Shown: positions 1 to 64,000 of the stretch, piece after piece
Layout: each line of letters opens with the position of its first letter
How positions within the stretch are numbered: the stretch's first letter is position 1
Origin: Acidobacteriota bacterium
GTDB taxonomy: Bacteria; Acidobacteriota; UBA6911; RPQK01; JAJDTT01
DNA length: 64,000 nucleotides
Assembly: GCA_965217775.1 (NCBI GenBank)
Contig: CBDCJH010000002.1
Coordinates: 896,001-960,000, forward strand
Direction of reading: 5' to 3'
Made by a program: the position numbers and the translations under genes
Notes under the pieces: generated by a model
What the model was told of the DNA's origin: nothing
What the model saw: only the letters and a program-made list of their open reading frames with translations
Databases searched by the model: none

Positions 1-464
1 CGGTCGTTGTGTTGCTGCATGGGGTGCTCATGAACCAAAGCTTGTGGGACGAGGTGGTCGACGGTCTACGAGATCGCTACCGTTGCATCGTCCCGCTGCT
101 GCCTTTCGGCGCACACCAGTCGCCGATGCCCGATGATTCTGACCTTTCCCTCGAATCGATCGCGACCATGATTGCCGAATTCCTCGTGGAACTCGACCTA
201 TACAACGTCACACTCGTTTGCAACGACTGGGGCGGCGCGCAACTCGTCATCAGCCCCGGAGGGTCCGATCGTGTCGCAAATCTGGTCCTCGCCTCCTGCG
301 AAGCCTTCGACAACTACCCGCCGGCCCACGCCCAACGACTGTCCGAGCATTTCGAGAACTCGCAGTTGGTGTGGGTCGACGACAGCTGGACCCTGATTCC
401 AATCGACCAGCCGGAGATCCTGACGAACCATCTCCGTGCATTCCTTGCTGCGCACACACTCTGA
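1..464 (+). pseudogene. Alpha/beta hydrolase, 5' end outside window, apparently internally deleted (cap region missing)
   Basis: LLHG motif and NDWGG nucleophile elbow are followed almost immediately (DNYPP|AHAQRL) by the C-terminal segment (VDDSWTLIPIDQP); roughly 100 aa expected in between are absent. Confidence 0.6.
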
Positions 465-502
465 CCGAAAACCTGCTTCCGAGAAGAATGTAGGGGCACC
501 CT

Positions 503-525
503 GGAGGGGCGATTTCCAGTCGCCC
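503..525 (+). repeat. REP-like palindrome (GGAG-foot family)
   Basis: ggaggggcgatttccagtcgccc; near-identical to 44325-44347. Confidence 0.65.
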
Positions 526-802
526 GTTCCTCCGTTTCTCCGTACGTTCATTCCCCCATGCTCCGTCCGGAGTTCGGCGGATGCAAACCGCCGCCCCCAT
601 CCCATTTCTTCCGGGATTTCGCCGAGCCCCGACCGGTGGAAGAGCTTCCAAGAGGGGACCTATCGATAGACAGGTCCGCCTTCAGGGCATAGTGGCTCGT
701 TTCAGGGTTGAGAGCGGCCTACTTCGAGAGCGCCGGGTCTGGGGCATCGCCGGTGAATTGATTGTCGACGGTGGGAAAGCCGACGCCGGCGTCGAACGAA
801 CA

Positions 803-1945
803 CTATCCCGGCTTGGCGAAGGTCAGAACCCGGCGCGGGTTCTCCACCATGATCTGATGGAGGGCCTCCTCCGGAGCCCCCAAGCGCCTCAACTCGGGCA
901 GGACGAACTCCATCACGAAGGAAAATCCCATGCCTCCGTAGGTCTTCATCATGGTCTTGGTGCAGACGTCCTGCGAGAGGAGCAGCCGGTCCGCATATCC
1001 ATCGCGGATCAGTTGGACGATGGACCGGACCGTGTCGTAGTCGTGGACCCGTCCCAGCCGGGGGATCACCTCGCCCAAAAGGTCGAATTGGATATAGACC
1101 CCCCGCTCCAGCAGGCGCTTCATGTAGGGGATCTGGGTGGCGATGTGGTTGGAATGTCCGATGATGACCCGGTTCAGATCGGCGCCCTCCGCCTCCACCA
1201 TGTCCAGGACGGTGAATTTCCCCTCGCCCCGGCCGGCATGGTGAAAGGAAATGGCGGCTCCGGTGGCCCGGCTGGCGCGGGCGGCGGCACGGGTGCTCTT
1301 GAGCTCATTCGGATTGAGTGCCGTTCCCACGCCCACTTCACCGATGATGCCGGACTGGACCGCCGTGCCCTCGGCTCCGACGGTGATGTCTCGGATGATG
1401 ATCTCAGTCAGGTCCTCGACCGTACGGGAATCCATGTCCGGCGGATGAAAGCTGTGGGTGTACCAGCCTGCGCCCATGACGATGTGCAGGCCGGTGGCGT
1501 TGGACACTTGGAGCAGACCCGTAGGGTCGCGCCCCAGTCCGATGCTGGTGCAGTCCACGATCCCGCTGCCCCCCCAGCGCTTGAACTCCAGGACTTCGCG
1601 GATGGCCACGTCCACGTCGCCCAACAACATGTTGTCTTCGTTGGGCGAGACCCAGGAGCGAAGCCGGCTCAGATTCCGGAGGGAAACCGGTTCTTTGTAG
1701 TACGCCGCTTCAGTGGCTGTGAGCCCCTCCTTCGGCTTCCCGCGATAGTCGAGCAGGACGTGCTCGTGCATGATGGTGGGACCCACCTCGGCTGGATCGA
1801 CGGGACCCCTCACCGTCAGGATCTTTCCCGAAATGTCGGGAATGGCGTGACCGGCGCCACCGGCCACGGGAGCCCAGATCAATCCGGCAGCCACGAGTAG
1901 CCCGGCCACGAGCAAGAGTCGTCCTTGGAAAAGGGTCATAAGCAA
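803..1945 (-). CDS. Phosphotriesterase-related amidohydrolase (PTE family) with N-terminal signal/TM segment
   Basis: TVRGPV..GPTIMHEH metal motif, GLGRDP, IIGEVG, IIGHS, LLSQDVC motifs. Confidence 0.9.
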   Translation of the reverse strand: MLMTLFQGRLLLVAGLLVAAGLIWAPVAGGAGHAIPDISGKILTVRGPVDPAEVGPTIMHEHVLLDYRGKPKEGLTATEAAYYKEPVSLRNLSRLRSWVSPNEDNMLLGDVDVAIREVLEFKRWGGSGIVDCTSIGLGRDPTGLLQVSNATGLHIVMGAGWYTHSFHPPDMDSRTVEDLTEIIIRDITVGAEGTAVQSGIIGEVGVGTALNPNELKSTRAAARASRATGAAISFHHAGRGEGKFTVLDMVEAEGADLNRVIIGHSNHIATQIPYMKRLLERGVYIQFDLLGEVIPRLGRVHDYDTVRSIVQLIRDGYADRLLLSQDVCTKTMMKTYGGMGFSFVMEFVLPELRRLGAPEEALHQIMVENPRRVLTFAKPG

Positions 1946-2168
1946 CCTTCCTCAGTTTGGCTGAATCGTAGAATCCCGCAGGGCAAGTATCAAGCGATAT
2001 AGGACCTGGACTTCCCCAAATTTTTCAAGGTCGGGAGAACAAGAGGAGCAGGTTCAGGCGAGGATCGGGTCGAGGCGGTGCAATTCTCGTGTTTCGGCCA
2101 AACAAGAGCTGCTTGATCCCATCCGCAATGGCGTAGAAACGGAACTCGTTATGTGGTTAGCGACATAT

Positions 2169-2236
2169 TATGCGGGAGAACCGCACCTGTGGTTCGGAGG
2201 GAGGGGAGCCGGGTAACCGTGCTTCCCTACCCCTAT
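2169..2236 (+). ncRNA. Group II intron 3' remnant (partial domain V plus domain VI)
   Basis: tatgcgggagaaccgcacctgtggttc-ggagggaggggagccgggtaaccgtgcttccctacccctat resembles the DV-DVI consensus ending in ...CCTACCCCTAT; the catalytic-triad half of DV and the RT ORF are absent. Confidence 0.6.
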
Positions 2237-2335
2237 CGCCGGACCCGATCCACAACTGCGCCGATCGTGTTGACTCCTGACTCGATAGCCATTTAACATC
2301 CAACTGCAAACGACAATTTCCCGCTTCTATACCTG

Positions 2336-3613
2336 ATGGATCGCCGCAATTTCTTACAGGCAGGCTTGATGAGTTCGATCAGCACTGCCGCGCTCTGGGC
2401 CCAGAAAAAGGAAGGCGTCATGCCAACTACTCCTTCGCCGCCGTTCTCCGAGGAACGAAGCAAGCTGAAGATCACCGGTGTCCGTATGGTTCGCCCCAGG
2501 CCAAGACGACCGCTGCCCACCTACAAACCAGCTCCCGGCTCCTGGTCGACAGGTAACGTCGAAGTGGCGAATCCGATGTCTATCTATCCTGAATACAAGG
2601 CTCGTCGATCACTGTTCATGGCCCCGGACCTGGGGCCGTCGGCAGTAGAAATCACGACGGACAAGGGAGTTCGAGGGATTGGTTATGGGGGGCCAGGTGC
2701 GGGTTTTGTGATTGAGAAACACCTGGCTCAATTAATGGTCGACGAAGATCCGTTCAACCTGGAGCGACTTTGGGACATCATGTGGCGCTCGACGCTCTAC
2801 TACGGTCGCAAGGGAATGGTGGTGCACGCCATCAGCGCGGTAGACAACGCCCTTTGGGACCTCGTCGGTAACGCCCTGAAGATGCCCGTGTACCAACTCC
2901 TGGGAGGAGAAACCAAGTCACGCATTCCGAGTTATTGCACCGGTAACGATCTGGAACAGCACATCGAGTTTGGTTACACCAAGCTCAAGCTCGCGGTCCC
3001 CTACGGGCCGGCGGACGGCCTTCAGGGAATGAAGAAGAACGTGGAGTTGGTAGAGCGGGCGCGCAAGCTCCTGGGACCCAGTGGCGAGATCATGCTCGAC
3101 TGCTGGATGGCCCTCACCGAACGTTACACGCTCGAATTCGCCGAAGCTCTGGAGCCCTACCGTGTGTATTGGATGGAGGAGTGCTTGCCACCCGACAACT
3201 ACGCCGGCTTTGGACGCCTCAATGCTCAAATCAGCTCGACACGGATGGCCACCGGGGAACACGAGTACACACGCTACGGCTTCCAATTGCTTCTGGAATG
3301 CCAGGGGGCCGACATCTGGCAGCCGGATATGAACTGGTGCGGGGGGCTGACCGAATTGCGTCGAATCGGAGCCCTGGCTGCGACCCACGACATTCCCGTT
3401 ATTCCTCACGGTGGCTGGCGTGGAGGTGGTCCCCACTACATCATGGCCACGCCCAACAGCCCCTGGTGCGAGATGTTCCTGCCCTCACCCGGTGGCCCTG
3501 ATGAGGTCTACCAGCGATTCGAGGAAGAGAACAACATCAGCCGCGGCCCCGAGGGAATCTACATGCGACCCTCAGATCGGCCGGGTTTCGGATGGGACCT
3601 GGTTGTGGATTGA
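2336..3613 (+). CDS. Mandelate racemase/muconate lactonizing family enolase (L-rhamnonate dehydratase-like) with Tat signal
   Basis: MDRRNFL twin-arginine leader; AISAVDNALWDL, PVYQLLGG, MLDCW, WMEECLPP, TGEHEYT, QPDMNWCGG, PHG motifs. Confidence 0.88.
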   Translation: MDRRNFLQAGLMSSISTAALWAQKKEGVMPTTPSPPFSEERSKLKITGVRMVRPRPRRPLPTYKPAPGSWSTGNVEVANPMSIYPEYKARRSLFMAPDLGPSAVEITTDKGVRGIGYGGPGAGFVIEKHLAQLMVDEDPFNLERLWDIMWRSTLYYGRKGMVVHAISAVDNALWDLVGNALKMPVYQLLGGETKSRIPSYCTGNDLEQHIEFGYTKLKLAVPYGPADGLQGMKKNVELVERARKLLGPSGEIMLDCWMALTERYTLEFAEALEPYRVYWMEECLPPDNYAGFGRLNAQISSTRMATGEHEYTRYGFQLLLECQGADIWQPDMNWCGGLTELRRIGALAATHDIPVIPHGGWRGGGPHYIMATPNSPWCEMFLPSPGGPDEVYQRFEEENNISRGPEGIYMRPSDRPGFGWDLVVD

Positions 3614-3895
3614 TACAGCAGCCAGCACCGACGGTCCCGGACTCGAGCCTCGCATCAGTTGAACGTCGTACTCGTCGCTCGGTCGTAAGCCCTGTCAGGA
3701 TGGCGCTGGCGACGCCTCGCCGCGCACACCTGTAGTTCCTTGGTCGAGAAAAAGTTCACAAACTGGTCAAGTTGTGGAATACAAGAGAAAGTCTCGGGAC
3801 CTTGAGGGAACACTCGTAGAGATCGTGCTGACGCAGAACCGGCAGATTAGAGGGGTCTTTGCGAGGCAGGAGCCGCTGCAAGTCGTTGAAAAGAT

Positions 3896-3933
<38 letters not shown>

Positions 3934-4018
3934 CTTTCAGTCCTCCTTACTATCTCCGATTTGCTCACGGCTTCTTGTGCGATGGACTCCACGTGACCAG
4001 TTGGTTGCTCGAATCGCA

Positions 4019-7000
4019 ATGACGAAAATCTGGGTTCCCTTGTTCGTTTTGTTGCTGTTGCCCGCCTCCTATTCGGAGCAGAGACCCGCTGAGCGGTTGG
4101 AGACCGCTCAGCCCCCGTTCGATGATTCCATTCAATACCAGACTCAGGAGCCGGAGGAGCCGACTCTGTACTTCCCGGATTACGTGGACGGAGGCGGATG
4201 GTCCGTCCAGTTGGCGCTCAGCAATGTCGACCCGGACACAGCCGCCGAGGTAGTCGTTGAAGTCTACGACCAGGACGGCGGGTCGATCGTGGATCTGTTC
4301 GACACGGGATTGACCTTCGAGATCCCGCCCCTGGGCAGCCGAGTGTTGAAGAGCTCGGGCACGGGGGCGATTCGACGTGGCTGGATTCAGGTCCGGACCG
4401 GGACGGACTCGGTCAGTGGGCTGTTGACCTACAGGGAGGGAACGACCGGGATCGAGGTGAGCGTGGAACCGGCCGAGCTGGGCGACCTTTTCGCCCTGTT
4501 CGTCGAGGAGTCGGCCGACGTGGGCGCCGGCGTGGCGGTGTTCAAGCCGGAGGCCCCGCCCAGCATCCAGCTCCGAGTCCGCGACGACGAGGGAGACGAC
4601 CCGTTGGATGGGGCGTTCGTCTCCCGGGGAAACTTTCACCAAGACGCGCTCACGCTTCCGGAATGGTTCACCGCAGAAGGCATCGACAAGGGATTCGCGA
4701 GCGACTTCCGGGGTCTCCTGCTGCTACAGACCGAGGACGAATCGCTCTTCGCCCCGCTGGGGTTGCGGTTCGGCAAGAGAAACCAATCGCTTTCGTCGGT
4801 TCCCGCCATTCGGGATGAGACTCCGGAGCCGACGGAGACGACCCTGTACTTCCCGGACTACGTGGACGGAAGCGGCTGGTCCGTGCAGTTGGCGCTTAGC
4901 AACGTCGACGCCGAGAACGCCGCCGATATCCGCGTGGAGGTGTTCGACCAACCCGGCCAACGGGTCTCGGACCTGTTCGATTCCGAATCGGCGTTCGAGA
5001 TCCCGTCGCTGGGCAGCCGGGTGCTGCGGAGCGCAGGCGCGGGGTCGATCCGGCGCGGCTGGATCGAGGTGGAGTCAGATTCGGCGTCGGTCAGCGGGTT
5101 GTTGACCTACCGGCAGTCCGAGACGGGAGTCGAGGTCAGCGTGAAGCCGGTGGAGTTGGGAAGCCAATTCGCCCTGTTCGTGGAGGAATCGTCAGCGATC
5201 GGCGCCGGGGTGGCCATCTTCAAACCGGATGCTGCCCCGAATGTCGAGCTGCGGATTCGGGACGAAGAGGGAAACGACCCGTTGAACGGGGTGTTCATCC
5301 CCCGGGGAGACTTTCACCAAGAGGCGCTCACGCTGCCGGAATGGCTCGCCGTGGTGAATACGGGATTCCTGAGCGACTTCCGAGGTCTGCTGTTCATTCG
5401 ATCGGAGGACGATTCGCAATTCGCCCCGCTGGGCTTGCGATTCGGGAAGACGAACTCGTCGCTCTCGTCGGTGCCGGCGATCCGGATCAGGGACGAAGGC
5501 GGGACTGGCGGCCAGACTCCTGCGCCGACAGTGACGCTGTCGGTTGCTCCGAGCTTGATTAATTTGGGCGAGAGCGCCACGTTGACGTGGTCCTCGACGA
5601 ATGCGGAGAGCGTGGAGATCACACCGGACCTCGGCACAGTCCCGGCAGCGGGCTCGCGAAAGGTGTCGCCGCGCACGACGACGACGTACCGAATCACGGT
5701 GCGCGGCGCCGACGGCCAGACGCGGACGGCATCCGTTACGGTCAGAGTGGCTGTAATAGTGGTCTCCCAGCGGGACGCGCTGACGGCGCTCTACCAATCC
5801 ACCGGCGGACCCGATTGGTATGACAGCGGGAGCTGGGGGACCAGCCGGCCTCTCAGGGATTGGCATGGGATCACCGTAGATGATCAGGGACGCGTGACGG
5901 AGTTAAATCTCTATCGCAATGGTCTGGGCGGGCCCATACCGCCCGAGCTCGGCAGCCTCACAAGCCTGAGGGAACTGGATCTCGGGGATAACGGCCTCAC
6001 GGGATCGATCCCGTCCGAGCTCGGCAACCTCACAAACCTGACGAGGTTGCGTCTCCTCGACAACCATCTCACGGGGCCGATCCCGCCCGAACTCGGCAAC
6101 CTCACAAGCCTGAGGACGCTGGATCTCGGGGAAAACCGCCTCACGGGACCGATCCCGCCCGAGCTCGGCAACCTCACAAACCTGAGGGATCTGCTTCTCG
6201 GGAGAAACGGCCTCGCGGGATCGATCCCGCCCGAGCTCGGCGACCTCACAAACCTGACGGAACTGCGGCTCGACGGGAACGATCTGACGGGGCCGATCCC
6301 GCCCGAACTCGGCTACCTCACAAACCTGACGGAACTGCGGCTCGAAGAAAACCATCTCACGGGGACGATCCCACGCGAACTCGGCGATCTCACGCGCCTG
6401 AGGGAACTGCCGCTTGCGGGGAACCAGCTCACGGGACCGATCCCGCCCGAACTCGGCAACCTCACGAACCTGACGGAGCTGAATCTCGGGCAGAACGATC
6501 TCACGGGACCGATCCCTCCTGAACTCGTCAACCTCACAAGCCTGACGGAACTGAATCTCTCGGGGAACTCCGGCATGGCGGGGATCCTTCCAACCGAATT
6601 GACTGGTCTTGGCCGGCTCAGAACGCTATTGGCCGGCGGAACGGATCTTTGCGCACCCTCGAATCCCGACTTCCAGACTTGGATCGAAGGCATCTACCGG
6701 CTGCGGGTTGCTACTTGTGCGAATGATAGCGCAGCCAATGCATACCTCACCCAGACGGTGCAGTCACGCGAGTATCCGGTTCCGCTGGTCGCCGGAGAGA
6801 AGGCGCTGCTGCGGGTTTTCGTCACCGCCGCGAGTCCCACGACGGCGGGCATCCCTCCCGTTCGAGCCCGGTTCTACGTGGACGGAACGGAGATCCATGT
6901 GGCCGACATTCCGGCGCGTACGGCGTCCATCACAACCGAGGTTTACGAGGGAGAACTCTCACGATCGTCCAACGCCGAGATCCCCGGCGAGATCGTGCGG

Positions 7001-8245
7001 CCGGGTCTTGAGATGGTCGTCGAGATCGACCCGGAAGGAACGCTGGATTCCGGTCTCGTGATGGAAAGTCGGATCCCGGACACGGGCCGCATGGCGGTCG
7101 ATGTGCGGGAGATGCCCGCGCTCCACCTGACGGTGATTCCCTTCCTATGGAGCGCCAATCCCCATCGGGCGGTCGTGGAAACAGCCGAGGCTATGGAGGC
7201 GGACCCGGAGGGCCATGAGCTACTGTGGAAGACTCGTACGCTGCTGCCGATAAAAGACCTCGAAGTGACGGCCCACGCACCCGTGATGACTTCGAATTCG
7301 CCCGACGAATTTTACTCGCTATTCGAGGAGACGGAAGCGATTCGGGCCATGGAGGGCGGGAGCGGCCACTACATGGGCACAATGTCGAACCCGGGTAAGG
7401 TAGGGCGGGCAGGATCGGCGACCATCGGCGGACGGGTGTTCATCTCGAGACTAAACCCGTTTACCATAGCTCACGAACTCGGCCACCTCATGAGCCTCTA
7501 CCACGCTCCCTGCGGGGGCGCAGGGGGACCGGACCCGGCGTTTCCCTCCCCGGGCGGATCGATCGGTGCCTGGGGGTACGACTTCCGCTATGGGGGCACA
7601 TTGACGTCACCAAGCAGGCCGGACATTATGTCCTACTGCGTCCCTGCGTGGATCAGCGACTATCACTTCGCCAACGCACTCCGCTTTCGCCTCTTCGACG
7701 AGGGGCCGCCCCGGCCGGCGAGCCTGATCGCTCAGGACGAGAGACCGCCCCGGCCGGCGAGCCTGATCGCTCAAGAAGCAAAGTCCCTCCTCCTATGGGG
7801 TGGGATGGATGCGGAGGGCCAACTCTTCCTCAACCCATCCTTCGTCGTCGATGCCTCCACTACGCTGCCCAGGGCCACCGGTGAGCACCGGATCATCGGG
7901 CGGAGCGGTAGCGGCGACGAGCTCTTTTCCGTCGGCTTCACCATGCCCGACGTGGCCGACGGTGACGGGAGATCATCCTTCGCCTTCGTCCTCCCGGTTG
8001 AGCCCGGCTGGGCGGTCAGCCTGGCAAGCATCACGCTCTCCGGGCCCGGTGGGTCGGTGACGCTCGACAGCGACACCGATATCCCCCTGTTTATCCTGGT
8101 CGATCCGAACACCAGGCAGGTGAGAGGAATCCTGCGCGACCTGCCTCAGGCAGGCGCGTCGGCGCTCGTCCATCAAGCAGGCACCGACCGTCTCGATGTG
8201 CTCTTCAGCCGCGGGATCCCCGACGCCGCAGCGTGGGGTCCGTGA
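4019..8245 (+). CDS. Large secreted mosaic protein: two ~220-aa repeated domains, Ig-like segment, ~10 LRRs, zinc metallopeptidase (M66-like) domain
   Basis: Signal peptide MTKIWVPLFVLLLL; duplicated LYFPDYVDG.GWSVQLALSNVD domain; 24-aa LxxLxLxxNxLTGPIPPELGNL repeats; HELGHLMSLYH zincin motif and DIMSYC Met-turn. Confidence 0.85.
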   Translation: MTKIWVPLFVLLLLPASYSEQRPAERLETAQPPFDDSIQYQTQEPEEPTLYFPDYVDGGGWSVQLALSNVDPDTAAEVVVEVYDQDGGSIVDLFDTGLTFEIPPLGSRVLKSSGTGAIRRGWIQVRTGTDSVSGLLTYREGTTGIEVSVEPAELGDLFALFVEESADVGAGVAVFKPEAPPSIQLRVRDDEGDDPLDGAFVSRGNFHQDALTLPEWFTAEGIDKGFASDFRGLLLLQTEDESLFAPLGLRFGKRNQSLSSVPAIRDETPEPTETTLYFPDYVDGSGWSVQLALSNVDAENAADIRVEVFDQPGQRVSDLFDSESAFEIPSLGSRVLRSAGAGSIRRGWIEVESDSASVSGLLTYRQSETGVEVSVKPVELGSQFALFVEESSAIGAGVAIFKPDAAPNVELRIRDEEGNDPLNGVFIPRGDFHQEALTLPEWLAVVNTGFLSDFRGLLFIRSEDDSQFAPLGLRFGKTNSSLSSVPAIRIRDEGGTGGQTPAPTVTLSVAPSLINLGESATLTWSSTNAESVEITPDLGTVPAAGSRKVSPRTTTTYRITVRGADGQTRTASVTVRVAVIVVSQRDALTALYQSTGGPDWYDSGSWGTSRPLRDWHGITVDDQGRVTELNLYRNGLGGPIPPELGSLTSLRELDLGDNGLTGSIPSELGNLTNLTRLRLLDNHLTGPIPPELGNLTSLRTLDLGENRLTGPIPPELGNLTNLRDLLLGRNGLAGSIPPELGDLTNLTELRLDGNDLTGPIPPELGYLTNLTELRLEENHLTGTIPRELGDLTRLRELPLAGNQLTGPIPPELGNLTNLTELNLGQNDLTGPIPPELVNLTSLTELNLSGNSGMAGILPTELTGLGRLRTLLAGGTDLCAPSNPDFQTWIEGIYRLRVATCANDSAANAYLTQTVQSREYPVPLVAGEKALLRVFVTAASPTTAGIPPVRARFYVDGTEIHVADIPARTASITTEVYEGELSRSSNAEIPGEIVRPGLEMVVEIDPEGTLDSGLVMESRIPDTGRMAVDVREMPALHLTVIPFLWSANPHRAVVETAEAMEADPEGHELLWKTRTLLPIKDLEVTAHAPVMTSNSPDEFYSLFEETEAIRAMEGGSGHYMGTMSNPGKVGRAGSATIGGRVFISRLNPFTIAHELGHLMSLYHAPCGGAGGPDPAFPSPGGSIGAWGYDFRYGGTLTSPSRPDIMSYCVPAWISDYHFANALRFRLFDEGPPRPASLIAQDERPPRPASLIAQEAKSLLLWGGMDAEGQLFLNPSFVVDASTTLPRATGEHRIIGRSGSGDELFSVGFTMPDVADGDGRSSFAFVLPVEPGWAVSLASITLSGPGGSVTLDSDTDIPLFILVDPNTRQVRGILRDLPQAGASALVHQAGTDRLDVLFSRGIPDAAAWGP
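7706..7773 (+). repeat. 39-bp period in-frame duplication (PPRPASLIAQ x2)
   Basis: ccgccccggccggcgagcctgatcgctca at 7706 and 7745. Confidence 0.85.
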
Positions 8246-8434
8246 AGGATCGGTCGGTCAGGCGACCATCGTTTCGCGCTCGGTGACGATCTGTGCCGCG
8301 GCTGTTTTTGGCGTGGCCGACAGGCCCAAGCTCAAAATCAGGGTCTGCAGACGAGTCATGGATCGCGGCCGGAAAGATGCAAGATCTTCGGGGAGTGGAC
8401 TGACATCCGGAACGGGTCCTTCAGGTTGACGGTC

Positions 8435-8537
8435 GCGGCGGCTCGTCAGCCGGGCACCCCACGCACATGACGCCTCACTCCTTCTGCGTCATCGTCGTTA
8501 CCGCCCTGCTGTCCCAGAAGGTACCCGCCGAGGAGGT
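8435..8537 (+). pseudogene. Tyrosine recombinase C-terminal fragment
   Basis: Nucleotide-similar to 15811-15915; encodes degenerate TPHSF.V.VVTALLSQKVP. Confidence 0.6.
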
Positions 8538-9037
8538 CCCGTCAGCCGGATCAGCCGGACCGAATACGTGACTGTCCCCTTTTCGCCCCGCGCATGAGGC
8601 GCCGCCGGGGCGGGTTGGAGGACTTCATTCTCCGCAGTCGGAAGATCCTGACTCCGATGAGGGGACCTATGCCGGAATGAAACCAGGGAGGGTGGTGGAA
8701 TAGAATATCTAACAGGCTGGCTCTTCCTCCGGCATAGGTCGAGTTGGCTTAGAGCCTGCCGGGTGCTGCTACACTTGGCGGGCTCGCCTTCGGGAAACCA
8801 AGAATACCGCAGGGGAAAACTCAGGACAAGAAACGACCGATTGGGTTGGCGGCCTAAACCTTCTGCCCCGGCGGCCGGCCCGCGCCCAGTTGTCACTCGG
8901 GTTCCCCTCTGAACTGTTCTCGACAGGTCATCGCTGTGGTTTCCGTGCTCTTCCTCCGGAACGACACCCATAGATGTGATTTTTCCGCTGGAATGGGCTC
9001 ACCGAGGCCAGGAGTGGAGGGCGGTTCGGGACCAGAT

Positions 9038-9550
9038 CTATTGTGGAGCTTCGTAGACCACGATGGTCTCGCTCTTCGTGCCAGCATCGGCAGCTGCGCC
9101 GATTCCGGCTCCAATTGCTGTTGCAAGCCCAATTGTTATCAAGGTTCCCACCAACAATTGGCCCCCACTAGCGTCAACAGTTCCGCTAGTGGCAATTCCG
9201 ATAAAAGATACCCCGGCTCCCACTGCGGCTCCCACTGTGGCTCCCACTTCGGCTCCGTTGCCCCCGCCATCCTGCTTCCCAGTTGTAATGGTCTGGATGT
9301 CCACTTTCGGAACGACCGCCCGAGCGGAGCGGGTCTCGATGTCCACCTCTGACTCTGACAGGCCTTCTAATTCCCCTTCGACCCGATCCCCGTTCTTGAA
9401 CTCCACTATAATAGGTGTTCCCAACTCCAGGTCGGAGACCTTCTCCCACCTCCCTGGGATCACCTCCGCATGTGCTGGCATGGAGATCAATCCGGCCAGA
9501 ATCAAAGAGACGATTTGGATCCGGCCTGGTTTCATTGTCTGGGATATCAT
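9038..9550 (-). CDS. Secreted/membrane protein with glycine-zipper C-terminus
   Basis: RBS aaggagg before start; signal peptide (ILAGLISMPAHA); GAxVGAxVGA and GAGIGAAAD repeats. Confidence 0.7.
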   Translation of the reverse strand: MISQTMKPGRIQIVSLILAGLISMPAHAEVIPGRWEKVSDLELGTPIIVEFKNGDRVEGELEGLSESEVDIETRSARAVVPKVDIQTITTGKQDGGGNGAEVGATVGAAVGAGVSFIGIATSGTVDASGGQLLVGTLITIGLATAIGAGIGAAADAGTKSETIVVYEAPQ

Positions 9551-9744
9551 CACGGCACCTCCTTCTGCCCGGGTCTCCTGCCCCCGACGGGACATCCCCA
9601 CAGAGGGCAGGAGGTACGCATCAGGAAATGTGATTTTGTCGCCGGGATGGGCTCACCGGGTTGGAAACAAGGGGAGATCGAGCGCCCCGGCCGACGGAGA
9701 ATATGGGAAGTCAGGGGGGTGGATCAGGCTCCAATAAGTTGATC

Positions 9745-10017
9745 TTATTGGACTCTGGCTCCTCTTGGAGGAGTCTCAAGCGGCATGCTCTTCCGGTCCA
9801 TCGCCCAGCCCGCCGCATATCCGAGTGCCCCTCCCCCGGCGGTGCTGCCGATCAGGGCAACCGCATTCCATCCATTTAAGGATTCACCAAAGGGACGCGA
9901 CGATCCCGCGATCCAAAGCCCTCCAACGATTCCGGTCACCAAACCGACCGTGAAGAGAATCTTTCGGTTCTTCGATCCTTCCGTCCAGCGCACGGTGGAA
10001 ATCCGCCCATCTGTCAC
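9745..10017 (-). CDS. Short glycine-zipper membrane protein or truncated paralog
   Basis: Two Gly-rich hydrophobic segments (GLVTGIVGG; GGGALGYAAGWAMD); start uncertain. Confidence 0.4.
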   Translation of the reverse strand: MTDGRISTVRWTEGSKNRKILFTVGLVTGIVGGLWIAGSSRPFGESLNGWNAVALIGSTAGGGALGYAAGWAMDRKSMPLETPPRGARVQ

Positions 10018-10105
10018 GCAGCCAACACCAAAATGTTCTCAAGCACTCCTGAATCTCGCCGCTGTGGATGTCGTTCAAGCCGTCTCTCGCCTCTCTTCGG
10101 TTAAA

Positions 10106-10414
10106 TCAAGCGGAGGGCTCTTCAGGCCAGGGATCGACCACCCGGAAATCCAGCCGCCGTACCAGAGACCGGTTCCAGAACTCATTGACCTTAGACATCA
10201 AGGGTTGAGCCATCCCCTGGAGCACCCGCTCCCACTCGCGACCGGAGACGCCGATCTCCAGAGTGCGGTTGCGCAGACGTAGCGGCGGCGTCGATTTCGC
10301 CAATCCATCCCCCACGATCCGGGGCCAGAACTCCTTCAGGAAGATCACCGCCACCTCTTCATCCCGGATCACCTCCTGCACCCACAGGAGGAACAGCGGA
10401 CCCACCACCCTCAT
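10106..10414 (-). CDS. DUF721/DciA family protein
   Basis: WPRIVG..LA..T.P.RLRNRTLEIGV...W...L pattern; start approximate. Confidence 0.7.
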   Translation of the reverse strand: MRVVGPLFLLWVQEVIRDEEVAVIFLKEFWPRIVGDGLAKSTPPLRLRNRTLEIGVSGREWERVLQGMAQPLMSKVNEFWNRSLVRRLDFRVVDPWPEEPSA

Positions 10415-10736
10415 TGCGGTCGCTCGTGGGTTCCCCAACGGGGACGTCAAGGTCTGCCTTTGGCCTTGAGCTCCAGACTCCGACGGTCGCATGCTTTCGG
10501 CAGTCTAGCAAAAGATCCTGGGAGGTCCTCCGGTCGGCCGGGCTAAGGGGGGGCGAAGAGAACTTTCCCGGTCGGAATCATGGAGGGTCTCGGGGACCTC
10601 CCCGAAACGCTCGTAGTCCTGGGAACCTAGTCTGACTCGAAAGTCTCAGCATCGAGCATAGGTTCGCTCAATGCTCATGGCCGCGCGTTTCCTCTTCGGG
10701 AACGGTATCATCACAGCGGAGAAGGGGGACGGACAC

Positions 10737-11456
10737 ATGTTGGGAAGAAACGGGAAACTGTTAAATCTGGTGATTGTGACAGTTGCAATTGTCGGCGGCA
10801 CCATGCAATTCCTGTCATCCAAAGAAAATGAGTACGAGCGCGTCTATTGGGATCGTGGGGACGCACGCAAAGTCATTAAACGGGCCCATGTCACGGATAG
10901 TGGCAGCGTCGGAGAACTCTTCGCCGCCGCCGCCACTTTTGGGGTATCTCCACGCACACACGGCATCTGGCTCACAGACGATGTCTGTTGGTCGTTAGGA
11001 GTTTTCGTGCAGCATGAAGAGCGACGGACCGATGAAGAAAAGGAGGCGATTTACAAAGACTGTAGGGCTCACGCATCCGAGTACTACACGATCTACGTAT
11101 CGGCGCAGATAGCCGCTGGCGGATCACCCCTCGATACCTACCCCGACGTAACCGACACGCATCGCGTCGGGCAGATTTTCCTCCAGCAGCGCAAGAACAA
11201 GGACAAGTTCGTACGCCCGGCCAGGATCGACACACCACCAGATTATTTCATGCATCTCAGGATCGTAAGCAATGCCACTAAGATGGCGGATTTTGATATC
11301 GAACGGGACATCCTCATCAGGTTCCCGCGCAACGAAGAACTCTTGAGAGGCCAGAAGGACATCGACCTCGAGCTCCGCCAAGGGGGCAACAAGCAGCGGC
11401 TCAAGTTCAGCCTTAAGAAGCTGCGCGCCAACAAAGGGCGGCTGGACAACCTATAG
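10737..11456 (+). CDS. Hypothetical membrane-anchored/secreted protein
   Basis: Long ORF with N-terminal hydrophobic segment; lower GC than flanks. Confidence 0.65.
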   Translation: MLGRNGKLLNLVIVTVAIVGGTMQFLSSKENEYERVYWDRGDARKVIKRAHVTDSGSVGELFAAAATFGVSPRTHGIWLTDDVCWSLGVFVQHEERRTDEEKEAIYKDCRAHASEYYTIYVSAQIAAGGSPLDTYPDVTDTHRVGQIFLQQRKNKDKFVRPARIDTPPDYFMHLRIVSNATKMADFDIERDILIRFPRNEELLRGQKDIDLELRQGGNKQRLKFSLKKLRANKGRLDNL

Positions 11457-11460
11457 GGGC

Positions 11461-12468
11461 GTGAGCACGATAAAGCCCCTTACCGCATTCTATCCGGGAA
11501 CCGAATCACCACAGGGGGAGCGTAGCGTCCCTCTGATAGAAGAGGATATGCTTCGTCCCATGACCCCCCAAGACCCCCGAATGGCTAGGCTCCCGCGCCG
11601 GCTCCTTTCCCTTGTCATTCTGGCTGCGTTTCAATCTGAACCTGCCGAAGCCCAGGACATCGGGCCTCTACAAACGGCGGCGGAGCAAGGCGACGCCAAC
11701 GCTCAATTCAACCTAGGTCTCAGGTACGACGATGGTGACGGCGTACCTGAGAATGATCGGGAAGCGGTGAGGTGGTATCGGATGGCTGCCGATCAGGGTC
11801 ACGCTGCCGCCCAATTCACTCTTGGAACAATGTACTCTGGTGGTCGAGACGTGCCGGAGAATGACCAGGAAGCGGTGAAGTGGTATCGGATGGCCGCCGA
11901 TCAGGGTCACGTCGACGCCCAATTCGACCTTGGAGTCATGTACGCCAATGGCGAGGGTGTGCCGAAGGACTACGTGAAAGCCTATGCCTGGTCGAATCTC
12001 GCCGCCGCCCAGCGACAGCCCCTCGCCGCCCGCCAAAAAACCTTGCTCAGATCAGAAATGTCTGCCAAGCAAGTCGACGAGGCGCAGAAACTCTCCAGTG
12101 AGCTTTGGGAGCGCATCGGCCGAGGTAAGAGTCTGGGCGAGGGCTCAGGATCTGAGGCTGGAGACGGCGGCCGCGTCTATCGATATGGGGAGAGCGAAGT
12201 TACCAACCCCGTCCCCATAGTGCAGACGACTCCCAGTTACACCCAGGCCGCCCAGGCCGCCAAGGTTCAGGGTGTGGTCTGGATCCAGGCCATCATCCGA
12301 AAGGATGGCAGACTCGACTGCTTCAAGGTCATTCGGGGATTGGGCCACGGACTAGATGAAGAGGCCATCCGGGAGATCGAGACCAACTGGCGCTTTCAGC
12401 CCGGAAGGCTCAATGGGAAACCGGTGGATGTCCTTGCGACCATCGAAGTCCAGTTCAACCTGAGATAG
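11461..12468 (+). CDS. Sel1-repeat protein fused to a TonB C-terminal domain
   Basis: Three AQFxLGxMY..G.GVP.D..EAV.WYR.AA.QG repeats; C-terminal PSYT..A..AKVQGVV...GLG.GLDEEA....WRFQPG.LNGKPV; true start may be downstream (~11548-11581). Confidence 0.85.
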   Translation: MSTIKPLTAFYPGTESPQGERSVPLIEEDMLRPMTPQDPRMARLPRRLLSLVILAAFQSEPAEAQDIGPLQTAAEQGDANAQFNLGLRYDDGDGVPENDREAVRWYRMAADQGHAAAQFTLGTMYSGGRDVPENDQEAVKWYRMAADQGHVDAQFDLGVMYANGEGVPKDYVKAYAWSNLAAAQRQPLAARQKTLLRSEMSAKQVDEAQKLSSELWERIGRGKSLGEGSGSEAGDGGRVYRYGESEVTNPVPIVQTTPSYTQAAQAAKVQGVVWIQAIIRKDGRLDCFKVIRGLGHGLDEEAIREIETNWRFQPGRLNGKPVDVLATIEVQFNLR

Positions 12469-12528
12469 AAGAAGACGGTCAGCCGGAGCGTCCTCGCGGC
12501 TCAGGGGGCTGTATCCGTCCTTCTCCTT

Positions 12529-12867
12529 CTACTGGCGGGGACCGGCACCCCGTCTCAGAGAGTCGAGCAAAACACGAGGCGGATCGGCCGGCCGATCCGT
12601 GGGGATGCCGTGGCGGCGGCAGATCCTCTGGACAGCAGCCGCTGTCCACTTCCCGACTGCGTACCCTGCCCGGCGGCCAGGGGGCGCGATCGACCCTTCG
12701 AGAGACGCCGCGATGCGGCGCAGAGACCAGCCCAGAACCCGGCCGCCCCAAATCAACAGCACCACCTGGTTATCGTGCTCACTGACCAGTTCCCGGACCC
12801 GCTCACGGGCCGCCCGCCGGCCGGGCTTGGTGTTGATCTTCCGGCACCTTGTCCTCAATCTAGACAT
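12529..12867 (-). CDS. Small protein resembling the DNA-binding domain of serine recombinases (possible remnant)
   Basis: GWSLRRIAASL....PP.R...GKWTAAAVQRI pattern. Confidence 0.45.
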   Translation of the reverse strand: MSRLRTRCRKINTKPGRRAARERVRELVSEHDNQVVLLIWGGRVLGWSLRRIAASLEGSIAPPGRRAGYAVGKWTAAAVQRICRRHGIPTDRPADPPRVLLDSLRRGAGPRQ

Positions 12868-12905
12868 GATACACAGCCGCCGTGACCAAGTTCGCGCCGA
12901 CAAAC

Positions 12906-15050
12906 CAGGGCCATCCCACGCTAGGAATATCTGACGATTCGCCCCAACAACCGCAGAGGTTTGCATTCTCCGCTGGCTTTTTTTCGCCCCAGGCTTCATC
13001 CTGGGGGTATGAGCGCTCCAGCAGACGACGAAGTGATCTTCAAGGAAACCCCGGAAGGCTTTTTCCTCAACGATGCCCAGGTGCGACTGGCCCGCCCCGA
13101 CGAGCGGGTGAAGTGGGACCGACGGGTTCACCAACACCATTACCTCGGCTTCAAACGGTTTGCCGGTCGCGGTCTGCGCTACGTCGTCGAATGGCGCGGG
13201 AAGTGGCTGGCGCTCGCCGGCTGGCAGTCGGGCGCCTTCAAGTGTCGGCATCGGGACCGCTGGATCGGGTGGAAGCCCGACCTGCAGTACCGGCGTCTGC
13301 ATCTGATCGCAAACAACACGCGATTCGTGATTCTCGCTTCCAAGGGCGTCTTCCCGGGTCTCGGCTCCTGGACGCTGGCCCGGATGCTGCGGCGTCTCGG
13401 TGACGACTGGCAGGCGCACTATGGACACCCGGTACTGATCGCCGAGAGCTTTGTCGACCCCGCCCGCTTCGACGGCGCCCTCTACCGCGCTTCCAACTGG
13501 CGTTATCTCGGCGACACGCGGGGGTTTGCGCGTCACAACGGTCGCTATACCGATCCTCACGGCCAGCCGAAGCAGCTGTACGTGTCCCCGTTGCGGCGCA
13601 ACGCCTGCCGTCGTCTGCGCGACCCTCGCCCGCTGACCTCGAAGTGGGAGCCCAAGGGTCCGACCCGGAAGGGCGCGAGCGAGTTGCGCTCGCTGGTTCA
13701 GGAGTTGGCCGAGATCAAGGATTTCCGGCGTGCCCAGGGGCGCAAGCATTCCGTGGCCTCGGTGCTCACCGTCTACCTGCTCGCGAGGCTGGCGAACCTG
13801 CGCGGTCCGGTCGCGGCCGCCGAGTATGCGCAGAAGCTCTCGCAGCCGGAACTCGAGGCGATCGGCGCCTGGAAGAACCCCCGGACCGGCCGCTACGTTC
13901 CGGTCTCCAAGTCCACCCTGCACCGCGTGATCTCCTCGGTGGATCCGGACCAGATCGAGGCCGTGCTCCGGCGGTTCTCGATGCCGAGACTGCAACTGGG
14001 CCGCGCGATTGCGGTGGACGGCAAGCGGATTCGCGGCGCCAACCGCAACGGAGACGGACATTTCGAGACCGCGACACTGGTGGAGCACACCACCGGATTG
14101 CCCCTCGCCACCCTCAGCTTCAATGAAGAGGGCGGGGAGATCGCTGCCGTGCGCGCTCTGCTGGAGAAGGTCGATGTCTCGGGACGCGTCCTCACGGTCG
14201 ACGCCTTGCACACCACCCGCGAGACCGCGCGCGTCATCGTCGAAACCCACGGGGCCGACTATCTCATGACGGTCAAGGAAAACGCCCCCGAAACCCATGA
14301 GATGCTCTCGACCATCGACTGGAACCGGGACGCGACCGGGTCTTTCCAGGAAGAGACCGACTTGGCCCATGGGCGCATCGAGCAGCGCTCCATCCAGGTC
14401 ATGACTCCTCTGGAGGGCCTCCTGAACTACCCCCACGTCGCCCAGATCTTCCGCATCACACGCCGGCGCACCGACGCCCGGCAAAACGGAACCGGAAAAA
14501 CCAGCCGCGAGCAGGTCTACGGCATCACCTCGGCGCCGGCTTACCGCGCGTCCCCCCGGCAACTCCTTGCCGACAACCGCGGCCACTGGGCGGTCGAAGT
14601 CAATCACAACCTCCGGGACACCCTCTTTGCCGAAGACGACTGTCTCGCCCGCACCCGATTCGCGCCGGCGAACAATGCGACCTGCACCAACCTCGCGATC
14701 GCGATCATCATTCACCAGACTTCGTTTGACAGCTTCGCCTCCGCCACTCGCCACTTCGCACTCCAACGCCAGGACGCCTTCACCGCGCTGCAGTCTCCGT
14801 GAGCACCGGCCCAACTCCCATCCCCACACGGCGACGATCCGATCCCTCCCGCCGTCCCTGAGACGGAACTTCTACTCGTCCGCAGCCCGACCGGGCCGCT
14901 CGGGACCCTCAGCGGCAGGAGCTCAGGGCCCTGACGGCCCCATGGTGGCGCCCCCATTCGGACCGACCCAACGCCCAGGCCGACAGCAGCGCGCCCTGAT
15001 CTCGAAAATCAACTCAATTCACGGCAATGTCAGAGCGTGGGATAGTCCTG
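12906..15050 (+). mobile_element. Complete ISAs1-family insertion sequence (2145 bp)
   Basis: Terminal IRs cagggccatcccacgct / agcgtgggatagtcctg (15/17); perfect 10-bp TSD gccgacaaac at 12896-12905 and 15051-15060. Confidence 0.92.
13009..14802 (+). CDS. ISAs1 transposase with N-terminal DUF4338 (DruA-like) domain
   Basis: N-term HHYLG..G..LRY, RDRWIGW, IANNTRF, ESFVDP..F.G..YRASNW; C-term AVDGKRIRG, TVDALHT, VKEN, RGHWAVE. Confidence 0.88.
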   Translation: MSAPADDEVIFKETPEGFFLNDAQVRLARPDERVKWDRRVHQHHYLGFKRFAGRGLRYVVEWRGKWLALAGWQSGAFKCRHRDRWIGWKPDLQYRRLHLIANNTRFVILASKGVFPGLGSWTLARMLRRLGDDWQAHYGHPVLIAESFVDPARFDGALYRASNWRYLGDTRGFARHNGRYTDPHGQPKQLYVSPLRRNACRRLRDPRPLTSKWEPKGPTRKGASELRSLVQELAEIKDFRRAQGRKHSVASVLTVYLLARLANLRGPVAAAEYAQKLSQPELEAIGAWKNPRTGRYVPVSKSTLHRVISSVDPDQIEAVLRRFSMPRLQLGRAIAVDGKRIRGANRNGDGHFETATLVEHTTGLPLATLSFNEEGGEIAAVRALLEKVDVSGRVLTVDALHTTRETARVIVETHGADYLMTVKENAPETHEMLSTIDWNRDATGSFQEETDLAHGRIEQRSIQVMTPLEGLLNYPHVAQIFRITRRRTDARQNGTGKTSREQVYGITSAPAYRASPRQLLADNRGHWAVEVNHNLRDTLFAEDDCLARTRFAPANNATCTNLAIAIIIHQTSFDSFASATRHFALQRQDAFTALQSP

Positions 15051-15610
15051 GCCGACAAACGCCCCGTAGCTCGTTTTCGGGTCCGAACCGGCCAGATCCC
15101 ACGCTCGATGGAGCGCTGCAGGGTCTCTGGACGTCCAAATTGTCCCGGTGGAACTCCCCGCGGCCGCCGCGGACCGCCGATGGCTAGTGTATCAAGTCCG
15201 AGATTGGGGAACTTTCTGCCCGTCGGGTGTTTTTCGTTTCCGCAAACCCCAGGAAACAAACCAATCCCCGACCGAGTTCCGGAAGCAGGACCGCGTTTTC
15301 CCGATTGTCCGAGGGCTGGAGTTCGCGGCCGAAAAAACAGTCTGCGCCCGGTTGGAGAAATCCCCACTCGACCGCGAGGCTCTGGCGGAGCCTGGCCGCC
15401 GCCCAGGGGCCTATACCCTATCTTCGTCCGCCCTCGCCAAGCCAACATAGGCCCTCAGAGGGCGTCTTTTTTCCCGGGATCGGCCCCATTCGGTCCGGGA
15501 GCATCGAAACTGCCCGAATCCTGGCGCTCCAGTGCCAGGCCCTGAAGCGTTACGGACCTCCTATCCGATTCGCCCCGGGTGAAGATCCCTTCTCCACGGG
15601 CCGTGAATTA

Positions 15611-15636
15611 TTGTCGGTAAAGTACGTTACCGTAAA
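15611..15636. promoter_or_regulatory. Putative tyrosine-recombinase crossover/binding site
   Basis: Imperfect inverted repeat ttgtcggtaa-agtacg-ttaccgtaaa with 6-bp spacer, 4 bp upstream of the recombinase ATG. Confidence 0.5.
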
Positions 15637-15640
15637 CGGT

Positions 15641-16013
15641 ATGTCCAACTCGCTTCCCGCCCTCGCCCCCCTCAAACCCGCCCGCGGGCAGTTACACGCA
15701 GAAGTTCTCCCGGCCGTGCTCGATTGGGCCAGCCGCGCCGCCTGCTTCGCGGCGGACGAGTTCTTCTCCGCCCGGATCTCCAACGCCGAGACCCTCCGGG
15801 CCATGCTTGAGCGGCGGCTCGTCAGCCGGGCTCCCCGCCCACCTGACGCCTCACTCCTTCCGGGTCATGGTCGTCACCGCCCTGCTGTCCCAGAAGGTCC
15901 CCGTCGAGGCGGTCCAGCACCTGGTCGGGCACTCCCACCCGTCTACCACCCAGTTCTACAACCGGCGCCGCCGGCGCATCACCCGAAACGTCGTCGAGCG
16001 CATCCCCTTCTAG
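15641..16013 (+). pseudogene. Internally deleted, frameshifted tyrosine recombinase
   Basis: N-term FAADEFFSARISN.ETLRA joined directly to C-term LTPHSFR...VQHLVGHSHPSTTQFY (HxxR, GH, catalytic Y) in another frame. Confidence 0.8.
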
Positions 16014-16108
16014 GCCACCACGAACCGGGCGAACAGGCCTCTCGATCTCCGACTTGAGCGCCTTAGACACCGCCAGATCCCAAATTCCGCAGGCAATTAC
16101 CAAGGGAT

Positions 16109-19100
16109 ATGAGACAAGCAGGGGAACGGTGTAGAATAGACACTATCTTGCCTGCAGGTTTGGGTTTCAGACGGATTCCAGCGGCTATTGTGGCGGTTCT
16201 CACCGGTGTTGCGGTGTTGAGCGCGGCCCCCGTGGCGGGCTCGACTGCGGACGAGGCGCCCGTGGATTTTCAGTCGCAGGTGCGCCCCATCCTTTCCGAC
16301 ACCTGTTTCGAGTGCCACGGCCCGGACCCCAAGGCTCGGCTTGCGGATTTGAGGCTAGACCTGGAGGAGGGAGTCTTCTCCGAGCGGCCGACCGGTTCGC
16401 CGGTCACTCCAGGGGAACCGGATTCGAGCCTCATCTACCAGCGGATCACTCACCCGGATTCCGCCCTGCGGATGCCGCCCAAATACGCCCACAAGGAGCT
16501 GACGGAGGATCAGATCCATTTGGTGCGCCGTTGGATCGAGGAGGGGGCACCGTGGGAGGAGCACTGGTCCTTCGCGCCGCTGACCCGGCCTGCGCCGCCC
16601 CTGGTCCAGTCCCCAGAGTGGGTTCGCAATCCCATCGACCGCTTCGTCCTGGCCCGTCTCGAGAAGGAGGGATTGACGCCGGCCCGGGAGGCGGACCACC
16701 GCACTCTGGCCCGGCGGGTCTCCCTGGATCTCACCGGTTTGCCACCCCTGCCGGAGGAAGTGGAGAAGTTCGTGGCGGATGCCTCTTCGGACGCCTACGC
16801 CAAGTGGATCGACGGGCGAATGCGATCCCCGGCCTACGGGGAGCACCGGGGCCGCTATTGGCTCGATGCGGCCCGCTACGGCGACACCCACGGCCTGCAC
16901 ATCGACAACTACCGCGAGATGTGGGCCTACCGGGAGTGGGTCATCCGGGCCTTCAACCGGAACCTGCCCTTCGACCAGTTCACGGTGGACCAGTTGGCCG
17001 GCGACCTGCTGCCCGATCCGACTCCGGAGCAACTCGTCGCCACCGGCTTCCATCGCTGCAACATCACCACCAACGAAGGGGGCGTGATCAAAGAGGAAGT
17101 GGAGGTCATGTACGCCAAGGACCGGGTCGACACCACCGGCACGGTCTGGCTGGGCCTGACGGTCGGGTGCGCCACCTGCCACGACCACAAGTTCGATCCC
17201 ATTACCCAGAAGGATTTCTACTCGTTGGCCGCCTTCTTCCGCAATACCACCCAGAAGCCTCTGGACGGAAATGTCTTCGACCCGCCTCCCGTGATGATCG
17301 TGCCGGCCAGAAGCGACACCCTGCGATGGGATCAACTGAAGCAGGAGGAGCCGGCCGCCAGAGACAAGCGAGACGAGGTCGAGCGGACCGCCGATAAGGA
17401 GTTCCTCCGCTGGTTGGACTCGGACTCGCGCCTCGATTTGAACCTGCATGAATTCGACGCCTCGCAGGCCTTCTCCCTGGAACTGGGAGAGGCACCACAC
17501 CTCCGCGTCGGTTCGGAGAAGAGAGAACTGGTGTTGTCCGGATCCACGCGGATCGACCGGTCCGGTCCCATCCCGTCCCTGGAACTGCCCGAAGACTCCT
17601 TCGTGGAGATCGAGGATTTCCCGGGCCTCGAAGCGGACCGTTCCTTTACCGTTTCAGTGACCTTCCGGTTTCGGAAAGCGGGCTCCCGCATGATCCTGGC
17701 CCGGCAGATCGATCCGGACAAGGACAACCGCGGCTGGAGTCTGGAGATCATCGGCGACCGGCCGTCGCTGATGCTTCAGGTGAAGGATGGCCGCAACCTG
17801 GGGGTCCGCGGCGTCGAGGAGAACAAGTTGGCGCCGGATCAGTGGCACAACGCGATCGTCACCTACGATGGCCTGCGCCAGCGTACCGGCATGAACCTCT
17901 ACCTCGACGGTGTTGTCGTTCCCACCCAGAGCTTCGGCCGGGCCATCCGGGTCCTGGAGGGATCGATCCGGAACAGCGAGCCTCTGGTGCTCGGCGCGGG
18001 GGACCGGCCGTCCGCCGGCAAGTACGACTTTCTGAACGGTTCGATTCGCCAGTTCAGGATTCTGGGCCGGGCGGTGGACGAGGCGGAGGCCCGGCTGTTG
18101 GCGCGTTGGGATACGCTGGCCGCCGTTCGGAAACGGGATCGGGAGGAGTTGGATTCCGGAGACCGGGAGGCGCTACGGGCCTATTTTCTGGTTCGCCGGC
18201 ACGCCGCGTTCGGGCGGGCGGCTCGGGACTTGAAATCGCTTCAGGACGAGCGCCGCGCGATCCTGCGCCGGAGCAGTCTGACCCACGTGATGCACGAGAA
18301 CACGGACAGCGATCCCATGGCCCACATTCTCCGGCGGGGGATGTACGACCAGCGAGGCGAGGAGGTGCGGCCGGCCACCCCGGGCGTTCTCCCTGCCATG
18401 GACCCGGACCTCCCGCGGAACCGGCTGGGATTGGCCCGGTGGCTGGTGGCGGACGACAACCCACTCACCAGCCGGGTCATGGTGAACCGCTTCTGGCAGG
18501 AAGTCTTCGGTACGGGTCTGGTGAGGACGTCGGAAGATTTCGGGTCCCAGGGAGAGGCGCCCACGCATCCTGAGCTCCTGGACTGGCTCGCGGTCGAGTT
18601 TCGGGATTCGGGATGGGACGTGAAGCATCTCTTCCGCCTGATGCTGGACTCGGCCACCTACCGGCAGTCGGCCCGCGCGACCGACGAGAAGATCAAGAAG
18701 GATCCGGGAAATCGCCTCTTCTCCCGGGGGCCCCGATTTCGCATGGACGGGGAGATGGTGCGGGATTACGTCCTGGCCGCCAGTGGACTGTTGGAACCTC
18801 GAATCGGCGGACCCAGCGTCAGGACGTATCAGCCGGAGGGACTGTGGGAAGCGGTGGCCATGGAGGGCAGCAACACCCGTTTCTACAAACAGGACTCGGG
18901 ATCTGACATTTACCGGAGGAGCCTCTACACCTTCTGGAAGCGGGCCGCGCCCCCGCCGCAACTGATGGTCTTCAACGCTCCCACGCGGGAGGAATGCACG
19001 GTTCGGCGCGAGCGCACCAACACGCCCTTGCAGGCCCTGCTGACGCTCAACGGGGTCCAGTTCTTCGAAGCCGCCCGCCATTTGGCCCAGCGGGCCATGC

Positions 19101-19363
19101 AGGCGGCGCCGGGACCGGAACAGCGTATCGACTTCATGTCCTCTCGCCTCCTGGCGCGTTCCCTCCAGGGGCCGGAGCAGGAGGTGGCCCGGAAAGCCTA
19201 TAAGGATTATCTGAATTACTACGGGGCCCACCCCGACCAGGCCGAGAAGGCCCTTTCGGTCGGCGATTCCGAAGCCGACGGGAGCCTGCCCAAAGCCGAG
19301 TTCGCCGCCTGGACCATGGTGGCCAATCAGCTCATGAATCTGGACGAGGTGTTGAACAAATGA
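16109..19363 (+). CDS. PSD1/planctomycete cytochrome c domain protein (DUF1549/DUF1553) with LamG-like insert
   Basis: CFECHGPD and [11 protein letters not shown] heme motifs; [41 protein letters not shown]; start approximate. Confidence 0.92.
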
Positions 19364-20853
19364 CCTGCCATTGGACTCCTCCCTGCATTCTCTCCGACGA
19401 AGCGGTTCGAATCGAGACCCGCCGGCAGCTCTTCGCCCGTGGCGCCCGAGGTCTCGGGCTCGCCGCCCTGGCCACGCTTCTGGGCGAGGACGCCACGGCA
19501 GCGGGCGCCGGAGCGCTGGATCAGACGGGTGGACTTCCCCACCTGCCCCACTTTGCTCCCAAGGCCAAGCGGGCCATCTACATGCACATGGTGGGGGCGC
19601 CGCCGCAGATGGAGACCTTCGACTACAAGCCGGAGCTGGAGAAGTGGCTGGACAAGGACCTGCCCGACTCGATTCGCAAGGGGCAGCGGTTGACCACCAT
19701 GACCTCGGGACAGGAGCGATTTCCCATCGTTCCGTCGGCCTTCAAGTTTCAGCAGCATGGCCGGAGCGGGGCCTGGATCTCGGAGCTCCTGCCCTACACG
19801 GCCCGCATGGCGGACGATCTGGCCATCATCCGTTCCATGCACACGGAGGCCATCAACCACGAGCCGGCCATCACCTTCATCCAGACCGGCCGTGAAGTGG
19901 CGGGACGGCCCTGCATCGGTTCCTGGCTGGCATACGGACTGGGGAGCATGAACCGGGACCTGCCCACCTTCGTGGTTCTCAACGCCTCCCACAGCCATCC
20001 CAAGGCCAACGTGCAAGCCATCTCCGCCAAGCTCTGGACCTCCGGCTTCCTCTCCTCCAAGTTCGCCGGGGTCTCCCTGAGGTCCACCGGCGACCCGGTC
20101 CTGTACGTGAACAATCCCGACGGCGTGCCCAGCCGGATTCGCCGCCGAATGCTGGACTCGCTGGCCGAGATGAACCGGCTCCAGCACCGGCAGATCGGAG
20201 ACCCGGAGACCCTGTCGCGGATCGAACAATACGAGATGGCGTTCCGGATGCAGAGTTCCGTCCCCGAGTTGACGGACCTTTCCAAGGAACCGGAGAGCAC
20301 CTATCGCCTCTACGGCGAGGACGCGAAGGTCCCCGGAACCTTCGCCCACAGTTGCCTGATGGCCCGCCGCTTGGCCGAACGCAACGTCCGTTTCGTCCAG
20401 ATCTACCATCGGGGATGGGACGTGCACCGCGAGGTGCCCCAGGTGCTACCGAGCCAGTGCAAGGACGTGGACCAGGGCTGCTGGGGGCTGGTCCAGGACC
20501 TGAAGCAGAGAGGGCTCCTGGAAGACACCCTGGTGATCTGGGGCGGCGAGTTCGGCCGCACCGCCTACTGCCAGGGCAAGCTCACCGACACGACCTACGG
20601 ACGGGATCACCATCCCCGCTGTTTCAGCCTCTGGATGGCCGGGGGCGGTATCCGGGGAGGCGTCGTCCACGGCGAGACCGACGACTTCGCCTACAACATC
20701 GTGCGCGACCCGGTCCATGTGCGCGACTTCCAGGCCACCATCCTTTCGCTCTTCGGCATCGACCACGATCGCTTCACCTTTCGCTACCAGGGCCTGGACA
20801 ACCGCCTGACCGGAGTCGACCCGGCTCGGGTGGTGAAACCCATTCTGGCCTGA
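19360..20853 (+). CDS. DUF1501 domain protein (sulfatase-like)
   Basis: Tat-like TRRQLF; [42 protein letters not shown]; overlaps upstream stop. Confidence 0.92.
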
Positions 20854-20883
20854 CGCGCAGCGCGTCGATTTCAAGGAGAAACC

Positions 20884-22506
20884 GTGAGAACAACTCGGGA
20901 AGGGAAGTGGACTGCCTGGGTCTTCCTCGCCGTCCTTCTGGGCGCGTGCGGCGGAGGGGCGCCTCCGAACGACGCACTGGAGATTTCCGGCCAATTCCAG
21001 CTCTTCGTGGACGACCACGTGGTGCAGGAGATGCATCAGGTCGCACGGCGCCTGAATCCCCTGAAGAAGCATCCCGCGAATCCCATTCTAAAGCCGGACC
21101 GGTCCTGGGAGGGGCAGCACACGACTCCCACCTTCGTGGCCTTCGACCGGAAAGACCGCCTCTACAAGATGTGGTACGTCTACATCTACCGGAACCAGAA
21201 GCCGGGGGAGAAGTACCTGCGCGTCGGCCGGTCCCGCGCCGGCCGGGCCTATGCCTTCTCGCGAGACGGAATCGTCTGGGAAAAACCGGACCTGGGCCTG
21301 ATCGAACTGCCCGGTCACGGACGCAAGAACAACGCCGTCCCCTATCAGCCCTCCCTCTACGATCTGCAGGATCCCGATCCCCAGAGGCGCTACAAGGCGG
21401 TCATCGGCATCGGCGACCGCTCCCGGAACATGGGCGTGGCCTTCTCTCCCGACGGTCTCCACTGGACTCCGTACGAGGGGAATCCCGTCATCGACCAGAG
21501 GGTCGGCGCGGGAAAGGTGATCTGGGACGACCGGATCCGGCAATACGTGGGATACCTGCGGCCTCTGCCGTCCCCTCCCGTCGCATTCATGGGGAATGTC
21601 TCGATCCGGGTCATCGGCCGGACCACCAGTCCCGACTTCCTGCAGTGGGAGTTGCCCCAGAACCAGGTCGTCCTGGTGCCGGATGAGCTGGATCCGCTGG
21701 ACACCCAGTTCTACACGGCCTCCGTCTACAAGGATCGTGGAGTCTATTTCGCGTTCCTGAGCGTCTACCACGTCAACTCCCTGATGGTGGACATCCAACT
21801 GGCCTTCAGCCGGGACGGGATCGAGTGGCAACGGGTCGGGAAGAGGCAACCGGTTCTCACCTACGGCATGCCCGACCGGTTCGATTCCCACGGCATCTAC
21901 GTCTACAGCCCCCCGGTGGTCCTGGAGGAGGAGATCCGGGTCTACTACCAGGGGCAGGACGAGGCCCATTCGCTGACGCCGGGAGACCTGTCGGTCCTGG
22001 CCCACCGTCCGGCGGCGCTGCCGACCGGGACCGAAAAGGCGCTGTCCGATTATCAGGGCGCAGCTTGGTGGTACGGAGTGATGCCCCAGCCCTGGACGCT
22101 GCACGGCGGTGCGGGCGGTTTGGCGGTGGCCCGGCGCGACGGCTTCGTCTCCCTGGACGCCGGCGCCGATCCCGGAGAGGTCGTGACCCGGACCCTCTGG
22201 TGCCGGGGTGGGAACCTGGTGGTCAACGCCGACGCCTCCGACCCTTCCGTCTGGAGGCGGGAGTGGAACCGTTGGAAGAAACATCCCGGGGGCCAGGGCG
22301 AAGTCCGAGTCGAGTTGCTGGACGAAAACGGCTCGGTCCTGCCCGGCTTCGAGGCCGCGCGTTGCGAACCGCTCCGAAGCGATGCCTTGGCCCAGACCAT
22401 GAGCTGGGAGGGTCAACCGGATCTGAACTCGTTGAAGGACCGGAAGATCCAAGTCCGGTTCCTGCTCCGGAACGCCAAGCTCTATTCCTTCCGATTGGGA
22501 AGCTGA
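20884..22506 (+). CDS. Lipoprotein, glycoside-hydrolase-like beta-propeller
   Basis: LLGAC lipobox; QLFVDD, KHPANPIL, repeated SxDGxxW Asp-boxes, RRDGFVSL. Confidence 0.8.
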   Translation: MRTTREGKWTAWVFLAVLLGACGGGAPPNDALEISGQFQLFVDDHVVQEMHQVARRLNPLKKHPANPILKPDRSWEGQHTTPTFVAFDRKDRLYKMWYVYIYRNQKPGEKYLRVGRSRAGRAYAFSRDGIVWEKPDLGLIELPGHGRKNNAVPYQPSLYDLQDPDPQRRYKAVIGIGDRSRNMGVAFSPDGLHWTPYEGNPVIDQRVGAGKVIWDDRIRQYVGYLRPLPSPPVAFMGNVSIRVIGRTTSPDFLQWELPQNQVVLVPDELDPLDTQFYTASVYKDRGVYFAFLSVYHVNSLMVDIQLAFSRDGIEWQRVGKRQPVLTYGMPDRFDSHGIYVYSPPVVLEEEIRVYYQGQDEAHSLTPGDLSVLAHRPAALPTGTEKALSDYQGAAWWYGVMPQPWTLHGGAGGLAVARRDGFVSLDAGADPGEVVTRTLWCRGGNLVVNADASDPSVWRREWNRWKKHPGGQGEVRVELLDENGSVLPGFEAARCEPLRSDALAQTMSWEGQPDLNSLKDRKIQVRFLLRNAKLYSFRLGS

Positions 22507-22543
22507 GGCCCCGTACGGGGCACTGCCTGCCTTCGTAGCGAAC

Positions 22544-24097
22544 TCACGGTCCGGAACGATCACCCGGTCGGCCGGGTCTCCGAATCCGGCGAACGTGCAG
22601 AACGTAACTGACGGCGAGTCCTACGGCCAGGTTCGCCACCAGGGCTCCAGGGGCGATCCAGATGAAGCTCACGGGATCCTCGCCGGTCACCGGGTGCATG
22701 CCGAAGATTGGTCCCGAGTAGGCCAGGAGGATCGCCGTGGTCATGCCGGAGACGGTGCCCGCGGCCACGCCGGCGGGCCGGGCGAAGGGCACGAAGAAGG
22801 CGAAGAAGAAGAGTCCGAACATGGGTGTCATCAGCAATCCCGAGGTCTTCTTGGCCACCGCGAAGATGTTACCCGGGACCGCCCCCATGTAAGAGCTTCC
22901 CCCCACCACGACGGCGCCGACGACGAAGGCCAGGATCTTGGCCCAGCGGGCTTGGGTCCGGGGATCGGAGGGCAGCCAGCCGAACCGGTCCAGGAAGTCG
23001 CGGTTGACGACGGCGGTGATGGAGTTCACCCCCGAGTCGATGCTGGACATGGCGGCGGCCAGCATGGCTGCCGCCACCAGGCCTGAGATTCCCGGTGGCA
23101 ACAGGTGGGCGATGAAGTAGGGAAACAGGCTGTCGCCGTTGCGAACGATGTCCATTCCGGCGGGCAGGATGTCAGGATGGCTCCGGACCAGTCCCATCAG
23201 AGCGAACCCCACCACCCAGAGCACCAGAACCACCGTCACGCCCACGATCTGGTTGACCAGGTAGGCCTGCCGGGCGGCCCGGGCGTCGACGGTGGCCATC
23301 AGGCGCTGGATCTTGGTCTGGTCGCCTGCCAATCCGCAGCTCGCCAGGACGAAGGTGGAGAAGGCCGTGCCCAGGACGCTGAGGCGGACGGAAGGATCGA
23401 AGCTGATCAGGGGCTGCTCGTCCCAGTGAGGTTGCCAGGAGGTGGGGAACCATCCGAAGTCCCCCACTCGATAAGTCACCAGGCCGATCACCAGGATCGC
23501 GCCGCCCAGCATCAGGAGGGTCTGAAAGCTGTCGGTGATGACCACGGCCCGGAGGCCGCCCAGAGAGGTGTAGGTCACGGCCACCATTCCGGTGATCAGG
23601 CTGATCCAGGGAATCCAGGATTCGTCCAGGCCCATCATGATGGACAGGGCGTTGGCGCCCAGAAAGACCAGGAGCGACATCCAGACCAGGCGAAAGATGA
23701 GGAACAAGAAGGCGCCCAGCATCCGGATGCCCAGACCCAGGCGAGCCTCCAGCAGTTCGTAGGCGCTGATGACCCGTTTCCGCATGAAATGGGGAATGAA
23801 GACGAAGCCGACCACCAGGAAGATGAAGGGATGCGCGAGCTGATTGGCCAGACCCACCGGCCCGTTGGCGATGGCCTCACCCGGAATGGCGAGGAAGGCG
23901 ATGGTGCTGAGCGAGGTGGCCATGAGGGAGACCCCGATCAGATTGGGGTTCATGCGGCCGCCGCCGGTGAAGTATTCCTCCAGGTTGGTCTGCCGGCGGG
24001 TGTAGTAGCTCCCCAAAAGGATGGTGCCTGCGGCGTAGAGGACGATGATGATCCAGTCGATGGGCGCCAGGCCCCCGCTGCTCTCGAACAGGTTCAT
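22544..24097 (-). CDS. Sodium:solute symporter family transporter
   Basis: Many TM helices; SAYELLEARLG, YTSLGGLRAVVITD, AAAMSSIDSGVNS. Confidence 0.92.
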   Translation of the reverse strand: MNLFESSGGLAPIDWIIIVLYAAGTILLGSYYTRRQTNLEEYFTGGGRMNPNLIGVSLMATSLSTIAFLAIPGEAIANGPVGLANQLAHPFIFLVVGFVFIPHFMRKRVISAYELLEARLGLGIRMLGAFLFLIFRLVWMSLLVFLGANALSIMMGLDESWIPWISLITGMVAVTYTSLGGLRAVVITDSFQTLLMLGGAILVIGLVTYRVGDFGWFPTSWQPHWDEQPLISFDPSVRLSVLGTAFSTFVLASCGLAGDQTKIQRLMATVDARAARQAYLVNQIVGVTVVLVLWVVGFALMGLVRSHPDILPAGMDIVRNGDSLFPYFIAHLLPPGISGLVAAAMLAAAMSSIDSGVNSITAVVNRDFLDRFGWLPSDPRTQARWAKILAFVVGAVVVGGSSYMGAVPGNIFAVAKKTSGLLMTPMFGLFFFAFFVPFARPAGVAAGTVSGMTTAILLAYSGPIFGMHPVTGEDPVSFIWIAPGALVANLAVGLAVSYVLHVRRIRRPGRPGDRSGP

Positions 24098-24146
24098 GTC
24101 GCAATAACGCCGGCGATTCCCTCGAATTCAGGACAGAGACTGGCAC

Positions 24147-24566
24147 TCAAATGATCGGAGACAAAGTGGGTATTCGTTGGCGCCGATACTTGCGGTAGAG
24201 TTTGAAGTCGTTGTCGAGAGTGAAGACGACGCTCTCCGGATGCTGTTCGGCCATTCGGACCAGGCAGCCGTCCGCGAGGGACATGGGCACGTTCTGGTAC
24301 TTCTTCAGCAACCGGGAGACGGCGGCGGTTTCTTCGGCAAGGCGAAATGACAGGTCCAAGACGTTGCGGCGGACCATTTCCAGCACGGCCATATGTCCTC
24401 CCGCGAAGGGTCGGACCAGAAAGCAAGCTTCCGCCAGGACGGATTCACAAGTGAGCAGGGGCGGGGCGATCTCAGCCCATTGGTATTTCGCCCAGCGATG
24501 ATGCCGGTCGCGCCGGTTCAACAACGCCACCAGTGGGCCCGTATCCAGGATGACGTCTTTTTTCAT
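24147..24566 (-). CDS. PIN domain (VapC-like) toxin
   Basis: ILDTGPLVA, VLAEA, MSLADGCLV, FTLDNDF. Confidence 0.9.
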   Translation of the reverse strand: MKKDVILDTGPLVALLNRRDRHHRWAKYQWAEIAPPLLTCESVLAEACFLVRPFAGGHMAVLEMVRRNVLDLSFRLAEETAAVSRLLKKYQNVPMSLADGCLVRMAEQHPESVVFTLDNDFKLYRKYRRQRIPTLSPII

Positions 24567-24802
24567 CGGCCGAATTCTTCCAGGTAGTCCTGGTTCGCCG
24601 ACAAGTTTTCGGGCCCGCACAGTATGCCCTCGAGATCGGCCACGCGCGACAGAGCCGACCCGGGTCGTTCGGTCTCCAATCTCCCCAGATACGCGGTCAG
24701 AGCCTCGCGAATCAGTGCGGACTTGCTCATGCCCTTCCGCCGCGCCGTCGCGGTCAACTCAGCGGCCAGAGGGTCAGGCACCTTCAATGAAACGGTATTC
24801 AT
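24563..24802 (-). CDS. Ribbon-helix-helix (CopG) antitoxin
   Basis: TVSLKVP...SKSALIREAL; overlaps toxin start by 4 bp. Confidence 0.88.
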   Translation of the reverse strand: MNTVSLKVPDPLAAELTATARRKGMSKSALIREALTAYLGRLETERPGSALSRVADLEGILCGPENLSANQDYLEEFGR

Positions 24803-24860
24803 GGCGTCCTCTGGTAATATCGGATAAGTTTATAGGTATTACCAGGGCCGGCGGCGGACG

Positions 24861-25244
24861 TCAATCCACCACGGCGATCGCCTCGATCTCCACCAGTAGC
24901 GATGGCAGAACCAGACCCGACTGGACGGTGGAGCGGGCGGGCGGCCGTCCTTGAAAGTACTCGTTAAAGACGGCGTTCATCCCTTGGTAGTAGACCATGT
25001 CGCTCAGGAAGACGGTGACCTTGACCACGTCGTCCAACGACGAGCCGGCCGCTTCCAGGGCGGTCTGCAGGTTGTCGAGGGTTTGCCGCGTCTGGGCGCC
25101 GATGTCGCCCTCGCCTACCAGGTTGCTGTCGGCGTCGAAGGCGATCTGTCCTGCCGTGGTGACCACCATCCCTTTCCGAACCACCTGGGAATAAGCGGCG
25201 GCCGGGGTCGGCAGCGACGGGGGATTCAAGCGTTGTGCGTTCAT
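24861..25244 (-). CDS. RidA/YjgF family protein
   Basis: YSQVV, AGQI, DVVKVTVFL, PPARSTV, LVEIEAIA. Confidence 0.92.
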   Translation of the reverse strand: MNAQRLNPPSLPTPAAAYSQVVRKGMVVTTAGQIAFDADSNLVGEGDIGAQTRQTLDNLQTALEAAGSSLDDVVKVTVFLSDMVYYQGMNAVFNEYFQGRPPARSTVQSGLVLPSLLVEIEAIAVVD

Positions 25245-25296
25245 GGGCGTCCTCCTTTGCAAGGATTAGATGATCTGTCCCGCATCTTTCATCGGG

Positions 25297-26136
25297 TCAA
25301 CGCGGCGGGATCAGCGCGACGATCCGCACCGGGGCGCCGGTGCCGCCTTCGATCTTCATCGGCAATGCAGCGAGCAGGAATCCGGTCGGCGGCAATGCGG
25401 ACAGATCCGCCACGTTTTCCAGGTTGGGAACATCGGCCTCGGCGCCGATCTGGTGGACGATGAAGTCGGTCGACTGACCGTAGTCGACGCTGGCGGTGTC
25501 GATGCCCAGGAGCCCCACGCCGCGGTCTTCCACGAGCAGGCGCGCCGCCGCTTCACCGATCCCGGGGAAGTGCAAGTTTCCGGTCTCGCCCGGTGTGTCG
25601 TCGCCGAGGTAGGCGAGCGCGTCGGGCCAACGGGGGGCCCAACCGGTCCTGATCAGCACCGCCGATCCCTGTGGCACGCGGCCGTGGGCCTCCTCCCATG
25701 CCAGAACGTCATCGGGGGTGACCAGGTAGTCCGGATCGGCCGCCGCCGACTGGCTGACGTCCAGCACGACGCCCGGCAGGATGAGCCGCTCCAGGGGAAT
25801 CGACTCGGCGGTGGCGCCCCCTTGCGCGAAATGGAAGGGCGCATCGAGGTGCGTGCCGCCATGCTCAGCCGTGGAGAATCGCTTGGCGGCGTAGAAGTAT
25901 CCGCCCGGCGTCTGGCCCTCGGCCAGCGATTCGAGCTGGAAGCCGGTGGTGTCGGTCGGCCAGTAGAGGGTGTCGCCGCCGTAGGCGTGGCTGAGGTCGA
26001 CCATCCGCCAACCGGCGAGGGCCTCCGCTGCGAGAGGCTGCGGCGTTTCGTCAGGCGGAGCACCCCCGCAGGCGGCGAGCTGAACGGCAAGCGCGAGACC
26101 AACAGACAAAGAGAGCGTGCATCTTGGCGCTTGCAT
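25297..26136 (-). CDS. Cyclase family (kynurenine formamidase-like) lipoprotein
   Basis: LAAC lipobox; EHGGTHLDAPFHF, GIDTASVD, LENV, GAPVRIVA. Confidence 0.9.
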   Translation of the reverse strand: MQAPRCTLSLSVGLALAVQLAACGGAPPDETPQPLAAEALAGWRMVDLSHAYGGDTLYWPTDTTGFQLESLAEGQTPGGYFYAAKRFSTAEHGGTHLDAPFHFAQGGATAESIPLERLILPGVVLDVSQSAAADPDYLVTPDDVLAWEEAHGRVPQGSAVLIRTGWAPRWPDALAYLGDDTPGETGNLHFPGIGEAAARLLVEDRGVGLLGIDTASVDYGQSTDFIVHQIGAEADVPNLENVADLSALPPTGFLLAALPMKIEGGTGAPVRIVALIPPR

Positions 26137-26164
26137 TGACGCCCATCATAAACCGTCCACGCCG

Positions 26165-26216
26165 GGAGCGGCGACTTTCTTGTCGCCGACCAGGGGGGTT
26201 AGGGGGGACGGAGCCC
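26165..26216. repeat. REP pair (BIME-like), second palindrome interrupted by IS4
   Basis: ggagcggcgactttcttgtcgccg then aggggggacggag|...|tcccccctctacac; same architecture as the intact 41826-41893 in reverse orientation. Confidence 0.7.
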
Positions 26217-27544
26217 CATAAGAGCTAACTTGATTGCCTGACCACTATCTTGTATAGTGTCGGCATGAGCCAAACGGTAATAAAAGCGGCTGCGAATGAG
26301 GACTGGGACTTGCTGGTGTCATTTTTCCCAGCCAATTGGCTGGATCTGGCGGCCTCGACCGGAGCCCTGAAGGGCCTGCGCAAGGACAAGTCGCCGGAAA
26401 ACCTGTTGCGGACCCTGCTGATCCATCTCGGCTGCGGGCATTCCTTGCGCGAAACCGTGGTGCGGGCTCGGCAAGCGAGCCTGGCAGATCTGTCCGACGT
26501 GGCCCTGCTCAAGCGGCTGAGGAAATCCCGCGACTGGCTCTACGCCCTCTGCGTGGAACTGTTCCGGGAGCATGGCATCGCCGTCTCCAAGAGCGCAGGC
26601 TTCCAAGTGCGGGCGTTCGATGCGACGACCGTGCACGAGCCCGGCCGGACCGGGTCGGTGTGGCGCCTTCACTACAGCGTCAACCTGCCTTCGCTCGGCT
26701 GCGATTTCTTCAAGCTGACCGCATCGCAGGGGCGCGGCACTGGCGAGTCGTTCAGGCAGTTCCCGATCCGGCCGGGCGATTACGTGCTGGCCGACCGCGG
26801 CTACTCGACTGCGGTCGGGATTCAGCACGTCGCGGCTGGCGGAGGGTACGTGACGGTGCGCGTGAACACCGGATCGCTGCTGCTGGAAACCGAGGCTGGC
26901 CAAGCGTTCGACCTGCTCGCAGCCGTGGAAACGCTGCCGCGACCGAGGCCTGTCGGCCGTTGGAGGGTCCGCACCGTGGCCCGGGCCGGGCCACCCGTGG
27001 CGGGCCGGATCTGCGCGGTGCGCAAGACCGACGAAGCCATCGAAGTCGCGCATGCCAAGATCCGCCGGACGGCTCAGCGCAAGGGCAAGCAGGTCCGGCC
27101 CGAAACCCTGCGGTTCGCGCGCTTCGTCATCGTTTTCACAACCTACCCAGCGGAGGCATTCCCAGCGGCCGATGTGCTGGAGTGGTACCGCCTCCGCTGG
27201 CAAGTCGAACTGGTCTTCAAGCGCTTCAAGTCCCTGGCCCAGCTCGGGCACCTGCCGAAGCACGATGACGCAAGCGCCCAGGCTTGGTTGTATGGCAAGC
27301 TGCTGGTGGCGCTGCTGGTCGAAAAGATGGTCCGCCATGCGCGGACCATTTCCCCCTGGGGATACGACGTCGCGACCGGACAGGACTCCCAGCCCGTGGC
27401 GTGACTTCAAATTCGCATTGAACCAAGTCACGCGAGCCATCGAGCGGGCGTATTCCCTAAGACGCATGGTCGCCGAATGGCACGAAATCTCGGCGTCTTT
27501 GGCAGAACCTCCCCGGAGAAGGTCCAATCAAATTAGCTCTTATG
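26217..27544 (+). mobile_element. IS4-family insertion sequence (~1328 bp)
   Basis: Terminal IRs cataagagctaacttgattg / caatcaaattagctcttatg; flanking duplication ggacggagccc / ggacggagtcc (10/11). Confidence 0.88.
26265..27404 (+). CDS. IS4-family DDE transposase
   Basis: AFDAT, LADRGY, YRLRWQVELVFKRFKS (YREK signature). Confidence 0.9.
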   Translation: MSQTVIKAAANEDWDLLVSFFPANWLDLAASTGALKGLRKDKSPENLLRTLLIHLGCGHSLRETVVRARQASLADLSDVALLKRLRKSRDWLYALCVELFREHGIAVSKSAGFQVRAFDATTVHEPGRTGSVWRLHYSVNLPSLGCDFFKLTASQGRGTGESFRQFPIRPGDYVLADRGYSTAVGIQHVAAGGGYVTVRVNTGSLLLETEAGQAFDLLAAVETLPRPRPVGRWRVRTVARAGPPVAGRICAVRKTDEAIEVAHAKIRRTAQRKGKQVRPETLRFARFVIVFTTYPAEAFPAADVLEWYRLRWQVELVFKRFKSLAQLGHLPKHDDASAQAWLYGKLLVALLVEKMVRHARTISPWGYDVATGQDSQPVA

Positions 27545-27603
27545 GGACGGAGTCCCCCCTCTACACTTTCCGGCCACCGAATCGCATAGCCACACAGAAG
27601 AGC

Positions 27604-27678
27604 AGACGACAAGAAAGTCGTTTGTCCCAGGAGGCGGCAAGAAAACCGCCTCTCCCAGTGGGCGACAAGAAAGTCGCC
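27604..27678. repeat. Cluster of three REP-like palindromes; the last is the IS110 target
   Basis: agacgacaagaaagtcgttt, gaggcggcaagaaaaccgcctctcc, gggcgacaagaaagtcgcc. Confidence 0.7.
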
Positions 27679-27707
27679 TGTACCCTTCTCAAGTAGTCTT
27701 TAGGGAA

Positions 27708-27876
27708 CTTCGCCCACGGTGGGTGAAGAGGGCCAACCGGCCGGGAGCTACCATAAAGCCGCAGCGCTCTCAGAGCACCTGGAGGGGACTCGTGCCCCGG
27801 CCGGTTGCCGCGATGGAGGCCCCGTGGGAAGTTTGGATCCACGAATGCCAGTACAGGAATTGGTCCGGATCGCGGC
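27708..27876 (+). ncRNA. IS110 bridge RNA (5' hairpin, target-binding loop, donor-binding loop); ends approximate
   Basis: Hairpin 27708-27728; stem caaccggccggg/cccggccggttg enclosing aaagccgc and ggagggg (match target); stem gccgcgat/atcgcggc enclosing gtgggaagt and gtacagga (match donor junction). Confidence 0.82.
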
Positions 27877-27911
27877 GGCCCGACGTCCATTTAATCACTA
27901 GGAGGTTCGGG

Positions 27912-29159
27912 ATGAAACCAAGTCAATGGTTTGTGGGGGTCGATTGGGCGTCCCAGGCGCACCAAGTCTGCGTCGTGGATGAGCGAGGCACCTGTCAGGG
28001 ACAGCGCAGCTTCCCGCACAGCGGTTCGGGCCTGGCCCAGATGGCCGACTGGATCCTGCAGCAGACGGGGACGAGAGCGGAGGCCGTCTCGGTGGCGATT
28101 GAAGTGCCGCACGGTCCGGTGGTGGAGTTTTTGATGGGGCGATGCTTTGTCGTGTATGCCATCAATCCAAGGCAGGTGGATCGATTCCGCGACCGCTTCT
28201 CGCCGGCGGGCGCCAAGGATGACCGCCGCGATGCCCGGGTGCTGGCCGACGCGATCCGAACCGACGGGGATCGCTGGCAACAGCTCGAACCGGTCGATTC
28301 TGAAATGATCCAACTGCGCGAGTTGTCCAGACTGGGTGCGCAGTTGACCCGCGATCGGACCCGGCTTCTCAACCGCCTGCGCCAACAACTCTGGCGCTAC
28401 TATCCGCAGTTCCTACACCTGAGTAAGGATCTCGCCGAGCCCTGGGTGATGGCAGTGTGGAAGCTGGCCCCGACACCGGATGCGGCCCGGAAGCTGCGTC
28501 CGAGCCGGGTCGCCAAGATGTTGAAACACCATCGGATCCGGCGCATCGACGCCCCCGAGGTCCTGCGTCGCTTGCGGGTACGCTCCATCCCGGTCGCCCC
28601 GGGCACCACCCAGGCGATGAGGGTCCACATCGAAAGTCTCGGTGAGCGCCTGGCCGTGGTGCGGAACCAACTCCGGGACATCTCTCGTGAGCTCGACCGT
28701 TTGATCCGGGCTTGGGAGAAGCGGTGCGAGTCGACCCCGGGGCCCCAAGGACCGTCCCGGGACGTGGCGATCCTCGCCTCCCTGCCCGGGGTCGGCCGAA
28801 TCGTTCTGGCCACCCTGCTCTCGGAAGCCTTCGATCCGCTCCGGCGCCGAGATTACGCCGCCTTGCGCTGTCTGTGCGGGGTCGCCCCCGTGACCCGGCG
28901 TTCCGGCAAATACACCCGGGTCGTGCGCCGCCAGGCCGTGCATCCTCGTTTACGGGAGGCGGCCTATCATTGGTCCCGCGTGGCCACGCAACACGACCTC
29001 ACCAGCAAGGCCAAGTACGCTGCCCTGCGGGAGCGCGGCCACGGCCATGCCCGGGCCCTGCGGTCCGTTGCCGATCGCCTGCTGGCGGTGGCCTGCGCCA
29101 TGTTGAGAAACCAGACCGTGTACGATGCGAATCATGTGAGGCAGCGCCGTGCTGCTTGA
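27912..29159 (+). CDS. IS110-family recombinase (DEDD + Tnp-Ser domain)
   Basis: RBS aggagg; VGVDWA, AIE, KDDRRDA; SLPGVG, GVAPVTRRSGK. Confidence 0.93.
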   Translation: MKPSQWFVGVDWASQAHQVCVVDERGTCQGQRSFPHSGSGLAQMADWILQQTGTRAEAVSVAIEVPHGPVVEFLMGRCFVVYAINPRQVDRFRDRFSPAGAKDDRRDARVLADAIRTDGDRWQQLEPVDSEMIQLRELSRLGAQLTRDRTRLLNRLRQQLWRYYPQFLHLSKDLAEPWVMAVWKLAPTPDAARKLRPSRVAKMLKHHRIRRIDAPEVLRRLRVRSIPVAPGTTQAMRVHIESLGERLAVVRNQLRDISRELDRLIRAWEKRCESTPGPQGPSRDVAILASLPGVGRIVLATLLSEAFDPLRRRDYAALRCLCGVAPVTRRSGKYTRVVRRQAVHPRLREAAYHWSRVATQHDLTSKAKYAALRERGHGHARALRSVADRLLAVACAMLRNQTVYDANHVRQRRAA

Positions 29160-29406
29160 TCCGGATCTGGACCGAGGGACGTTATAGGCTCCACCCTGGT
29201 GCGGTCGCTCCAGAAGCTCAAGAGCGATGTCCATCCGGGCGACCATGGACTGGACCCGGGGATCGCTTCACCAGGTCAATGGGAACCACCGTACCAGAGA
29301 GGACCCCCAGGGGGAGGCCCGGCGAAGGGAGCGTAGCGACCGCAGCGGGGCCTCCCCCTGGGGGTCAAATCTCGCTTGAAGAAGGGTGGGAAGTCCCCTC
29401 CTAGTA

Positions 29407-29429
29407 GACGACAAGAAAGTCGCCTCTCC
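29407..29429. repeat. REP-like palindrome
   Basis: gacgacaagaaagtcgcctctcc. Confidence 0.65.
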
Positions 29430-29778
29430 TAGTCGTAGCTCCTTGTCCGGCGCTGGCCCATGTAGAGTTCCCGGATCCGGGCCAGGTCCCGGTCGTAGCG
29501 GCCGTCTCGAAAGTCGGGGAACGCCCACTCCAGAGGCCGGTACCGGCCCTTCCGGTAGCGGCTCATCAGGTCGGCGTAGACGCCCTGGCCCAGGTGGATC
29601 TTCTGGCCGGCGAACTTCATGCTGGCCAGGACCACCTTGCTGTGGTCTAGATAACCCGCGTCCAGATTGACCCGCCGCCGGCCCTGACGGGCCAAGCGCT
29701 CCTCGATCCGGTTGCACGTCAGCTTCATCTCCGGAAGGGATTCCGGCGGAATCATTCGGGAGAAGCTCATGAGGCGCC
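29429..29778 (-). pseudogene. Duplicated 3' portion of the DUF4416 gene
   Basis: 29458-29778 aligns without gaps to 31175-31495 (offset 1717) with scattered substitutions; lacks the 5' end. Confidence 0.88.
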
Positions 29779-29937
29779 TTAGTCGGCGACTCGGGCCCCC
29801 TGTTGGCGGGCGTAGAGACGCGCCGCGGTAGAATTATGAATAGAGGTCAGTTCGGATGGACATGTAGTCCCATTCAAAGACCGTACCTTGCCTTCGAGTC
29901 TTGGGCTCAGTGGATGGATCGGAGTTAATCCAGAGTA

Positions 29938-30388
29938 CTATCGTTTTTCTTCCACTGCCGGATGAATTGCGGTTATGCATTCGGCAATCATGTCGCCAAT
30001 CAGCTCCGCCTCTGGTGAGTCTGCCGGAGGCAGTCCCAAGATCTCGCTATGGGACGGGTCGTCTGTATAGGTATCTTCTGCGGCTAACGGCCGGTTCACA
30101 AACCGGACGCCATCCAGTTCATCATGAACATATTGCTTTGTGGAGCCCACGTGTAGTTCAGCTAATCGGCCATTCCTGCCCTTTTGCAACCTGATCAGCT
30201 GCCTCACACGCTGAAGTTGCCGAGGTTTGGAAAGCCCTTCAAAACATTCCAGCCAATGGACGGACAAGCCGGCCTCTTGACGATCGGAGTTGGAATGCCT
30301 CGCCGCCTACGGTCCCGTCTTCGCGAACCAGAGTAGGTCTGGCATAGCGGACCACGTGGCTGTCGTCTGTCAGGTCTTCGCATGTCAT
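29938..30388 (-). pseudogene. Frameshifted hypothetical protein
   Basis: MTCEDLTDDSHVVRYARP...AFQLR continues in another frame as LSVHWLECF...DPSHSEILG; break near 30270; start overlaps upstream stop (ATGA). Confidence 0.55.
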
Positions 30389-30819
30389 GCGTTCAACAAT
30401 GGTTCCAAGCCGAAAGCTCGAATTTGGCTCTTGACTCCGTCCAATGTGTCCGTGCCGGCCACGCGAGAAATGCCCGATGCAGACGAACGACGTTTGAATA
30501 TTACGCAACTCACGGTCTGCCCGCCGCGAAACTGTATTCCGACATGACTTCCATCATCGTTACGCCAAACGGCTCGAAGATTCCCATTATCGATAAGTAC
30601 CAACGATGCTCTGCCAGAAAAAGGTGCCGATTTTACAAAGGAGTAAAAGTCCTCCTCGGACGGAGAGTGCAGCTCGATCCCTTCAGCTTCTCCCTCGCAG
30701 CAGAGCATCTGGACTCGATCCCGATAAGTGTTGATAGTATCTTGTAACCTCTTGATATTATGGAACTTGTGAGGAGTATATTTATTCAACAGATTCGTGA
30801 GCGAGCAACTATCCAGCAT
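30385..30819 (-). CDS. Hypothetical protein in low-GC islet
   Basis: 144-aa ORF in AT-richer DNA, translationally coupled to the next gene; start uncertain. Confidence 0.6.
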   Translation of the reverse strand: MLDSCSLTNLLNKYTPHKFHNIKRLQDTINTYRDRVQMLCCEGEAEGIELHSPSEEDFYSFVKSAPFSGRASLVLIDNGNLRAVWRNDDGSHVGIQFRGGQTVSCVIFKRRSSASGISRVAGTDTLDGVKSQIRAFGLEPLLNA

Positions 30820-31154
30820 TGATACCGGGACGTTAGTTGAAAATCCTGTCGGTGACCGGCAACTTCATCATGCAGACGACTTCCTACGTTTGCCGCCGTT
30901 CCGGATGTGTTACCCACCCGCAACCGACAGACTACCCGTTTCCGCAAGTTGGTCCCCTGAGGCTGCGGCTTTGGCCGATAAAGAGTTCCTGGTGGTCCTC
31001 CCGCACATGCAGTCTTTCGCCAATACAGATGGGACGTGCCTTGAAGATCTCCACCTGAGCGTCGTCTCGAACGTATGAAAAGTTACCGCCATTACTCCAA
31101 GCGCGTCAAATCCACCGCGCGAGAGTGTATGAGGTCCGAGCGATATTTGCGGGC

Positions 31155-31682
31155 CTATCGGGCCCGGCGCCAAGCCATGTAGAGTTCCCGGATCCGGGCT
31201 AGGTCCCGGTCGTAGCGGCCGTCTCGAAAGTCGGGGAACGCCCACTCCAGAGGGCGGTACCGGCCCTTCCGGTAGCGGCTCATCAGGTCGGCGTAGACGC
31301 CCTGGCCCAGGTGGATCTTCTGGCCGGCGAACTTCACGCTGGCCAGGACCACCTTGCTGTGGTCCAAATAACCCGCGTCCAGATTGACCCGCCGCCGGCC
31401 CTGACGGGCCAGCCGTTCCTCGATCCGGTTGCACGCCAGCTTCACCTGCGGAAGGGATTCCGGCGGGATCATTCGGGAGAAGCTCACGAGGCGCCGTCGC
31501 AGCGACGGTCCCATCTCTTTTTCGTAGTAGTCGGTGACGTCAAATGGATGGTCGGCTCCACTGAAGTCGATGGTTCCCCACTTGAGTTCCAATTGCTCCA
31601 GCGCCATGTCGCGGGATTGAACACCAGCCCAGAGGAGGGCCACCAGGAGCTTGACCGGCTCCACCGCTTCAACTTGAGCCAC
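31155..31682 (-). CDS. DUF4416 family protein
   Basis: TDYYEKEMG..L.R, RRVNLDAGY, WAFPDFR motifs. Confidence 0.85.
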   Translation of the reverse strand: MAQVEAVEPVKLLVALLWAGVQSRDMALEQLELKWGTIDFSGADHPFDVTDYYEKEMGPSLRRRLVSFSRMIPPESLPQVKLACNRIEERLARQGRRRVNLDAGYLDHSKVVLASVKFAGQKIHLGQGVYADLMSRYRKGRYRPLEWAFPDFRDGRYDRDLARIRELYMAWRRAR

Positions 31683-32496
31683 GGGAGGCGTCGTCCAAAA
31701 TGGAAAGAGCCGTACGGACCACGGGCACGGCGATTCCGAAGGTCGAGGCGATCTGCCGCTGAAGCTCTTCCGGGTCCAACTCCTTCCGGACCACTTCGGT
31801 GTGGGTCCGGATCTGGAACCGCCGGCCGTTGAGATAGATCTGTTTCCCCGCCCGAACCCGGGTCAGCAGGGGGTGGGTCATCATCTTCCAGGAAAAGGAT
31901 TCGTCCCAGGCCTTCAGGAACTGTCCCGGATCGGCGGACGAGGTCTTGAACGTCAGCCGATGACTCCGTCCGCCCTGTTGCCGCGTGTAGAGACGCATTC
32001 TTCCCGGACTCTCGGGGGAGAGGAGGAGGCGGTTGAAAGGAGTCTCGATCCCCACCTCGCGGCTCTCTTCCAAGGGAATCGGCTCGACCACGAGATAACC
32101 GGGGTCCAGCAGATGGGGGCGCCCCCGGATCCAGACCAGAAGTGCCGAATGGGTGTCCGATCCGTAGTGCCGGTCCGCCAGGATCGGTTGGGCCTTGAAA
32201 CCCAGGCTGCGGACCAGATGGAGCAGGGTCGCCGTCAATGAGAAGCAGGTCCCTCCCGTTCCCAGATCCCGGTGATCCGTCAGGACCTGGGTGGGGAGGC
32301 GCCGTGCTGCCGGTCCCTTGCCGTTCCGGGAACTCCGGATGATCTTGGTCAGGTTCTCGTACGGTAGCTGAGAGAAACTCCGGGCCACGGCGCCGAGGGT
32401 GTGGAGCCGGTCCTCACCGGGGCGCAGGCCGTACTGCCGGCAGAAATACTCCAACAACTGCCGGTCCCGCGGTGGAGCCAAGGGGTTCTCGGCCAT
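31669..32496 (-). CDS. Arylamine N-acetyltransferase family protein
   Basis: LPYENL, GGTCF (Cys), HSAL (His), LLDPGY (Asp) triad. Confidence 0.8.
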   Translation of the reverse strand: MAENPLAPPRDRQLLEYFCRQYGLRPGEDRLHTLGAVARSFSQLPYENLTKIIRSSRNGKGPAARRLPTQVLTDHRDLGTGGTCFSLTATLLHLVRSLGFKAQPILADRHYGSDTHSALLVWIRGRPHLLDPGYLVVEPIPLEESREVGIETPFNRLLLSPESPGRMRLYTRQQGGRSHRLTFKTSSADPGQFLKAWDESFSWKMMTHPLLTRVRAGKQIYLNGRRFQIRTHTEVVRKELDPEELQRQIASTFGIAVPVVRTALSILDDASRGSS

Positions 32497-32497
32497 G

Positions 32498-33898
32498 TCA
32501 GTCTTCCGACACCGCGTGGGACAGGGATTGGACCAGGACCTCGTCCTCCTCGGGCAACACCGTCCGCAGATCCAGGATGACCCAATTGTCCTCGATTCGG
32601 GCCACTATGGGATGGGACCCGTGGCGGAGGCGTCTGGTCAGCTCGTTGCAGGAGAAGGCCGTGGGGCGGAGCGCCAACAAGGTGGTGGGAATGGTTTCCT
32701 CAGGAGCCGATCCGCCGCCGGCCAGGGAGAAGCCGTCCAGGATCCGGCTCCGGTACGCTCCCGGGTTCAGACTCCTCCGGATCTGCCGGGCCCGGCTTTC
32801 CAGAGAGGCTCTGGAGGTCCCGAGCATCCGGTAGATGGGAAGTCTCTCCAGATACACGCCCTGCTCATAGAGGGAGAGCGTCTGTTGCAGTCCGGCGAAG
32901 GTGGCTTTGTCCAGGCGGCAGACCCGAGCCAGCGGATTCTTGCGGACCGCCTCCATCAGCGAGCGCTTCCCCAGAACGATGCCGGCCTGAGGTCCTCCCA
33001 GGAGCTTGTCCCCGCTGAAGCAGACCAGGTCCACGCCCGCCTTCAGGATCTCTTCGACCGTGGGCTCGGACCGCAGAGACGGGTGGGAGGTCCGGAAGAG
33101 GTAGCCGCTGCCGGCGTCCTTGAGCAAGGGAATACCGGCCTCCCGGGACAAAGCGACGAGCTCGGAGAGGGCGGGGCGCCGGCTGAATCCCACCACCCGG
33201 AAATTGCTGGGGTGGACTCTGAGAATGAGAGCCGTGTCCCCGTCCAGGGCGTCACGATAGTCCTCGGTCCGGGTTCGGTTGGTGGTCCCCACTTCCTTCA
33301 ACGAGGCTCCACTCTGCTCCAGGATGGAGGGGACGCGGAAGGATCCGCCGATTTCCACGAGCTCGCCCCGGGAGACCAGCACCTTCTTGCCCCGGGCCAG
33401 GGTGCTGAGGACCAGGAAGAGGGCGGCGGCGTTGTTGTTCACCGCGGTGGCCGCTTCGCAGGGAAGCAGCCTCCGGAACTGCTCCTCCAGGTGCCGGTCT
33501 CGATGTCCTCGCTTTCCCTGATCGAGGTCATACTCCAGGTTGGAGTACCCCTGGGAGAGACTCTTCATGACTTGAGCCGTTTCTTCGTTCAAGGGGGCGC
33601 GGCCCAGGTTGGTGTGGAGAATGATGCCGGTGGCGTTGACGACGGGCCGCAGGGAGGGCCGGAGGCGTTTCCGGAGCGACTTCCCGATCTCCGGCTCCAG
33701 GGCCGCCAGTCCCGACTCCAGTGCCCGGTTCGGGTTGTTGCTCCGGCGAATGGAGTCCCGGAGCCGATCCAAGGCGCGGCGGACCTCTTCGACCACCAGT
33801 TGCCGGGGGTACGCGTCCAGAAGCGGCTCCGCGCCCGGCCCGCGCAGGATCTGGTCAACGGAGGGGATCCGGCGCAGGGTCTCGTGGGCGGTGGGCAC
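32498..33898 (-). CDS. selA: L-seryl-tRNA(Sec) selenium transferase
   Basis: VVNATGIILHTNLGRAP, VNNNAAA, SRGELVEIGGSFR, EVGTTNRT, FSGDKLLGGPQAG. Confidence 0.97.
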   Translation of the reverse strand: MPTAHETLRRIPSVDQILRGPGAEPLLDAYPRQLVVEEVRRALDRLRDSIRRSNNPNRALESGLAALEPEIGKSLRKRLRPSLRPVVNATGIILHTNLGRAPLNEETAQVMKSLSQGYSNLEYDLDQGKRGHRDRHLEEQFRRLLPCEAATAVNNNAAALFLVLSTLARGKKVLVSRGELVEIGGSFRVPSILEQSGASLKEVGTTNRTRTEDYRDALDGDTALILRVHPSNFRVVGFSRRPALSELVALSREAGIPLLKDAGSGYLFRTSHPSLRSEPTVEEILKAGVDLVCFSGDKLLGGPQAGIVLGKRSLMEAVRKNPLARVCRLDKATFAGLQQTLSLYEQGVYLERLPIYRMLGTSRASLESRARQIRRSLNPGAYRSRILDGFSLAGGGSAPEETIPTTLLALRPTAFSCNELTRRLRHGSHPIVARIEDNWVILDLRTVLPEEDEVLVQSLSHAVSED

Positions 33899-34008
33899 GC
33901 CGCCATTATGAATTAGGTCCTGTGAATTGGAAATTGGAAATTGACCGGAGGTCAGGAATGCCGCTATCACCATCGGCTGCTAAGATGGGCCGCCAACAGG
34001 GAGATGCG

Positions 34009-35562
34009 ATGAAGATCGAATGGGCTCTCATCAGTGTGTCGAACAAGGATGGCCTGTCGGCCCTGGCCCGGGGACTCGGCGATCTGGGAATCCGCTGCCT
34101 GTCCACCGGGGGCACGGCCCGGGCCTTGCTTGAGTCCGGCATCGAGGTGACTCCGGTATCCGATTACACGGGGTTTCCCGAGATCCTGGACGGCCGGGTC
34201 AAGACCCTGCACCCGCGGATCCACGCCGGCATCCTGGCCCGGCACGACTTGCCCCATCATCGCGAGGTGTTGACCCGACATGCGATCCAGCCCTTGGGAC
34301 TGGTGGTCGTGAACCTCTATCCGTTCGTGCAGACGGTGAGCCGCGAGGGAGTGACCCTGGAGGACGCCATCGAGCAGATCGACATCGGCGGGCCCTGCAT
34401 GGTCCGCGCGGCGGCCAAGAACTGGGCGCACGTCACCGTCGTCGTGGACCCCTCGGACTACACGTCCGTGCTGGCTGAGCTGGCCGAGAACGGAGGCCGG
34501 ACGCGAAAGTCCACCCGCCTGAGCCTGGCCCGGAAGGCCTTCCGGCATACGGCCCATTACGACACGGCCATCTCCCAGTATCTGGAGGAGGAGAGCGGGC
34601 CGGAAGCCGAAATTCCCGCAACCGTGACCCTTTCCCTGGACCGTCAGGCCCTCCTGCGGTATGGCGAGAATCCACATCAGCGGGCCGCTATCTACCGGCC
34701 GACGGTCGGTCCACCCCAGGGACTGGCGGGGGCGGTTCAGCTCCAGGGAAAGAAACTCTCGTTCAACAACTATCTGGACCTGGACGCAGCTTGGGGCCTG
34801 GTCTCCGAGTTCGAGGAAACGAGCTGCATCATCATCAAGCACAACAACCCGTGCGGCGCCGCGCTGGGAGCCGTGCCCTGGGAAGCCTACCTCAAGGCCT
34901 TGGAGTGCGATCCGGTTTCGGCCTTCGGCTCCATCCTGGCCTTCAACCGGCCCGTGGACGCCGCCACGGCGGAGGCGACCCGGACCCTGTTCGTGGAAGC
35001 CATCATCGCGCCGGCCTACTCGCAGGGGGCTCTGGAGATCTTTGCCAGGAAGAAGAATCTCCGGGTGATGCGGCTCGAGCCGCAACCGTCCACGAGCTCT
35101 TCCCCGGGTTACGACCTCAAGATGATTTCGGGGGCCTGCCTGCTCCAGGATGCGGATCTGGTCCGGGCCACGGCCGACGATCTGAAGGTGGTGACTCGAA
35201 GGCCGCCGGAGCCGGGTGAACTCCAGGACCTGCTCTTCGCCTGGGCCGTGGCCAAGCACGTGAAGTCCAATGCCATCGTGTTCGCCCAGGGCGGCCAGAC
35301 GGTGGGAATCGGAGCGGGCCAGATGAGCCGCGTCGACTCGGTTCGGCTGGCGGCTCAGAAAGCGCAACGTTCGACCGCAGGGGCCAGCATGGCCAGCGAC
35401 GCCTTCTTCCCCTTCCGCGACGGGCTGGACGAGGCGTCCGAGAGTGGGATCACGGCGGTGATCCAGCCCGGCGGATCGGTCCGGGACGCCGAAGTGATCG
35501 AGGCCGCGGACGAGCACGGGATGGCGATGGTCTTTACGGGAATGCGCCACTTCAGACATTGA
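34009..35562 (+). CDS. purH: Bifunctional AICAR formyltransferase/IMP cyclohydrolase
   Basis: [50 protein letters not shown]. Confidence 0.98.
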
Positions 35563-35610
35563 CGGGAGTGGCCGGTTCGCCGGCCCGACCCGGCCCACGG
35601 AACCCCCTCC

Positions 35611-36384
35611 ATGTTGCTGGTCATCGACATCGGGAACACCAACATCGTCCTGGGAATCTTCCACGGGACGACTCTGGAGCATTCCTGGCGGATCTCCACC
35701 CGCAGGAACCGGACCGTAGACGAGTACGCCTCCCTCTGCGACCACCTCTTCCGCATGGCGGGCGTCCGGATGGACCGGGTGGAGGACATCACCGTATGCA
35801 GCGTGGTTCCGCCGCTGAATGACTGTTTCAAGGCCTTGTCTCTCCGTTACGTTGGCCGCGAACCCCTGATGGTGGATCCGGTGGGCCAATCCCTGTTGCC
35901 CATCCGTTATCAGCCGAAGTCCGACGTGGGCGCCGATCGAGTGGCCAACTCCCTGGCCACGCTGGATCTGGTCGGCGCTCCGGCCATCGCCGTCGACTTC
36001 GGGACCGCCACCACCTTCGACGCCATCTCGGACCGGGGGGAATACGTGGGCGGGGTCATTGCCGCCGGGATCGGAATCTCGGCCGAAGCGCTCTTCGCCC
36101 GGACGGCCAAACTCCCGCGCATCGAGATTGCCCGTCCCGGGCAGGTCGTGGGAACCTCCACCAGTGGCAGCATCCAGTCGGGTCTTTACTACGGCTACGT
36201 GGGACTGGTGGAAGGAATTCTGAAACGGATGAAGGAAGAGTTGGCTGGCGCCCGAGCCGTGGCCACCGGAGGGCTGGCCCCTCTCATCGCCGGCGCCTCG
36301 GAGGGGATCGACCTGATCGAGGAGAATCTGACCTTGTACGGACTCCGGATCTATCACGAGCGCATGTCCGGAAGCCGGGATTGA
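35611..36384 (+). CDS. coaX: Type III pantothenate kinase
   Basis: [27 protein letters not shown]. Confidence 0.96.
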
Positions 36385-36438
36385 GAATGGTAAGCCGCCG
36401 TCAATGGCTGCGGTCGCTGGACCGTCGGCAGGACTGTC

Positions 36439-37143
36439 TTGGATAACTATTTCAACTACTTCACGGAAGTCGAGGAACACTTCATCCGGAGACGGCAGAA
36501 GCACCTGCTGGTTCCCCCTCTGGATTGGTGTCTGATCGAATTGTGGAAGAACAGCGGGATTCCCATACACGTGGTCATCCGGGGGATCGACCGCAGTTTC
36601 GAGACCGCCCGGTCGCGGAAGACCTCGCCCAGAAGTCTCTCCTATTGCCATCCGGCCGTGACTCAGGCCTTCGAGGAGCATCAACGAGCCATGGTGGGCT
36701 CGGGAGAGGAAGAGAGCGGGTCGGATGACTTCCAGGGCAGGGGAGTGGACAGCGCCCGTGTTCTCGAACAAGTGGAGCGCCTGGTGGCGGCGCTCCGGGA
36801 GCGTCCCGAAGAGTTCGACGCGCCCTTGAGCCTGTTGTCGTCCCTGAGGCAGGAGATCAGTGCTCGGGACCAGCTCGACGGACAACAGGTGGACCGGGAC
36901 CTGAACCACGTCGGGGTCCTGGTTGCGGAGGTCCTCCGGGATGGCATGGACCGGAAACGGCTGCAGAGCCTCCGCAGCGAAGTCAGGAAGGAGATGAAGA
37001 TCTACAAGAGGCACCTCTCGCGGGAGTTGTTCCGACGCATGGAGGAGAATTGCCTCCATCGCAAGTTGAGAGAGGCGGCGAAGATCCCCGAGTTCGGCCT
37101 CCTCGCCTTGCAGGTCGGCGAAACCTCTCAGGTTTGGCCGTGA
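36439..37143 (+). CDS. Hypothetical protein
   Basis: 234-aa ORF following coaX on the same strand. Confidence 0.75.
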   Translation: MDNYFNYFTEVEEHFIRRRQKHLLVPPLDWCLIELWKNSGIPIHVVIRGIDRSFETARSRKTSPRSLSYCHPAVTQAFEEHQRAMVGSGEEESGSDDFQGRGVDSARVLEQVERLVAALRERPEEFDAPLSLLSSLRQEISARDQLDGQQVDRDLNHVGVLVAEVLRDGMDRKRLQSLRSEVRKEMKIYKRHLSRELFRRMEENCLHRKLREAAKIPEFGLLALQVGETSQVWP

Positions 37144-37377
37144 ATAGCCATCACCGTAATCGACCGGGTTTCCATTCCGGTGATTGATCGTGTTGTTACG
37201 TGACTAACGTTCACCTTTATCACTCACCGGCATCGAGAATCGTTTACCATGGATATCCGAAAAATTGATTTCGTGTCGGCCGGGTGGGGAGGAGACGATG
37301 CGAAATTGTGGGTTATTGAGTTTGGAAAACGAGTCGCGGTTCCCATTCACCAAGACGCTCTACTGAGGAGGAATTAG

Positions 37378-37749
37378 ATGAAGAAAATGATCGGCTTACT
37401 GGTCGTGGCCATGATCGGTGTGCTGGCGCCGGCGTCATTGTCCGCGTCCGGCTCCATTGCGGCCGGCCGGGGCATCAATCCCAGAGATGCATACACCAAG
37501 GGCAAGGCCCTCACCTACAAGAAGTTGGCGTGCGACTCCTGCCCGCTGCAGAAGGGGGAGCTCGGTCGGGCCCGCGCACAGAACTTGAAGAACAGCTTCG
37601 AGGCCCGCGACTCCGCAAATAAGCCGGGTACGCCGGACGATGAGAACATCCAGGTGCTCTGTCCGGGATCTGAGGCCGTCGGGTGTGATGAAGGGGTGGA
37701 CGAACAGGAACTCGTTCACTACTATCTGACGCGCCGTTACAAGCTGTGA
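37378..37749 (+). CDS. Small secreted Cys-containing protein
   Basis: RBS gaggagg; signal peptide; CDSC plus two further Cys. Confidence 0.75.
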   Translation: MKKMIGLLVVAMIGVLAPASLSASGSIAAGRGINPRDAYTKGKALTYKKLACDSCPLQKGELGRARAQNLKNSFEARDSANKPGTPDDENIQVLCPGSEAVGCDEGVDEQELVHYYLTRRYKL

Positions 37750-37802
37750 CGGCATAGAACTCGACGCTGACCCGCTCCGATCCAGGAGCCTAACCAAGGA
37801 AC

Positions 37803-38678
37803 ATGGCAATGCAACGAAAACATCTCTTAATCTTGGCTGCAGCCGCGGCCATCGCAATCAACGGGTCACCTGCGTTCGGCGGCGGCTCGCCCTGGCTTCC
37901 CGCACCCGGCGGCGGCTCTCTCACCGTTTCCTACGTGTCTCAAAACGCGACCGAATTTTTCCGCAGCACCACGAAGAGTCCGACCCCCGGCGGAGGTCAC
38001 GATCTCTCCCAGAAGACCGTCTGGGTGGACGGGACGTACGGCCTTTCCGACTCCCTGGCTCTCGACTTTCGGTTTGGTGGAGCCCAAAGCTCATACGCCA
38101 CCGGGCCCGGTCTGCCCCCGTCCCAGGACAGCATCAGCGGATTGGCGGACATCAATGCCGGCGTGATGTGGCGCGCCGTGGACGAAATCGTGAGCAACGG
38201 GCCGACCATCGCTTTTCGGGCCGGAGTCATCGTGGCCGGAGGCTATGACACCGGCTACATCAATTCTCTGGGAGACGGGGGCAACGGCTTCGAGGTGTCG
38301 GCGCTGATCGGCAAGTACCTCGACAACGGCTTTGCCGTGTCGGGAGAATTCGGTTACCGCAACCGGACCTCCAGTGACCACGACATCCCGCCCAACCTCT
38401 TTGCCCGGCTGGCGGCCGGTGTAGTCTTGGGAAGCCGGGTCGGAGTGTCGTTCAACTATCAGATGGAGGATTCCACGTCCGGTATAGAGATCGGCGGCCC
38501 GGGATTCTCTCCCATGGTATTTCCCGAACTGCAGGAAGACTTCCATATTGTCGGTCCTTCGGTGAGCATCGCCATTTCGGACCGGGCCAACATCGGAGCT
38601 TCCTACGGCAGGGTGATCGCCGGGCGTAATACGGCCGTTTCCAACGTCATCGGCGTTTCCCTCAACCTGGTGTTCTAA
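37803..38678 (+). CDS. Putative outer-membrane beta-barrel protein
   Basis: Signal peptide, alternating amphipathic strands, C-terminal Phe. Confidence 0.7.
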   Translation: MAMQRKHLLILAAAAAIAINGSPAFGGGSPWLPAPGGGSLTVSYVSQNATEFFRSTTKSPTPGGGHDLSQKTVWVDGTYGLSDSLALDFRFGGAQSSYATGPGLPPSQDSISGLADINAGVMWRAVDEIVSNGPTIAFRAGVIVAGGYDTGYINSLGDGGNGFEVSALIGKYLDNGFAVSGEFGYRNRTSSDHDIPPNLFARLAAGVVLGSRVGVSFNYQMEDSTSGIEIGGPGFSPMVFPELQEDFHIVGPSVSIAISDRANIGASYGRVIAGRNTAVSNVIGVSLNLVF

Positions 38679-38762
38679 AGCGAAGATCTATCGGGCCGGC
38701 GGCCCGCAACGAAGGTGGTAACGACTTTCGCCGCGGGCTGCCTGGGCCCGGACGGATATCGG

Positions 38763-39638
38763 TCACGGCTGGTTCAAGTTCCAGTCGTATCCGTAATCCA
38801 CGGCCCCCTCGAAGTTCTTCAGGCGCTCCGCCAATTCCTCGTCGGCATACCGGGCCAAGTGCTTGAGCACGTTTTCCTCGGTGTCGCCGAAGTCCTCCGA
38901 GAACCAGGTGTAGATGCTGGAGATGACGATGAAATCGTCGTCGACGAAATCGACGCCCCGGGAATGATTCACATAGGCGCGGGCGCCGGCATCCAACAGT
39001 GCCTCCGTATTGGCCGCGGTGAAGACCGTCTCCAGCAGATTCGGACACCCCAGGCTGGCGCAGTTCACGCCATAGTGAATCCGGGCATCGCGGTAGATGG
39101 GCCTCAGGATGCCATGTTCGATGTTGTCCAAGGTCAGGTCCCGGCCGCAGACCTTGGCCCGCAGGTCACCCCACGGGCCGACCGGAATCAGGCCTCCCAG
39201 CATGCTGTTGCTTATTTTCCGGATCGAGTCGACGGGATAGGCCTCGACCACCACCTGCACGGTCAGTGAATTGTAAAAGTTGAACCAATAGGCTTTCTGT
39301 TCCCGGCGCGAGTAGTTCCTGGGATCGAGTTCCTGCAGATAGGACAGGTATCCGGCCAGTTTGGCGGCATCATCGGTGTTGGCCTTCAAGGCGGCATAGT
39401 CGAATCGATTGACACCCGAGCTGTGAGCCCGGAGATAGGTGTCCAGGATTTCCTGCCACGCACTGTGATCGATTTGGGAGGTATTGGATTCCTCACTGGC
39501 ATCCCAGAACGGAATCAGCTTCGACTTGCTCTGGGCGGGGACGGAGCCGGTGATCAGGGTCAGTCCGATCAGACCTGCGGCGACGCGGCGGCGCAGTATC
39601 AAGGGGGCGATGGGGTTCCGTGAACGTATCCGTCTCAT
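38763..39638 (-). CDS. DUF547 domain protein
   Basis: AYWFNFYN, TLDNIEHGILR, DARIHYGVNCASLGCP, YDWNLN. Confidence 0.9.
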   Translation of the reverse strand: MRRIRSRNPIAPLILRRRVAAGLIGLTLITGSVPAQSKSKLIPFWDASEESNTSQIDHSAWQEILDTYLRAHSSGVNRFDYAALKANTDDAAKLAGYLSYLQELDPRNYSRREQKAYWFNFYNSLTVQVVVEAYPVDSIRKISNSMLGGLIPVGPWGDLRAKVCGRDLTLDNIEHGILRPIYRDARIHYGVNCASLGCPNLLETVFTAANTEALLDAGARAYVNHSRGVDFVDDDFIVISSIYTWFSEDFGDTEENVLKHLARYADEELAERLKNFEGAVDYGYDWNLNQP

Positions 39639-40402
39639 GGGATTTTGTTCTCCTTGCCGTGGCGGACAGATGCCGTCGAAACCGGCGTCCAACCGCGAAT
39701 CCAAAGGCCGAAGATCATGGAAAGTATTCCGAAGCCGGCCCCGATGACGCCTCTGAGGGTCCCCCCGACCTTCGATTTTCCGAAGCGCCGGCGCCGCGTA
39801 TCCACCGGGGTCTCGACCATTCGCATTCTAGACTGGATCGCCTTGACCTGCATCTCCACCGTCCAGCCGTAGGCGGTGTCCTGCATCTCCAGGCGCCGCA
39901 GCGCGTCTGCCCGAATGGCCCGGAACGGACCCAGGTCGGTGATCCTCGCTCTCCACAGCAACCGGATCAACAGGCTCGCCACGCGGTTGCCGGCGAACTG
40001 CGGCACCGACAGGGCGCCCGGCTCCATCCGTCCCAGGACCCGGGACCCGATGACCAGGTCGGCGCCGGTTGCGATCGGCGCCAAGAGATCAAGGGACTGG
40101 CGCACGTCGAAGGCCTGATCGCCATCGACGAACAGGACCACGTCCACCGGTTTCAGGGCCGCGATGGCCGTCAGGCAAGCCCTGCCGTAACCCGGCGCCG
40201 GCTCCCTGGCCACGCGCGCGCCGGCCTGCCTTGCCTGCTGCGCCGTTCCGTCTGTCGAAGCGTTGTCGCACACCACCAGATCGTCGATCACTCGGTGCCC
40301 GCTCTCCGTGCGCAGGTCCCGCAGTGCTCTGACGACGGCGCTGATATTTTTTTCTTCGTCGTTTGCCGGGATCACGGCGCCGACGGTCAGGTCTCCGTAC
40401 AT
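39635..40402 (-). CDS. Glycosyltransferase family 2
   Basis: VIPA.DEE, DNASTDGT, GYGRAC, FVDGD, TDLGPFRAIR. Confidence 0.92.
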   Translation of the reverse strand: MYGDLTVGAVIPANDEEKNISAVVRALRDLRTESGHRVIDDLVVCDNASTDGTAQQARQAGARVAREPAPGYGRACLTAIAALKPVDVVLFVDGDQAFDVRQSLDLLAPIATGADLVIGSRVLGRMEPGALSVPQFAGNRVASLLIRLLWRARITDLGPFRAIRADALRRLEMQDTAYGWTVEMQVKAIQSRMRMVETPVDTRRRRFGKSKVGGTLRGVIGAGFGILSMIFGLWIRGWTPVSTASVRHGKENKIP

Positions 40403-41700
40403 GGCTTTTGGGGGGGGTGCCCGCGGTCCGTTCCGGCTACGGGATTCGTCAGACGACGCCGGATCAGGTCGACGGCCAGCGCCAGCAAGATCAAGCCGAA
40501 TTCCAGGAATCGGATCCAGGTTGGCTGCTGGTAGGCCTGCAAGGTGTAGTCATCCAGGTGGATTCCGATCACGTAGCTGAGCAGGACCGCGCCCGAGGCC
40601 GTCCAGGCCCAGGCGCTGGGGAAGATGGCCGCGAAGGGGAGCAACCAGAGCAGATACCAGGGATTGATCACCGGGGAAACCACGAGCAACCCGCCGTAGA
40701 GCCAATCGCCCCGGGGGATGGCGTGTCGGCCGCCTCGTGCGAACTTTCCGGCATAGCGCAGCCAGAAAACAGCGAACATCAGACCCAGAATCAGCCGGGA
40801 CTCGAACCGTGGCAATAGGGTCCCCAGCAAGCCGAAGGCCGCGGAGTTGAACTCCCATTCCCGCGCAAAAACCTGCAACGAGGCGAGGTTCGTGCCGCCC
40901 ATCAGGGCGAATGGAGCATACAATCCGGTCAGTGTAGCGCCGAACAGCAACCAGTGGCGGGGTCGGGATCGCAGCAACACCAACGGCGCCAGCACTAGGG
41001 CGAAGATCTTGGCTCCCGCGGCCATCCCCAGGCAGACGGCGGCGCTTCCCCGGCGCCGGTTTCGGACGAGCAGGATCGCCGCCATGAGCAGGCAGGCTCC
41101 GGCGCCGTCCGGATGCGCCGTGAAGGCGACTTCTTTGATGACGAGCGGGCACCATGCGTAGAGCATGACGTTCCGGGCCGGCGCCATGCGGAGCAGGATC
41201 CGGACCAGTCCCAGGTCGACCAGGATCAGGATCAGCTGCAGTGGCGTCACGCTGCCCGGTTGCAACCAGTAGCCCAGCAGAAAGAGGAGCTGCGTCGTCG
41301 GTCCGTAAATGGTCGGCAGGTCGGGGTTGTTGATGTTGTCCAGCGACTGTTGAAACGCCGCCGGAACGTTCGTGTCCAGAAAGAACGCCTCCGGCGCGGC
41401 GCCGTAGGGCGTTCCGGCCGTGGCGAATCGGTAGCCGTCCCACAGGTAACGATAGAAGTCGTCCTCGAAGAAGGGTCCGCCGACGAGGCCGCAAATTCTG
41501 AACACCACGGCCCAGAGGAACATGCGCCCGATGGGAAACGGTTCGCCGCGCCGCCGAAAATAGAAGTAGAGTCCGAAGACCGGCAGTCCGGTCCAGGCCA
41601 CCAGCACGAAGAAGATGGAAAGATCCGGTTCACCAGGCTGTCGCGCCAGATAGGCGAGGGCGCCGTATCCGATCGCGCACCAACAACCGACTGCGTCCAC
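40387..41700 (-). CDS. Polytopic GT-C type glycosyltransferase (GT87/DUF2029-like); start uncertain
   Basis: EDDFYRYLWDG, PTIYGP, YAWCPL, PWYLLW; many TM segments. Confidence 0.8.
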   Translation of the reverse strand: MDAVGCWCAIGYGALAYLARQPGEPDLSIFFVLVAWTGLPVFGLYFYFRRRGEPFPIGRMFLWAVVFRICGLVGGPFFEDDFYRYLWDGYRFATAGTPYGAAPEAFFLDTNVPAAFQQSLDNINNPDLPTIYGPTTQLLFLLGYWLQPGSVTPLQLILILVDLGLVRILLRMAPARNVMLYAWCPLVIKEVAFTAHPDGAGACLLMAAILLVRNRRRGSAAVCLGMAAGAKIFALVLAPLVLLRSRPRHWLLFGATLTGLYAPFALMGGTNLASLQVFAREWEFNSAAFGLLGTLLPRFESRLILGLMFAVFWLRYAGKFARGGRHAIPRGDWLYGGLLVVSPVINPWYLLWLLPFAAIFPSAWAWTASGAVLLSYVIGIHLDDYTLQAYQQPTWIRFLEFGLILLALAVDLIRRRLTNPVAGTDRGHPPQKPCTET

Positions 41701-41825
41701 CAGCCTGCGAGAGCTGGCGTTGGACGGGGCGTGGTTTTTTTGTAGGAGAGATTTCTGAGACACGGTGGTTTGGGTCTCGTGAACGCGATCAGGCCTTAGT
41801 ATACGAATTTGAGGGTGTGTGGGGG

Positions 41826-41893
41826 TGTGTAGAGGGGGGGCTTCCAGCCCCCCCTGACCCCCCCGAATCGGCGGCAAGAAAGCCGCCGCTCCG
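41826..41893. repeat. Intact REP pair (BIME-like)
   Basis: gtgtagagggggggcttccagccccccct ... cggcggcaagaaagccgccgctcc. Confidence 0.7.
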
Positions 41894-41897
41894 CTCC

Positions 41898-44291
41898 TCA
41901 ATTCTCTTCTTCCAGATATCCCCCGGTGATGGGACAAAAGCTATCGGTCTCGCTCCGGTAGTGGGCGACTCGCCAACTCCGTCCGTCGGTCCTCACGCGC
42001 AGGCTCCCCCATTGGCTGGTGGAGAGGGGGAGCGCTCCGGCCCGGCGGAGCCGGTGCAGGGCGGCCTGGGCGGGATGACCGAAGGGGTTCTTGCGTCCAG
42101 CCGAGATCAGGCCCACTCGGGGCCGCAGCCGGGAGAGGAACTCGGAAGAGCTGCTGGAGCCACTCCCATGGTGAGCCACCTTCAGGACCGCAGTCCGGCT
42201 CAGCCTGGGGGTCAATCGCCGCTCGATGTTCCGGTCGATGTCTCCCGTCAACAGCAGGCGGAAGCGCCCGTACAGCAGGAGCAGGACCACGGACCGGTTG
42301 TTGGCGCCGGAGGAGTTCCATTCCGGGTCCCCCTTCCCGGGTGGATGGAGCACCCGATGCCCGACTCCACCCCGAAAAAAGGCCTGACCGTCGCTCAGGG
42401 TCAGCCGTTGTTCCGGCAGTTCTCCGGGCGGAGGTTCCGCAACCATCAATTGTCCCACCGGGAAGGCCTGCCGGATGAACTCGTATCCTTGCACGTGATC
42501 CTGATGGGGATGGGTCAAGAGGACGTAGGAGAGGTTCCGGATTCTCCGGTGCCAGAGGTAGCGTCCCACCAGTCTTTGCCCGACGAAGCGGCTGGGTTCC
42601 GCGTCCCAAGACCAGCGGCCCCCGGTATCCACCAGCGCGTGGGATCCGTCCGGATAGGCGATGTGGATGCTCTCCCCCTGGCCCACGTCCAGCAGGGTGA
42701 CCTCCAGCTGCCCGGTCTCCGCATCGGACTCCCAGGTGACGGAGAGGAAGAAGAGCACCGGTGTCAGCCAGAGGAGGTGGAGTGCCCTCCGGCCCAGGAT
42801 CAGGCCCAGTCCCAGAAGCAGGAAGTAGAGGATCAACTCGGCGGCCGAGGGGTGGGGCACGTACTGGATGGTGGCGACCCACTGCACCAGGTCCATCAGC
42901 AGACGGATCAGGTCGGCCGCCGCCCCCACCAGCATCGAGAGACTCTCTCCCGTCGGGAGCCAGTAAGTGATGAGGAGGAGAAAGGCGGCCAGCAGGAAGA
43001 GGGAGAAGCAGGGCACCAGGACCAGATTGGACAGCCAATGGGTCCAGCACCAGACGTTGGAGTAGTAGAGGGCCAGGGGCAGGGTGAACAGTTGGATGCA
43101 GAGCGTGAACGAGATCAGTGAAAGGACCGATCCGGAGCCCCGGGCCAACAGTGGAACCAGGGACTGCGACAGGGCTCGGGGCAACGGCTCCAGGAGATGC
43201 TCCATACGGTATCGGATTCGCCGTCCCAGTCGTCCCGGGATCGTCGCCTCGACTCGCACCTGGGGCAGAAAGACCGAGGATGCGGTTCGCCGCAGCACGT
43301 GGATCCAGGGCTGGACCGGAAAGACGCAGAGCCCAATGGCCAGGAGGCTCAGATAGGAGAACTGGAAACTCGCCGTATGGAGGGATTGGGGGAGGACCCC
43401 CAACGTGATCAGGGCGGCCACGCCGAGACCGTTGAGGAACTGGGACTTCAGGCCCAACGACAGGAGGAGATGGATCCAACTGGCCATGAGTCCGGCCCGG
43501 ATGGCGGAGATGGGAGCTCCCACGGCCACCACGTAGCTCCAGACGGAGCCCAGAGCCAGGAGGCGCCCGGCCAACCCCAGGGGGCGGGCCAGGAGATGGA
43601 GAAACAGGTAGACGAGTGAGACGTGAAATCCGGACACGGCGAAGAGGTGGAAGATTCCCAACTTCTCGATGCTGACGCGATCGACCTCCTCGAGCCGGCG
43701 GGTCTGACCCAGAAGGGTGCTCAGGATCAGGTTCACCTGATCCGGCTGCAGGGTCCGCCGGCAGAAGCGCTCGAACGCTCGGACATAGGCGAACAGCGGC
43801 CTTCGCGGATCCCATCCCGGGTCCGGCCCCAGGCGCCGGACCTGGAGGTGCGACTTGAGACGCACCACTCCCACGATTCCCCGTTGCCAGAAGCGCAGGC
43901 GCAGGTCGTCCACTCCCGGGATTCCGTGATGGGGCGGGTCCTCCAGGAAGGCGCTGACCCGAAGTTTCTCTCCGTATCGGAGGAAAGGCTCCGACTCGGA
44001 TCCGCCGGGAAGGGAGTAGACGTAGAGAGCCACCTTGCCGGGAAGGGATAGATCGCGCCCCCCCTGCTGGACCGAGAGGGGCTTGATCTCCAAATACAGG
44101 CCTCTCTTCAGCACCAATGGCGGGTGATCGATCCGGCCCACCAACTCGATGGTCTGATTCCGATCGACGGCGAGTCGGGGACGCTGTTGCTCCTCGGTCA
44201 GGAGGCGAACCGCACCCAATAGGAGCGCCAGGACGAGACAGGGGTTGAAGAGGCAGAAACGGCCCAGCTTTTCCAGTGGAACATCCAGCAA
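41898..44291 (-). CDS. comEC: DNA internalization competence protein ComEC/Rec2
   Basis: HLFAVSGFHV, SFQFSY, LDVGQGES, LTHPHQDH, LLTGDI, KVAHHGS, NPFGHP. Confidence 0.93.
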   Translation of the reverse strand: MLDVPLEKLGRFCLFNPCLVLALLLGAVRLLTEEQQRPRLAVDRNQTIELVGRIDHPPLVLKRGLYLEIKPLSVQQGGRDLSLPGKVALYVYSLPGGSESEPFLRYGEKLRVSAFLEDPPHHGIPGVDDLRLRFWQRGIVGVVRLKSHLQVRRLGPDPGWDPRRPLFAYVRAFERFCRRTLQPDQVNLILSTLLGQTRRLEEVDRVSIEKLGIFHLFAVSGFHVSLVYLFLHLLARPLGLAGRLLALGSVWSYVVAVGAPISAIRAGLMASWIHLLLSLGLKSQFLNGLGVAALITLGVLPQSLHTASFQFSYLSLLAIGLCVFPVQPWIHVLRRTASSVFLPQVRVEATIPGRLGRRIRYRMEHLLEPLPRALSQSLVPLLARGSGSVLSLISFTLCIQLFTLPLALYYSNVWCWTHWLSNLVLVPCFSLFLLAAFLLLITYWLPTGESLSMLVGAAADLIRLLMDLVQWVATIQYVPHPSAAELILYFLLLGLGLILGRRALHLLWLTPVLFFLSVTWESDAETGQLEVTLLDVGQGESIHIAYPDGSHALVDTGGRWSWDAEPSRFVGQRLVGRYLWHRRIRNLSYVLLTHPHQDHVQGYEFIRQAFPVGQLMVAEPPPGELPEQRLTLSDGQAFFRGGVGHRVLHPPGKGDPEWNSSGANNRSVVLLLLYGRFRLLLTGDIDRNIERRLTPRLSRTAVLKVAHHGSGSSSSSEFLSRLRPRVGLISAGRKNPFGHPAQAALHRLRRAGALPLSTSQWGSLRVRTDGRSWRVAHYRSETDSFCPITGGYLEEEN

Positions 44292-44386
44292 CCTCTCTAA
44301 CGCCGGAAGCTGGAAAAACTGCGAGGAGGGGCGATTTCCAATCGCCCATTCCTGCGTTGGCCCGCGGGCTCATTCCACCCTACATT

Positions 44387-44748
44387 CGTGCGCCTCTCCA
44401 TCACTTGGGAGATCGGCGGTTGGAAACCGCCGCTCCATCGTGCGCCTCTCGATCACTTGGGAGATCGGCGGTTGGAAACCGCCGCTCCATCGTGCGCCCC
44501 TCGATCACTTGGGAGATCGGCGGTTGGAAACCGCCGCTCCATCGTGCGCCCCTCGATGCCTTGGGAGATCGGCGGTTGGAAACCGCCGCTCCATCGTGCG
44601 CCTCTCGATGCCTTGGGAGATCGGCGGTTGGAAACCGCCGCTCCATCGTGCGCCCCTCGATGCCTTGGGAGATCGGCGGTTGGAAACCGCCGCTCCATCG
44701 TGCGCCCCTCGATGCCTTGGGAGATCAGCGGTTGGAAACCGCCGCTCC
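44387..44748. repeat. Tandem array of ~7 x 52-bp units, each holding a REP palindrome
   Basis: ttgggagatcggcggttggaaaccgccgctccatcgtgcgcc(t/c)ctcgat(cac/gcc) starting at 44405, 44457, 44509, 44561, 44613, 44665, 44717; opposite-facing REP at 44325-44347. Confidence 0.95.
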
Positions 44749-44753
44749 GTTCC

Positions 44754-45749
44754 TCAAAACCGGGGACTCGGCCAGTAATACTGGCGGCGGTGGAGTATCT
44801 TGCCGGTGGGTTCGCTGCATTGGACCCGGATGGTCCGGAACTTGTGGTCCGATTCGAGAGGTGGGCGGAAGGTGAGAACGTACTGGCTCTTGAGTTCCCG
44901 GGCCAGTTCCGTATACCTGTCCGTGAGTTCCTCCAGCCTCTCGGGAAAGAGGGCCCGACCCCCGGTCGCCTCGGCCAGGTGGAGCATGGCCCTCTCCTTC
45001 TGCTCGAAGTAGGCTTCGACGAAGTCCTCCTCCGGATTCACCAATTCGGACATCACCCGGTTCAGGAATTCGACCCGATTGCTCCGGCCCACTTCGTCCC
45101 GGATCAGGCGGGTCCTGCTGATGATGTAGAGGGCGACGTTGGACGCGATCAGGCGCTCGACGATCTGGTCGTAGCTCTGACTGCTCTCGTTGTCCAGGCC
45201 GTCGGTGAGCAGGATGATGGCTTTCTTCCCGCTGACCCGGGACAGTTGCTTGTTGGTGGTGGTCCACAGAGCGTCGTACATGGCGGTCCGATAGCCGGGC
45301 TTGAGCTTCCTGAGGGCGCGGCGAATCGATCTCAGGCTCGAAGTCCAGTCCCGGAGCACTTGGACGCGGTCGGAAAAGGTGATGACGGAGAACCGGTCGT
45401 TTCGCTGAAAGGAACGGGCGAAGTCGAGGGCCGCTTGTGCGATCTGCTTCAACTCGCTGCGGATGCTGCCGCTCACGTCCAGCAGGAGAGCCACGTGGAT
45501 GCGGTCCTGGTCCAGCACGAAGTTCTCGATGGCCCGGGGGCTGTTCTCATCCAGCAGGGAGAAGTGTTCCCGTTCCAGATGAGTCAAGAGCTTCCCCGTC
45601 GGCCCGAAGACGGTGACCGGAACCCGGATGAAGTTGGCCCGGACTCGAAACGAGGGGGGGACGGAATCCGAGGAGGGTTGGGACTGGATGGATTGGATCG
45701 CTAGAAACCAGCAGGCGCTGAACAGGACGACTCCACTCCGAAACCTCAC
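44754..45749 (-). CDS. VWA domain protein (acidobacterial VWFA-related type)
   Basis: LLLDVSGSI MIDAS, TAMYDA, ILLTDGLDN, ELKSQY. Confidence 0.9.
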   Translation of the reverse strand: MRFRSGVVLFSACWFLAIQSIQSQPSSDSVPPSFRVRANFIRVPVTVFGPTGKLLTHLEREHFSLLDENSPRAIENFVLDQDRIHVALLLDVSGSIRSELKQIAQAALDFARSFQRNDRFSVITFSDRVQVLRDWTSSLRSIRRALRKLKPGYRTAMYDALWTTTNKQLSRVSGKKAIILLTDGLDNESSQSYDQIVERLIASNVALYIISRTRLIRDEVGRSNRVEFLNRVMSELVNPEEDFVEAYFEQKERAMLHLAEATGGRALFPERLEELTDRYTELARELKSQYVLTFRPPLESDHKFRTIRVQCSEPTGKILHRRQYYWPSPRF

Positions 45750-45779
45750 CGCCGGGTCCTCCGGATCTCGGCCCTCCTC

Positions 45780-47264
45780 TTACGTCTCCTCCTCGGGACT
45801 CCACCTCAGCACGGGGCGGCGGGCGGCCCGGGTCTCGTCCAGCCGGGTCCGTTTGGCCAGACGGGGCGCTTCGTGGGCGGCCTCCGCATCCTCCCGGGCT
45901 CGATGGTAGATCCGGATCATGGCCTCCACGAAGGCGTCCAGCTCCGCCTTGCTCTCGCTTTCGGTGGGCTCGATCATCATCGCACCCCGGACGATCAGAG
46001 GGAAGTAGATGGTCGGCGGATGGAAGCCCTCGTCGATGAGCTGCTTGGCCACGTCCAGCGTCTTGACCCCGAAGGGCTCCAGGGTCTTGTCCGAGAAGAC
46101 CGCCTCGTGCATTGACGGGGTCGGGTAGGGAAGGTGGAAGTATTCCTGCAGCCGGGCGCGGATGTAGTTGGCGTTGAGGACGGCGGTCTCGGTGAGCTGC
46201 TTCAGACCGCTCCCGCCGCAGGTGAGGATGTAGGTCAGAGCCCGCACCATCATGCCGAAGTTGCCGTAGAAGGCGTGGACCGGACCGATGGAGTGGGGCC
46301 GGTCCGAGTTGGTCCGGTAACCGTCTCCGCACGCTTCGATGACGGGGGAGGGGAGATAGGGGGCCAGGAGTTCACGACAGGCCACGGCTCCACAGCCGGG
46401 TCCACCGCCGCCGTGGGGGGTCGAGAAGGTCTTGTGCAGATTGAGGTGGAGCACGTCGATCCCCATGTCGCCCGGACGCGCATAGCCCATGAGGGCGTTG
46501 AAGTTGGCCCCGTCCATGTAGATGAGCCCGCCCTGATCGTGGAGGATCCGGCTGATCTCCTCGATCCGGCTCTCGAAGATCCCCAGCGTGTTGGGATTGG
46601 TCAACATCAGGCAGGCCACGTCTTCGTTCATGCGCTCCCGCAGGATCCGGATGTCGATCCTTCCGGAGGAATCGGAGGGAATCGAGACCACCTGGTACCC
46701 GGCGATGGTGGCGCTGGCCGGGTTGGTGCCGTGTGCCGAGTCGGGGATCAGGACGTAGCGCCGGGGTCTTTGTTGCGCCGCATGATGGGCCCGCACCATG
46801 AGGATCCCCACCATTTCTCCCTGGGACCCGGCCGCCGGTTGGAGCGTGGCGGCGTCCAGGCCGGTGAGTTCCTGCAGGGACTCCTGGAGCCGGTATATAA
46901 GCTCCAGGTTACCCTGCGACAGGGCGGCCTCCTGCAGGGGATGCACCATGGCGATCCGCGGCATGCGAGCGGTCCGCTCGTTGAGCCGGGGGTTGTACTT
47001 CATGGTGCAGGAGCCCAGGGGATACATCCCCAGGTCGATGTGATAGTTCCAGGTCGACATGCGGGTGTAGTGCCGGATGATCTCCACCTCGCTCACTTCC
47101 GGGAAGCCCGTAACCTCCTCCCGTGTCAGCCCCGGGTCCAGGATTTCCTCGATCGGCGTGTCCTCCACGTCCAGGGGGGGAAGACTGTAGGCGGACTTGC
47201 CCGGGGAGGACTGTTCGAAGATGAGCGGCTCGTTGAGATTGTAGACGGGACTGGTTCGACTCAT
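45780..47264 (-). CDS. gcvPB: Glycine dehydrogenase subunit 2
   Basis: YPLGSCTMKYNP, DSAHGTNPAS, LNLHKTFSTPHGGGGPG. Confidence 0.97.
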   Translation of the reverse strand: MSRTSPVYNLNEPLIFEQSSPGKSAYSLPPLDVEDTPIEEILDPGLTREEVTGFPEVSEVEIIRHYTRMSTWNYHIDLGMYPLGSCTMKYNPRLNERTARMPRIAMVHPLQEAALSQGNLELIYRLQESLQELTGLDAATLQPAAGSQGEMVGILMVRAHHAAQQRPRRYVLIPDSAHGTNPASATIAGYQVVSIPSDSSGRIDIRILRERMNEDVACLMLTNPNTLGIFESRIEEISRILHDQGGLIYMDGANFNALMGYARPGDMGIDVLHLNLHKTFSTPHGGGGPGCGAVACRELLAPYLPSPVIEACGDGYRTNSDRPHSIGPVHAFYGNFGMMVRALTYILTCGGSGLKQLTETAVLNANYIRARLQEYFHLPYPTPSMHEAVFSDKTLEPFGVKTLDVAKQLIDEGFHPPTIYFPLIVRGAMMIEPTESESKAELDAFVEAMIRIYHRAREDAEAAHEAPRLAKRTRLDETRAARRPVLRWSPEEET

Positions 47265-48598
47265 ACGGTCACCGGGCTTTGCTGGAGGACGCGGATGAAG
47301 CGGTCGATCTGCCGGCGAGTGTTCTGGTCGGTGACACAGACCAGCATCTGGTCCCGGCGCGAAGGAAACCAGGTTCCCAGGGGCAGCCCCCCGATGATGC
47401 CTTCCCGGTAGAGGTCCTGGTTCAGACTCTCCGGATCGTCGACGCGAAGCACGATTTCGTTGAAGACGGGCCCTGAGAAAACCAGGCGATCGGCCAACCT
47501 CCGCCTGAGGTAATGGGCCTTCTTCAGGTTCTGCTCGGCCAGTTCTCGAATGCCGTTCTTGCCCAGAGTGGACAGGAAGATGGATACGGCCAGGGCGCAG
47601 AGGCCCTGGTTGGTGCAGATGTTGGAGGTGGCCTTCTCGCGGCGGATGTGCTGCTCCCGGGTGGAGAGGGTCAGGACGAAACCGCGCCGATCTTTCCGGT
47701 CCACGGTCTGCCCCACGAGGCGGCCCGGAAGTTGCCGCTTGTAGCGGTCGCGGGTGGCGAACAACCCCAGATAAGGCCCGCCGAAGCTCAGCGGAAGACC
47801 CAGACTCTGCCCCTCTCCGGCCACGATGTCGGCACCCATCTCTCCCGGCGGTTTCAGCACGCCGAGGGAGAGGGCCTCGGTGGTGACGGCCACCAGCAGG
47901 GCCCGGCGCCGGTGAGCCAACCGGCCCAGCTCTTCCATCTCCTCCACGACGCCGAAGAAGTTGGGCGACTGGACCACCACCGCCGCCGTCCGGTCATCCA
48001 GAAGGGCGTCCACGGCCTCCGGATCCATGGAGCCGGAGGAGGTGGCGGGGACGGAGGTCACGGAGAGGTGATTTCCCGTATAGGTGCCCAGGACCTTCCG
48101 GTAGTTCGGATGGAGCGCCTCCGGAACCAGGATCCGCGTCCGGCGGGTCACCCGGGCCGCCATCATGACCGCTTCGGCCAAGGCGCTGGCCCCGTCGTAG
48201 AGGCTGGCGTTGGCCACTTCCATCCCGGTGAGCTGAGCGATCAGGGTCTGGTACTCGAAGATGGCCTGGAGGGTTCCCTGACTGACTTCCGGTTGGTAGG
48301 GCGTATAGGCGGTGAAGTACTCGGAGCGCGAGACCAGCGTATCGATCACGGAGGGGATGAAATGGTGGTACGCGCCGGCGCCCAGAAAGTAGGCGAAGTC
48401 ATCGCCGGAGGCGTTCTTTCGGGCCATAGCCTTGAAGTCGGCCAGTAGCGACGATTCGGAGAGGGGCTCCGCCAGGTTCAGCGGACGGCCGAGGCGCACC
48501 CCGACCGGAATCGATTCGAACAGGTCGTCCGTCTTCTCCACGCCGATGGCCTGGAGCATGACCTGTCTTTCTTCCAGAGTCAGGGAAATGTAGCGCAT
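47261..48598 (-). CDS. gcvPA: Glycine dehydrogenase subunit 1
   Basis: TAYTPYQPEVSQG, NASLYDG, REQHIRREKATSNICTN. Confidence 0.97.
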   Translation of the reverse strand: MRYISLTLEERQVMLQAIGVEKTDDLFESIPVGVRLGRPLNLAEPLSESSLLADFKAMARKNASGDDFAYFLGAGAYHHFIPSVIDTLVSRSEYFTAYTPYQPEVSQGTLQAIFEYQTLIAQLTGMEVANASLYDGASALAEAVMMAARVTRRTRILVPEALHPNYRKVLGTYTGNHLSVTSVPATSSGSMDPEAVDALLDDRTAAVVVQSPNFFGVVEEMEELGRLAHRRRALLVAVTTEALSLGVLKPPGEMGADIVAGEGQSLGLPLSFGGPYLGLFATRDRYKRQLPGRLVGQTVDRKDRRGFVLTLSTREQHIRREKATSNICTNQGLCALAVSIFLSTLGKNGIRELAEQNLKKAHYLRRRLADRLVFSGPVFNEIVLRVDDPESLNQDLYREGIIGGLPLGTWFPSRRDQMLVCVTDQNTRRQIDRFIRVLQQSPVTV

Positions 48599-48610
48599 GG
48601 GCCAACCGGA

Positions 48611-49006
48611 TCAGTGCCCGGATTCCTCAGCCAGGTATGCGGCGTACTGCTGAGCGGACATGAGTCCGTCCAGCTCGGCGGGGTCGCTGAATTCCACCTG
48701 GATCATCCAGCCTTGACCGTAGGGGTCTTCGTTGACCAGTTCCGGCTGCTCCTCCAAGGACTCGTTGACCTGAATGACCTTGCCGGTGACGGGGCTGTAG
48801 AGATCGGACACGGCCTTGACCGATTCCACGGTGCCGAAGATGTCTTCGCCACCCAGTTCGTCGCCCGTCCGGGGGAGTTCGACGAAGACCACGTCACCCA
48901 GTTCATCCTGGGCGTGGTGCGTGATGCCCACGCGGCCCCGTCCCTCCTCCAGGATCTCGATCCATTCATGTTCTCTGGTGTATCGAAGCCCTTCCGGGAT
49001 TGTCAT
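48611..49006 (-). CDS. gcvH: Glycine cleavage system H protein
   Basis: HEW, LGDVVFVELP, VESVKAVSD lipoyl-Lys, DPYG.GW. Confidence 0.97.
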   Translation of the reverse strand: MTIPEGLRYTREHEWIEILEEGRGRVGITHHAQDELGDVVFVELPRTGDELGGEDIFGTVESVKAVSDLYSPVTGKVIQVNESLEEQPELVNEDPYGQGWMIQVEFSDPAELDGLMSAQQYAAYLAEESGH

Positions 49007-49105
49007 CTTCCTCTCCCTAAGGTTTCGGGGCCCGACCCGCCGGGCACCCTCCCCGCTTCGGGGCGTTCACTATTTACCGAAACGGGATCGATGATTCAAG
49101 ATCGA

Positions 49106-50184
<1,079 letters not shown>

Positions 50185-50188
<4 letters not shown>

Positions 50189-50604
50189 TCGGAGGGCCCG
50201 ACGTCGACTCGGCGAAAGTGGGACTGCTGCGTCGCGGCGGAAAAGAAGATCATGCCCAAGGGCTTGAAGACTCCGGCGTCGTCGGTCTTGCCCACCACGA
50301 CTCCCAGATCCTGGTCTCGCCCCAGCACTGCCTGGAAGTCGTATTGGGCGTTCAAGCCCCTCAGGTGCATGTCGCCGTTATCGGTGGCGGGCGGCTCCAG
50401 AGTGATCTTGGCTTGGACGGCGGGACCGGCGGAATGGACGCTGACGACCCGGAAATCCCCACCCGCCAGATGGTCGAACTGCTCGGTGATCTCCACCGCT
50501 TCGGAGAGTCCCGGAGTGGACGGTCCTGAGAAAAAGATGCTGTAGAAGATGAAGCCGGGCAGGGCCAATCCCATGAGAATCATCACTCCCGCGGCGCGCG
50601 ACAT
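50185..50604 (-). CDS. Hypothetical membrane-anchored protein
   Basis: N-terminal TM segment; stop overlaps gcvT start. Confidence 0.6.
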
Positions 50605-50813
50605 CAGGGGATCTATTCTATACAAGTCGGTGTCATTCCGGCATGAGAGTCGCCGCACGATCCGAATCCGCCGGCGTCTCGCCGTCGTTTAAAGACAGGA
50701 GAACACGGCGATTTCCCCCCGTCTGAACCTTCCGGAACGGCCCGTCGTCTATCCAAACAGGCAGATCGAAGTCGATCTGATGAGGTCTGAACCAGTAATC
50801 ACGGAGGATCACA

Positions 50814-51731
50814 ATGAATAGATCGGATGACAAGAAACAGTTTTCGGACCCGTTGCTGGCGGCGGTGGGCGGAGGCCCCGACCGGGAGCCGGTTCCCTCG
50901 CGACCCGGGACGGATCGCCTGGCCGGAGCGGTGATCTGGATGATGGTCGGCATTGGCCTGGGTCTGGGGGCGTACCTTTTCTGGGACACGCAGCAGGAGA
51001 TCCAGCGTCTCAACCGGGACCTGACGGAGAGCGAATCGCGGTTGGATCAGATGAAACGAACCCTGGAGAACTCCGGCGAACAGATTCGAACGCTGGAGGA
51101 GGGAGCCGCCAAAAGCGGGAGCCGCATTCAATCCCAGGGTAAGGAGTTGAGCCAATACCGCGGTCTGTTCCAGGGACTGAAATCGGACCAGGAGCAGCAG
51201 ACTCAGGGTCTGAAGTCGCTGGCGACGAACAAGGCGGACCGGGAGGACGTCACGAAGCTCCAAGGGGAAAACGAGGGGATCCGGAAAGAGAACGCAGGCA
51301 TCCGGAAGCAGGTCGGCCAAGTCTCGGCCGGTCTGACCGATCTGAAGGAGGTCACCGGCGTCAACCGGGCCGGCCTGGCCAATTCAAAGCGGAGGCTGGA
51401 CCGGTTGGACCGCGATCTGGATGCCACCAGCGACCGCTTGTCACGGCTCTCCCGGTCTCTGGAGCGGGAAAGGATCGAGTTCGAGCTGCAGGAAAAGGGA
51501 GGGTTCATCAAGGTCCTCGACGTTCACTTGAATCTGCGGGACGCCAATGCCAGGAAGCAGCGGTACGATCTGGACATCTACGTGGGCCGCAAGCGGATCC
51601 GGAAGCAGCACAAGTATGCCAACGAGCCGGTCTATTTCTTCGTGGAGGGGGTCGATAAACCCTACGAAGTGGTGATCACGCGTATCGTCCGGAACCAGGT
51701 CGCCGGTTACCTGACGGTGCCGGTCGCGTAA
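50814..51731 (+). CDS. Membrane-anchored coiled-coil protein
   Basis: RBS cggagg; single TM then long heptad region and C-terminal beta domain. Confidence 0.8.
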   Translation: MNRSDDKKQFSDPLLAAVGGGPDREPVPSRPGTDRLAGAVIWMMVGIGLGLGAYLFWDTQQEIQRLNRDLTESESRLDQMKRTLENSGEQIRTLEEGAAKSGSRIQSQGKELSQYRGLFQGLKSDQEQQTQGLKSLATNKADREDVTKLQGENEGIRKENAGIRKQVGQVSAGLTDLKEVTGVNRAGLANSKRRLDRLDRDLDATSDRLSRLSRSLERERIEFELQEKGGFIKVLDVHLNLRDANARKQRYDLDIYVGRKRIRKQHKYANEPVYFFVEGVDKPYEVVITRIVRNQVAGYLTVPVA

Positions 51732-51772
51732 TGGCGCCGCACAATTGAAGGGGGACATTCTTGTCCCCCATA

Positions 51773-51814
51773 CCATCAAGAATCGGGGGCACGAAAGCCC
51801 CCGATTCTTGATGG
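51773..51814. terminator. Perfect 18-bp stem hairpin (REP-derived) between convergent genes
   Basis: ccatcaagaatcgggggc-acgaaa-gcccccgattcttgatgg. Confidence 0.65.
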
Positions 51815-51899
51815 CTTCAAAGAATCGAGGCGATTCCACCGCGTGGATTGACAAATTCTTCAGTCATCCATTCATCATGAAAGGCAGCAATAGAATTCC

Positions 51900-51926
51900 G
51901 TAGGGGCACACCTCATGGGTGCCCTC
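51900..51926 (+). repeat. GTAG-type REP
   Basis: gtaggggcacacctcatgggtgccctc; related copy at 55025-55062. Confidence 0.6.
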
Positions 51927-52107
51927 TCTTCTCCGACCATTTGTGATTCACCGTAGTCCTGGCCTGGACCACGCTTGCCAGAATCGGGAGTTGATCACCC
52001 GATGGCGGGTCGCGGCGCGCCTGCGGCGACCGCAGGCGTCGCCTATTCCAGACGAAGACAAACGGCCGCGTCGGCCCGACCCTGCCCGGGGTTGTCACCG
52101 AGGCTCG

Positions 52108-53988
52108 TCAGTTCGAGCCCGAACCGGAGTAGTAGCCTTGTCGCGTGCGGGTCACCAGGTCCGGACGATCCCGGATCTCGATCCGGATGGAGCGCCAGGA
52201 CCGGTTCCGTTGCGGCTGGGGGACCGTGTAGGCGAGCAGATAGCGCACCCGCAGATCGTTCGCGATCTCCGAGAAGATGTCAGCCAGCTCCTGGACCCGG
52301 CGGGGCGAGTAGAATCGGGCGCCCGTCTGGTCGGCGATGCTGGCAAGCTGCCTGCGCGCTTGAAGGTAGACGTTCCGGTCCTGTTGCTTGATCGAAATGG
52401 TCGGACGCCTGCTCCGTGGAATTTTCTGAAGAAGGCGTCCCGCCATTCCGCGCGGCCTCCGGCCCACGTTGTTCCGGTGGTCCAGGAAGATGGGGTAGAT
52501 CAAGGAATCCGACTCCCGGATCTCCCCGAACAGTTGCCGGAACGTGGTGCGGGAACCCTCGGTGCGGTTACCGGTGAGCTGGTTGTCGACGCCATCGGTA
52601 AAGACCACGATGGCTTGACGCGCGTGGGTTTCGTCCGAGTATTCGTTCAGCGAGTCCATGAGGGCGTCGTAAAGTGCCGTCCCGCCGCCGGAGTAGATCC
52701 CGTCGATGGCGGTACGGACCTTCTCCCGATCGCTGGTGAAGGGAAGAATCAGCCAACTGCGGGAGTTGAAGGTGGCCACCGCGATCTGGTCGTTGGTTCT
52801 GATCTCCCGGGAGAAATCGGCCGAGGCCCTTCGGAGCAGGTCCAGATGGGGCCGGGTGCTTCCGCTCACGTCCAGCAGCAGAAGCACTCGAAACGGCGCC
52901 TCGGTAGGTTCGAACTTCTCGACGGTCTGGAGCACGTCATCCTCGTAGACCAGGAAGTCGTCCCGCGTCAGGTTCGAGACCCTCCGGTTGTTCCTCGGGT
53001 CCCGAACCGAGACGTTCAGGTAGACCCAGTTCACCAGGACCTTGAGAGCGTAGCCGGAACCGGAAGCCGGCTTGGGATCGGATTCCGAGTCACCGGATTG
53101 CTCTTTCTCGGACCAGACGCGGGTCGGCGCGTTCTCTGGAACCGGCGGCGGAACGTCCGGTTCCTGTTTCGCCTCCGGGACCTGGGAAATGGGTTGGACT
53201 CCAGTCGGGGGAAGCACTCGTTCGGCCGGCACCCGGTCGACTCTTTCCGGCCGGGTGCGAATGCTGTCGGGCCGGAAGATTTTGCAGAGCACGTTGCCGC
53301 TGAGACTGCTGGCGTAGAGAAGCGGTCCTCCGACGCCCAGGTTCCTCTGCAGGGATCCGTTACGCAGCTCCACGTCCCCGTTCCACGAGAGCGTGCCACC
53401 GGCTCGGATCCATCCACGAAGATCCAGGTCCGGGCTCAGTTGGCAGGTTATTTTTCCCCCGAACGACTCCAGACGGATGTCGCCTTGGGGTTGGGTTCCG
53501 GTCCGAAAGAGGATGTCTCCGCTCTGGCTGCGAAGAGACACGGAAGAGGTCACGTCCTCCGAGGTCAGCAGTCCGGAGAGTGTCCAGGCCTGCACCGGAC
53601 CTTCCAACCCGTGGAGTTCGATGGCACTATGGGTTCCCCACACCAGGATGCCGAGCGAGCGTGGAGCATGAATCTCCAGGTAGGCGGATTCGGACACGTG
53701 ATCGTCAAATCGAACCGAGATCCGGGTCTGTTCCGGGCCTTCCCGGGTCTTGAGGGTGATCTTGTCCAAACGATTCGGATCGGAAGCCAGCTTCCGAAAC
53801 TGGAGCCTGACCCGGTCGCCGTCCCATCCTCGGATGAACGTCCGCCCGAAGTCGTTGTGTACCTGGAGAGTTCCACCCGGCGCCACCGACAGCAGTTGCT
53901 CCCCGGTGGATTCGGATGCCCAGGAGGCGGGAGTCAGGAGTAGAGTGACGATAAGGAGTGGAATTGGAGTGCCTGAGATTTGTCGCAA
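52108..53988 (-). CDS. VWA domain protein with N-terminal adhesin-like (DUF4097-like) beta region
   Basis: Signal peptide; LLLDVSGST, GGTALYDA, VFTDGVDN. Confidence 0.85.
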   Translation of the reverse strand: MRQISGTPIPLLIVTLLLTPASWASESTGEQLLSVAPGGTLQVHNDFGRTFIRGWDGDRVRLQFRKLASDPNRLDKITLKTREGPEQTRISVRFDDHVSESAYLEIHAPRSLGILVWGTHSAIELHGLEGPVQAWTLSGLLTSEDVTSSVSLRSQSGDILFRTGTQPQGDIRLESFGGKITCQLSPDLDLRGWIRAGGTLSWNGDVELRNGSLQRNLGVGGPLLYASSLSGNVLCKIFRPDSIRTRPERVDRVPAERVLPPTGVQPISQVPEAKQEPDVPPPVPENAPTRVWSEKEQSGDSESDPKPASGSGYALKVLVNWVYLNVSVRDPRNNRRVSNLTRDDFLVYEDDVLQTVEKFEPTEAPFRVLLLLDVSGSTRPHLDLLRRASADFSREIRTNDQIAVATFNSRSWLILPFTSDREKVRTAIDGIYSGGGTALYDALMDSLNEYSDETHARQAIVVFTDGVDNQLTGNRTEGSRTTFRQLFGEIRESDSLIYPIFLDHRNNVGRRPRGMAGRLLQKIPRSRRPTISIKQQDRNVYLQARRQLASIADQTGARFYSPRRVQELADIFSEIANDLRVRYLLAYTVPQPQRNRSWRSIRIEIRDRPDLVTRTRQGYYSGSGSN

Positions 53989-54082
53989 CCTTTCGTCTTC
54001 CTGATTCCATCTAACTAGACGAGGGGACCGCGAATTGGGTTCAGCGGAAGGTGGATTTGGTTACCGGTTAGAATTCCGGATC

Positions 54083-54943
54083 ATGGGGAGCTGGCGTATG
54101 TGGAAGAGGCGCGGAGTGTTTCTGGGACTGATGGTCTGGGCCCTCGCCGGAGGTTCCATCGTTGCTGAGGGGTCCCGGTACTTTCTCTATCTGTCCGATC
54201 AACGTGTCGTGACGGTGGAGTTGCTGGACCCCGCGATGGCGATCCTCAATTTCATCAACCTGGGAGACAGCTTCGAAGCGGTGCGGGCTTACGAGCTGGT
54301 GCTGGTGGACGCCAGTGGCCGAACCGGCCGGGGACACCTGATCGTCCGGGAGGATCCGCCCAGCCCGAGAGAGGTCTACCAGGTGAGCGGTCTGATCAAG
54401 CCCCGCTCCTTCCTGGGCTACAACATCGCGGGGCGGTATCAGTTCGCGACGCCTCCCGAAACGTGCTACCTCAAGGTGGGCGGACGCATTTTGGAACTGG
54501 AGCCCCTGAACGAGGAACAGTTCGACCAGTTGGCCTCCATGGTGTCCGAGCTGGATCTGGAGGCGGCCAATTCGGCCGCCATGGTGCGGGACGTCGGGTT
54601 CAACCGCGGGTATGGCGTTCTTCACAAGGCGTCGGAGGTCGACGCCCGGCTCCGCGGATATTTTCCGGACGAAGCAGTCATTCCCACCGTTCTGGTGGAG
54701 GGTTCCGAACCGCAACTGCCGAGCGATGCCTCCCATCTGAAGGATCCGGTGGTGGTGGTCGTCAGCATCTCCGTTAGTCCATGGGGAGGTGTCTTCGATC
54801 TGGAAGTGGTCGAGAGCGTCGACGAGAAGCTGGACCAGATGGCCCTCGACACGGTCCGCAACTCCTGGCGCTTCCTGCCGGCCATCTCCAAGGGAGAAAT
54901 CGTCGGCAGCGAGCTGACGCTGAACGTCCGGTTCAGAAGGTAG
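54083..54943 (+). CDS. Secreted protein with TonB C-terminal domain
   Basis: Signal peptide; C-term VVES..KLDQMALDTV...WRFLPA...G. Confidence 0.75.
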   Translation: MGSWRMWKRRGVFLGLMVWALAGGSIVAEGSRYFLYLSDQRVVTVELLDPAMAILNFINLGDSFEAVRAYELVLVDASGRTGRGHLIVREDPPSPREVYQVSGLIKPRSFLGYNIAGRYQFATPPETCYLKVGGRILELEPLNEEQFDQLASMVSELDLEAANSAAMVRDVGFNRGYGVLHKASEVDARLRGYFPDEAVIPTVLVEGSEPQLPSDASHLKDPVVVVVSISVSPWGGVFDLEVVESVDEKLDQMALDTVRNSWRFLPAISKGEIVGSELTLNVRFRR

Positions 54944-55066
54944 TAGGGGTGGCTGTTTCAGTCGGTATCGGCCCAGCCTCAATCCTTGGACCAGCAGGCA
55001 TCAGGTCGGACAACACCGGATATCCGTAGGGGCACCCCTTGTGTGTGTGGGTGGGTGCCCTCTTAC

Positions 55067-55224
55067 CAGCCCGTGGCAAAAGTCATCACGGCATTCGACC
55101 GTCCCTGCATCCCGGCGGACGGCGTTGCGATTCGGGCACATACTCCCGGTATGCACCCGAATCGCGCCTTGTCCGGCGGGCGCAGGAACGGTCTCGGTGC
55201 TCGCGGGACTTTCACCACGGACTG
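55067..55224 (+). mobile_element. 158-bp MITE copy 1
   Basis: TIRs cagcccgtggcaaaagtc / gactttcaccacggactg; TSD ttac. Confidence 0.92.
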
Positions 55225-55243
55225 TTACCTCCGAAGGGAGCCA

Positions 55244-56206
55244 TCACCCTTGGTACGGCGAAAGGGTCGGCCAAGCCCCGCGAACGCGGCCGTGGTGGCG
55301 TGTCAGCCGGGGGAAGTCGGGCGAGTTCGGATCCGGCCTCCGAGGCCGTAGATCCGGTCCGAGATAGAGACAGCCGACCTCCTCAGGAGGGAGCTTGCTC
55401 ACGGTCGCTCCGGCCGAATCCACCGCCGCGATCCAGCGCAGCTTCAGCATCCTGAGATCAAGCGGTTCCCTCAAACTGAGGTGATCGAGATCCGTCTGAC
55501 GATAGGCGACGTGCCGTCCCATCTGATCCAGCAGAAACTCCGGCGTGAAGCCGGGGTCTTTGCCGCTGGCCGCCCATACCAGACCGCCGAGCGAAAGATA
55601 CGTGTCGTGCAGGTGCAACACATCCACGAAGTCACGGATCTCACTGCGTCCCGCCAAGGCCAGGACCTTGTTGGTCGCAGCGTCGGCGTCGTGTAGCCGA
55701 TAACCGCAGAGGTCGTCCTTTTGGACCGGAAAAAAGCGGAAGGCGCTGTCGTAGGCCCATTCCATCTTCAGATGCTGATCCGCAATTACTACAATAGCTC
55801 GTTGGAACGTCGGGGTGCGCAGTAACCATGAGAACACGTATCCGGCATGCCGAAGCGATTTAGCATCCGCCGCCGCGCTCTGGGCGATGCTGTCGTCCAG
55901 GTCGTGGAACAGATCGATATCTTCCGAGAAACGTGGCGAATCGGCATCTCGATGTAGCAGTCCGTGGTGAAAGTCCCGCGAGCACCGAGACCGTTCCTGC
56001 GCCCGCCGGACAAGGCGCGATTCGGGTGCATACCGGGAGTATGTGCCCGAATCGCAACGCCGTCCGCCGGGATGCAGGGACGGTCGAATGCCGTGATGAC
56101 TTTTGCCACGGGCTGGTAGGACCGTAGCGCCCGCAACGTAGCTTTCCGGACTGCGATTGGCGGCGATCTGGCGCAGAATTTCGGCTTGTGAAGAGGTTAG
56201 CGGCAT
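55244..56206 (-). CDS. AbiEii/AbiGii-like nucleotidyltransferase toxin carrying an in-frame 54-aa MITE insert
   Basis: YVAGATVL[insert]HRDADSPRFSEDIDLFHD; ATNKVLALAGRSEIRDFVD. Confidence 0.8.
   Translation of the reverse strand: MPLTSSQAEILRQIAANRSPESYVAGATVLPARGKSHHGIRPSLHPGGRRCDSGTYSRYAPESRLVRRAQERSRCSRDFHHGLLHRDADSPRFSEDIDLFHDLDDSIAQSAAADAKSLRHAGYVFSWLLRTPTFQRAIVVIADQHLKMEWAYDSAFRFFPVQKDDLCGYRLHDADAATNKVLALAGRSEIRDFVDVLHLHDTYLSLGGLVWAASGKDPGFTPEFLLDQMGRHVAYRQTDLDHLSLREPLDLRMLKLRWIAAVDSAGATVSKLPPEEVGCLYLGPDLRPRRPDPNSPDFPRLTRHHGRVRGAWPTLSPYQG
55958..56115 (-). mobile_element. 158-bp MITE copy 2 (intragenic)
   Basis: Reverse-complement copy; TSD gtag on both sides. Confidence 0.93.
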
Positions 56207-56445
56207 AGCTTCGCGGCTAGCAGAAATCCGGAATGGCCGCCGTTCTTTCTCAGACCATCGACAATCATTGGCAGGTCTGCGAGCGTTATTTCCAGGTCAG
56301 CGCGCAGGTACCAGAAACACTGCCCATGGAAACGCCGAAATGCCCACCTCGCGGTGCGCAAACGAGCCTCATCGGTCAGATCGGACGATGTCCCGGATGA
56401 TTGCTCTTGAGGGGAAACGCGCCCTTGCGCCACATCGGTCTGCAT
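56197..56445 (-). CDS. Small protein overlapping the toxin start; putative antitoxin
   Basis: AFRRFHGQCFW...L....GG; 10-bp overlap with the downstream gene. Confidence 0.65.
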   Translation of the reverse strand: MQTDVAQGRVSPQEQSSGTSSDLTDEARLRTARWAFRRFHGQCFWYLRADLEITLADLPMIVDGLRKNGGHSGFLLAAKLCR

Positions 56446-56665
56446 GACGAATCTCCTTCGGGCGTTCGCCCGGTTTCCAACGTTTCTCGAAGTTTACCAG
56501 TCCGCGCCATTTGTCGTAGAGCATCGATATCGGTTGGCCCTGGGGGCCTATGCTGTACGATCCGCGACGCGGAATTCTGATTCGCATGTGAGCGTAACCA
56601 AAACCAGGAAAAAGAAAATCCCAGGATGCCGGGACACCTTCATCTTTCTACAGTAACCTGCACCC

Positions 56666-58213
56666 GTGACCAGACGCCGACTGCCCATCGGCATCCAGAC
56701 CTTCCGCAAGATTCGGGAGCAGGATTTCTACTACGTCGACAAGACGATCCATATTCGCCGGCTCCTCGGCCACGGCACGCACTACTTTCTGTCGCGTCCG
56801 CGGCGTTTCGGAAAAAGCCTGTTCCTCGACACCTTGAAGGAGCTGTTCGAGGGCAACGAGCCGCTGTTCGAGGGCCTCGACATCCACGACGGCTGGAACT
56901 GGTCGGTTCGCCATCCGGTGTTGAATCTGAGTTTCGGCCGCGGCAACAACAAAGAGCCGGGCTACGTCGAGGCGAATCTCATGGAGCAACTTGCCGCCGC
57001 CGAGCGTCGCGCGGGCGTCGTCGCCCACTACGCCACGGCGGCCGGACGTTTCTCCTCCCTGATCGAGGCATTGCATCGACAGACTGGCCATCCGGTGGCG
57101 GTGCTCATCGACGAATATGACAAGCCGATTCTGGATGCTCTGGAGGCGCCGGAGATCGCTCGCGCCAATCGCGACTTTCTGCGCGGCCTCTACGCCGTCG
57201 TCAAGGACAGCGACGCGCACATCCGGTTCAGCTTCATTACCGGAGTGAGCAAGTTCTCCAAGGGTAGCCTCTTCTCCGGCCTCAATAATCTCCAGGACAT
57301 CACTTTGGACCGGCGCTACTCTGCCATCTGTGGCTACACCGAGTCGGATCTGGACATGGTGTTCGCACCGGAACTCCCGGGCCTCGACCGCGATGATATC
57401 CGCGACTGGTACAACGGCTACAGTTGGTTCGGCCAGGAAAGGGTCTACAACCCTTTCGACATCCTCCTGCTCTTCGACAGTCGCAGATTCGGCGCCTACT
57501 GGTTCGAAACCGGCACACCCAAGTTCCTGGTCGACACGCTCTTCAAGCGGCAGGTCAGATCCGTGGCGTTGGATGACATGGTGGGGAGCAGCGATCTGCT
57601 GTCGACCTTCGACGTGGACGAAATGGCAACGGAAGCGCTGCTGTTCCAGACCGGTTACCTCACCATCACGGGGACCGAGGACCTTGGCGGAGAGCTACTC
57701 TATCGGTTGGGCTATCCCAACCGGGAGGTGCGGCAGAGCCTGAACCGAAGCCTGTTGCGCCACTTGGTGCGGGACTCGTCGCGTCAGATGGCCAACAGCG
57801 TCCGCCTGTACCGGCTGTTGGAGGCCAACGACTTCGCCGGACTCGAGACGCTGTTCCATGCCTTCTTCGCCAGCATCCCCTACGATTGGTACACGAACAA
57901 CGACATCGCCAACTATGAGGGCTACTACGCGAGCGTCGTCTACTCCTATTTCGCGGCTCTGGGTCTTGACATTACCGTGGAGGACAGCAGCAGCCACGGG
58001 CTCCTGGACATGGCGGTCCGTTTCAAAGGCAACGTCTACCTGTTGGAGTTCAAGGTGGTCGAGTTCGCCCCGGTGGGCGCCGCGATGGCGCAATTGAAGG
58101 CGAAGCGGTACGCGGACAAGTACCGTGGGTCAGGACAACCGATCTATCTGATCGCCGTGGAGTTCAGCCAGGAGTCCCGCAACCTGGTGGCGTTCGAGGT
58201 GGAGCGCGCTTGA
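56666..58213 (+). CDS. AAA-ATPase-like protein with C-terminal PD-(D/E)XK nuclease domain
   Basis: LPIGIQTF, YYVDKT, SRPRRFGKS Walker A, LIDEYDKP Walker B, D..V....YLLEFK. Confidence 0.92.
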   Translation: MTRRRLPIGIQTFRKIREQDFYYVDKTIHIRRLLGHGTHYFLSRPRRFGKSLFLDTLKELFEGNEPLFEGLDIHDGWNWSVRHPVLNLSFGRGNNKEPGYVEANLMEQLAAAERRAGVVAHYATAAGRFSSLIEALHRQTGHPVAVLIDEYDKPILDALEAPEIARANRDFLRGLYAVVKDSDAHIRFSFITGVSKFSKGSLFSGLNNLQDITLDRRYSAICGYTESDLDMVFAPELPGLDRDDIRDWYNGYSWFGQERVYNPFDILLLFDSRRFGAYWFETGTPKFLVDTLFKRQVRSVALDDMVGSSDLLSTFDVDEMATEALLFQTGYLTITGTEDLGGELLYRLGYPNREVRQSLNRSLLRHLVRDSSRQMANSVRLYRLLEANDFAGLETLFHAFFASIPYDWYTNNDIANYEGYYASVVYSYFAALGLDITVEDSSSHGLLDMAVRFKGNVYLLEFKVVEFAPVGAAMAQLKAKRYADKYRGSGQPIYLIAVEFSQESRNLVAFEVERA

Positions 58214-58372
58214 CAGCCCGTGGCAAAAGTCGTCGCGGCATTCGACCGTCCCTGCATCCCGGCGGACTGTGTTGCGATTCGGCTCACATACTCCCGGTAT
58301 GCTCCCGAATCGCGCCTTGTCCGGCGGGCGCAGGAACGGTCTCGGTGCTCGCGAGACTTTCACCACGGACTG
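58214..58372 (+). mobile_element. 159-bp MITE copy 3 (diverged)
   Basis: Same TIRs; TSD ttga, which includes the stop codon of the ATPase gene. Confidence 0.9.
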
Positions 58373-58418
58373 TTGACGGCGCGAGATCCTCCGCGGCGCG
58401 CTGCCAAATGGAGGGAAC

Positions 58419-59000
58419 ATGCCGATCTATGATGAATTCGAAGTGTCCCTGCGTTACATCGAACCACGCATCTGGCGGCGCTTCCAGATCGAGAGAAGAG
58501 CGACCTTCGCCCACCTCCACGTAGCGATTCAAGTCGGCTTCGGCTGGGAGCATGCTCACCTGTGGGAATTTCGCACCCGCGCCCGTCGCGGGCGGGCGCT
58601 GGCAGGCCCGGCGATGGACGACGTCTGGAGCCTGCGCGAACCGCCGCCCGATGCGGAATCGACCAAGCTGGCGGGGTTCTTCGGCCCTCGCAAGCACCGG
58701 AGATGCGTCTATGTGTACGATTTCGGCGACTTCTGGGTCCACGACGTGTTGTTCCGGCGGCGCTTCGCGTCCCAGGCGCGGTTCCATCGACGACTGATCG
58801 CCGGCGAGCGCTCCGGTCCACTGGAAGACTGCGGCGGCGTCCCCGGCTACGAACGGCTTGTTGAGTTCTTGCAGACGGGAGTCGATCCCTGGGAGGAAGA
58901 CCCCGCGGTGCTCAAGGAATGGTACGGCCACTGGGACCCGGAGGCGTTCGACCTCGAAACTGCCAGGATGCGCTTTGTCTGGCCCGGCCGCAGCACCTGA
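58419..59000 (+). CDS. Plasmid pRiA4b ORF-3 family protein, copy 1
   Basis: PRIWRRF, LHVAIQ.GFGW...HLWEF, YVYDFGDFW.H, P.EDCGGVPGY. Confidence 0.9.
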   Translation: MPIYDEFEVSLRYIEPRIWRRFQIERRATFAHLHVAIQVGFGWEHAHLWEFRTRARRGRALAGPAMDDVWSLREPPPDAESTKLAGFFGPRKHRRCVYVYDFGDFWVHDVLFRRRFASQARFHRRLIAGERSGPLEDCGGVPGYERLVEFLQTGVDPWEEDPAVLKEWYGHWDPEAFDLETARMRFVWPGRST

Positions 59001-59044
59001 CGGCAGTCCCGGGAAAGCGCGAGACTGGCGATGGAACTTCTCCG
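58428..59044 (+). repeat. 617-bp direct repeat, copy A
   Basis: Aligns to 60215-60831 at constant offset 1787 with few substitutions. Confidence 0.92.
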
Positions 59045-59164
59045 CGGGACCGAGAAGGGGGACAGTCACTTTCTATCCTCGTGACTGCGGTCGTATCATC
59101 CTCCTTCCCCCTTACAATCCTGGGGGCCTATGGTATCAAGTACGGGACAGGCCTTGAGGAGTAA

Positions 59165-59322
59165 CAGTCCGTGGTGAAAGTCCCGCGAGCACCGAGACCG
59201 TTCCTGCGCCCGCCGGACAAGGCGCGATTCGGGAGCATACCGGGAGTATGTGCCCGAATCGCAACGCCGTCCGCCGGGATGCAGGGACGGTCGAATGCCG
59301 TGATGACTTTTGCCACGGGCTG
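59165..59322 (-). mobile_element. 158-bp MITE copy 4
   Basis: Reverse-complement copy; TSD gtaa. Confidence 0.92.
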
Positions 59323-59403
59323 GTAAGGAAGCTCTACCGAATATCCCGACCGACGGACTGCTCATCGGCGAGGCCGGTCATTATGGATAAGGAGTCTCCA
59401 GCC

Positions 59404-59637
59404 ATGCAAAAGGTGCTGCACCTGAGAACGACAGTGCTGCCCGGAGGCAAAATTGAAATCGTGGACCGCGAACTTCCGGTGGGTGCGTCCGTTGACGTGG
59501 TCGTCCATCCCTTCTCGGTCTCGGCACAGCGGTCCGCCGTTGACATCCTGGACGAAGCGCCGGGCCGGCGCCTCTTCAAGACCGGAGAGGAGGTGGAGTC
59601 GTATCTGGAGGACGAGCGCGCATCGTGGGACCGCTGA
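59404..59637 (+). CDS. Putative antitoxin
   Basis: RBS aaggag; C-term ER.SWD overlapping the PIN gene start. Confidence 0.75.
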   Translation: MQKVLHLRTTVLPGGKIEIVDRELPVGASVDVVVHPFSVSAQRSAVDILDEAPGRRLFKTGEEVESYLEDERASWDR

Positions 59638-60065
59638 CTCTTCCGCCTGACGGGCCAATCTATCTCGATGCCACTGGGTTCATCTATGGCGTGGAGCGCA
59701 TCGAACCCGACCGAGCGTTGCTTGAACCCATGTGGCGGCAGGCTCAGGCTGGGCAGTTCACCATCGTCAGTAGTGACTGGGTAATTCTGGAGACTCTCGT
59801 CAAGCCTCTGCGTGAGGGCGACACGGTTGTCGAGATGCTATTTCGCTCACTACTCGACGCCAATGAGGTGACTCTCATCCCGGCCACCCGCCCACTGTGG
59901 GAAGATGCCGCGCGTCTACGTGCCGAGACGGGCTTGAAGACGCCCGACGCGCTTCACGCGGCTACAGCTCTGTACGCCGAATGTACGCTCTTTGTCACCA
60001 ATGACGCGGACTTTCGACGGTTCGAGGACCTACCTGTCGTTGTCTTGGATGACCTTCTGGAATAA
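59625..60065 (+). CDS. PIN domain (VapC-like) toxin
   Basis: IYLDA..FIY, LETLVKP, LKTPDALHAATA, FVTND. Confidence 0.9.
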   Translation: MGPLTLPPDGPIYLDATGFIYGVERIEPDRALLEPMWRQAQAGQFTIVSSDWVILETLVKPLREGDTVVEMLFRSLLDANEVTLIPATRPLWEDAARLRAETGLKTPDALHAATALYAECTLFVTNDADFRRFEDLPVVVLDDLLE

Positions 60066-60187
60066 GAGGGCCTGTTCGGCGTCCACGTCGGTCACTATCG
60101 CTGCAAATCGAAGCGAAGGGATCCAGGACGGTCGATTCCTGGGACTCCACCGGCACGCGGAATCCATGCTCCCGTCCAGTAGCCGCG

Positions 60188-60787
60188 GTGACCGAGACGT
60201 TGGCGCGCGCCACGTATGATGAATTCGAAGTGTTCCTGCGTTACATCGAACCACGCATCTGGCGGCGCTTCCAGATCGAGAGAAGAGCGACCTTCGCCCA
60301 CCTCCACGTAGCGATGCAAGTCGGCTTCGGCTGGCAGCATGTCCACCTGTGGGAATTTCGCACCAGTGCCCGTCGCGGGCGGGCGCTGGCAGGCCCGGCG
60401 ATGGCCGACGTCTGGAGTCTGTGCGAACCGCCGCCCGATGCGGAATCGACCAAGCTGGCGGGGTTCTTCGGCCCTCGCAAGCACCGGAGATGCGTCTATG
60501 TGTACGATTTCGGCGACTTCTGGGTCCACGACGTGTTGTTCCGGCGGCGCTTCGCGTCCCAGGCGCGGTTCCATCAACGACTGATCGCCGGCGAGCGCTC
60601 CGGTCCACTGGAAGACTGCGGTGGCGTCCCCGGCTACGAACGGCTTGTTGAGTTCTTGCAGACGGGAGTCGATCCCTGGGAGGAAGACCCCGCCGTGCTC
60701 AAGGAATGGTACGGCCACTGGGACCCGGAGGCGTTCGACCTCGAAACTGCCAGGATGCGCTTTGTCTGGCCCGGCCGCAGTACCTGA
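60188..60787 (+). CDS. pRiA4b ORF-3 family protein, copy 2 (native start/RBS replaced)
   Basis: Near-identical to copy 1 from YDEFEV onward; may be untranslated. Confidence 0.7.
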   Translation: MTETLARATYDEFEVFLRYIEPRIWRRFQIERRATFAHLHVAMQVGFGWQHVHLWEFRTSARRGRALAGPAMADVWSLCEPPPDAESTKLAGFFGPRKHRRCVYVYDFGDFWVHDVLFRRRFASQARFHQRLIAGERSGPLEDCGGVPGYERLVEFLQTGVDPWEEDPAVLKEWYGHWDPEAFDLETARMRFVWPGRST

Positions 60788-60831
60788 CGGCAGTCCCGGG
60801 AAAGCGCGAGACCGGCGATGGAACTTCTCCG
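60215..60831 (+). repeat. 617-bp direct repeat, copy B
   Basis: See copy A. Confidence 0.92.
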
Positions 60832-60893
60832 AAACCGGGCCGGGAAGAACGGCCGCTACTACCTGTGGTTGCGGGTTGCGGGGGAGGATTCCT

Positions 60894-61697
60894 TCACCCT
60901 CGGCTCCGAACACCCTTCCGGTCGTAATCGTTGCAGATGGCCGCGAACAGGCCCGGGATGGTGGACTCCGAGGACTCGACCAACACTTGAAATCCATGCT
61001 CGCGGGCCGTCTCTGCCGTGATGGGGCCGATGGCGGCGCAGGGAACGGACCGGACTCGATCCGGGTCCGTTGCCAAATTCATCAGATGACGAACGGTAGA
61101 GGAACTGGTGAAGGTGATGAGGTCGGGTGCGCCTTGATCAAGAGCCTGCTCCAGTGCCACTCGACTCTCTTCGGGGACCACCGTGTCGTAGACGGGAACC
61201 ACTTCCACCTGAGCGCCGCGTCGGCTCAGTTCCCGGGGCAACAGGGAGCGGGCTTGGCTGGCTCTCGGAATCAGGATGCTCAGACCTTCGATCCGGTTCG
61301 AGTGACGTTCCAGAAACGCCTCCAGCACCCCCTCCGCCTGGTAGCGCGTCGGCACCAGGTGAACCTCCCAGCCGAACTGTTTTACTCGCCGGGCGGTGGC
61401 CGGTCCGATGGTGCAGATTCGAGGGGACGGGCCGTCCTTCTCGGACAAGGATGAGTCCAACGCCCGGGCCCGGGAAAGGAAGATATCGGCGCCGTTGACG
61501 CTGGTGAAGAAGAGCCAGTCGAAACGGTGGGCCCGTGAGATGCACGGATCCAGCTCCTGGTCGGGCCGGGGGACGATCTCGATGGCCGGGATCTCCACCA
61601 CGTCAGCTCCCGCCTGCCGCAGAAGACGGGAGAATTCCCCCACTTGGTTGCGGATCCGGGTCACCAGGATTCTCCGTCTTTCCAGCGGACGGCTCAT
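60894..61697 (-). CDS. hemD: Uroporphyrinogen-III synthase
   Basis: ILVTR, FTSVNG, IGPATA, VYDT, FTSSSTV, IGPITA. Confidence 0.93.
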   Translation of the reverse strand: MSRPLERRRILVTRIRNQVGEFSRLLRQAGADVVEIPAIEIVPRPDQELDPCISRAHRFDWLFFTSVNGADIFLSRARALDSSLSEKDGPSPRICTIGPATARRVKQFGWEVHLVPTRYQAEGVLEAFLERHSNRIEGLSILIPRASQARSLLPRELSRRGAQVEVVPVYDTVVPEESRVALEQALDQGAPDLITFTSSSTVRHLMNLATDPDRVRSVPCAAIGPITAETAREHGFQVLVESSESTIPGLFAAICNDYDRKGVRSRG

Positions 61698-62632
61698 ACC
61701 GGACCCCCTTCCTCCAGTTCCCGAAGGATCTCGTCGCCACCCCGGGAGAGGATGGATTCGGCCGCGTCCAGGGCCATTCGGGGAAGCTCGTCCGTGGATC
61801 CGCGGCTGCGGTGGCGGAGGGAGACAGAGCGGTATGGGCTGGCCAGAAGGGCCTGAAATTGGCCGACGCTGGAGGTGAGGGACGCATATGCTCCCATGGG
61901 GACTTGGCAGCCTCCGCCCATCCGCTCCAGAAACCGGCGTTCGGCGTCGGTGCAAACGCGGGTCTGAGTATGGTCGATGGGAGCCAGCAGCTCCCGAGTC
62001 TGCCGGTCGTCGCACCGGCATTCCACGGCCAGGGCGCCCTGGCCGATGGCGGACAGCATCTGGTCCTGGGAGAAGGTGAAGGCGATCCGGTCTTCCAGAC
62101 CGAGTCGCTTGAGGCCGGCCGCCGCCAGGACGATCCCGTCCAGTTGCTGTTCCTCCATTTTCCGGATTCGGGTCCCCACGTTCCCCCGCAGGGGAACGAT
62201 CTCCACATCGGGCCGCAGGAGCCTCAACTGGACGGTCCGCCGAAGCGAGCTGGTGCCGATCCGGCCGTTTCGTGGGATCTCTTCCGGGCATCCGATCCGG
62301 ACTGACGAGACCAGCGCATCTCTTGGGTCCTCGCGTTCGGGAATGGCGGTCAGGCAGAGCCCTTGAGGCAACTCGGAGGGCAGATCCTTGAGGCTGTGGA
62401 TCGCCAGGTCGATCTCCTCCTTCAGGAGGGCGTCCTCGATCTCCTTGACGAACATCCGCTTCACCGAGAGTCCCGAGAACTGCGGTTCGGGCCGCGGCTG
62501 GTCTCCGCTGGTTCGGATCACCCGGATCTCGGTTTCGACGCCGGGGTGGCGCCCCTCCAGCTCATGGCAGACGATCTCGGCCTGCCGCAGCGCCAGGGGG
62601 CTGCCGCGGGACCCCACGCGGATTCGTCTCAT
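61694..62632 (-). CDS. hemC: Hydroxymethylbilane synthase
   Basis: GSRGSPLAL.Q, HSLKDLP, GTSSLRR, LRGNV.TR, GGGCQVP. Confidence 0.97.
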   Translation of the reverse strand: MRRIRVGSRGSPLALRQAEIVCHELEGRHPGVETEIRVIRTSGDQPRPEPQFSGLSVKRMFVKEIEDALLKEEIDLAIHSLKDLPSELPQGLCLTAIPEREDPRDALVSSVRIGCPEEIPRNGRIGTSSLRRTVQLRLLRPDVEIVPLRGNVGTRIRKMEEQQLDGIVLAAAGLKRLGLEDRIAFTFSQDQMLSAIGQGALAVECRCDDRQTRELLAPIDHTQTRVCTDAERRFLERMGGGCQVPMGAYASLTSSVGQFQALLASPYRSVSLRHRSRGSTDELPRMALDAAESILSRGGDEILRELEEGGPV

Positions 62633-63894
62633 TCCCCTTTGTCCAGACCGAATGCCTGCTTGATCATCTGAATGTTGTGCAATCGCCGCTGCGGGTCCTG
62701 GGTCGGCGCCTTGATCTCCATGATGATGGGGTGCGCGATCCGGCGGGCCGTCTTGCGAAGAATCGTTTCCATCCTATTGGAGTCGGCGTCGGTCATTCCC
62801 TGGCGGCTCTGTTCCAGTTGAGCCAGGCAGATCTCCTCGATGCGGCCTCGGAGGCCGGCGATGAGCGGTCCCAGGTTCATGGAGGCGATGCGCTGCATGT
62901 GGCGCTCGGATTCCTGCAAGACGATCTCCTCGGCCAACTCGGCCTCGCGCCGGCGTTCCCTCAGATTGGCGCCGATCACCGACTGCAGGTCGTCGATGTC
63001 GTAGAGGAAGACGTTCTCGATCTGGTTCACCCGCGGGTCCACGTTCCTGGGGACCGCGATGTCGATGATGAACAAGGGTGCGTACTTGCGCCGGTGGACC
63101 GCTTCGTTGACGGTTTCAGGTCCCAGGACGTAGGAGTCGGAGCTGGTGGAGACCAGCAGGATGTCCGACTCGGGGAGCCGCTCCTCCAGGTCCCCCATGG
63201 GAATGGACGTCGCGCCGAACAGGGAAGCCAGTTGCCGGGACCGGGCCTGGGTCCGGCTGGCGACGAAGACTCGGGAGACCCCGGAGCGAACCAGGCTGCG
63301 GGTGGCCAGTTCGGCCATCTTGCCCGCCCCCAGGAGAAGAACCGACTTGCCCTTCAGACTCCCGAAGATCTTTCGAGCCAGCTCCACCGCCACGGAGCTC
63401 ACCGAGACCGCGGATTGGGAGATTCCGGTATCGGTCCGGACCCGTTTGGCGACTCGAAACGCCGACGGAAGCAGGGCCTTCAGCGCCGTGCCTGCGGCTC
63501 CCGACTGGCCCGACACGGCGTACGCCTGTTTCAACTGTCCCAGGATCTGGGCCTCTCCCGGAACCATGGAGTCGAGGCTGCTGGCCACCCGGAACACGTG
63601 CACGACCGCATCCTGCTCTCTCAGGGCGTACAGGTAACGTTCCAGCGAATCGGGCTCCAGCGAGTGGTAGCGGTGCAGAAAGTCCTTGAGGCCGTGGATG
63701 GTCTCTTTGTCGTCTCCACCCTGGGCCAGAATCTCGACCCGATTGCAGGTCGACAGGATCATGCTCTCCCGCAACTCGTATTCCCGCCGCAGCGTCGCCA
63801 GGGCGGACGCGACCGCTTCCTCGCGGAAGGCGACCCGTTCCCGAATCTCGATGGGAGCCGTCTTGTGGCTCAGTCCGACCAGCACAGGATGCAT
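62629..63894 (-). CDS. hemA: Glutamyl-tRNA reductase
   Basis: HKTAP, LSTCNRVE, SLDSMV.GE.QILGQ, GAGKM, DIAVPRNV. Confidence 0.98.
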   Translation of the reverse strand: MHPVLVGLSHKTAPIEIRERVAFREEAVASALATLRREYELRESMILSTCNRVEILAQGGDDKETIHGLKDFLHRYHSLEPDSLERYLYALREQDAVVHVFRVASSLDSMVPGEAQILGQLKQAYAVSGQSGAAGTALKALLPSAFRVAKRVRTDTGISQSAVSVSSVAVELARKIFGSLKGKSVLLLGAGKMAELATRSLVRSGVSRVFVASRTQARSRQLASLFGATSIPMGDLEERLPESDILLVSTSSDSYVLGPETVNEAVHRRKYAPLFIIDIAVPRNVDPRVNQIENVFLYDIDDLQSVIGANLRERRREAELAEEIVLQESERHMQRIASMNLGPLIAGLRGRIEEICLAQLEQSRQGMTDADSNRMETILRKTARRIAHPIIMEIKAPTQDPQRRLHNIQMIKQAFGLDKGE

Positions 63895-64000
63895 GTTCGA
63901 GATCTCTCCGCTCCGCTATTGGAGGGGAATCGTGGGGCCAGGAGCCTGCGCCGCAGAAATTGATCTACTGCGAAAGTGGTAGAATCGGTCCATATTTCCT

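Follow-up and report, generated by a model that had tools for sequence, protein, structure and literature searches.

The segment at 27679-29394 of the window (the whole 64,000-nt stretch of Acidobacteriota DNA that was analysed) is an intact IS110-group insertion sequence of 1,716 bp, and it is very probably an autonomous element whose predicted bridge RNA directs it to the REP-like hairpins of its host. A first-pass annotation of the same DNA had read the left end as a bridge RNA with four legible guides; every part of that interpretation that was testable here is supported by the sequence, with which all its coordinates agree.

Insertion Site and Boundaries of the Element

The element occupies a 28-nt-period array of REP-like hairpins, whose units each consist of a GGCGAC-AAGAAA-GTCGCC-type hairpin and, after it, a tail rich in C and T. 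Its boundaries and flanks are as follows:

27597-27678, forward strand: left part of the host REP-like array, with units starting at 27597, 27625 and 27653, the third split by the element
27670-27678, forward strand: left target half AAAGTCG and left copy of the CC core (27677-27678), read from the sequence
27679-27911, forward strand: left non-coding end, 233 nt, starting with TGTAC; predicted source of the bridge RNA
29160-29394, forward strand: right non-coding end, 235 nt, with a long palindrome at 29302-29366 (inverted repeat I2)
29386-29396, forward strand: left donor half (right terminus, ending in GGGAAGT) and right copy of the CC core (29395-29396)
29397-29433, forward strand: right target half CCTCC (29397-29401) and the next REP unit (29399-29433)

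A duplicated CC flanks the element at 27677-27678 and 29395-29396, and it is the sole duplication common to both junctions. In the direct-repeat analysis, the family D1 has spacings of 28, 28 and 1746 across the element, and the 28-nt spacing of the array is recovered once 1,718 bp are removed. The restored 14-mer occurs unoccupied 17 times in the genome, against 0.085 occurrences expected from base composition. The search for an empty site covered 20 relatives, from which seven loci were compared: contiguous flanks were found in one of the seven, that of the same-genus genome L092, where both flanks adjoin and the element is absent, giving an orthologous empty site; in L093 the flanks lie ∼1.2 kb apart, and the remaining loci match the right flank alone. 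The 28-nt period, the 17 empty genomic copies and the site in L092 together uphold the earlier claim that excision restores the target, and a short duplicated core with an identifiable empty site, both found here, is what scarless insertion of an IS110 element would leave.

As for the termini, TGTAC or TGTAT is seen in 79 of 81 related copies. Right ends were located in 59 of the 81, the search window being 700 nt and some loci ending early; the 22 copies without a located right end were left out of the right-side guide test. No terminal inverted repeat of 12 nt or longer was found in the element. By eye, a 6-nt inverted repeat can be seen, 29382-29387 being the reverse complement of 27682-27687.

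The Recombinase

The coding part of the element comprises two features:

27900-27905, forward strand: ribosome-binding site AGGAGG, 6 nt upstream of the ATG, read from the sequence
27912-29159, forward strand: gene for an IS110-family DEDD/serine recombinase of 415 aa, open frame

The protein matches both domains of the family, PF01548 over residues 8-165 (E 6.3e-36) and PF02371, the C-terminal Tnp domain, over residues 286-369 (E 1.8e-15), and it scores 191 bits with the NCBIfam model NF033542 "IS110 family RNA-guided transposase", above the cut-off of 140, which confirms the family proposed for it at first pass. The sole match among solved structures is the IS621 chain 8wt6_A (E 1.3e-7). Sequence comparison indicates that all five catalytic residues are kept: none of 65 distinct relatives departs from D11, E64, D104 or S331, the serine of the Tnp domain, and 64 of them also have D107. 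The pair S331-G332, invariant in all 65, aligns to the S-G of IS621, whose equivalents of the catalytic residues are named in the accessible part of PMC11208158.

The Predicted Bridge RNA

A structured RNA of some 190 nt is predicted for the left end; it has the arrangement of a bridge RNA, in which a 5' hairpin precedes a loop for target binding and another for donor binding. Its parts are as follows:

27708-27728, forward strand: 5' hairpin of the bridge RNA, from the minimum-free-energy fold
27733-27881, forward strand: core of the bridge RNA, target-binding then donor-binding module, delimited by the covariance model R1
27736-27805, forward strand: target-binding module; outer stem 27736-27748 with 27794-27805, internal loop, inner hairpin at about 27764-27777
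27809-27874, forward strand: donor-binding module; outer stem 27809-27814 with 27869-27874, internal loop, inner hairpin at about 27835-27849

The minimum-free-energy fold of the left end contains two long stems, each with an internal loop, and the 5' hairpin and two loops described at first pass are all present in it. The stability of the single-sequence fold is unremarkable (z = -1.22), and the RNA structure is thus argued from comparative evidence. Of 49 distinct relatives, 29 have a hairpin at this 5' position with z below -1.5. RNAalifold, run on 49 distinct sequences, predicted 30 pairs, 22 of them with compensatory changes; L062 and L076, in which the RNA is 5'-truncated, were excluded from the alignment. 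In the test of 28 stem pairs, the paired fraction of cells is 94.8%, compared with 81.5% for shuffles; 22 of the 28 pairs have changes in both partners, and 0 of 500 shuffles attain any of the five measures used. Sliding the partner columns leaves just 31-47% paired. The both-side changes are found at 8/12 and 3/4 pairs in helices 1 and 2 (target-binding module), and at 6/6, 2/2 and 3/4 pairs in helices 3-5 (donor-binding module).

Rfam 15, searched over 27000-30000 with E up to 10, returned no bridge-RNA family; there were 12 weak matches, all below thresholds and unrelated, and none lies in the left end. Those resembling microRNAs, at 29295-29377 on both strands, merely mirror the right-end palindrome. 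Since Rfam 15 has no matching bridge-RNA model, the covariance model R1 was built from 42 relatives, with the element's own clade excluded. R1 recognises 27733-27881 over its full length at 125.8 bits (E 1e-20), the only match in the 64 kb, and over the genome it gives exactly three matches, one per copy; the check by folding and covariance model that had been suggested at first pass is in this way answered by a model from other clades.

Guides and Their Flanks

The guide segments lie in the internal loops:

27755-27763, forward strand: left target guide AAAGCCG and core-facing CA; 7/8 to its own flank
27781-27789, forward strand: right target guide GGAGG, core-facing GG (27786-27787) and handshake AC (27788-27789)
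27824-27834, forward strand: left donor guide GTGGGAAGT and core-facing TT; 9/9 to the right end
27851-27859, forward strand: right donor guide GTACA, core-facing GG and handshake AA (27858-27859); reverse complement of CC+TGTAC

The four strings were recovered exactly where, and with the match counts with which, they had first been reported. AAAGCCGC at 27755-27762 shares 7 of its 8 bases with AAAGTCGC, the left flank at 27670-27677; GGAGGGG at 27781-27787 is the reverse complement of CC+CCTCC (29395-29401) at 7/7, and the right target guide region as a whole reads as the GT+CC+CCTCC of the right junction in reverse complement. In the donor loop, GTGGGAAGT at 27824-27832 matches the right end, 29386-29394, at 9/9, and GTACAGGA at 27851-27858 is the reverse complement of T+CC+TGTAC over the joined ends at 8/8. 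The left target guide AAAGCCG is accordingly predicted to read the loop-proximal 3' arm of the host REP hairpin, and the right target guide GGAGG the CCTCC tail of the REP, while the donor loop would read the right end (GGGAAGT) and the left end (TGTAC) of the element itself; all four putative guides meet at the CC core duplicated at both junctions. When the 233-nt left end was simulated 20,000 times with a first-order Markov model, the single matches arose 1,447, 2,428, 38 and 74 times, and the four together 0 times.

Covariation of guides and flanks was tested on about 80 related copies. The mean anchored match of left guide to left flank is 6.43, against 3.68 when permuted (56 distinct pairs), and that of right guide to right flank is 6.36, against 3.69 (47 pairs); on both sides 0 of 10,000 permutations reach the observed value, which bears out the guide/target covariation that the first-pass annotation had proposed to look for in other copies. 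The right-flank rows of L023 and L077, in which the guide misfits and which are likely wrong, were kept in the test; L077 has two candidate right-end sites, and a TGTACC string comes after the end in L023. Donor sequences vary very little within the clade (AGT-CC-TGTAC/T), which leaves almost no scope for a test of donor-guide covariation. Taken with the compensatory stem changes and the R1 match, the guide-flank covariation argues for the bispecific bridge-RNA layout read at first pass.

In the close clade, 10 of 10 copies sit in REP-like hairpins, and the left guides AAAGCCG, AAAGTCC, ACAGTCC and AATGTC go with flanks that carry the identical strings. The copies L008 and L013 (95-97% identical) lie in AAAGCCG-CC sites, a perfect match, and sister copies in related genomes likewise occupy perfectly matching REPs; in the present copy, the left target guide is one base off the occupied site. 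It is most likely that the present copy is a one-mismatch insertion, because the occupied REP differs from the left guide by that one base.

Regarding the targets available in the host, a genome-wide census of the hairpin gave 337 matches with three compensatory stem variants. Exact predicted target sites number 4 in the genome, against 0.14 expected, and 62 sites fall within one mismatch, against 5.6 expected. This excess, together with sister left guides that fit other stem or loop variants of the REP, supports the earlier suggestion that the guides are tuned to the REPs of this genome. The unoccupied REP at 41879, which had been put forward as an exact match to the left guide, reads AAAGCCGCC-GCTCC: the left half does match exactly, but the right half is one base off the CCTCC of the right guide.

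CC Core and Handshake Bases

CC follows the right end (AGT, then CC) in 59 of 59 located right ends, and all 49 distinct RNAs have GG as the core-facing bases of their right-side guides. The dinucleotide with which the left donor guide faces the core is TT in 26 of the 49 and CC in just 2, and the left target guide of the present copy faces it with CA. In IS621, according to the available text of PMC11208160, all four guides pair with the core; the element does not show such pairing by all four, a departure in detail from IS621 that is not family-defining. Records of the CC-core clade come from Acidobacteriota, Rhodothermales, Alpha- and Gammaproteobacteria, Gemmatimonadaceae and Binatota. Judged from these sequences, a whole clade, found in several phyla, has the CC core in common: the first-pass reading of a CC rather than a CT core stands, but the present copy is not special in this respect.

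The two bases after GGAGGGG occupy handshake-guide positions and are not guide proper, and the same holds for the eighth base of the 8/8 donor match, which is correct as sequence but overstates the guide by one position. The target-loop handshake AC pairs with the GT of the donor. The AA handshake of the donor loop can pair with the donor's own T but not with either base of the REP target (CG), a configuration that lowers insertion in IS621, as described in the accessible part of PMC11208158. Counted by the IS621 rule, there is 1 Watson-Crick handshake pair before strand exchange and 2 after it, so the reaction would still be biased forward.

Putative Junction Promoter and Proposed Mechanism

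Two hexamers lie near the opposite ends of the element:

27681-27686, forward strand: TACCCT, -10-like hexamer, with a -35-like partner only when the ends are joined (junction scan)
29376-29381, forward strand: TTGAAG, -35-like hexamer, 17 nt from TACCCT in the joined (circular) form

Of 37 distinct junctions, 29 have their top-scoring hexamer pair at this position, and a promoter scan of the integrated locus found 0 sigma-70-like promoters. The pair of the present copy (TTGAAG/TACCCT) agrees with the consensus at 7 of 12 positions; the -35 hexamer of L008, a 95%-identical copy, is TTGACA. A junction promoter has been described for IS621 in the parts available of PMC11208160 and PMC13626964, and the predicted split promoter of the element agrees with it.

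By analogy with IS621, the element would leave as a circle, and its joined ends would form the TTGAAG-17 nt-TACCCT promoter, raising expression of both RNA and recombinase. A tetramer of the recombinase with the RNA might then pair the circle junction with a REP site; strands would be exchanged at CC, giving a scarless insertion, and after top-strand exchange the AC of the target loop could pair with the GT of the donor, which would drive the reaction forward.

Status of the Copy and Alternative Explanations

The alternative that survives best accepts a genuine IS110/bridge-RNA element but takes this copy to be decaying or strongly attenuated and no longer transposing. We consider it unlikely, though it has several observations on its side: this variant of the element is single-copy in the 6.4-Mb genome, its -35 hexamer is weaker than that of the 95%-identical relative, its left guide is one base off the occupied site, its donor-loop handshake fits its own donor and not the target (the pairing that, in the available text of PMC11208158, lowers IS621 insertion), and the sister copy C is 3'-truncated. 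These have to be set against a 415-aa frame that is open with all catalytic residues kept, RNA stems that are all intact and score 125.8 bits with a model from other clades, termini and core that are both intact, and a handshake count that goes from 1 before to 2 after exchange, a forward bias. Moreover, copies with 95-97% amino-acid identity are found at other sites in a related genome, which points to recent movement.

Much less probable is a choice of target by the protein from the structure of the REP hairpin, with no part played by the guide-like matches. Guides covary with flanks even in relatives with non-REP targets, and each change of REP variant within the clade has its counterpart, base for base, in the guide. 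The position of the target in the 3' arm of the hairpin, and the REP-like hairpins around all 10 close-clade copies, would fit such recognition, and so would ISPpu10, for which the accessible part of 10.64898/2026.03.19.712850 reports that the target stem-loop adds specificity beyond base pairing; a structural gate of this kind, however, could add to RNA guidance and not replace it. Finally, the reading of the four matches as chance, in a region that is simply the 5' untranslated leader of the transposase gene, could appeal to the unexceptional z of the fold and to the Rfam result, but it is refuted by the 0/20,000 joint matches in simulations, the compensatory stem changes, the guide-flank covariation and the independent R1 match. 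An autonomous, REP-directed bridge-RNA element is therefore retained as the best explanation.

Significance

The rules of bridge RNAs, from the two-loop layout and the strand sense of the four guides to the handshake bases and the split promoter, can be read from sequence in a soil-type lineage that is uncultured and distant from E. coli. The host REP arrays serve as landing pads for IS110 elements, which is useful to genome annotation. The four left guides that match four repeat variants in three related genomes form a natural retargeting series, in which, if the reading is true, the left guide is rewritten stepwise, tracking stem and loop variants of the host repeat.

With regard to the core, the accessible parts of PMC11208160, 10.1101/2025.05.14.653916 and 10.64898/2026.08.14.744561 deal with CT cores, tested AT, GT and TT cores and a GT filter, and CC goes unmentioned in them. 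A natural CC core was not found described in the available portion of the IS110 literature, nor was a clade-wide CC core with loose left-guide pairing found stated in that on bridge RNAs; the supplementary tables of Durrant et al., which cover natural elements, may well list the clade. We put forward only tentatively, and with more doubt than confidence, that a widespread natural clade requires a CC core, that its left guides contact the core by G-U wobble or not at all, and that in its REP-targeting subclade the forward handshake is made by the target loop alone. If the enzyme does prefer CC, its core specificity would be orthogonal to that of the CT-core enzymes in current editing use, and more sites could come within reach of bridge editing.

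Comparison with Known Systems

The following comparisons refer to the accessible parts of the papers cited. The IS1111 group with its seekRNA (PMC11187229) resembles the element in having a DEDD transposase and a target-selecting RNA. IS1111 elements have their RNA in the right end, together with 7-17 bp subterminal inverted repeats (PMC11208160), whereas the RNA of the element is in the left end; R1 matches the left end only, and with no terminal inverted repeat of at least 12 nt the element is not assigned to this group.

ISPpu10 and ISPpu9 of Pseudomonas putida (10.64898/2026.03.19.712850, PMC12288879) are closer in their choice of target: like the element, they insert in repeated extragenic hairpins, recombine at a fixed dinucleotide found at both ends, and have several copies in one repeat family. 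The likeness is one of description, and the host phylum, the REP family and the dinucleotide (AG for ISPpu9) are all different.

The system most fully comparable is IS621 of E. coli (PMC11208160, PMC11208158). It shares with the element both protein domains and the catalytic residues, an RNA from the left end with the order 5' hairpin, target loop and donor loop, left guides identical in sequence with the top strand, right guides that complement it, a dinucleotide core, two handshake bases after each right guide, natural REP targets and a promoter split between the two ends. The differences are that the proteins are only distantly related (E 1.3e-7), that the core of the element is CC and not CT, that its right target guide pairs 5 nt past the core, compared with the four-base right guide, core included, of Durrant et al., that its left guides face the core mostly with U-U or mismatches, that the donor-loop handshake misfits the REP target in its clade, and that its right end is as long as the left (235 versus 233 nt). 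With these differences in detail, the element is a clear but ordinary further case of the RNA-guided recombinases described in 2024.

Element Boundaries and Core

The insertion sequence spans window positions 27677-29396, with CC at both junctions (27677-27678 and 29395-29396), and has three parts:

27679-27911, left non-coding end, 233 nt
27912-29159, recombinase gene, 415 aa, with AGGAGG upstream
29160-29394, right non-coding end, 235 nt

As for the gene start, the N-termini of all relatives align with the ATG at 27912; the longer listed frame starting at 27723 is spurious and comes from an upstream frame that stays open.

The element splits a tandem array of units resembling REP, the repeated hairpin of the host, which recur every 28 nt: they begin at 27597, 27625 and 27653, and the next at 29399, and the spacing of 1746 across the element equals 28 + 1718, the latter being the element plus one core. 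The restored 14-mer has 17 unoccupied genomic occurrences, against 0.085 expected from composition, and L092, a locus from a genome of the same genus, has the two flanks contiguous (left 1402-1525, right 1501-1790) and contains nothing that matches the element. CC follows AGT in all 59 related copies (of 81) whose right end was located; the left-side CC before TGTAC or TGTAT (79 of 79) is uninformative by construction because CC was in the search pattern. The core is CC, as the first-pass annotation had it, and the element sits in an REP array of which empty sites exist; the evidence for both (REP period, empty sites, right-end CC) is independent of the RNA.

Regarding the termini, inspection by eye found AAGGGT (29382-29387), just inside the right terminus, to be the reverse complement of ACCCTT (27682-27687) inside the left one, with the inner GGT/ACC kept in the junction strings of several distant relatives. 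Durrant et al. report a short subterminal inverted repeat in the IS110 group (PMC11208160), and this pair may be its counterpart. The right end also carries a palindrome (29302-29366) whose arms, 22 nt each, are 95% complementary and enclose a 21-nt spacer. In L013, a 97% identical element of a related genome, the alignment read by eye has the spacer reverse-complemented between the same arms, which suggests that it has flipped between the two; the palindrome, absent from the sister variant B, may be a terminator or a nested repeat. At the left end, 13 nt between the terminus and the 5' hairpin (27685-27699), upstream of the structured RNA and near the expected transcription start, are present in this element and most close relatives, and absent from the two other copies of its genome, B and C.

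Recombinase

The protein belongs to the IS110 family: it matched PF01548 (6.3e-36), PF02371 (1.8e-15) and the NCBIfam equivalog NF033542, "IS110 family RNA-guided transposase", with 191 bits against a cut-off of 140, and its sole match among solved structures was the transposase of IS621 (8wt6_A, E 1.3e-7), the reference bridge-RNA recombinase from E. coli. Residues D11, E64, D104, D107 and S331 align to the IS621 catalytic set, D11, E60, D102, D105 and S241 (PMC11208158); all 65 distinct full-length relatives share four of these residues, and 64 share the fifth, D107.

Bridge RNA

The four guide strings lie at 27755, 27781, 27824 and 27851, exactly where the first-pass annotation had placed them, in canonical order and strandedness, and folding 27677-27912 returned the architecture it had described, a 5' hairpin (27708-27728) and two long stems with an internal loop in each. 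Among 20,000 first-order Markov left ends, the four matches were reached singly 1,447, 2,428, 38 and 74 times and jointly in none; together they are not due to chance. The predicted fold by itself is weak evidence (single-sequence z = -1.22).

A protein-based scan of 185,579 species genomes returned 282 relatives; the best 80 of these 282 loci and the three own-genome copies gave 83 copies with 51 distinct RNA regions, 49 of which were aligned once L062 and L076, with a 5'-truncated RNA, had been dropped. Both loci retain the gene and the donor-binding module, with unrelated sequence in place of the target-binding module, which makes up the 5' half of the RNA; these left ends are truncated or rearranged.

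RNAalifold found 30 pairs in the 49 sequences, 22 of them with compensatory changes. Two pairs inside the right target guide were removed, and the remaining 28 were compared with shuffles: 94.8% of the cells were paired versus 81.5%, both-side changes occurred at 22 pairs versus an average of 14.8, and none of 500 shuffles reached any of five pairing measures; sliding the partner columns by 1-3 lowered the paired cells to 31-47%. The 5' hairpin recurs at the same place with z < -1.5 in 29 of the 49 sequences. With a leave-out covariance model, built from 42 sequences outside the clade of the window, 27733-27881 was matched full length (125.8 bits, E ~1e-20); there was no second match in the 64-kb window, and exactly three genome-wide, one per element copy. 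A search of Rfam 15 with the bridge RNA region gave no matching family. The left end specifies a conserved structured RNA.

Guides and Targets

The termini of each copy were located from the donor guides, and the target guides, unused for locating, were then compared with the flanks. The mean anchored match was 6.43 nt for the left guide (3.68 permuted; 56 distinct pairs) and 6.36 nt for the right one (3.69 permuted; 47 distinct pairs), values that for either guide were reached by 0 of 10,000 permutations, a count that overstates the significance somewhat because the relatives are not independent. The base-for-base guide changes in the close clade (80-97% amino-acid identity, three Acidobacteriota genomes) are unaffected by this non-independence; there, neither the right guide (GGAGG) nor the right half (CCTCC) changes, and the left guide varies as follows.

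Left target guides and occupied sites in the close clade
AAAGCCG: L008 and L013 in AAAGCCG-CC; this copy in AAAGTCG-CC
AAAGTCC: copy C in AAAGTCC-CC; copy B in AAAGTCG-CC
ACAGTCC: L009-L011, flanked by an REP with a different loop, ACAGTCC-CC
AATGTC: L012 and L014, flank AATGTC-CC

This copy and copy B have one mismatch each to the occupied site, and their sisters match perfectly; guides and targets covary.

The host repeat forms a hairpin whose stem occurs in three versions related by compensatory changes (GGCGAC/GTCGCC, GGCGGC/GCCGCC and GGGGAC/GTCCCC); a loose scan gave 337 matches, palindromic ones counted on both strands. In this hairpin the left guide covers the 3' portion of the loop together with the 3' arm, and the crossover falls at the stem base. 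The predicted target of this copy has 4 exact genomic sites (0.14 expected) and 62 within one mismatch (5.6 expected). The unoccupied REP at 41879 is an exact match to the left guide, as the first-pass annotation had it; its right half reads GCTCC, not CCTCC. REP-like hairpins of the host, such as those at 27597-27687, 29399-29433 and 41870-41895, have mostly AAGAAA loops and often stand in arrays of 28-nt period, and many short matches to REP units occur in same-genus genomes.

Handshake and Core-Facing Bases

The right guides of IS621 each continue into a handshake guide of two bases, which pairs, once the top strands have been exchanged, with positions 6-7 of the other DNA (PMC11208158; PMC13626964). 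Here, the target loop reads GGAGG-GG-AC, and the match at the right junction runs 9 nt rather than 7 because AC pairs with the GT of the donor. The donor loop reads GTACA-GG-AA, and neither A pairs with the CG of the REP; the 8/8 donor match noted in the first-pass annotation is present, its eighth base being the first handshake A, which pairs with the donor's own T. Of 53 distinct cases, 44 pair target position 7 with the core-adjacent base of the donor-loop handshake, wobbles counting as pairs; of the 8 from the clade of the window, none does. Watson-Crick handshake pairs, counted as by Hiraizumi et al., number 1 before and 2 after exchange, versus 1 and 3 in IS621 (PMC13626964); the forward bias would thus be kept, through the target loop alone.

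Every one of the 49 distinct RNAs presents GG to the core in its right guides; a CA scored by regex in L042, a locus of a related genome, is an artefact, with GG there too. The left donor guide presents TT to the core in 26 of the 49 and CC in just 2, and the left target guide of this copy presents CA, whereas all four guides of IS621 are stated to include the core (PMC11208160).

Candidate Junction Promoter and Proposed Mechanism

The promoter scan found no sigma-70-like promoter in the integrated locus. When the ends are joined in silico, TTGAAG (29376-29381) stands 17 nt from TACCCT (27681-27686), 29 of 37 distinct junctions have their best hexamer pair at this very position across the joined ends, and in L008, 95% identical, the -35-like hexamer reads TTGACA. 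This candidate parallels IS621, which has a junction promoter and weak expression from integrated copies (PMC11208160; PMC13626964), and we infer that the host polymerase may use it. By analogy with IS621, the element would excise to a circle, the promoter would be activated at the circle junction, a recombinase tetramer would bring the two loops into synapsis, the serine would cleave next to the core, and the handshake would drive strand exchange.

Other Copies and Neighborhood

Copy B (G000:C2:2465634-2467400) is 82% identical to the element of the window. It has ~100 nt of unique flank on both sides in common with L013, which is A-type like this copy, so one REP array, at an orthologous locus, is occupied by two different element variants; between the two, the occupied REP unit shows a compensatory stem change, GGCGAC/GTCGCC versus GGCGGC/GCCGCC. 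Copy C (G000:C2:4640357-4641906) has a complete RNA region and gene and a perfectly matching site, AAAGTCC-CC; its similarity to copy B stops ~130 nt past the stop codon, a search for its right terminus found none, and it is 3'-truncated. A 46-nt fragment at the very start of contig 2 (G000:C2:421-466, - strand), 87% identical to window 27900-27945 (ribosome-binding site and start of the transposase gene), may be what is left of a further copy, or may result from the assembly edge. In L023, an Azospirillum canadense record, the right end and CC are followed by TGTACC, the first bases of a left end, and then by unrelated sequence; that element may have inserted next to a donor-like half-site or to what remains of another copy.

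To the left, a 384-aa frame with a DDE_Tnp_1 domain (26250-27404, + strand; E 2.8e-16) ends ~270 nt from the element, and the IS110 copy therefore adjoins another, unrelated insertion sequence. To the right, a DUF4416 frame (29429-29770, - strand) spans just positions 60-162 of its 162-position profile; a second copy of this stretch, 95% identical, lies ~1.7 kb on (about 31164-31495), which suggests a local duplication or another insertion between the copies.

Comparison with Known Systems

In conclusion, the element is a bridge-RNA system of the kind described by Durrant et al. 2024 and Hiraizumi et al. 2024, on a distant branch of the family. The NCBI name of the protein family already includes "RNA-guided", bridge RNAs were predicted by Durrant et al. 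in 85.7% of the IS110-group ISfinder elements (PMC11208160), and REP targeting is already known for IS621 (PMC11208160), ISPpu9 (PMC12288879) and ISPpu10 (10.64898/2026.03.19.712850). A natural CC core was not found in the passages of the IS110 literature that were searched. Three traits may be variant features of this clade: a CC core, left guides that pair only loosely with it, and a one-sided handshake.

What the first reader, a model, noticed from the sequence alone, without database searches (positions are those of the whole stretch)
55067..59322. Frame-neutral 158-bp MITE family: +162 bp per insertion and stop-free in all three frames of one strand
Seen: four copies within 4.3 kb (55067-55224 +, 55958-56115 -, 58214-58372 +, 59165-59322 -). 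Each has 18-bp imperfect TIRs, a central hairpin (gcgattcgggcacatac-tcccg-gtatgcacccgaatcgc) and its own 4-bp TSD (TTAC, CTAC, TTGA, TTAC in element orientation), so they are independent transposition events. 158+4 = 162 = 54 codons; copy 3 is 159 bp and is intergenic. The ORF track shows three overlapping ORFs crossing copy 1 in all three forward frames, so a sense insertion in any codon phase keeps a gene open. A rough estimate at this GC makes three open frames a few-percent event by chance. Established parallel: Rickettsia palindromic elements add in-frame peptides. Inference: a non-autonomous element (4-bp TSD, possibly IS5/IS1182-type helper) that may be selected for protein-level stealth. 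No cognate transposase is in the window.
Basis: partly seen in the sequence, partly recalled or inferred. Interest (0 to 1): 0.78.

Follow-up and report, generated by a model that had tools for sequence, protein, structure and literature searches.

The report
Ordinary MITE family, mostly outside genes
The four repeats are real copies of a small non-autonomous transposon that is abundant in this uncultured Acidobacteriota genome, but it mostly sits between genes or on stop codons, so its open reading frames look like a by-product and not a selected disguise.

Summary
Four copies (158, 158, 159 and 158 bp) with 18-bp imperfect terminal inverted repeats (TIRs) and their own 4-bp target-site duplications (TSDs) lie at the stated coordinates. 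The genome holds 205 full-length copies, and all 8 other genomes of the genus have matches.

A likely parent was found outside the window. It is a 1.47-kb IS1182/IS5-like element with the same TIR and a 4-bp TSD.

The "selected protein-level stealth" reading is not supported.
- **Stop-free frames are common here.** 7-10% of 158-nt windows in this genome lack stops on a given strand, and 14-20% lack them on either strand.
- **The 3n length is recent.** Older subfamilies are 159-160 bp.
- **Copies avoid genes.** By my own crude gene caller, 31 of 205 copies lie in called genes, against 56% for target-matched sites and 82% for random sites.
- **No excess of open or sense insertions.** 19 of 31 read through, against 76% simulated; sense to antisense is 18:13.
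- **Gene-core copies are young.** 17 of 126 young copies against 2 of 79 old ones.

Real in-frame 54-codon inserts do exist. Window copy 2 splits an AbiEii toxin domain, and relatives have precise empty sites. 35 copies sit on a stop codon, and a TSD copy still holds the whole stop. This is a new member of a known kind, of low interest.

The parts
55067..55224 (+). MITE copy 1 (158 bp, identical to the most common copy sequence), TSD TTAC. It lies between the TonB_C gene (ends 54943) and the AbiEii gene (ends 55244 on the - strand).
   Evidence: flanking genes from Pfam and my gene caller
55958..56115 (-). MITE copy 2 (158 bp), TSD GTAG on + (CTAC in element orientation). It is a sense, in-frame insert of 162 bp (54 codons) after codon 30 of the AbiEii toxin ORF.
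   Evidence: precise empty sites in G006, G005 and G001; the Pfam match spans the site in the G006 ortholog
55244..56206 (-). AbiEii-family nucleotidyltransferase toxin ORF (320 aa including the 54-aa MITE-encoded insert; the uninterrupted ortholog has 266 aa).
   Evidence: Pfam PF08843 at residues 89-208, profile 29-177; the ortholog matches at residues 21-154, profile 14-177
56197..56445 (-). 82-aa ORF that overlaps the toxin start by 10 nt. It may be the antitoxin partner; it has no family match.
   Evidence: 0 families; the role is inferred from position only
58214..58372 (+). MITE copy 3 (159 bp, older subfamily), TSD TTGA. It was inserted exactly on the TGA stop (58211-58213) of the AAA-ATPase_like/PDDEXK_9 gene 56666-58213, and the left TSD copy still holds the stop.
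59165..59322 (-). MITE copy 4 (158 bp), TSD GTAA on + (TTAC in element orientation). It lies between the PRiA4_ORF3 gene (58419-59000) and a called gene at 59404-59637.

Best explanation
This is a typical bacterial MITE. It is a 158-bp, almost fully palindromic, non-coding element with 18-bp TIRs. I infer that it is moved in trans by the DDE transposase of a 1.47-kb IS1182/IS5-like insertion sequence found elsewhere in the same genome, which has the same termini. Insertion goes into c-YTAR-g sites and duplicates the central 4 bp. The family is confined to one genus of uncultured Acidobacteriota among the genomes searched. It seems to have been active recently, since 46 copies are identical. 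Most insertions into genes are removed by selection, so surviving copies lie between genes or exactly on stop codons, where the YTAR target contains the stop and a TSD copy keeps it whole. The open frames and the 3n footprint of the current subfamily are most likely by-products of GC-rich, TA-poor, palindromic sequence and of one particular founding copy. As a side effect, the few recent insertions inside dispensable genes (a toxin, defence-type and surface proteins) leave the ORF open with 54 extra codons. Shown here: structure, copy number, TSDs, target consensus, location statistics, empty sites and the candidate parent IS. Inferred: trans-mobilisation, purifying selection as the cause of the depletion, and loss of function in the interrupted toxin.
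For: 205 full-length copies were found, 150 of them with an exact 4-bp TSD, and the target logo is c-YTAR-g with flanks that are not AT-rich. Three 1475-1476-bp elements share the 16-bp terminus and have 4-bp TSDs. One encodes an intact 452-aa protein with DUF772, DDE_Tnp_1_6 and DDE_Tnp_1 matches, and its best NCBIfam match is IS1182 at 3.5e-50. Site classes by my gene caller: 118 intergenic, 35 on stop codons, 21 upstream within the longest ORF, and 31 inside called genes. The nulls give 82% intragenic for random sites and 56% for both 4-mer- and 6-mer-matched sites (binomial p = 2e-33). Stop overlap is 17% against 3.7% (p = 8e-14). All 35 stop-codon insertions keep the full stop in a TSD copy. 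Read-through among intragenic copies is 19 of 31 against 76% simulated, and orientation is 18 sense to 13 antisense. Gene-core copies number 17 of 126 among young copies (at least 94% identity to copy 1) against 2 of 79 among older ones (Fisher p = 0.011). Older subfamilies are 159-160 bp with shared indels. Stop-free 158-nt windows are common in this genome. Matches were found in 8 of 8 other genomes of the genus and in 0 of 22 genomes outside it. Empty sites were found for three interrupted genes.
Against: Copies of 3n footprint are found in gene cores more often than others (18 of 151 against 1 of 54, Fisher p = 0.028). This is in the direction the stealth idea predicts, although length is confounded with age. 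Among old copies the difference is 6 of 30 against 4 of 49 (p = 0.17). The gene calls come from my own crude codon-usage caller (82% coding; it missed the 82-aa ORF next to the toxin), so the class counts are approximate. A model-free check with the longest spanning ORF points the same way but more weakly (median 331 aa against 465 matched and 538 random). Depletion from genes could partly reflect a target preference beyond the 6-mer that I matched. Transposition by the candidate IS was not tested, and the MITE shares only its termini with that IS.
Confidence: 0.8

Rival explanations
1. Selected stealth: the 158-bp subfamily succeeded because its 162-bp footprint and stop-free sense strand let it persist inside genes, so the element is under selection for frame neutrality.
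For: The most common copy sequence has no stops in 3 of 3 sense frames and 2 of 3 antisense frames. The 3n subfamily is the largest and youngest (146 of 205 copies are 158 bp). Gene-core copies number 18 of 151 for 3n footprints against 1 of 54 for others (p = 0.028). 97% of simulated sense insertions read through. Real in-frame inserts were verified by empty sites.
Against: Only 31 of 205 copies are in called genes, so the genic niche cannot explain the family's success. There is no excess of read-through (19 of 31 against 76%) or of sense orientation (18:13) among survivors. Gene-core copies disappear with age (2 of 79 old copies). Earlier subfamilies spread at 159-160 bp. Stop-free windows are common at this composition. 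The best-documented insert splits a catalytic domain of a toxin, and in G007 it has partly decayed into a frameshift.
Confidence: 0.1
2. Host-useful RNA or DNA element: the long hairpin serves as a terminator, an mRNA stabiliser or an RNase III site at 3' ends, as proposed for ERIC and Correia elements, and this explains its position at stop codons.
For: The predicted hairpin is very stable. 35 of 205 copies lie exactly on stop codons, above the matched null. Published parallels for other MITEs are described in PMC2229807 (passages).
Against: The stop-codon excess follows directly from a YTAR target that contains TAA, TAG or TGA, together with the removal of genic insertions. Intergenic copies show no bias between convergent, tandem and divergent spacers (25, 62 and 31 of 118 against 19%, 54% and 27% expected). 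Orientation between tandem genes is 36:26. Rfam gave no match. No expression data were examined.
Confidence: 0.07
3. The repeats are not mobile elements but REP-like or recombination-generated duplications.
For: The sequence is palindromic and mostly extragenic.
Against: Each copy has its own 4-bp TSD (150 of 205 exact). Relatives have precise empty sites. The TIRs are shared with a transposase-bearing IS.
Confidence: 0.02

Closest known systems
Bacterial MITEs with contiguous open frames (ERIC/IRU, YPAL, the 107-bp Correia/NEMIS form), as reviewed by Delihas (PMC2229807, passages read)
   Same: They are 100-200 bp, have TIRs and a TSD, form a long stem-loop, are mostly intergenic, have open reading frames, and are occasionally found fused in frame to host ORFs.
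   Different: The sequence, host phylum (uncultured Acidobacteriota) and parent IS differ. Here the target is a 4-bp YTAR and not TA, and the location statistics were tested against a matched null.
Rickettsia palindromic elements (RPE) (PMC2229807 and PMC10969869, passages read)
   Same: They are palindromic elements of about 150 bp that add in-frame peptides to proteins.
   Different: RPEs are reported to sit in protein genes at unusually high frequency (44 integrations in unrelated metabolic genes of R. conorii, as PMC10969869 puts it), and some products keep their activity. Here only 15% of copies lie in called genes, gene-core copies are young, and the clearest case splits a catalytic domain of a toxin. 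RPEs have no clear TSD or parent IS, whereas this family has both.
Coxiella QMITE1 and QMITE2 (PMC5896051, passages read)
   Same: These MITEs overlap stop codons and gene 3' ends and occasionally lie in frame in ORFs. QMITE2 is a hot-spot for insertion of IS1111, an IS110-family element (family placement recalled). This is a close parallel to the IS110-family element found here four times in the MITE's central hairpin.
   Different: The sequences are unrelated, the direct repeats are of different length (2-3 or 7-11 nt) and the host differs.
IS1182 / IS5 family insertion sequences (candidate parent)
   Same: The transposase carries DUF772 and DDE_Tnp_1_6 / DDE_Tnp_1 matches, the element is about 1.5 kb with TIRs, and it makes a 4-bp TSD at YTAR-like targets. 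That this target is typical of the IS5 group is recalled, not tested.
   Different: The NCBIfam IS1182 score of 171 bits is below the curated cut-off of 270, so family placement is approximate. The MITE shares only the terminal 16-18 bp with the IS.

Membership tests
[quoted passage not shown] | Short (well under 500 bp) and without a transposase gene | tested here: met
   Copies are 158-160 bp. I ran no family scan on the frame translations; at this length no transposase can be encoded.
[quoted passage not shown] | Terminal inverted repeats | tested here: met
   18-bp TIRs matching at 15 of 18 positions. 509 TIR-like sites pair up at 158-160 bp spacing.
[quoted passage not shown] | A target-site duplication of fixed length that differs between copies | tested here: met
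   150 of 205 copies have an exact 4-bp TSD of 24 different sequences. Empty sites in relatives carry one copy of the target.
[quoted passage not shown] | Many dispersed copies | tested here: met
   205 full-length copies on both contigs; matches in 8 of 8 other genomes of the genus.
[quoted passage not shown] | An autonomous partner with matching TIRs and the same TSD length that mobilises it in trans | tested here: inconclusive
   A matching IS exists: 3 copies with both termini, 1 with an intact 452-aa DDE transposase. Mobilisation itself cannot be tested with these tools.
IS1182 family (parent IS) | The transposase reaches the curated NCBIfam IS1182 model cut-off | tested here: not met
   NF033551 gives E = 3.5e-50 and 171.3 bits against a cut-off of 270. 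It is the best of 6 IS models, followed by IS5_4 at 80 bits against a cut-off of 140. The protein is IS1182/IS5-like, but membership is not established.
IS1182 family (parent IS) | DDE transposase domain | tested here: met
   PF13751 DDE_Tnp_1_6 at 26.7 bits (cut-off 25.1) and PF05598 DUF772 at 60.1 bits (cut-off 23.1). Catalytic residues were not mapped.
RPE-like 'selfish DNA in protein-coding genes' | High frequency of in-frame insertions in conserved protein genes | tested here: not met
   31 of 205 copies lie in called genes, against 56% at target-matched sites. 13 read-through gene-core cases were found, of which 8 have any Pfam match at E <= 0.01 (7 reach a curated cut-off) and 5 have none.
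RPE-like 'selfish DNA in protein-coding genes' | Host proteins that carry the insert stay functional or conserved | not testable with these tools
   The only indirect signs are that the insert splits the AbiEii Pfam domain, that the G007 copy has decayed into a frameshift, and that gene-core copies are rare among old copies.

The most novel reading that the evidence does not exclude
The switch from 159-160-bp ancestors to a 158-bp founding copy (a 162-bp, stop-free footprint) was itself adaptive for the element. It would have opened dispensable genes as an extra niche and driven the latest burst. Some of the 54-aa inserts would then be tolerated or exapted loops in surface and defence proteins, as in Rickettsia RPEs, but with the parent transposase known.
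Probability: 0.1. Interest if true: 0.5.

Novelty: new member of a known kind. Interest (0 to 1): 0.25.

Why it matters
The family is a clean and abundant MITE in a little-studied lineage of uncultured Acidobacteriota. Its structure, target and candidate parent IS are all visible in one genome, so it is useful for annotation. Its open frames create spurious ORFs, such as the three across copy 1, and long fused ORFs that gene callers will report. It also gives a worked negative result: open frames plus a 3n footprint do not by themselves show selection for tolerance inside proteins. The real route to harmless insertion here is the YTAR target, which places copies on stop codons that a TSD copy keeps whole. 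The IS110-family element that sits only in the MITE's hairpin is a further natural example of sequence-specific IS110 targeting of repeats.

Tried and rejected
- **Autonomous parent.** I first took the four 1.67-1.75-kb MITE-ended units for the autonomous parent. This was rejected because the internal gene is an IS110-family DEDD transposase inserted at one fixed position in the MITE hairpin. The MITE arms differ from one another by 3-4 nt while the inserts are 99.8-100% identical, so these are independent insertions and not a composite that moves as a unit.
- **Rfam.** A scan of 54800-59600 found nothing at E <= 1. A scan of the IS110 locus gave only 5 weak matches far below the gathering scores, so no bridge-RNA family was recognised.
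- **Solved structures.** A phmmer search with the interrupted AbiEii protein returned 0 hits at E <= 1, so I could not place the insert on a solved structure.
- **Model-free location test.** The test with the longest stop-to-stop ORF spanning each site discriminates poorly in this GC-rich genome. It agrees in direction only.
- **Intergenic bias.** A check for bias between spacer types and for orientation bias found none.
- **Literature.** Searches for this family (terms MITE, Acidobacteria, IS1182) found no description. That covers only the held library.
[quoted passage not shown] I did not resolve whether that gene is intact.
- **Not run.** I did not use structure prediction, complex prediction, sequencing-run look-ups or the large protein searches. 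They would not have changed the verdict.
Full report
**1. What is there**

The region holds four copies of one element at 55067-55224 (+), 55958-56115 (-), 58214-58372 (+, 159 bp) and 59165-59322 (-). Each starts with CAGYCCGTGG and ends with CCACGGRCTG, giving 18-bp TIRs that match at 15 of 18 positions. Each is flanked by its own 4-bp duplication: TTAC, CTAC, TTGA and TTAC in element orientation. As a single strand the whole element folds into one long hairpin (-96.4 kcal/mol, z = -8.5). Rfam has no match for the region.

**2. Genome-wide picture**

The window is G000:C2:896001-960000, in a 6.43-Mb, 62.3% GC genome.
- blastn with copy 1 gives 273 aligned segments, of which 205 span the full element.
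- Lengths are 158 bp (146 copies), 159 bp (33), 160 bp (16) and others (10).
- 46 copies are identical to one another and to window copy 1; I call this the most common copy sequence.
- 107 copies are on + and 98 on -.
- 150 of 205 have an exact 4-bp TSD of 24 different sequences, led by TTAA, CTAG, ATAT, TCAA and CTAC.
- The target logo is c-YTAR-g, and the flanks are not AT-rich.

All 8 other genomes of the same genus have matches, some 100% identical. None of the 22 genomes searched outside the genus has one. An exact 35-mer scan of 185,579 species genomes found 51 loci, all in MAG records labelled Acidobacteriota or Candidatus Aminicenantes.

**3. Candidate parent element**

Pairing TIR-like sites genome-wide revealed three 1475-1476-bp elements, at C2:310455-311929, 316892-318366 and 2325898-2327373. 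They share the same 16-bp terminus. Two have exact 4-bp TSDs (CTAG and TCAA), and the third has TTAG on one side and CTAG on the other.

The third element encodes an intact 452-aa protein. It matches DUF772 (60 bits), DDE_Tnp_1_6 (26.7 bits, cut-off 25.1) and DDE_Tnp_1. Its best NCBIfam model is IS1182 (E = 3.5e-50, 171 bits), which is below the curated cut-off of 270. The other two elements are identical to each other and appear frameshifted near the C-terminus. More fragments exist elsewhere.

That this IS actually mobilises the MITE is inference.

**4. Are the open frames remarkable?**

The most common copy sequence has no stop trinucleotide on the + strand and three TGA in one frame of the - strand.

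| Null model | Stop-free on a given strand | Stop-free on either strand |
|---|---|---|
| Mononucleotide shuffles | 1.6% | 2.4% |
| Dinucleotide-preserving shuffles | 15% | 16% |
| All real 158-nt windows of this chromosome | 7.3% | 14% |
| Real windows at matched GC | 10.1% | 20% |

Five or six open frames out of six occur in 5-8% of sampled windows. The trait is therefore common at this composition.

The 3n footprint is not a family constant. Of copies at least 98% identical to copy 1, 69 of 71 are 158 bp. At 90-94% identity 22 of 44 are 158 bp, and below 90% only 3 of 35. The older copies share indels that make them 159-160 bp: 50 copies have an extra base after position 94 and 19 after position 48. 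Earlier subfamilies thus spread with footprints of 163 or 164 bp.

**5. Where the copies sit**

No gene finder was on hand, so I wrote a codon-usage ORF caller. It called 4,408 genes covering 82% of the genome. It is crude and misses some small genes. I applied it to a copy of the genome from which each MITE plus one TSD copy had been removed.

| Site class | MITE sites (of 205) | Random positions | 4-mer-matched | 6-mer-matched |
|---|---|---|---|---|
| Intergenic | 118 (58%) | 13.7% | 34.6% | 33.8% |
| On a stop codon | 35 (17%) | 0.4% | 3.7% | 3.7% |
| Upstream of the called start, within the longest ORF | 21 (10%) | 3.9% | 5.9% | 6.1% |
| Inside a called gene | 31 (15%) | 81.9% | 55.9% | 56.5% |

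The binomial p is 2e-33 for the genic depletion against the matched null and 8e-14 for the stop-codon excess.

In all 35 stop-codon cases one TSD copy still holds the complete stop codon. This follows from a target that contains TAA, TAG or TGA. Window copy 3 is such a case, on the TGA of the AAA-ATPase_like/PDDEXK_9 gene 56666-58213.

Intergenic copies show no bias between convergent, tandem and divergent spacers: 25, 62 and 31 of 118, against 19%, 54% and 27% expected. A model-free check using the longest ORF that spans each site agrees in direction but is weak: medians are 331 aa for MITE sites, 465 aa for matched sites and 538 aa for random sites.

**6.

Of the 31 intragenic copies, 18 are sense and 13 antisense (p = 0.47), and 19 leave the ORF open. 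I simulated insertion of the most common copy sequence at 20,000 target-matched genic sites. The ORF stayed open in 76% overall, 97% in sense orientation and 50% in antisense. The survivors are therefore not enriched for read-through (19 of 31, p = 0.057, and the deviation is on the low side). In gene cores (at least 20 aa from either end) the figure is 13 of 19 (p = 0.42).

Gene-core copies are nearly all young: 17 of 126 copies at or above 94% identity, against 2 of 79 older ones (Fisher p = 0.011).

One result goes the other way. Copies with a 3n footprint are in gene cores more often than the rest (18 of 151 against 1 of 54, p = 0.028), but length is confounded with age. Among old copies the counts for all intragenic sites are 6 of 30 against 4 of 49 (p = 0.17). 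A frameshifting insert also destroys the very ORF by which 'intragenic' is recognised, so some such difference is expected without any selection on the element.

**7. Real in-frame inserts**

*Window copy 2.* It lies in sense orientation after codon 30 of the 320-aa ORF 55244-56206 (-), an AbiEii-family toxin (PF08843, residues 89-208, profile 29-177). The orthologous genes in G006, G005 and G001 are uninterrupted at exactly this point. They read GCTACGGTC-CTCC-ATCGAG where G000 has CTAC + element + CTAC. In the 266-aa G006 ortholog the Pfam match runs across the site (residues 21-154, profile 14-177, 33.6 against 25.5 bits). The insert therefore splits the nucleotidyltransferase domain. It lies between AGATVL and HRDADSPRFSEDIDLF, which I recall as the G[GS]...DxD signature region of this fold; that motif was not tested here. 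In G007, the closest relative at this locus, only the last 41 nt of the MITE remain and 7 nt of flank are lost. That is a net +34 nt, a frameshift. I infer that the open frame hides a probably inactive toxin.

*Other genes.* Pfam scans of the 13 gene-core read-through ORFs gave family matches at E <= 0.01 for 8 and none for 5.
- Seven reach a curated cut-off: a TonB-dependent-type outer-membrane barrel, a TPR protein, a copper amine oxidase whose enzyme domain is matched only to profile position 240 of 407, a sulfatase matched from profile position 99, a He_PIG/LamG protein, an AlbA_2 + HATPase_c_4 + HTH protein, and an OB-fold protein.
- One shows only weak methyltransferase-like matches below cut-off.
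- The AlbA_2 gene has an empty site in G006.
- The barrel gene has an empty site in 5 relatives, though its 3' end in G000 differs further from the orthologs.

**8. Comparison with what is known**

[quoted passage not shown] It contrasts the open 107-bp Correia form, which is common in genes, with the 155-bp form, which has stops and is intergenic (PMC2229807, passages).
- A 2024 review calls in-frame fusions 'not unusual' and singles out RPEs for their high frequency (PMC10969869, passages).
- The Coxiella study reports MITEs that overlap stop codons, in-frame inserts, and QMITE2 as a hot-spot for IS1111 (PMC5896051, passages).
- A large survey describes MITEs as mainly intergenic (PMC11602168; only the start of its abstract in the search listing was seen).

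The present family fits this known kind. What is new is the host lineage, the sequence and the identified parent. I found no description of it in the held library.

**9. Verdict**

This is a real, abundant MITE that seems to have been active recently, with an IS1182/IS5-like candidate parent. It is a new member of a known kind. The 'frame-neutral, stop-free' property is true of the current subfamily and does yield a handful of open interrupted ORFs. The evidence favours a by-product of composition and chance over a selected disguise. Confidence in that reading is 0.8, with about 0.1 left for the stealth reading.

Noticed in passing
G000 C2:1656568-1658241, 3134809-3136482 (L002), 5760147-5761892, 6039542-6041287: A 1.52-kb IS110-family element occurs four times at 99.8-100% identity. 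Its 317-aa protein matches DEDD_Tnp_IS110 and Transposase_20, and NCBIfam 'IS110 family RNA-guided transposase' at 217 bits (cut-off 140). Every copy lies at the same position in the central hairpin of a MITE copy, between MITE positions 88 and 95. The host MITE arms differ from one another by 3-4 nt, so these look like independent, sequence-specific insertions. This parallels IS1111 in Coxiella QMITE2.
   Followed up: partly
G000 C2:483865-484186, 2174457-2174777, 4957274-4957593: Pairs of MITE copies on the same strand lie only 4-5 bp apart, as if a new copy had inserted into the YTAR duplication beside an existing one (coordinates).
   Followed up: no
G000 C2:985933-986029, 3579131-3579227, 4889634-4889730, 5007959-5008055: A 97-bp internal-deletion derivative of the MITE (positions 1-55 joined to 107-158, with a short overlap) is present four times, so it may be mobile itself.
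   Followed up: no
window 58428-58713 and 60215-60500: A 286-nt direct repeat at 97% identity lies within two ORFs, 58419-59000 (PRiA4_ORF3 by Pfam) and 60188-60787 (not scanned). MITE copy 4 lies between them.
   Followed up: no
L024 (G007:C9), orthologue of window 55244-56206: In the closest relative at this locus, the MITE in the AbiEii gene is reduced to its last 41 nt, with 7 nt of flank deleted. This shows decay of an intragenic copy into a frameshift.
   Followed up: yes
window 54986-55455 (+): The three overlapping ORFs across copy 1 (121, 138 and 108 aa) exist only because the element is open in all sense frames. Such MITE-generated ORFs are likely to be mis-annotated as hypothetical proteins. 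In the six-frame search with the interrupted AbiEii protein, well over a hundred of the listed matches covered only its MITE-encoded residues 31-84.
   Followed up: partly
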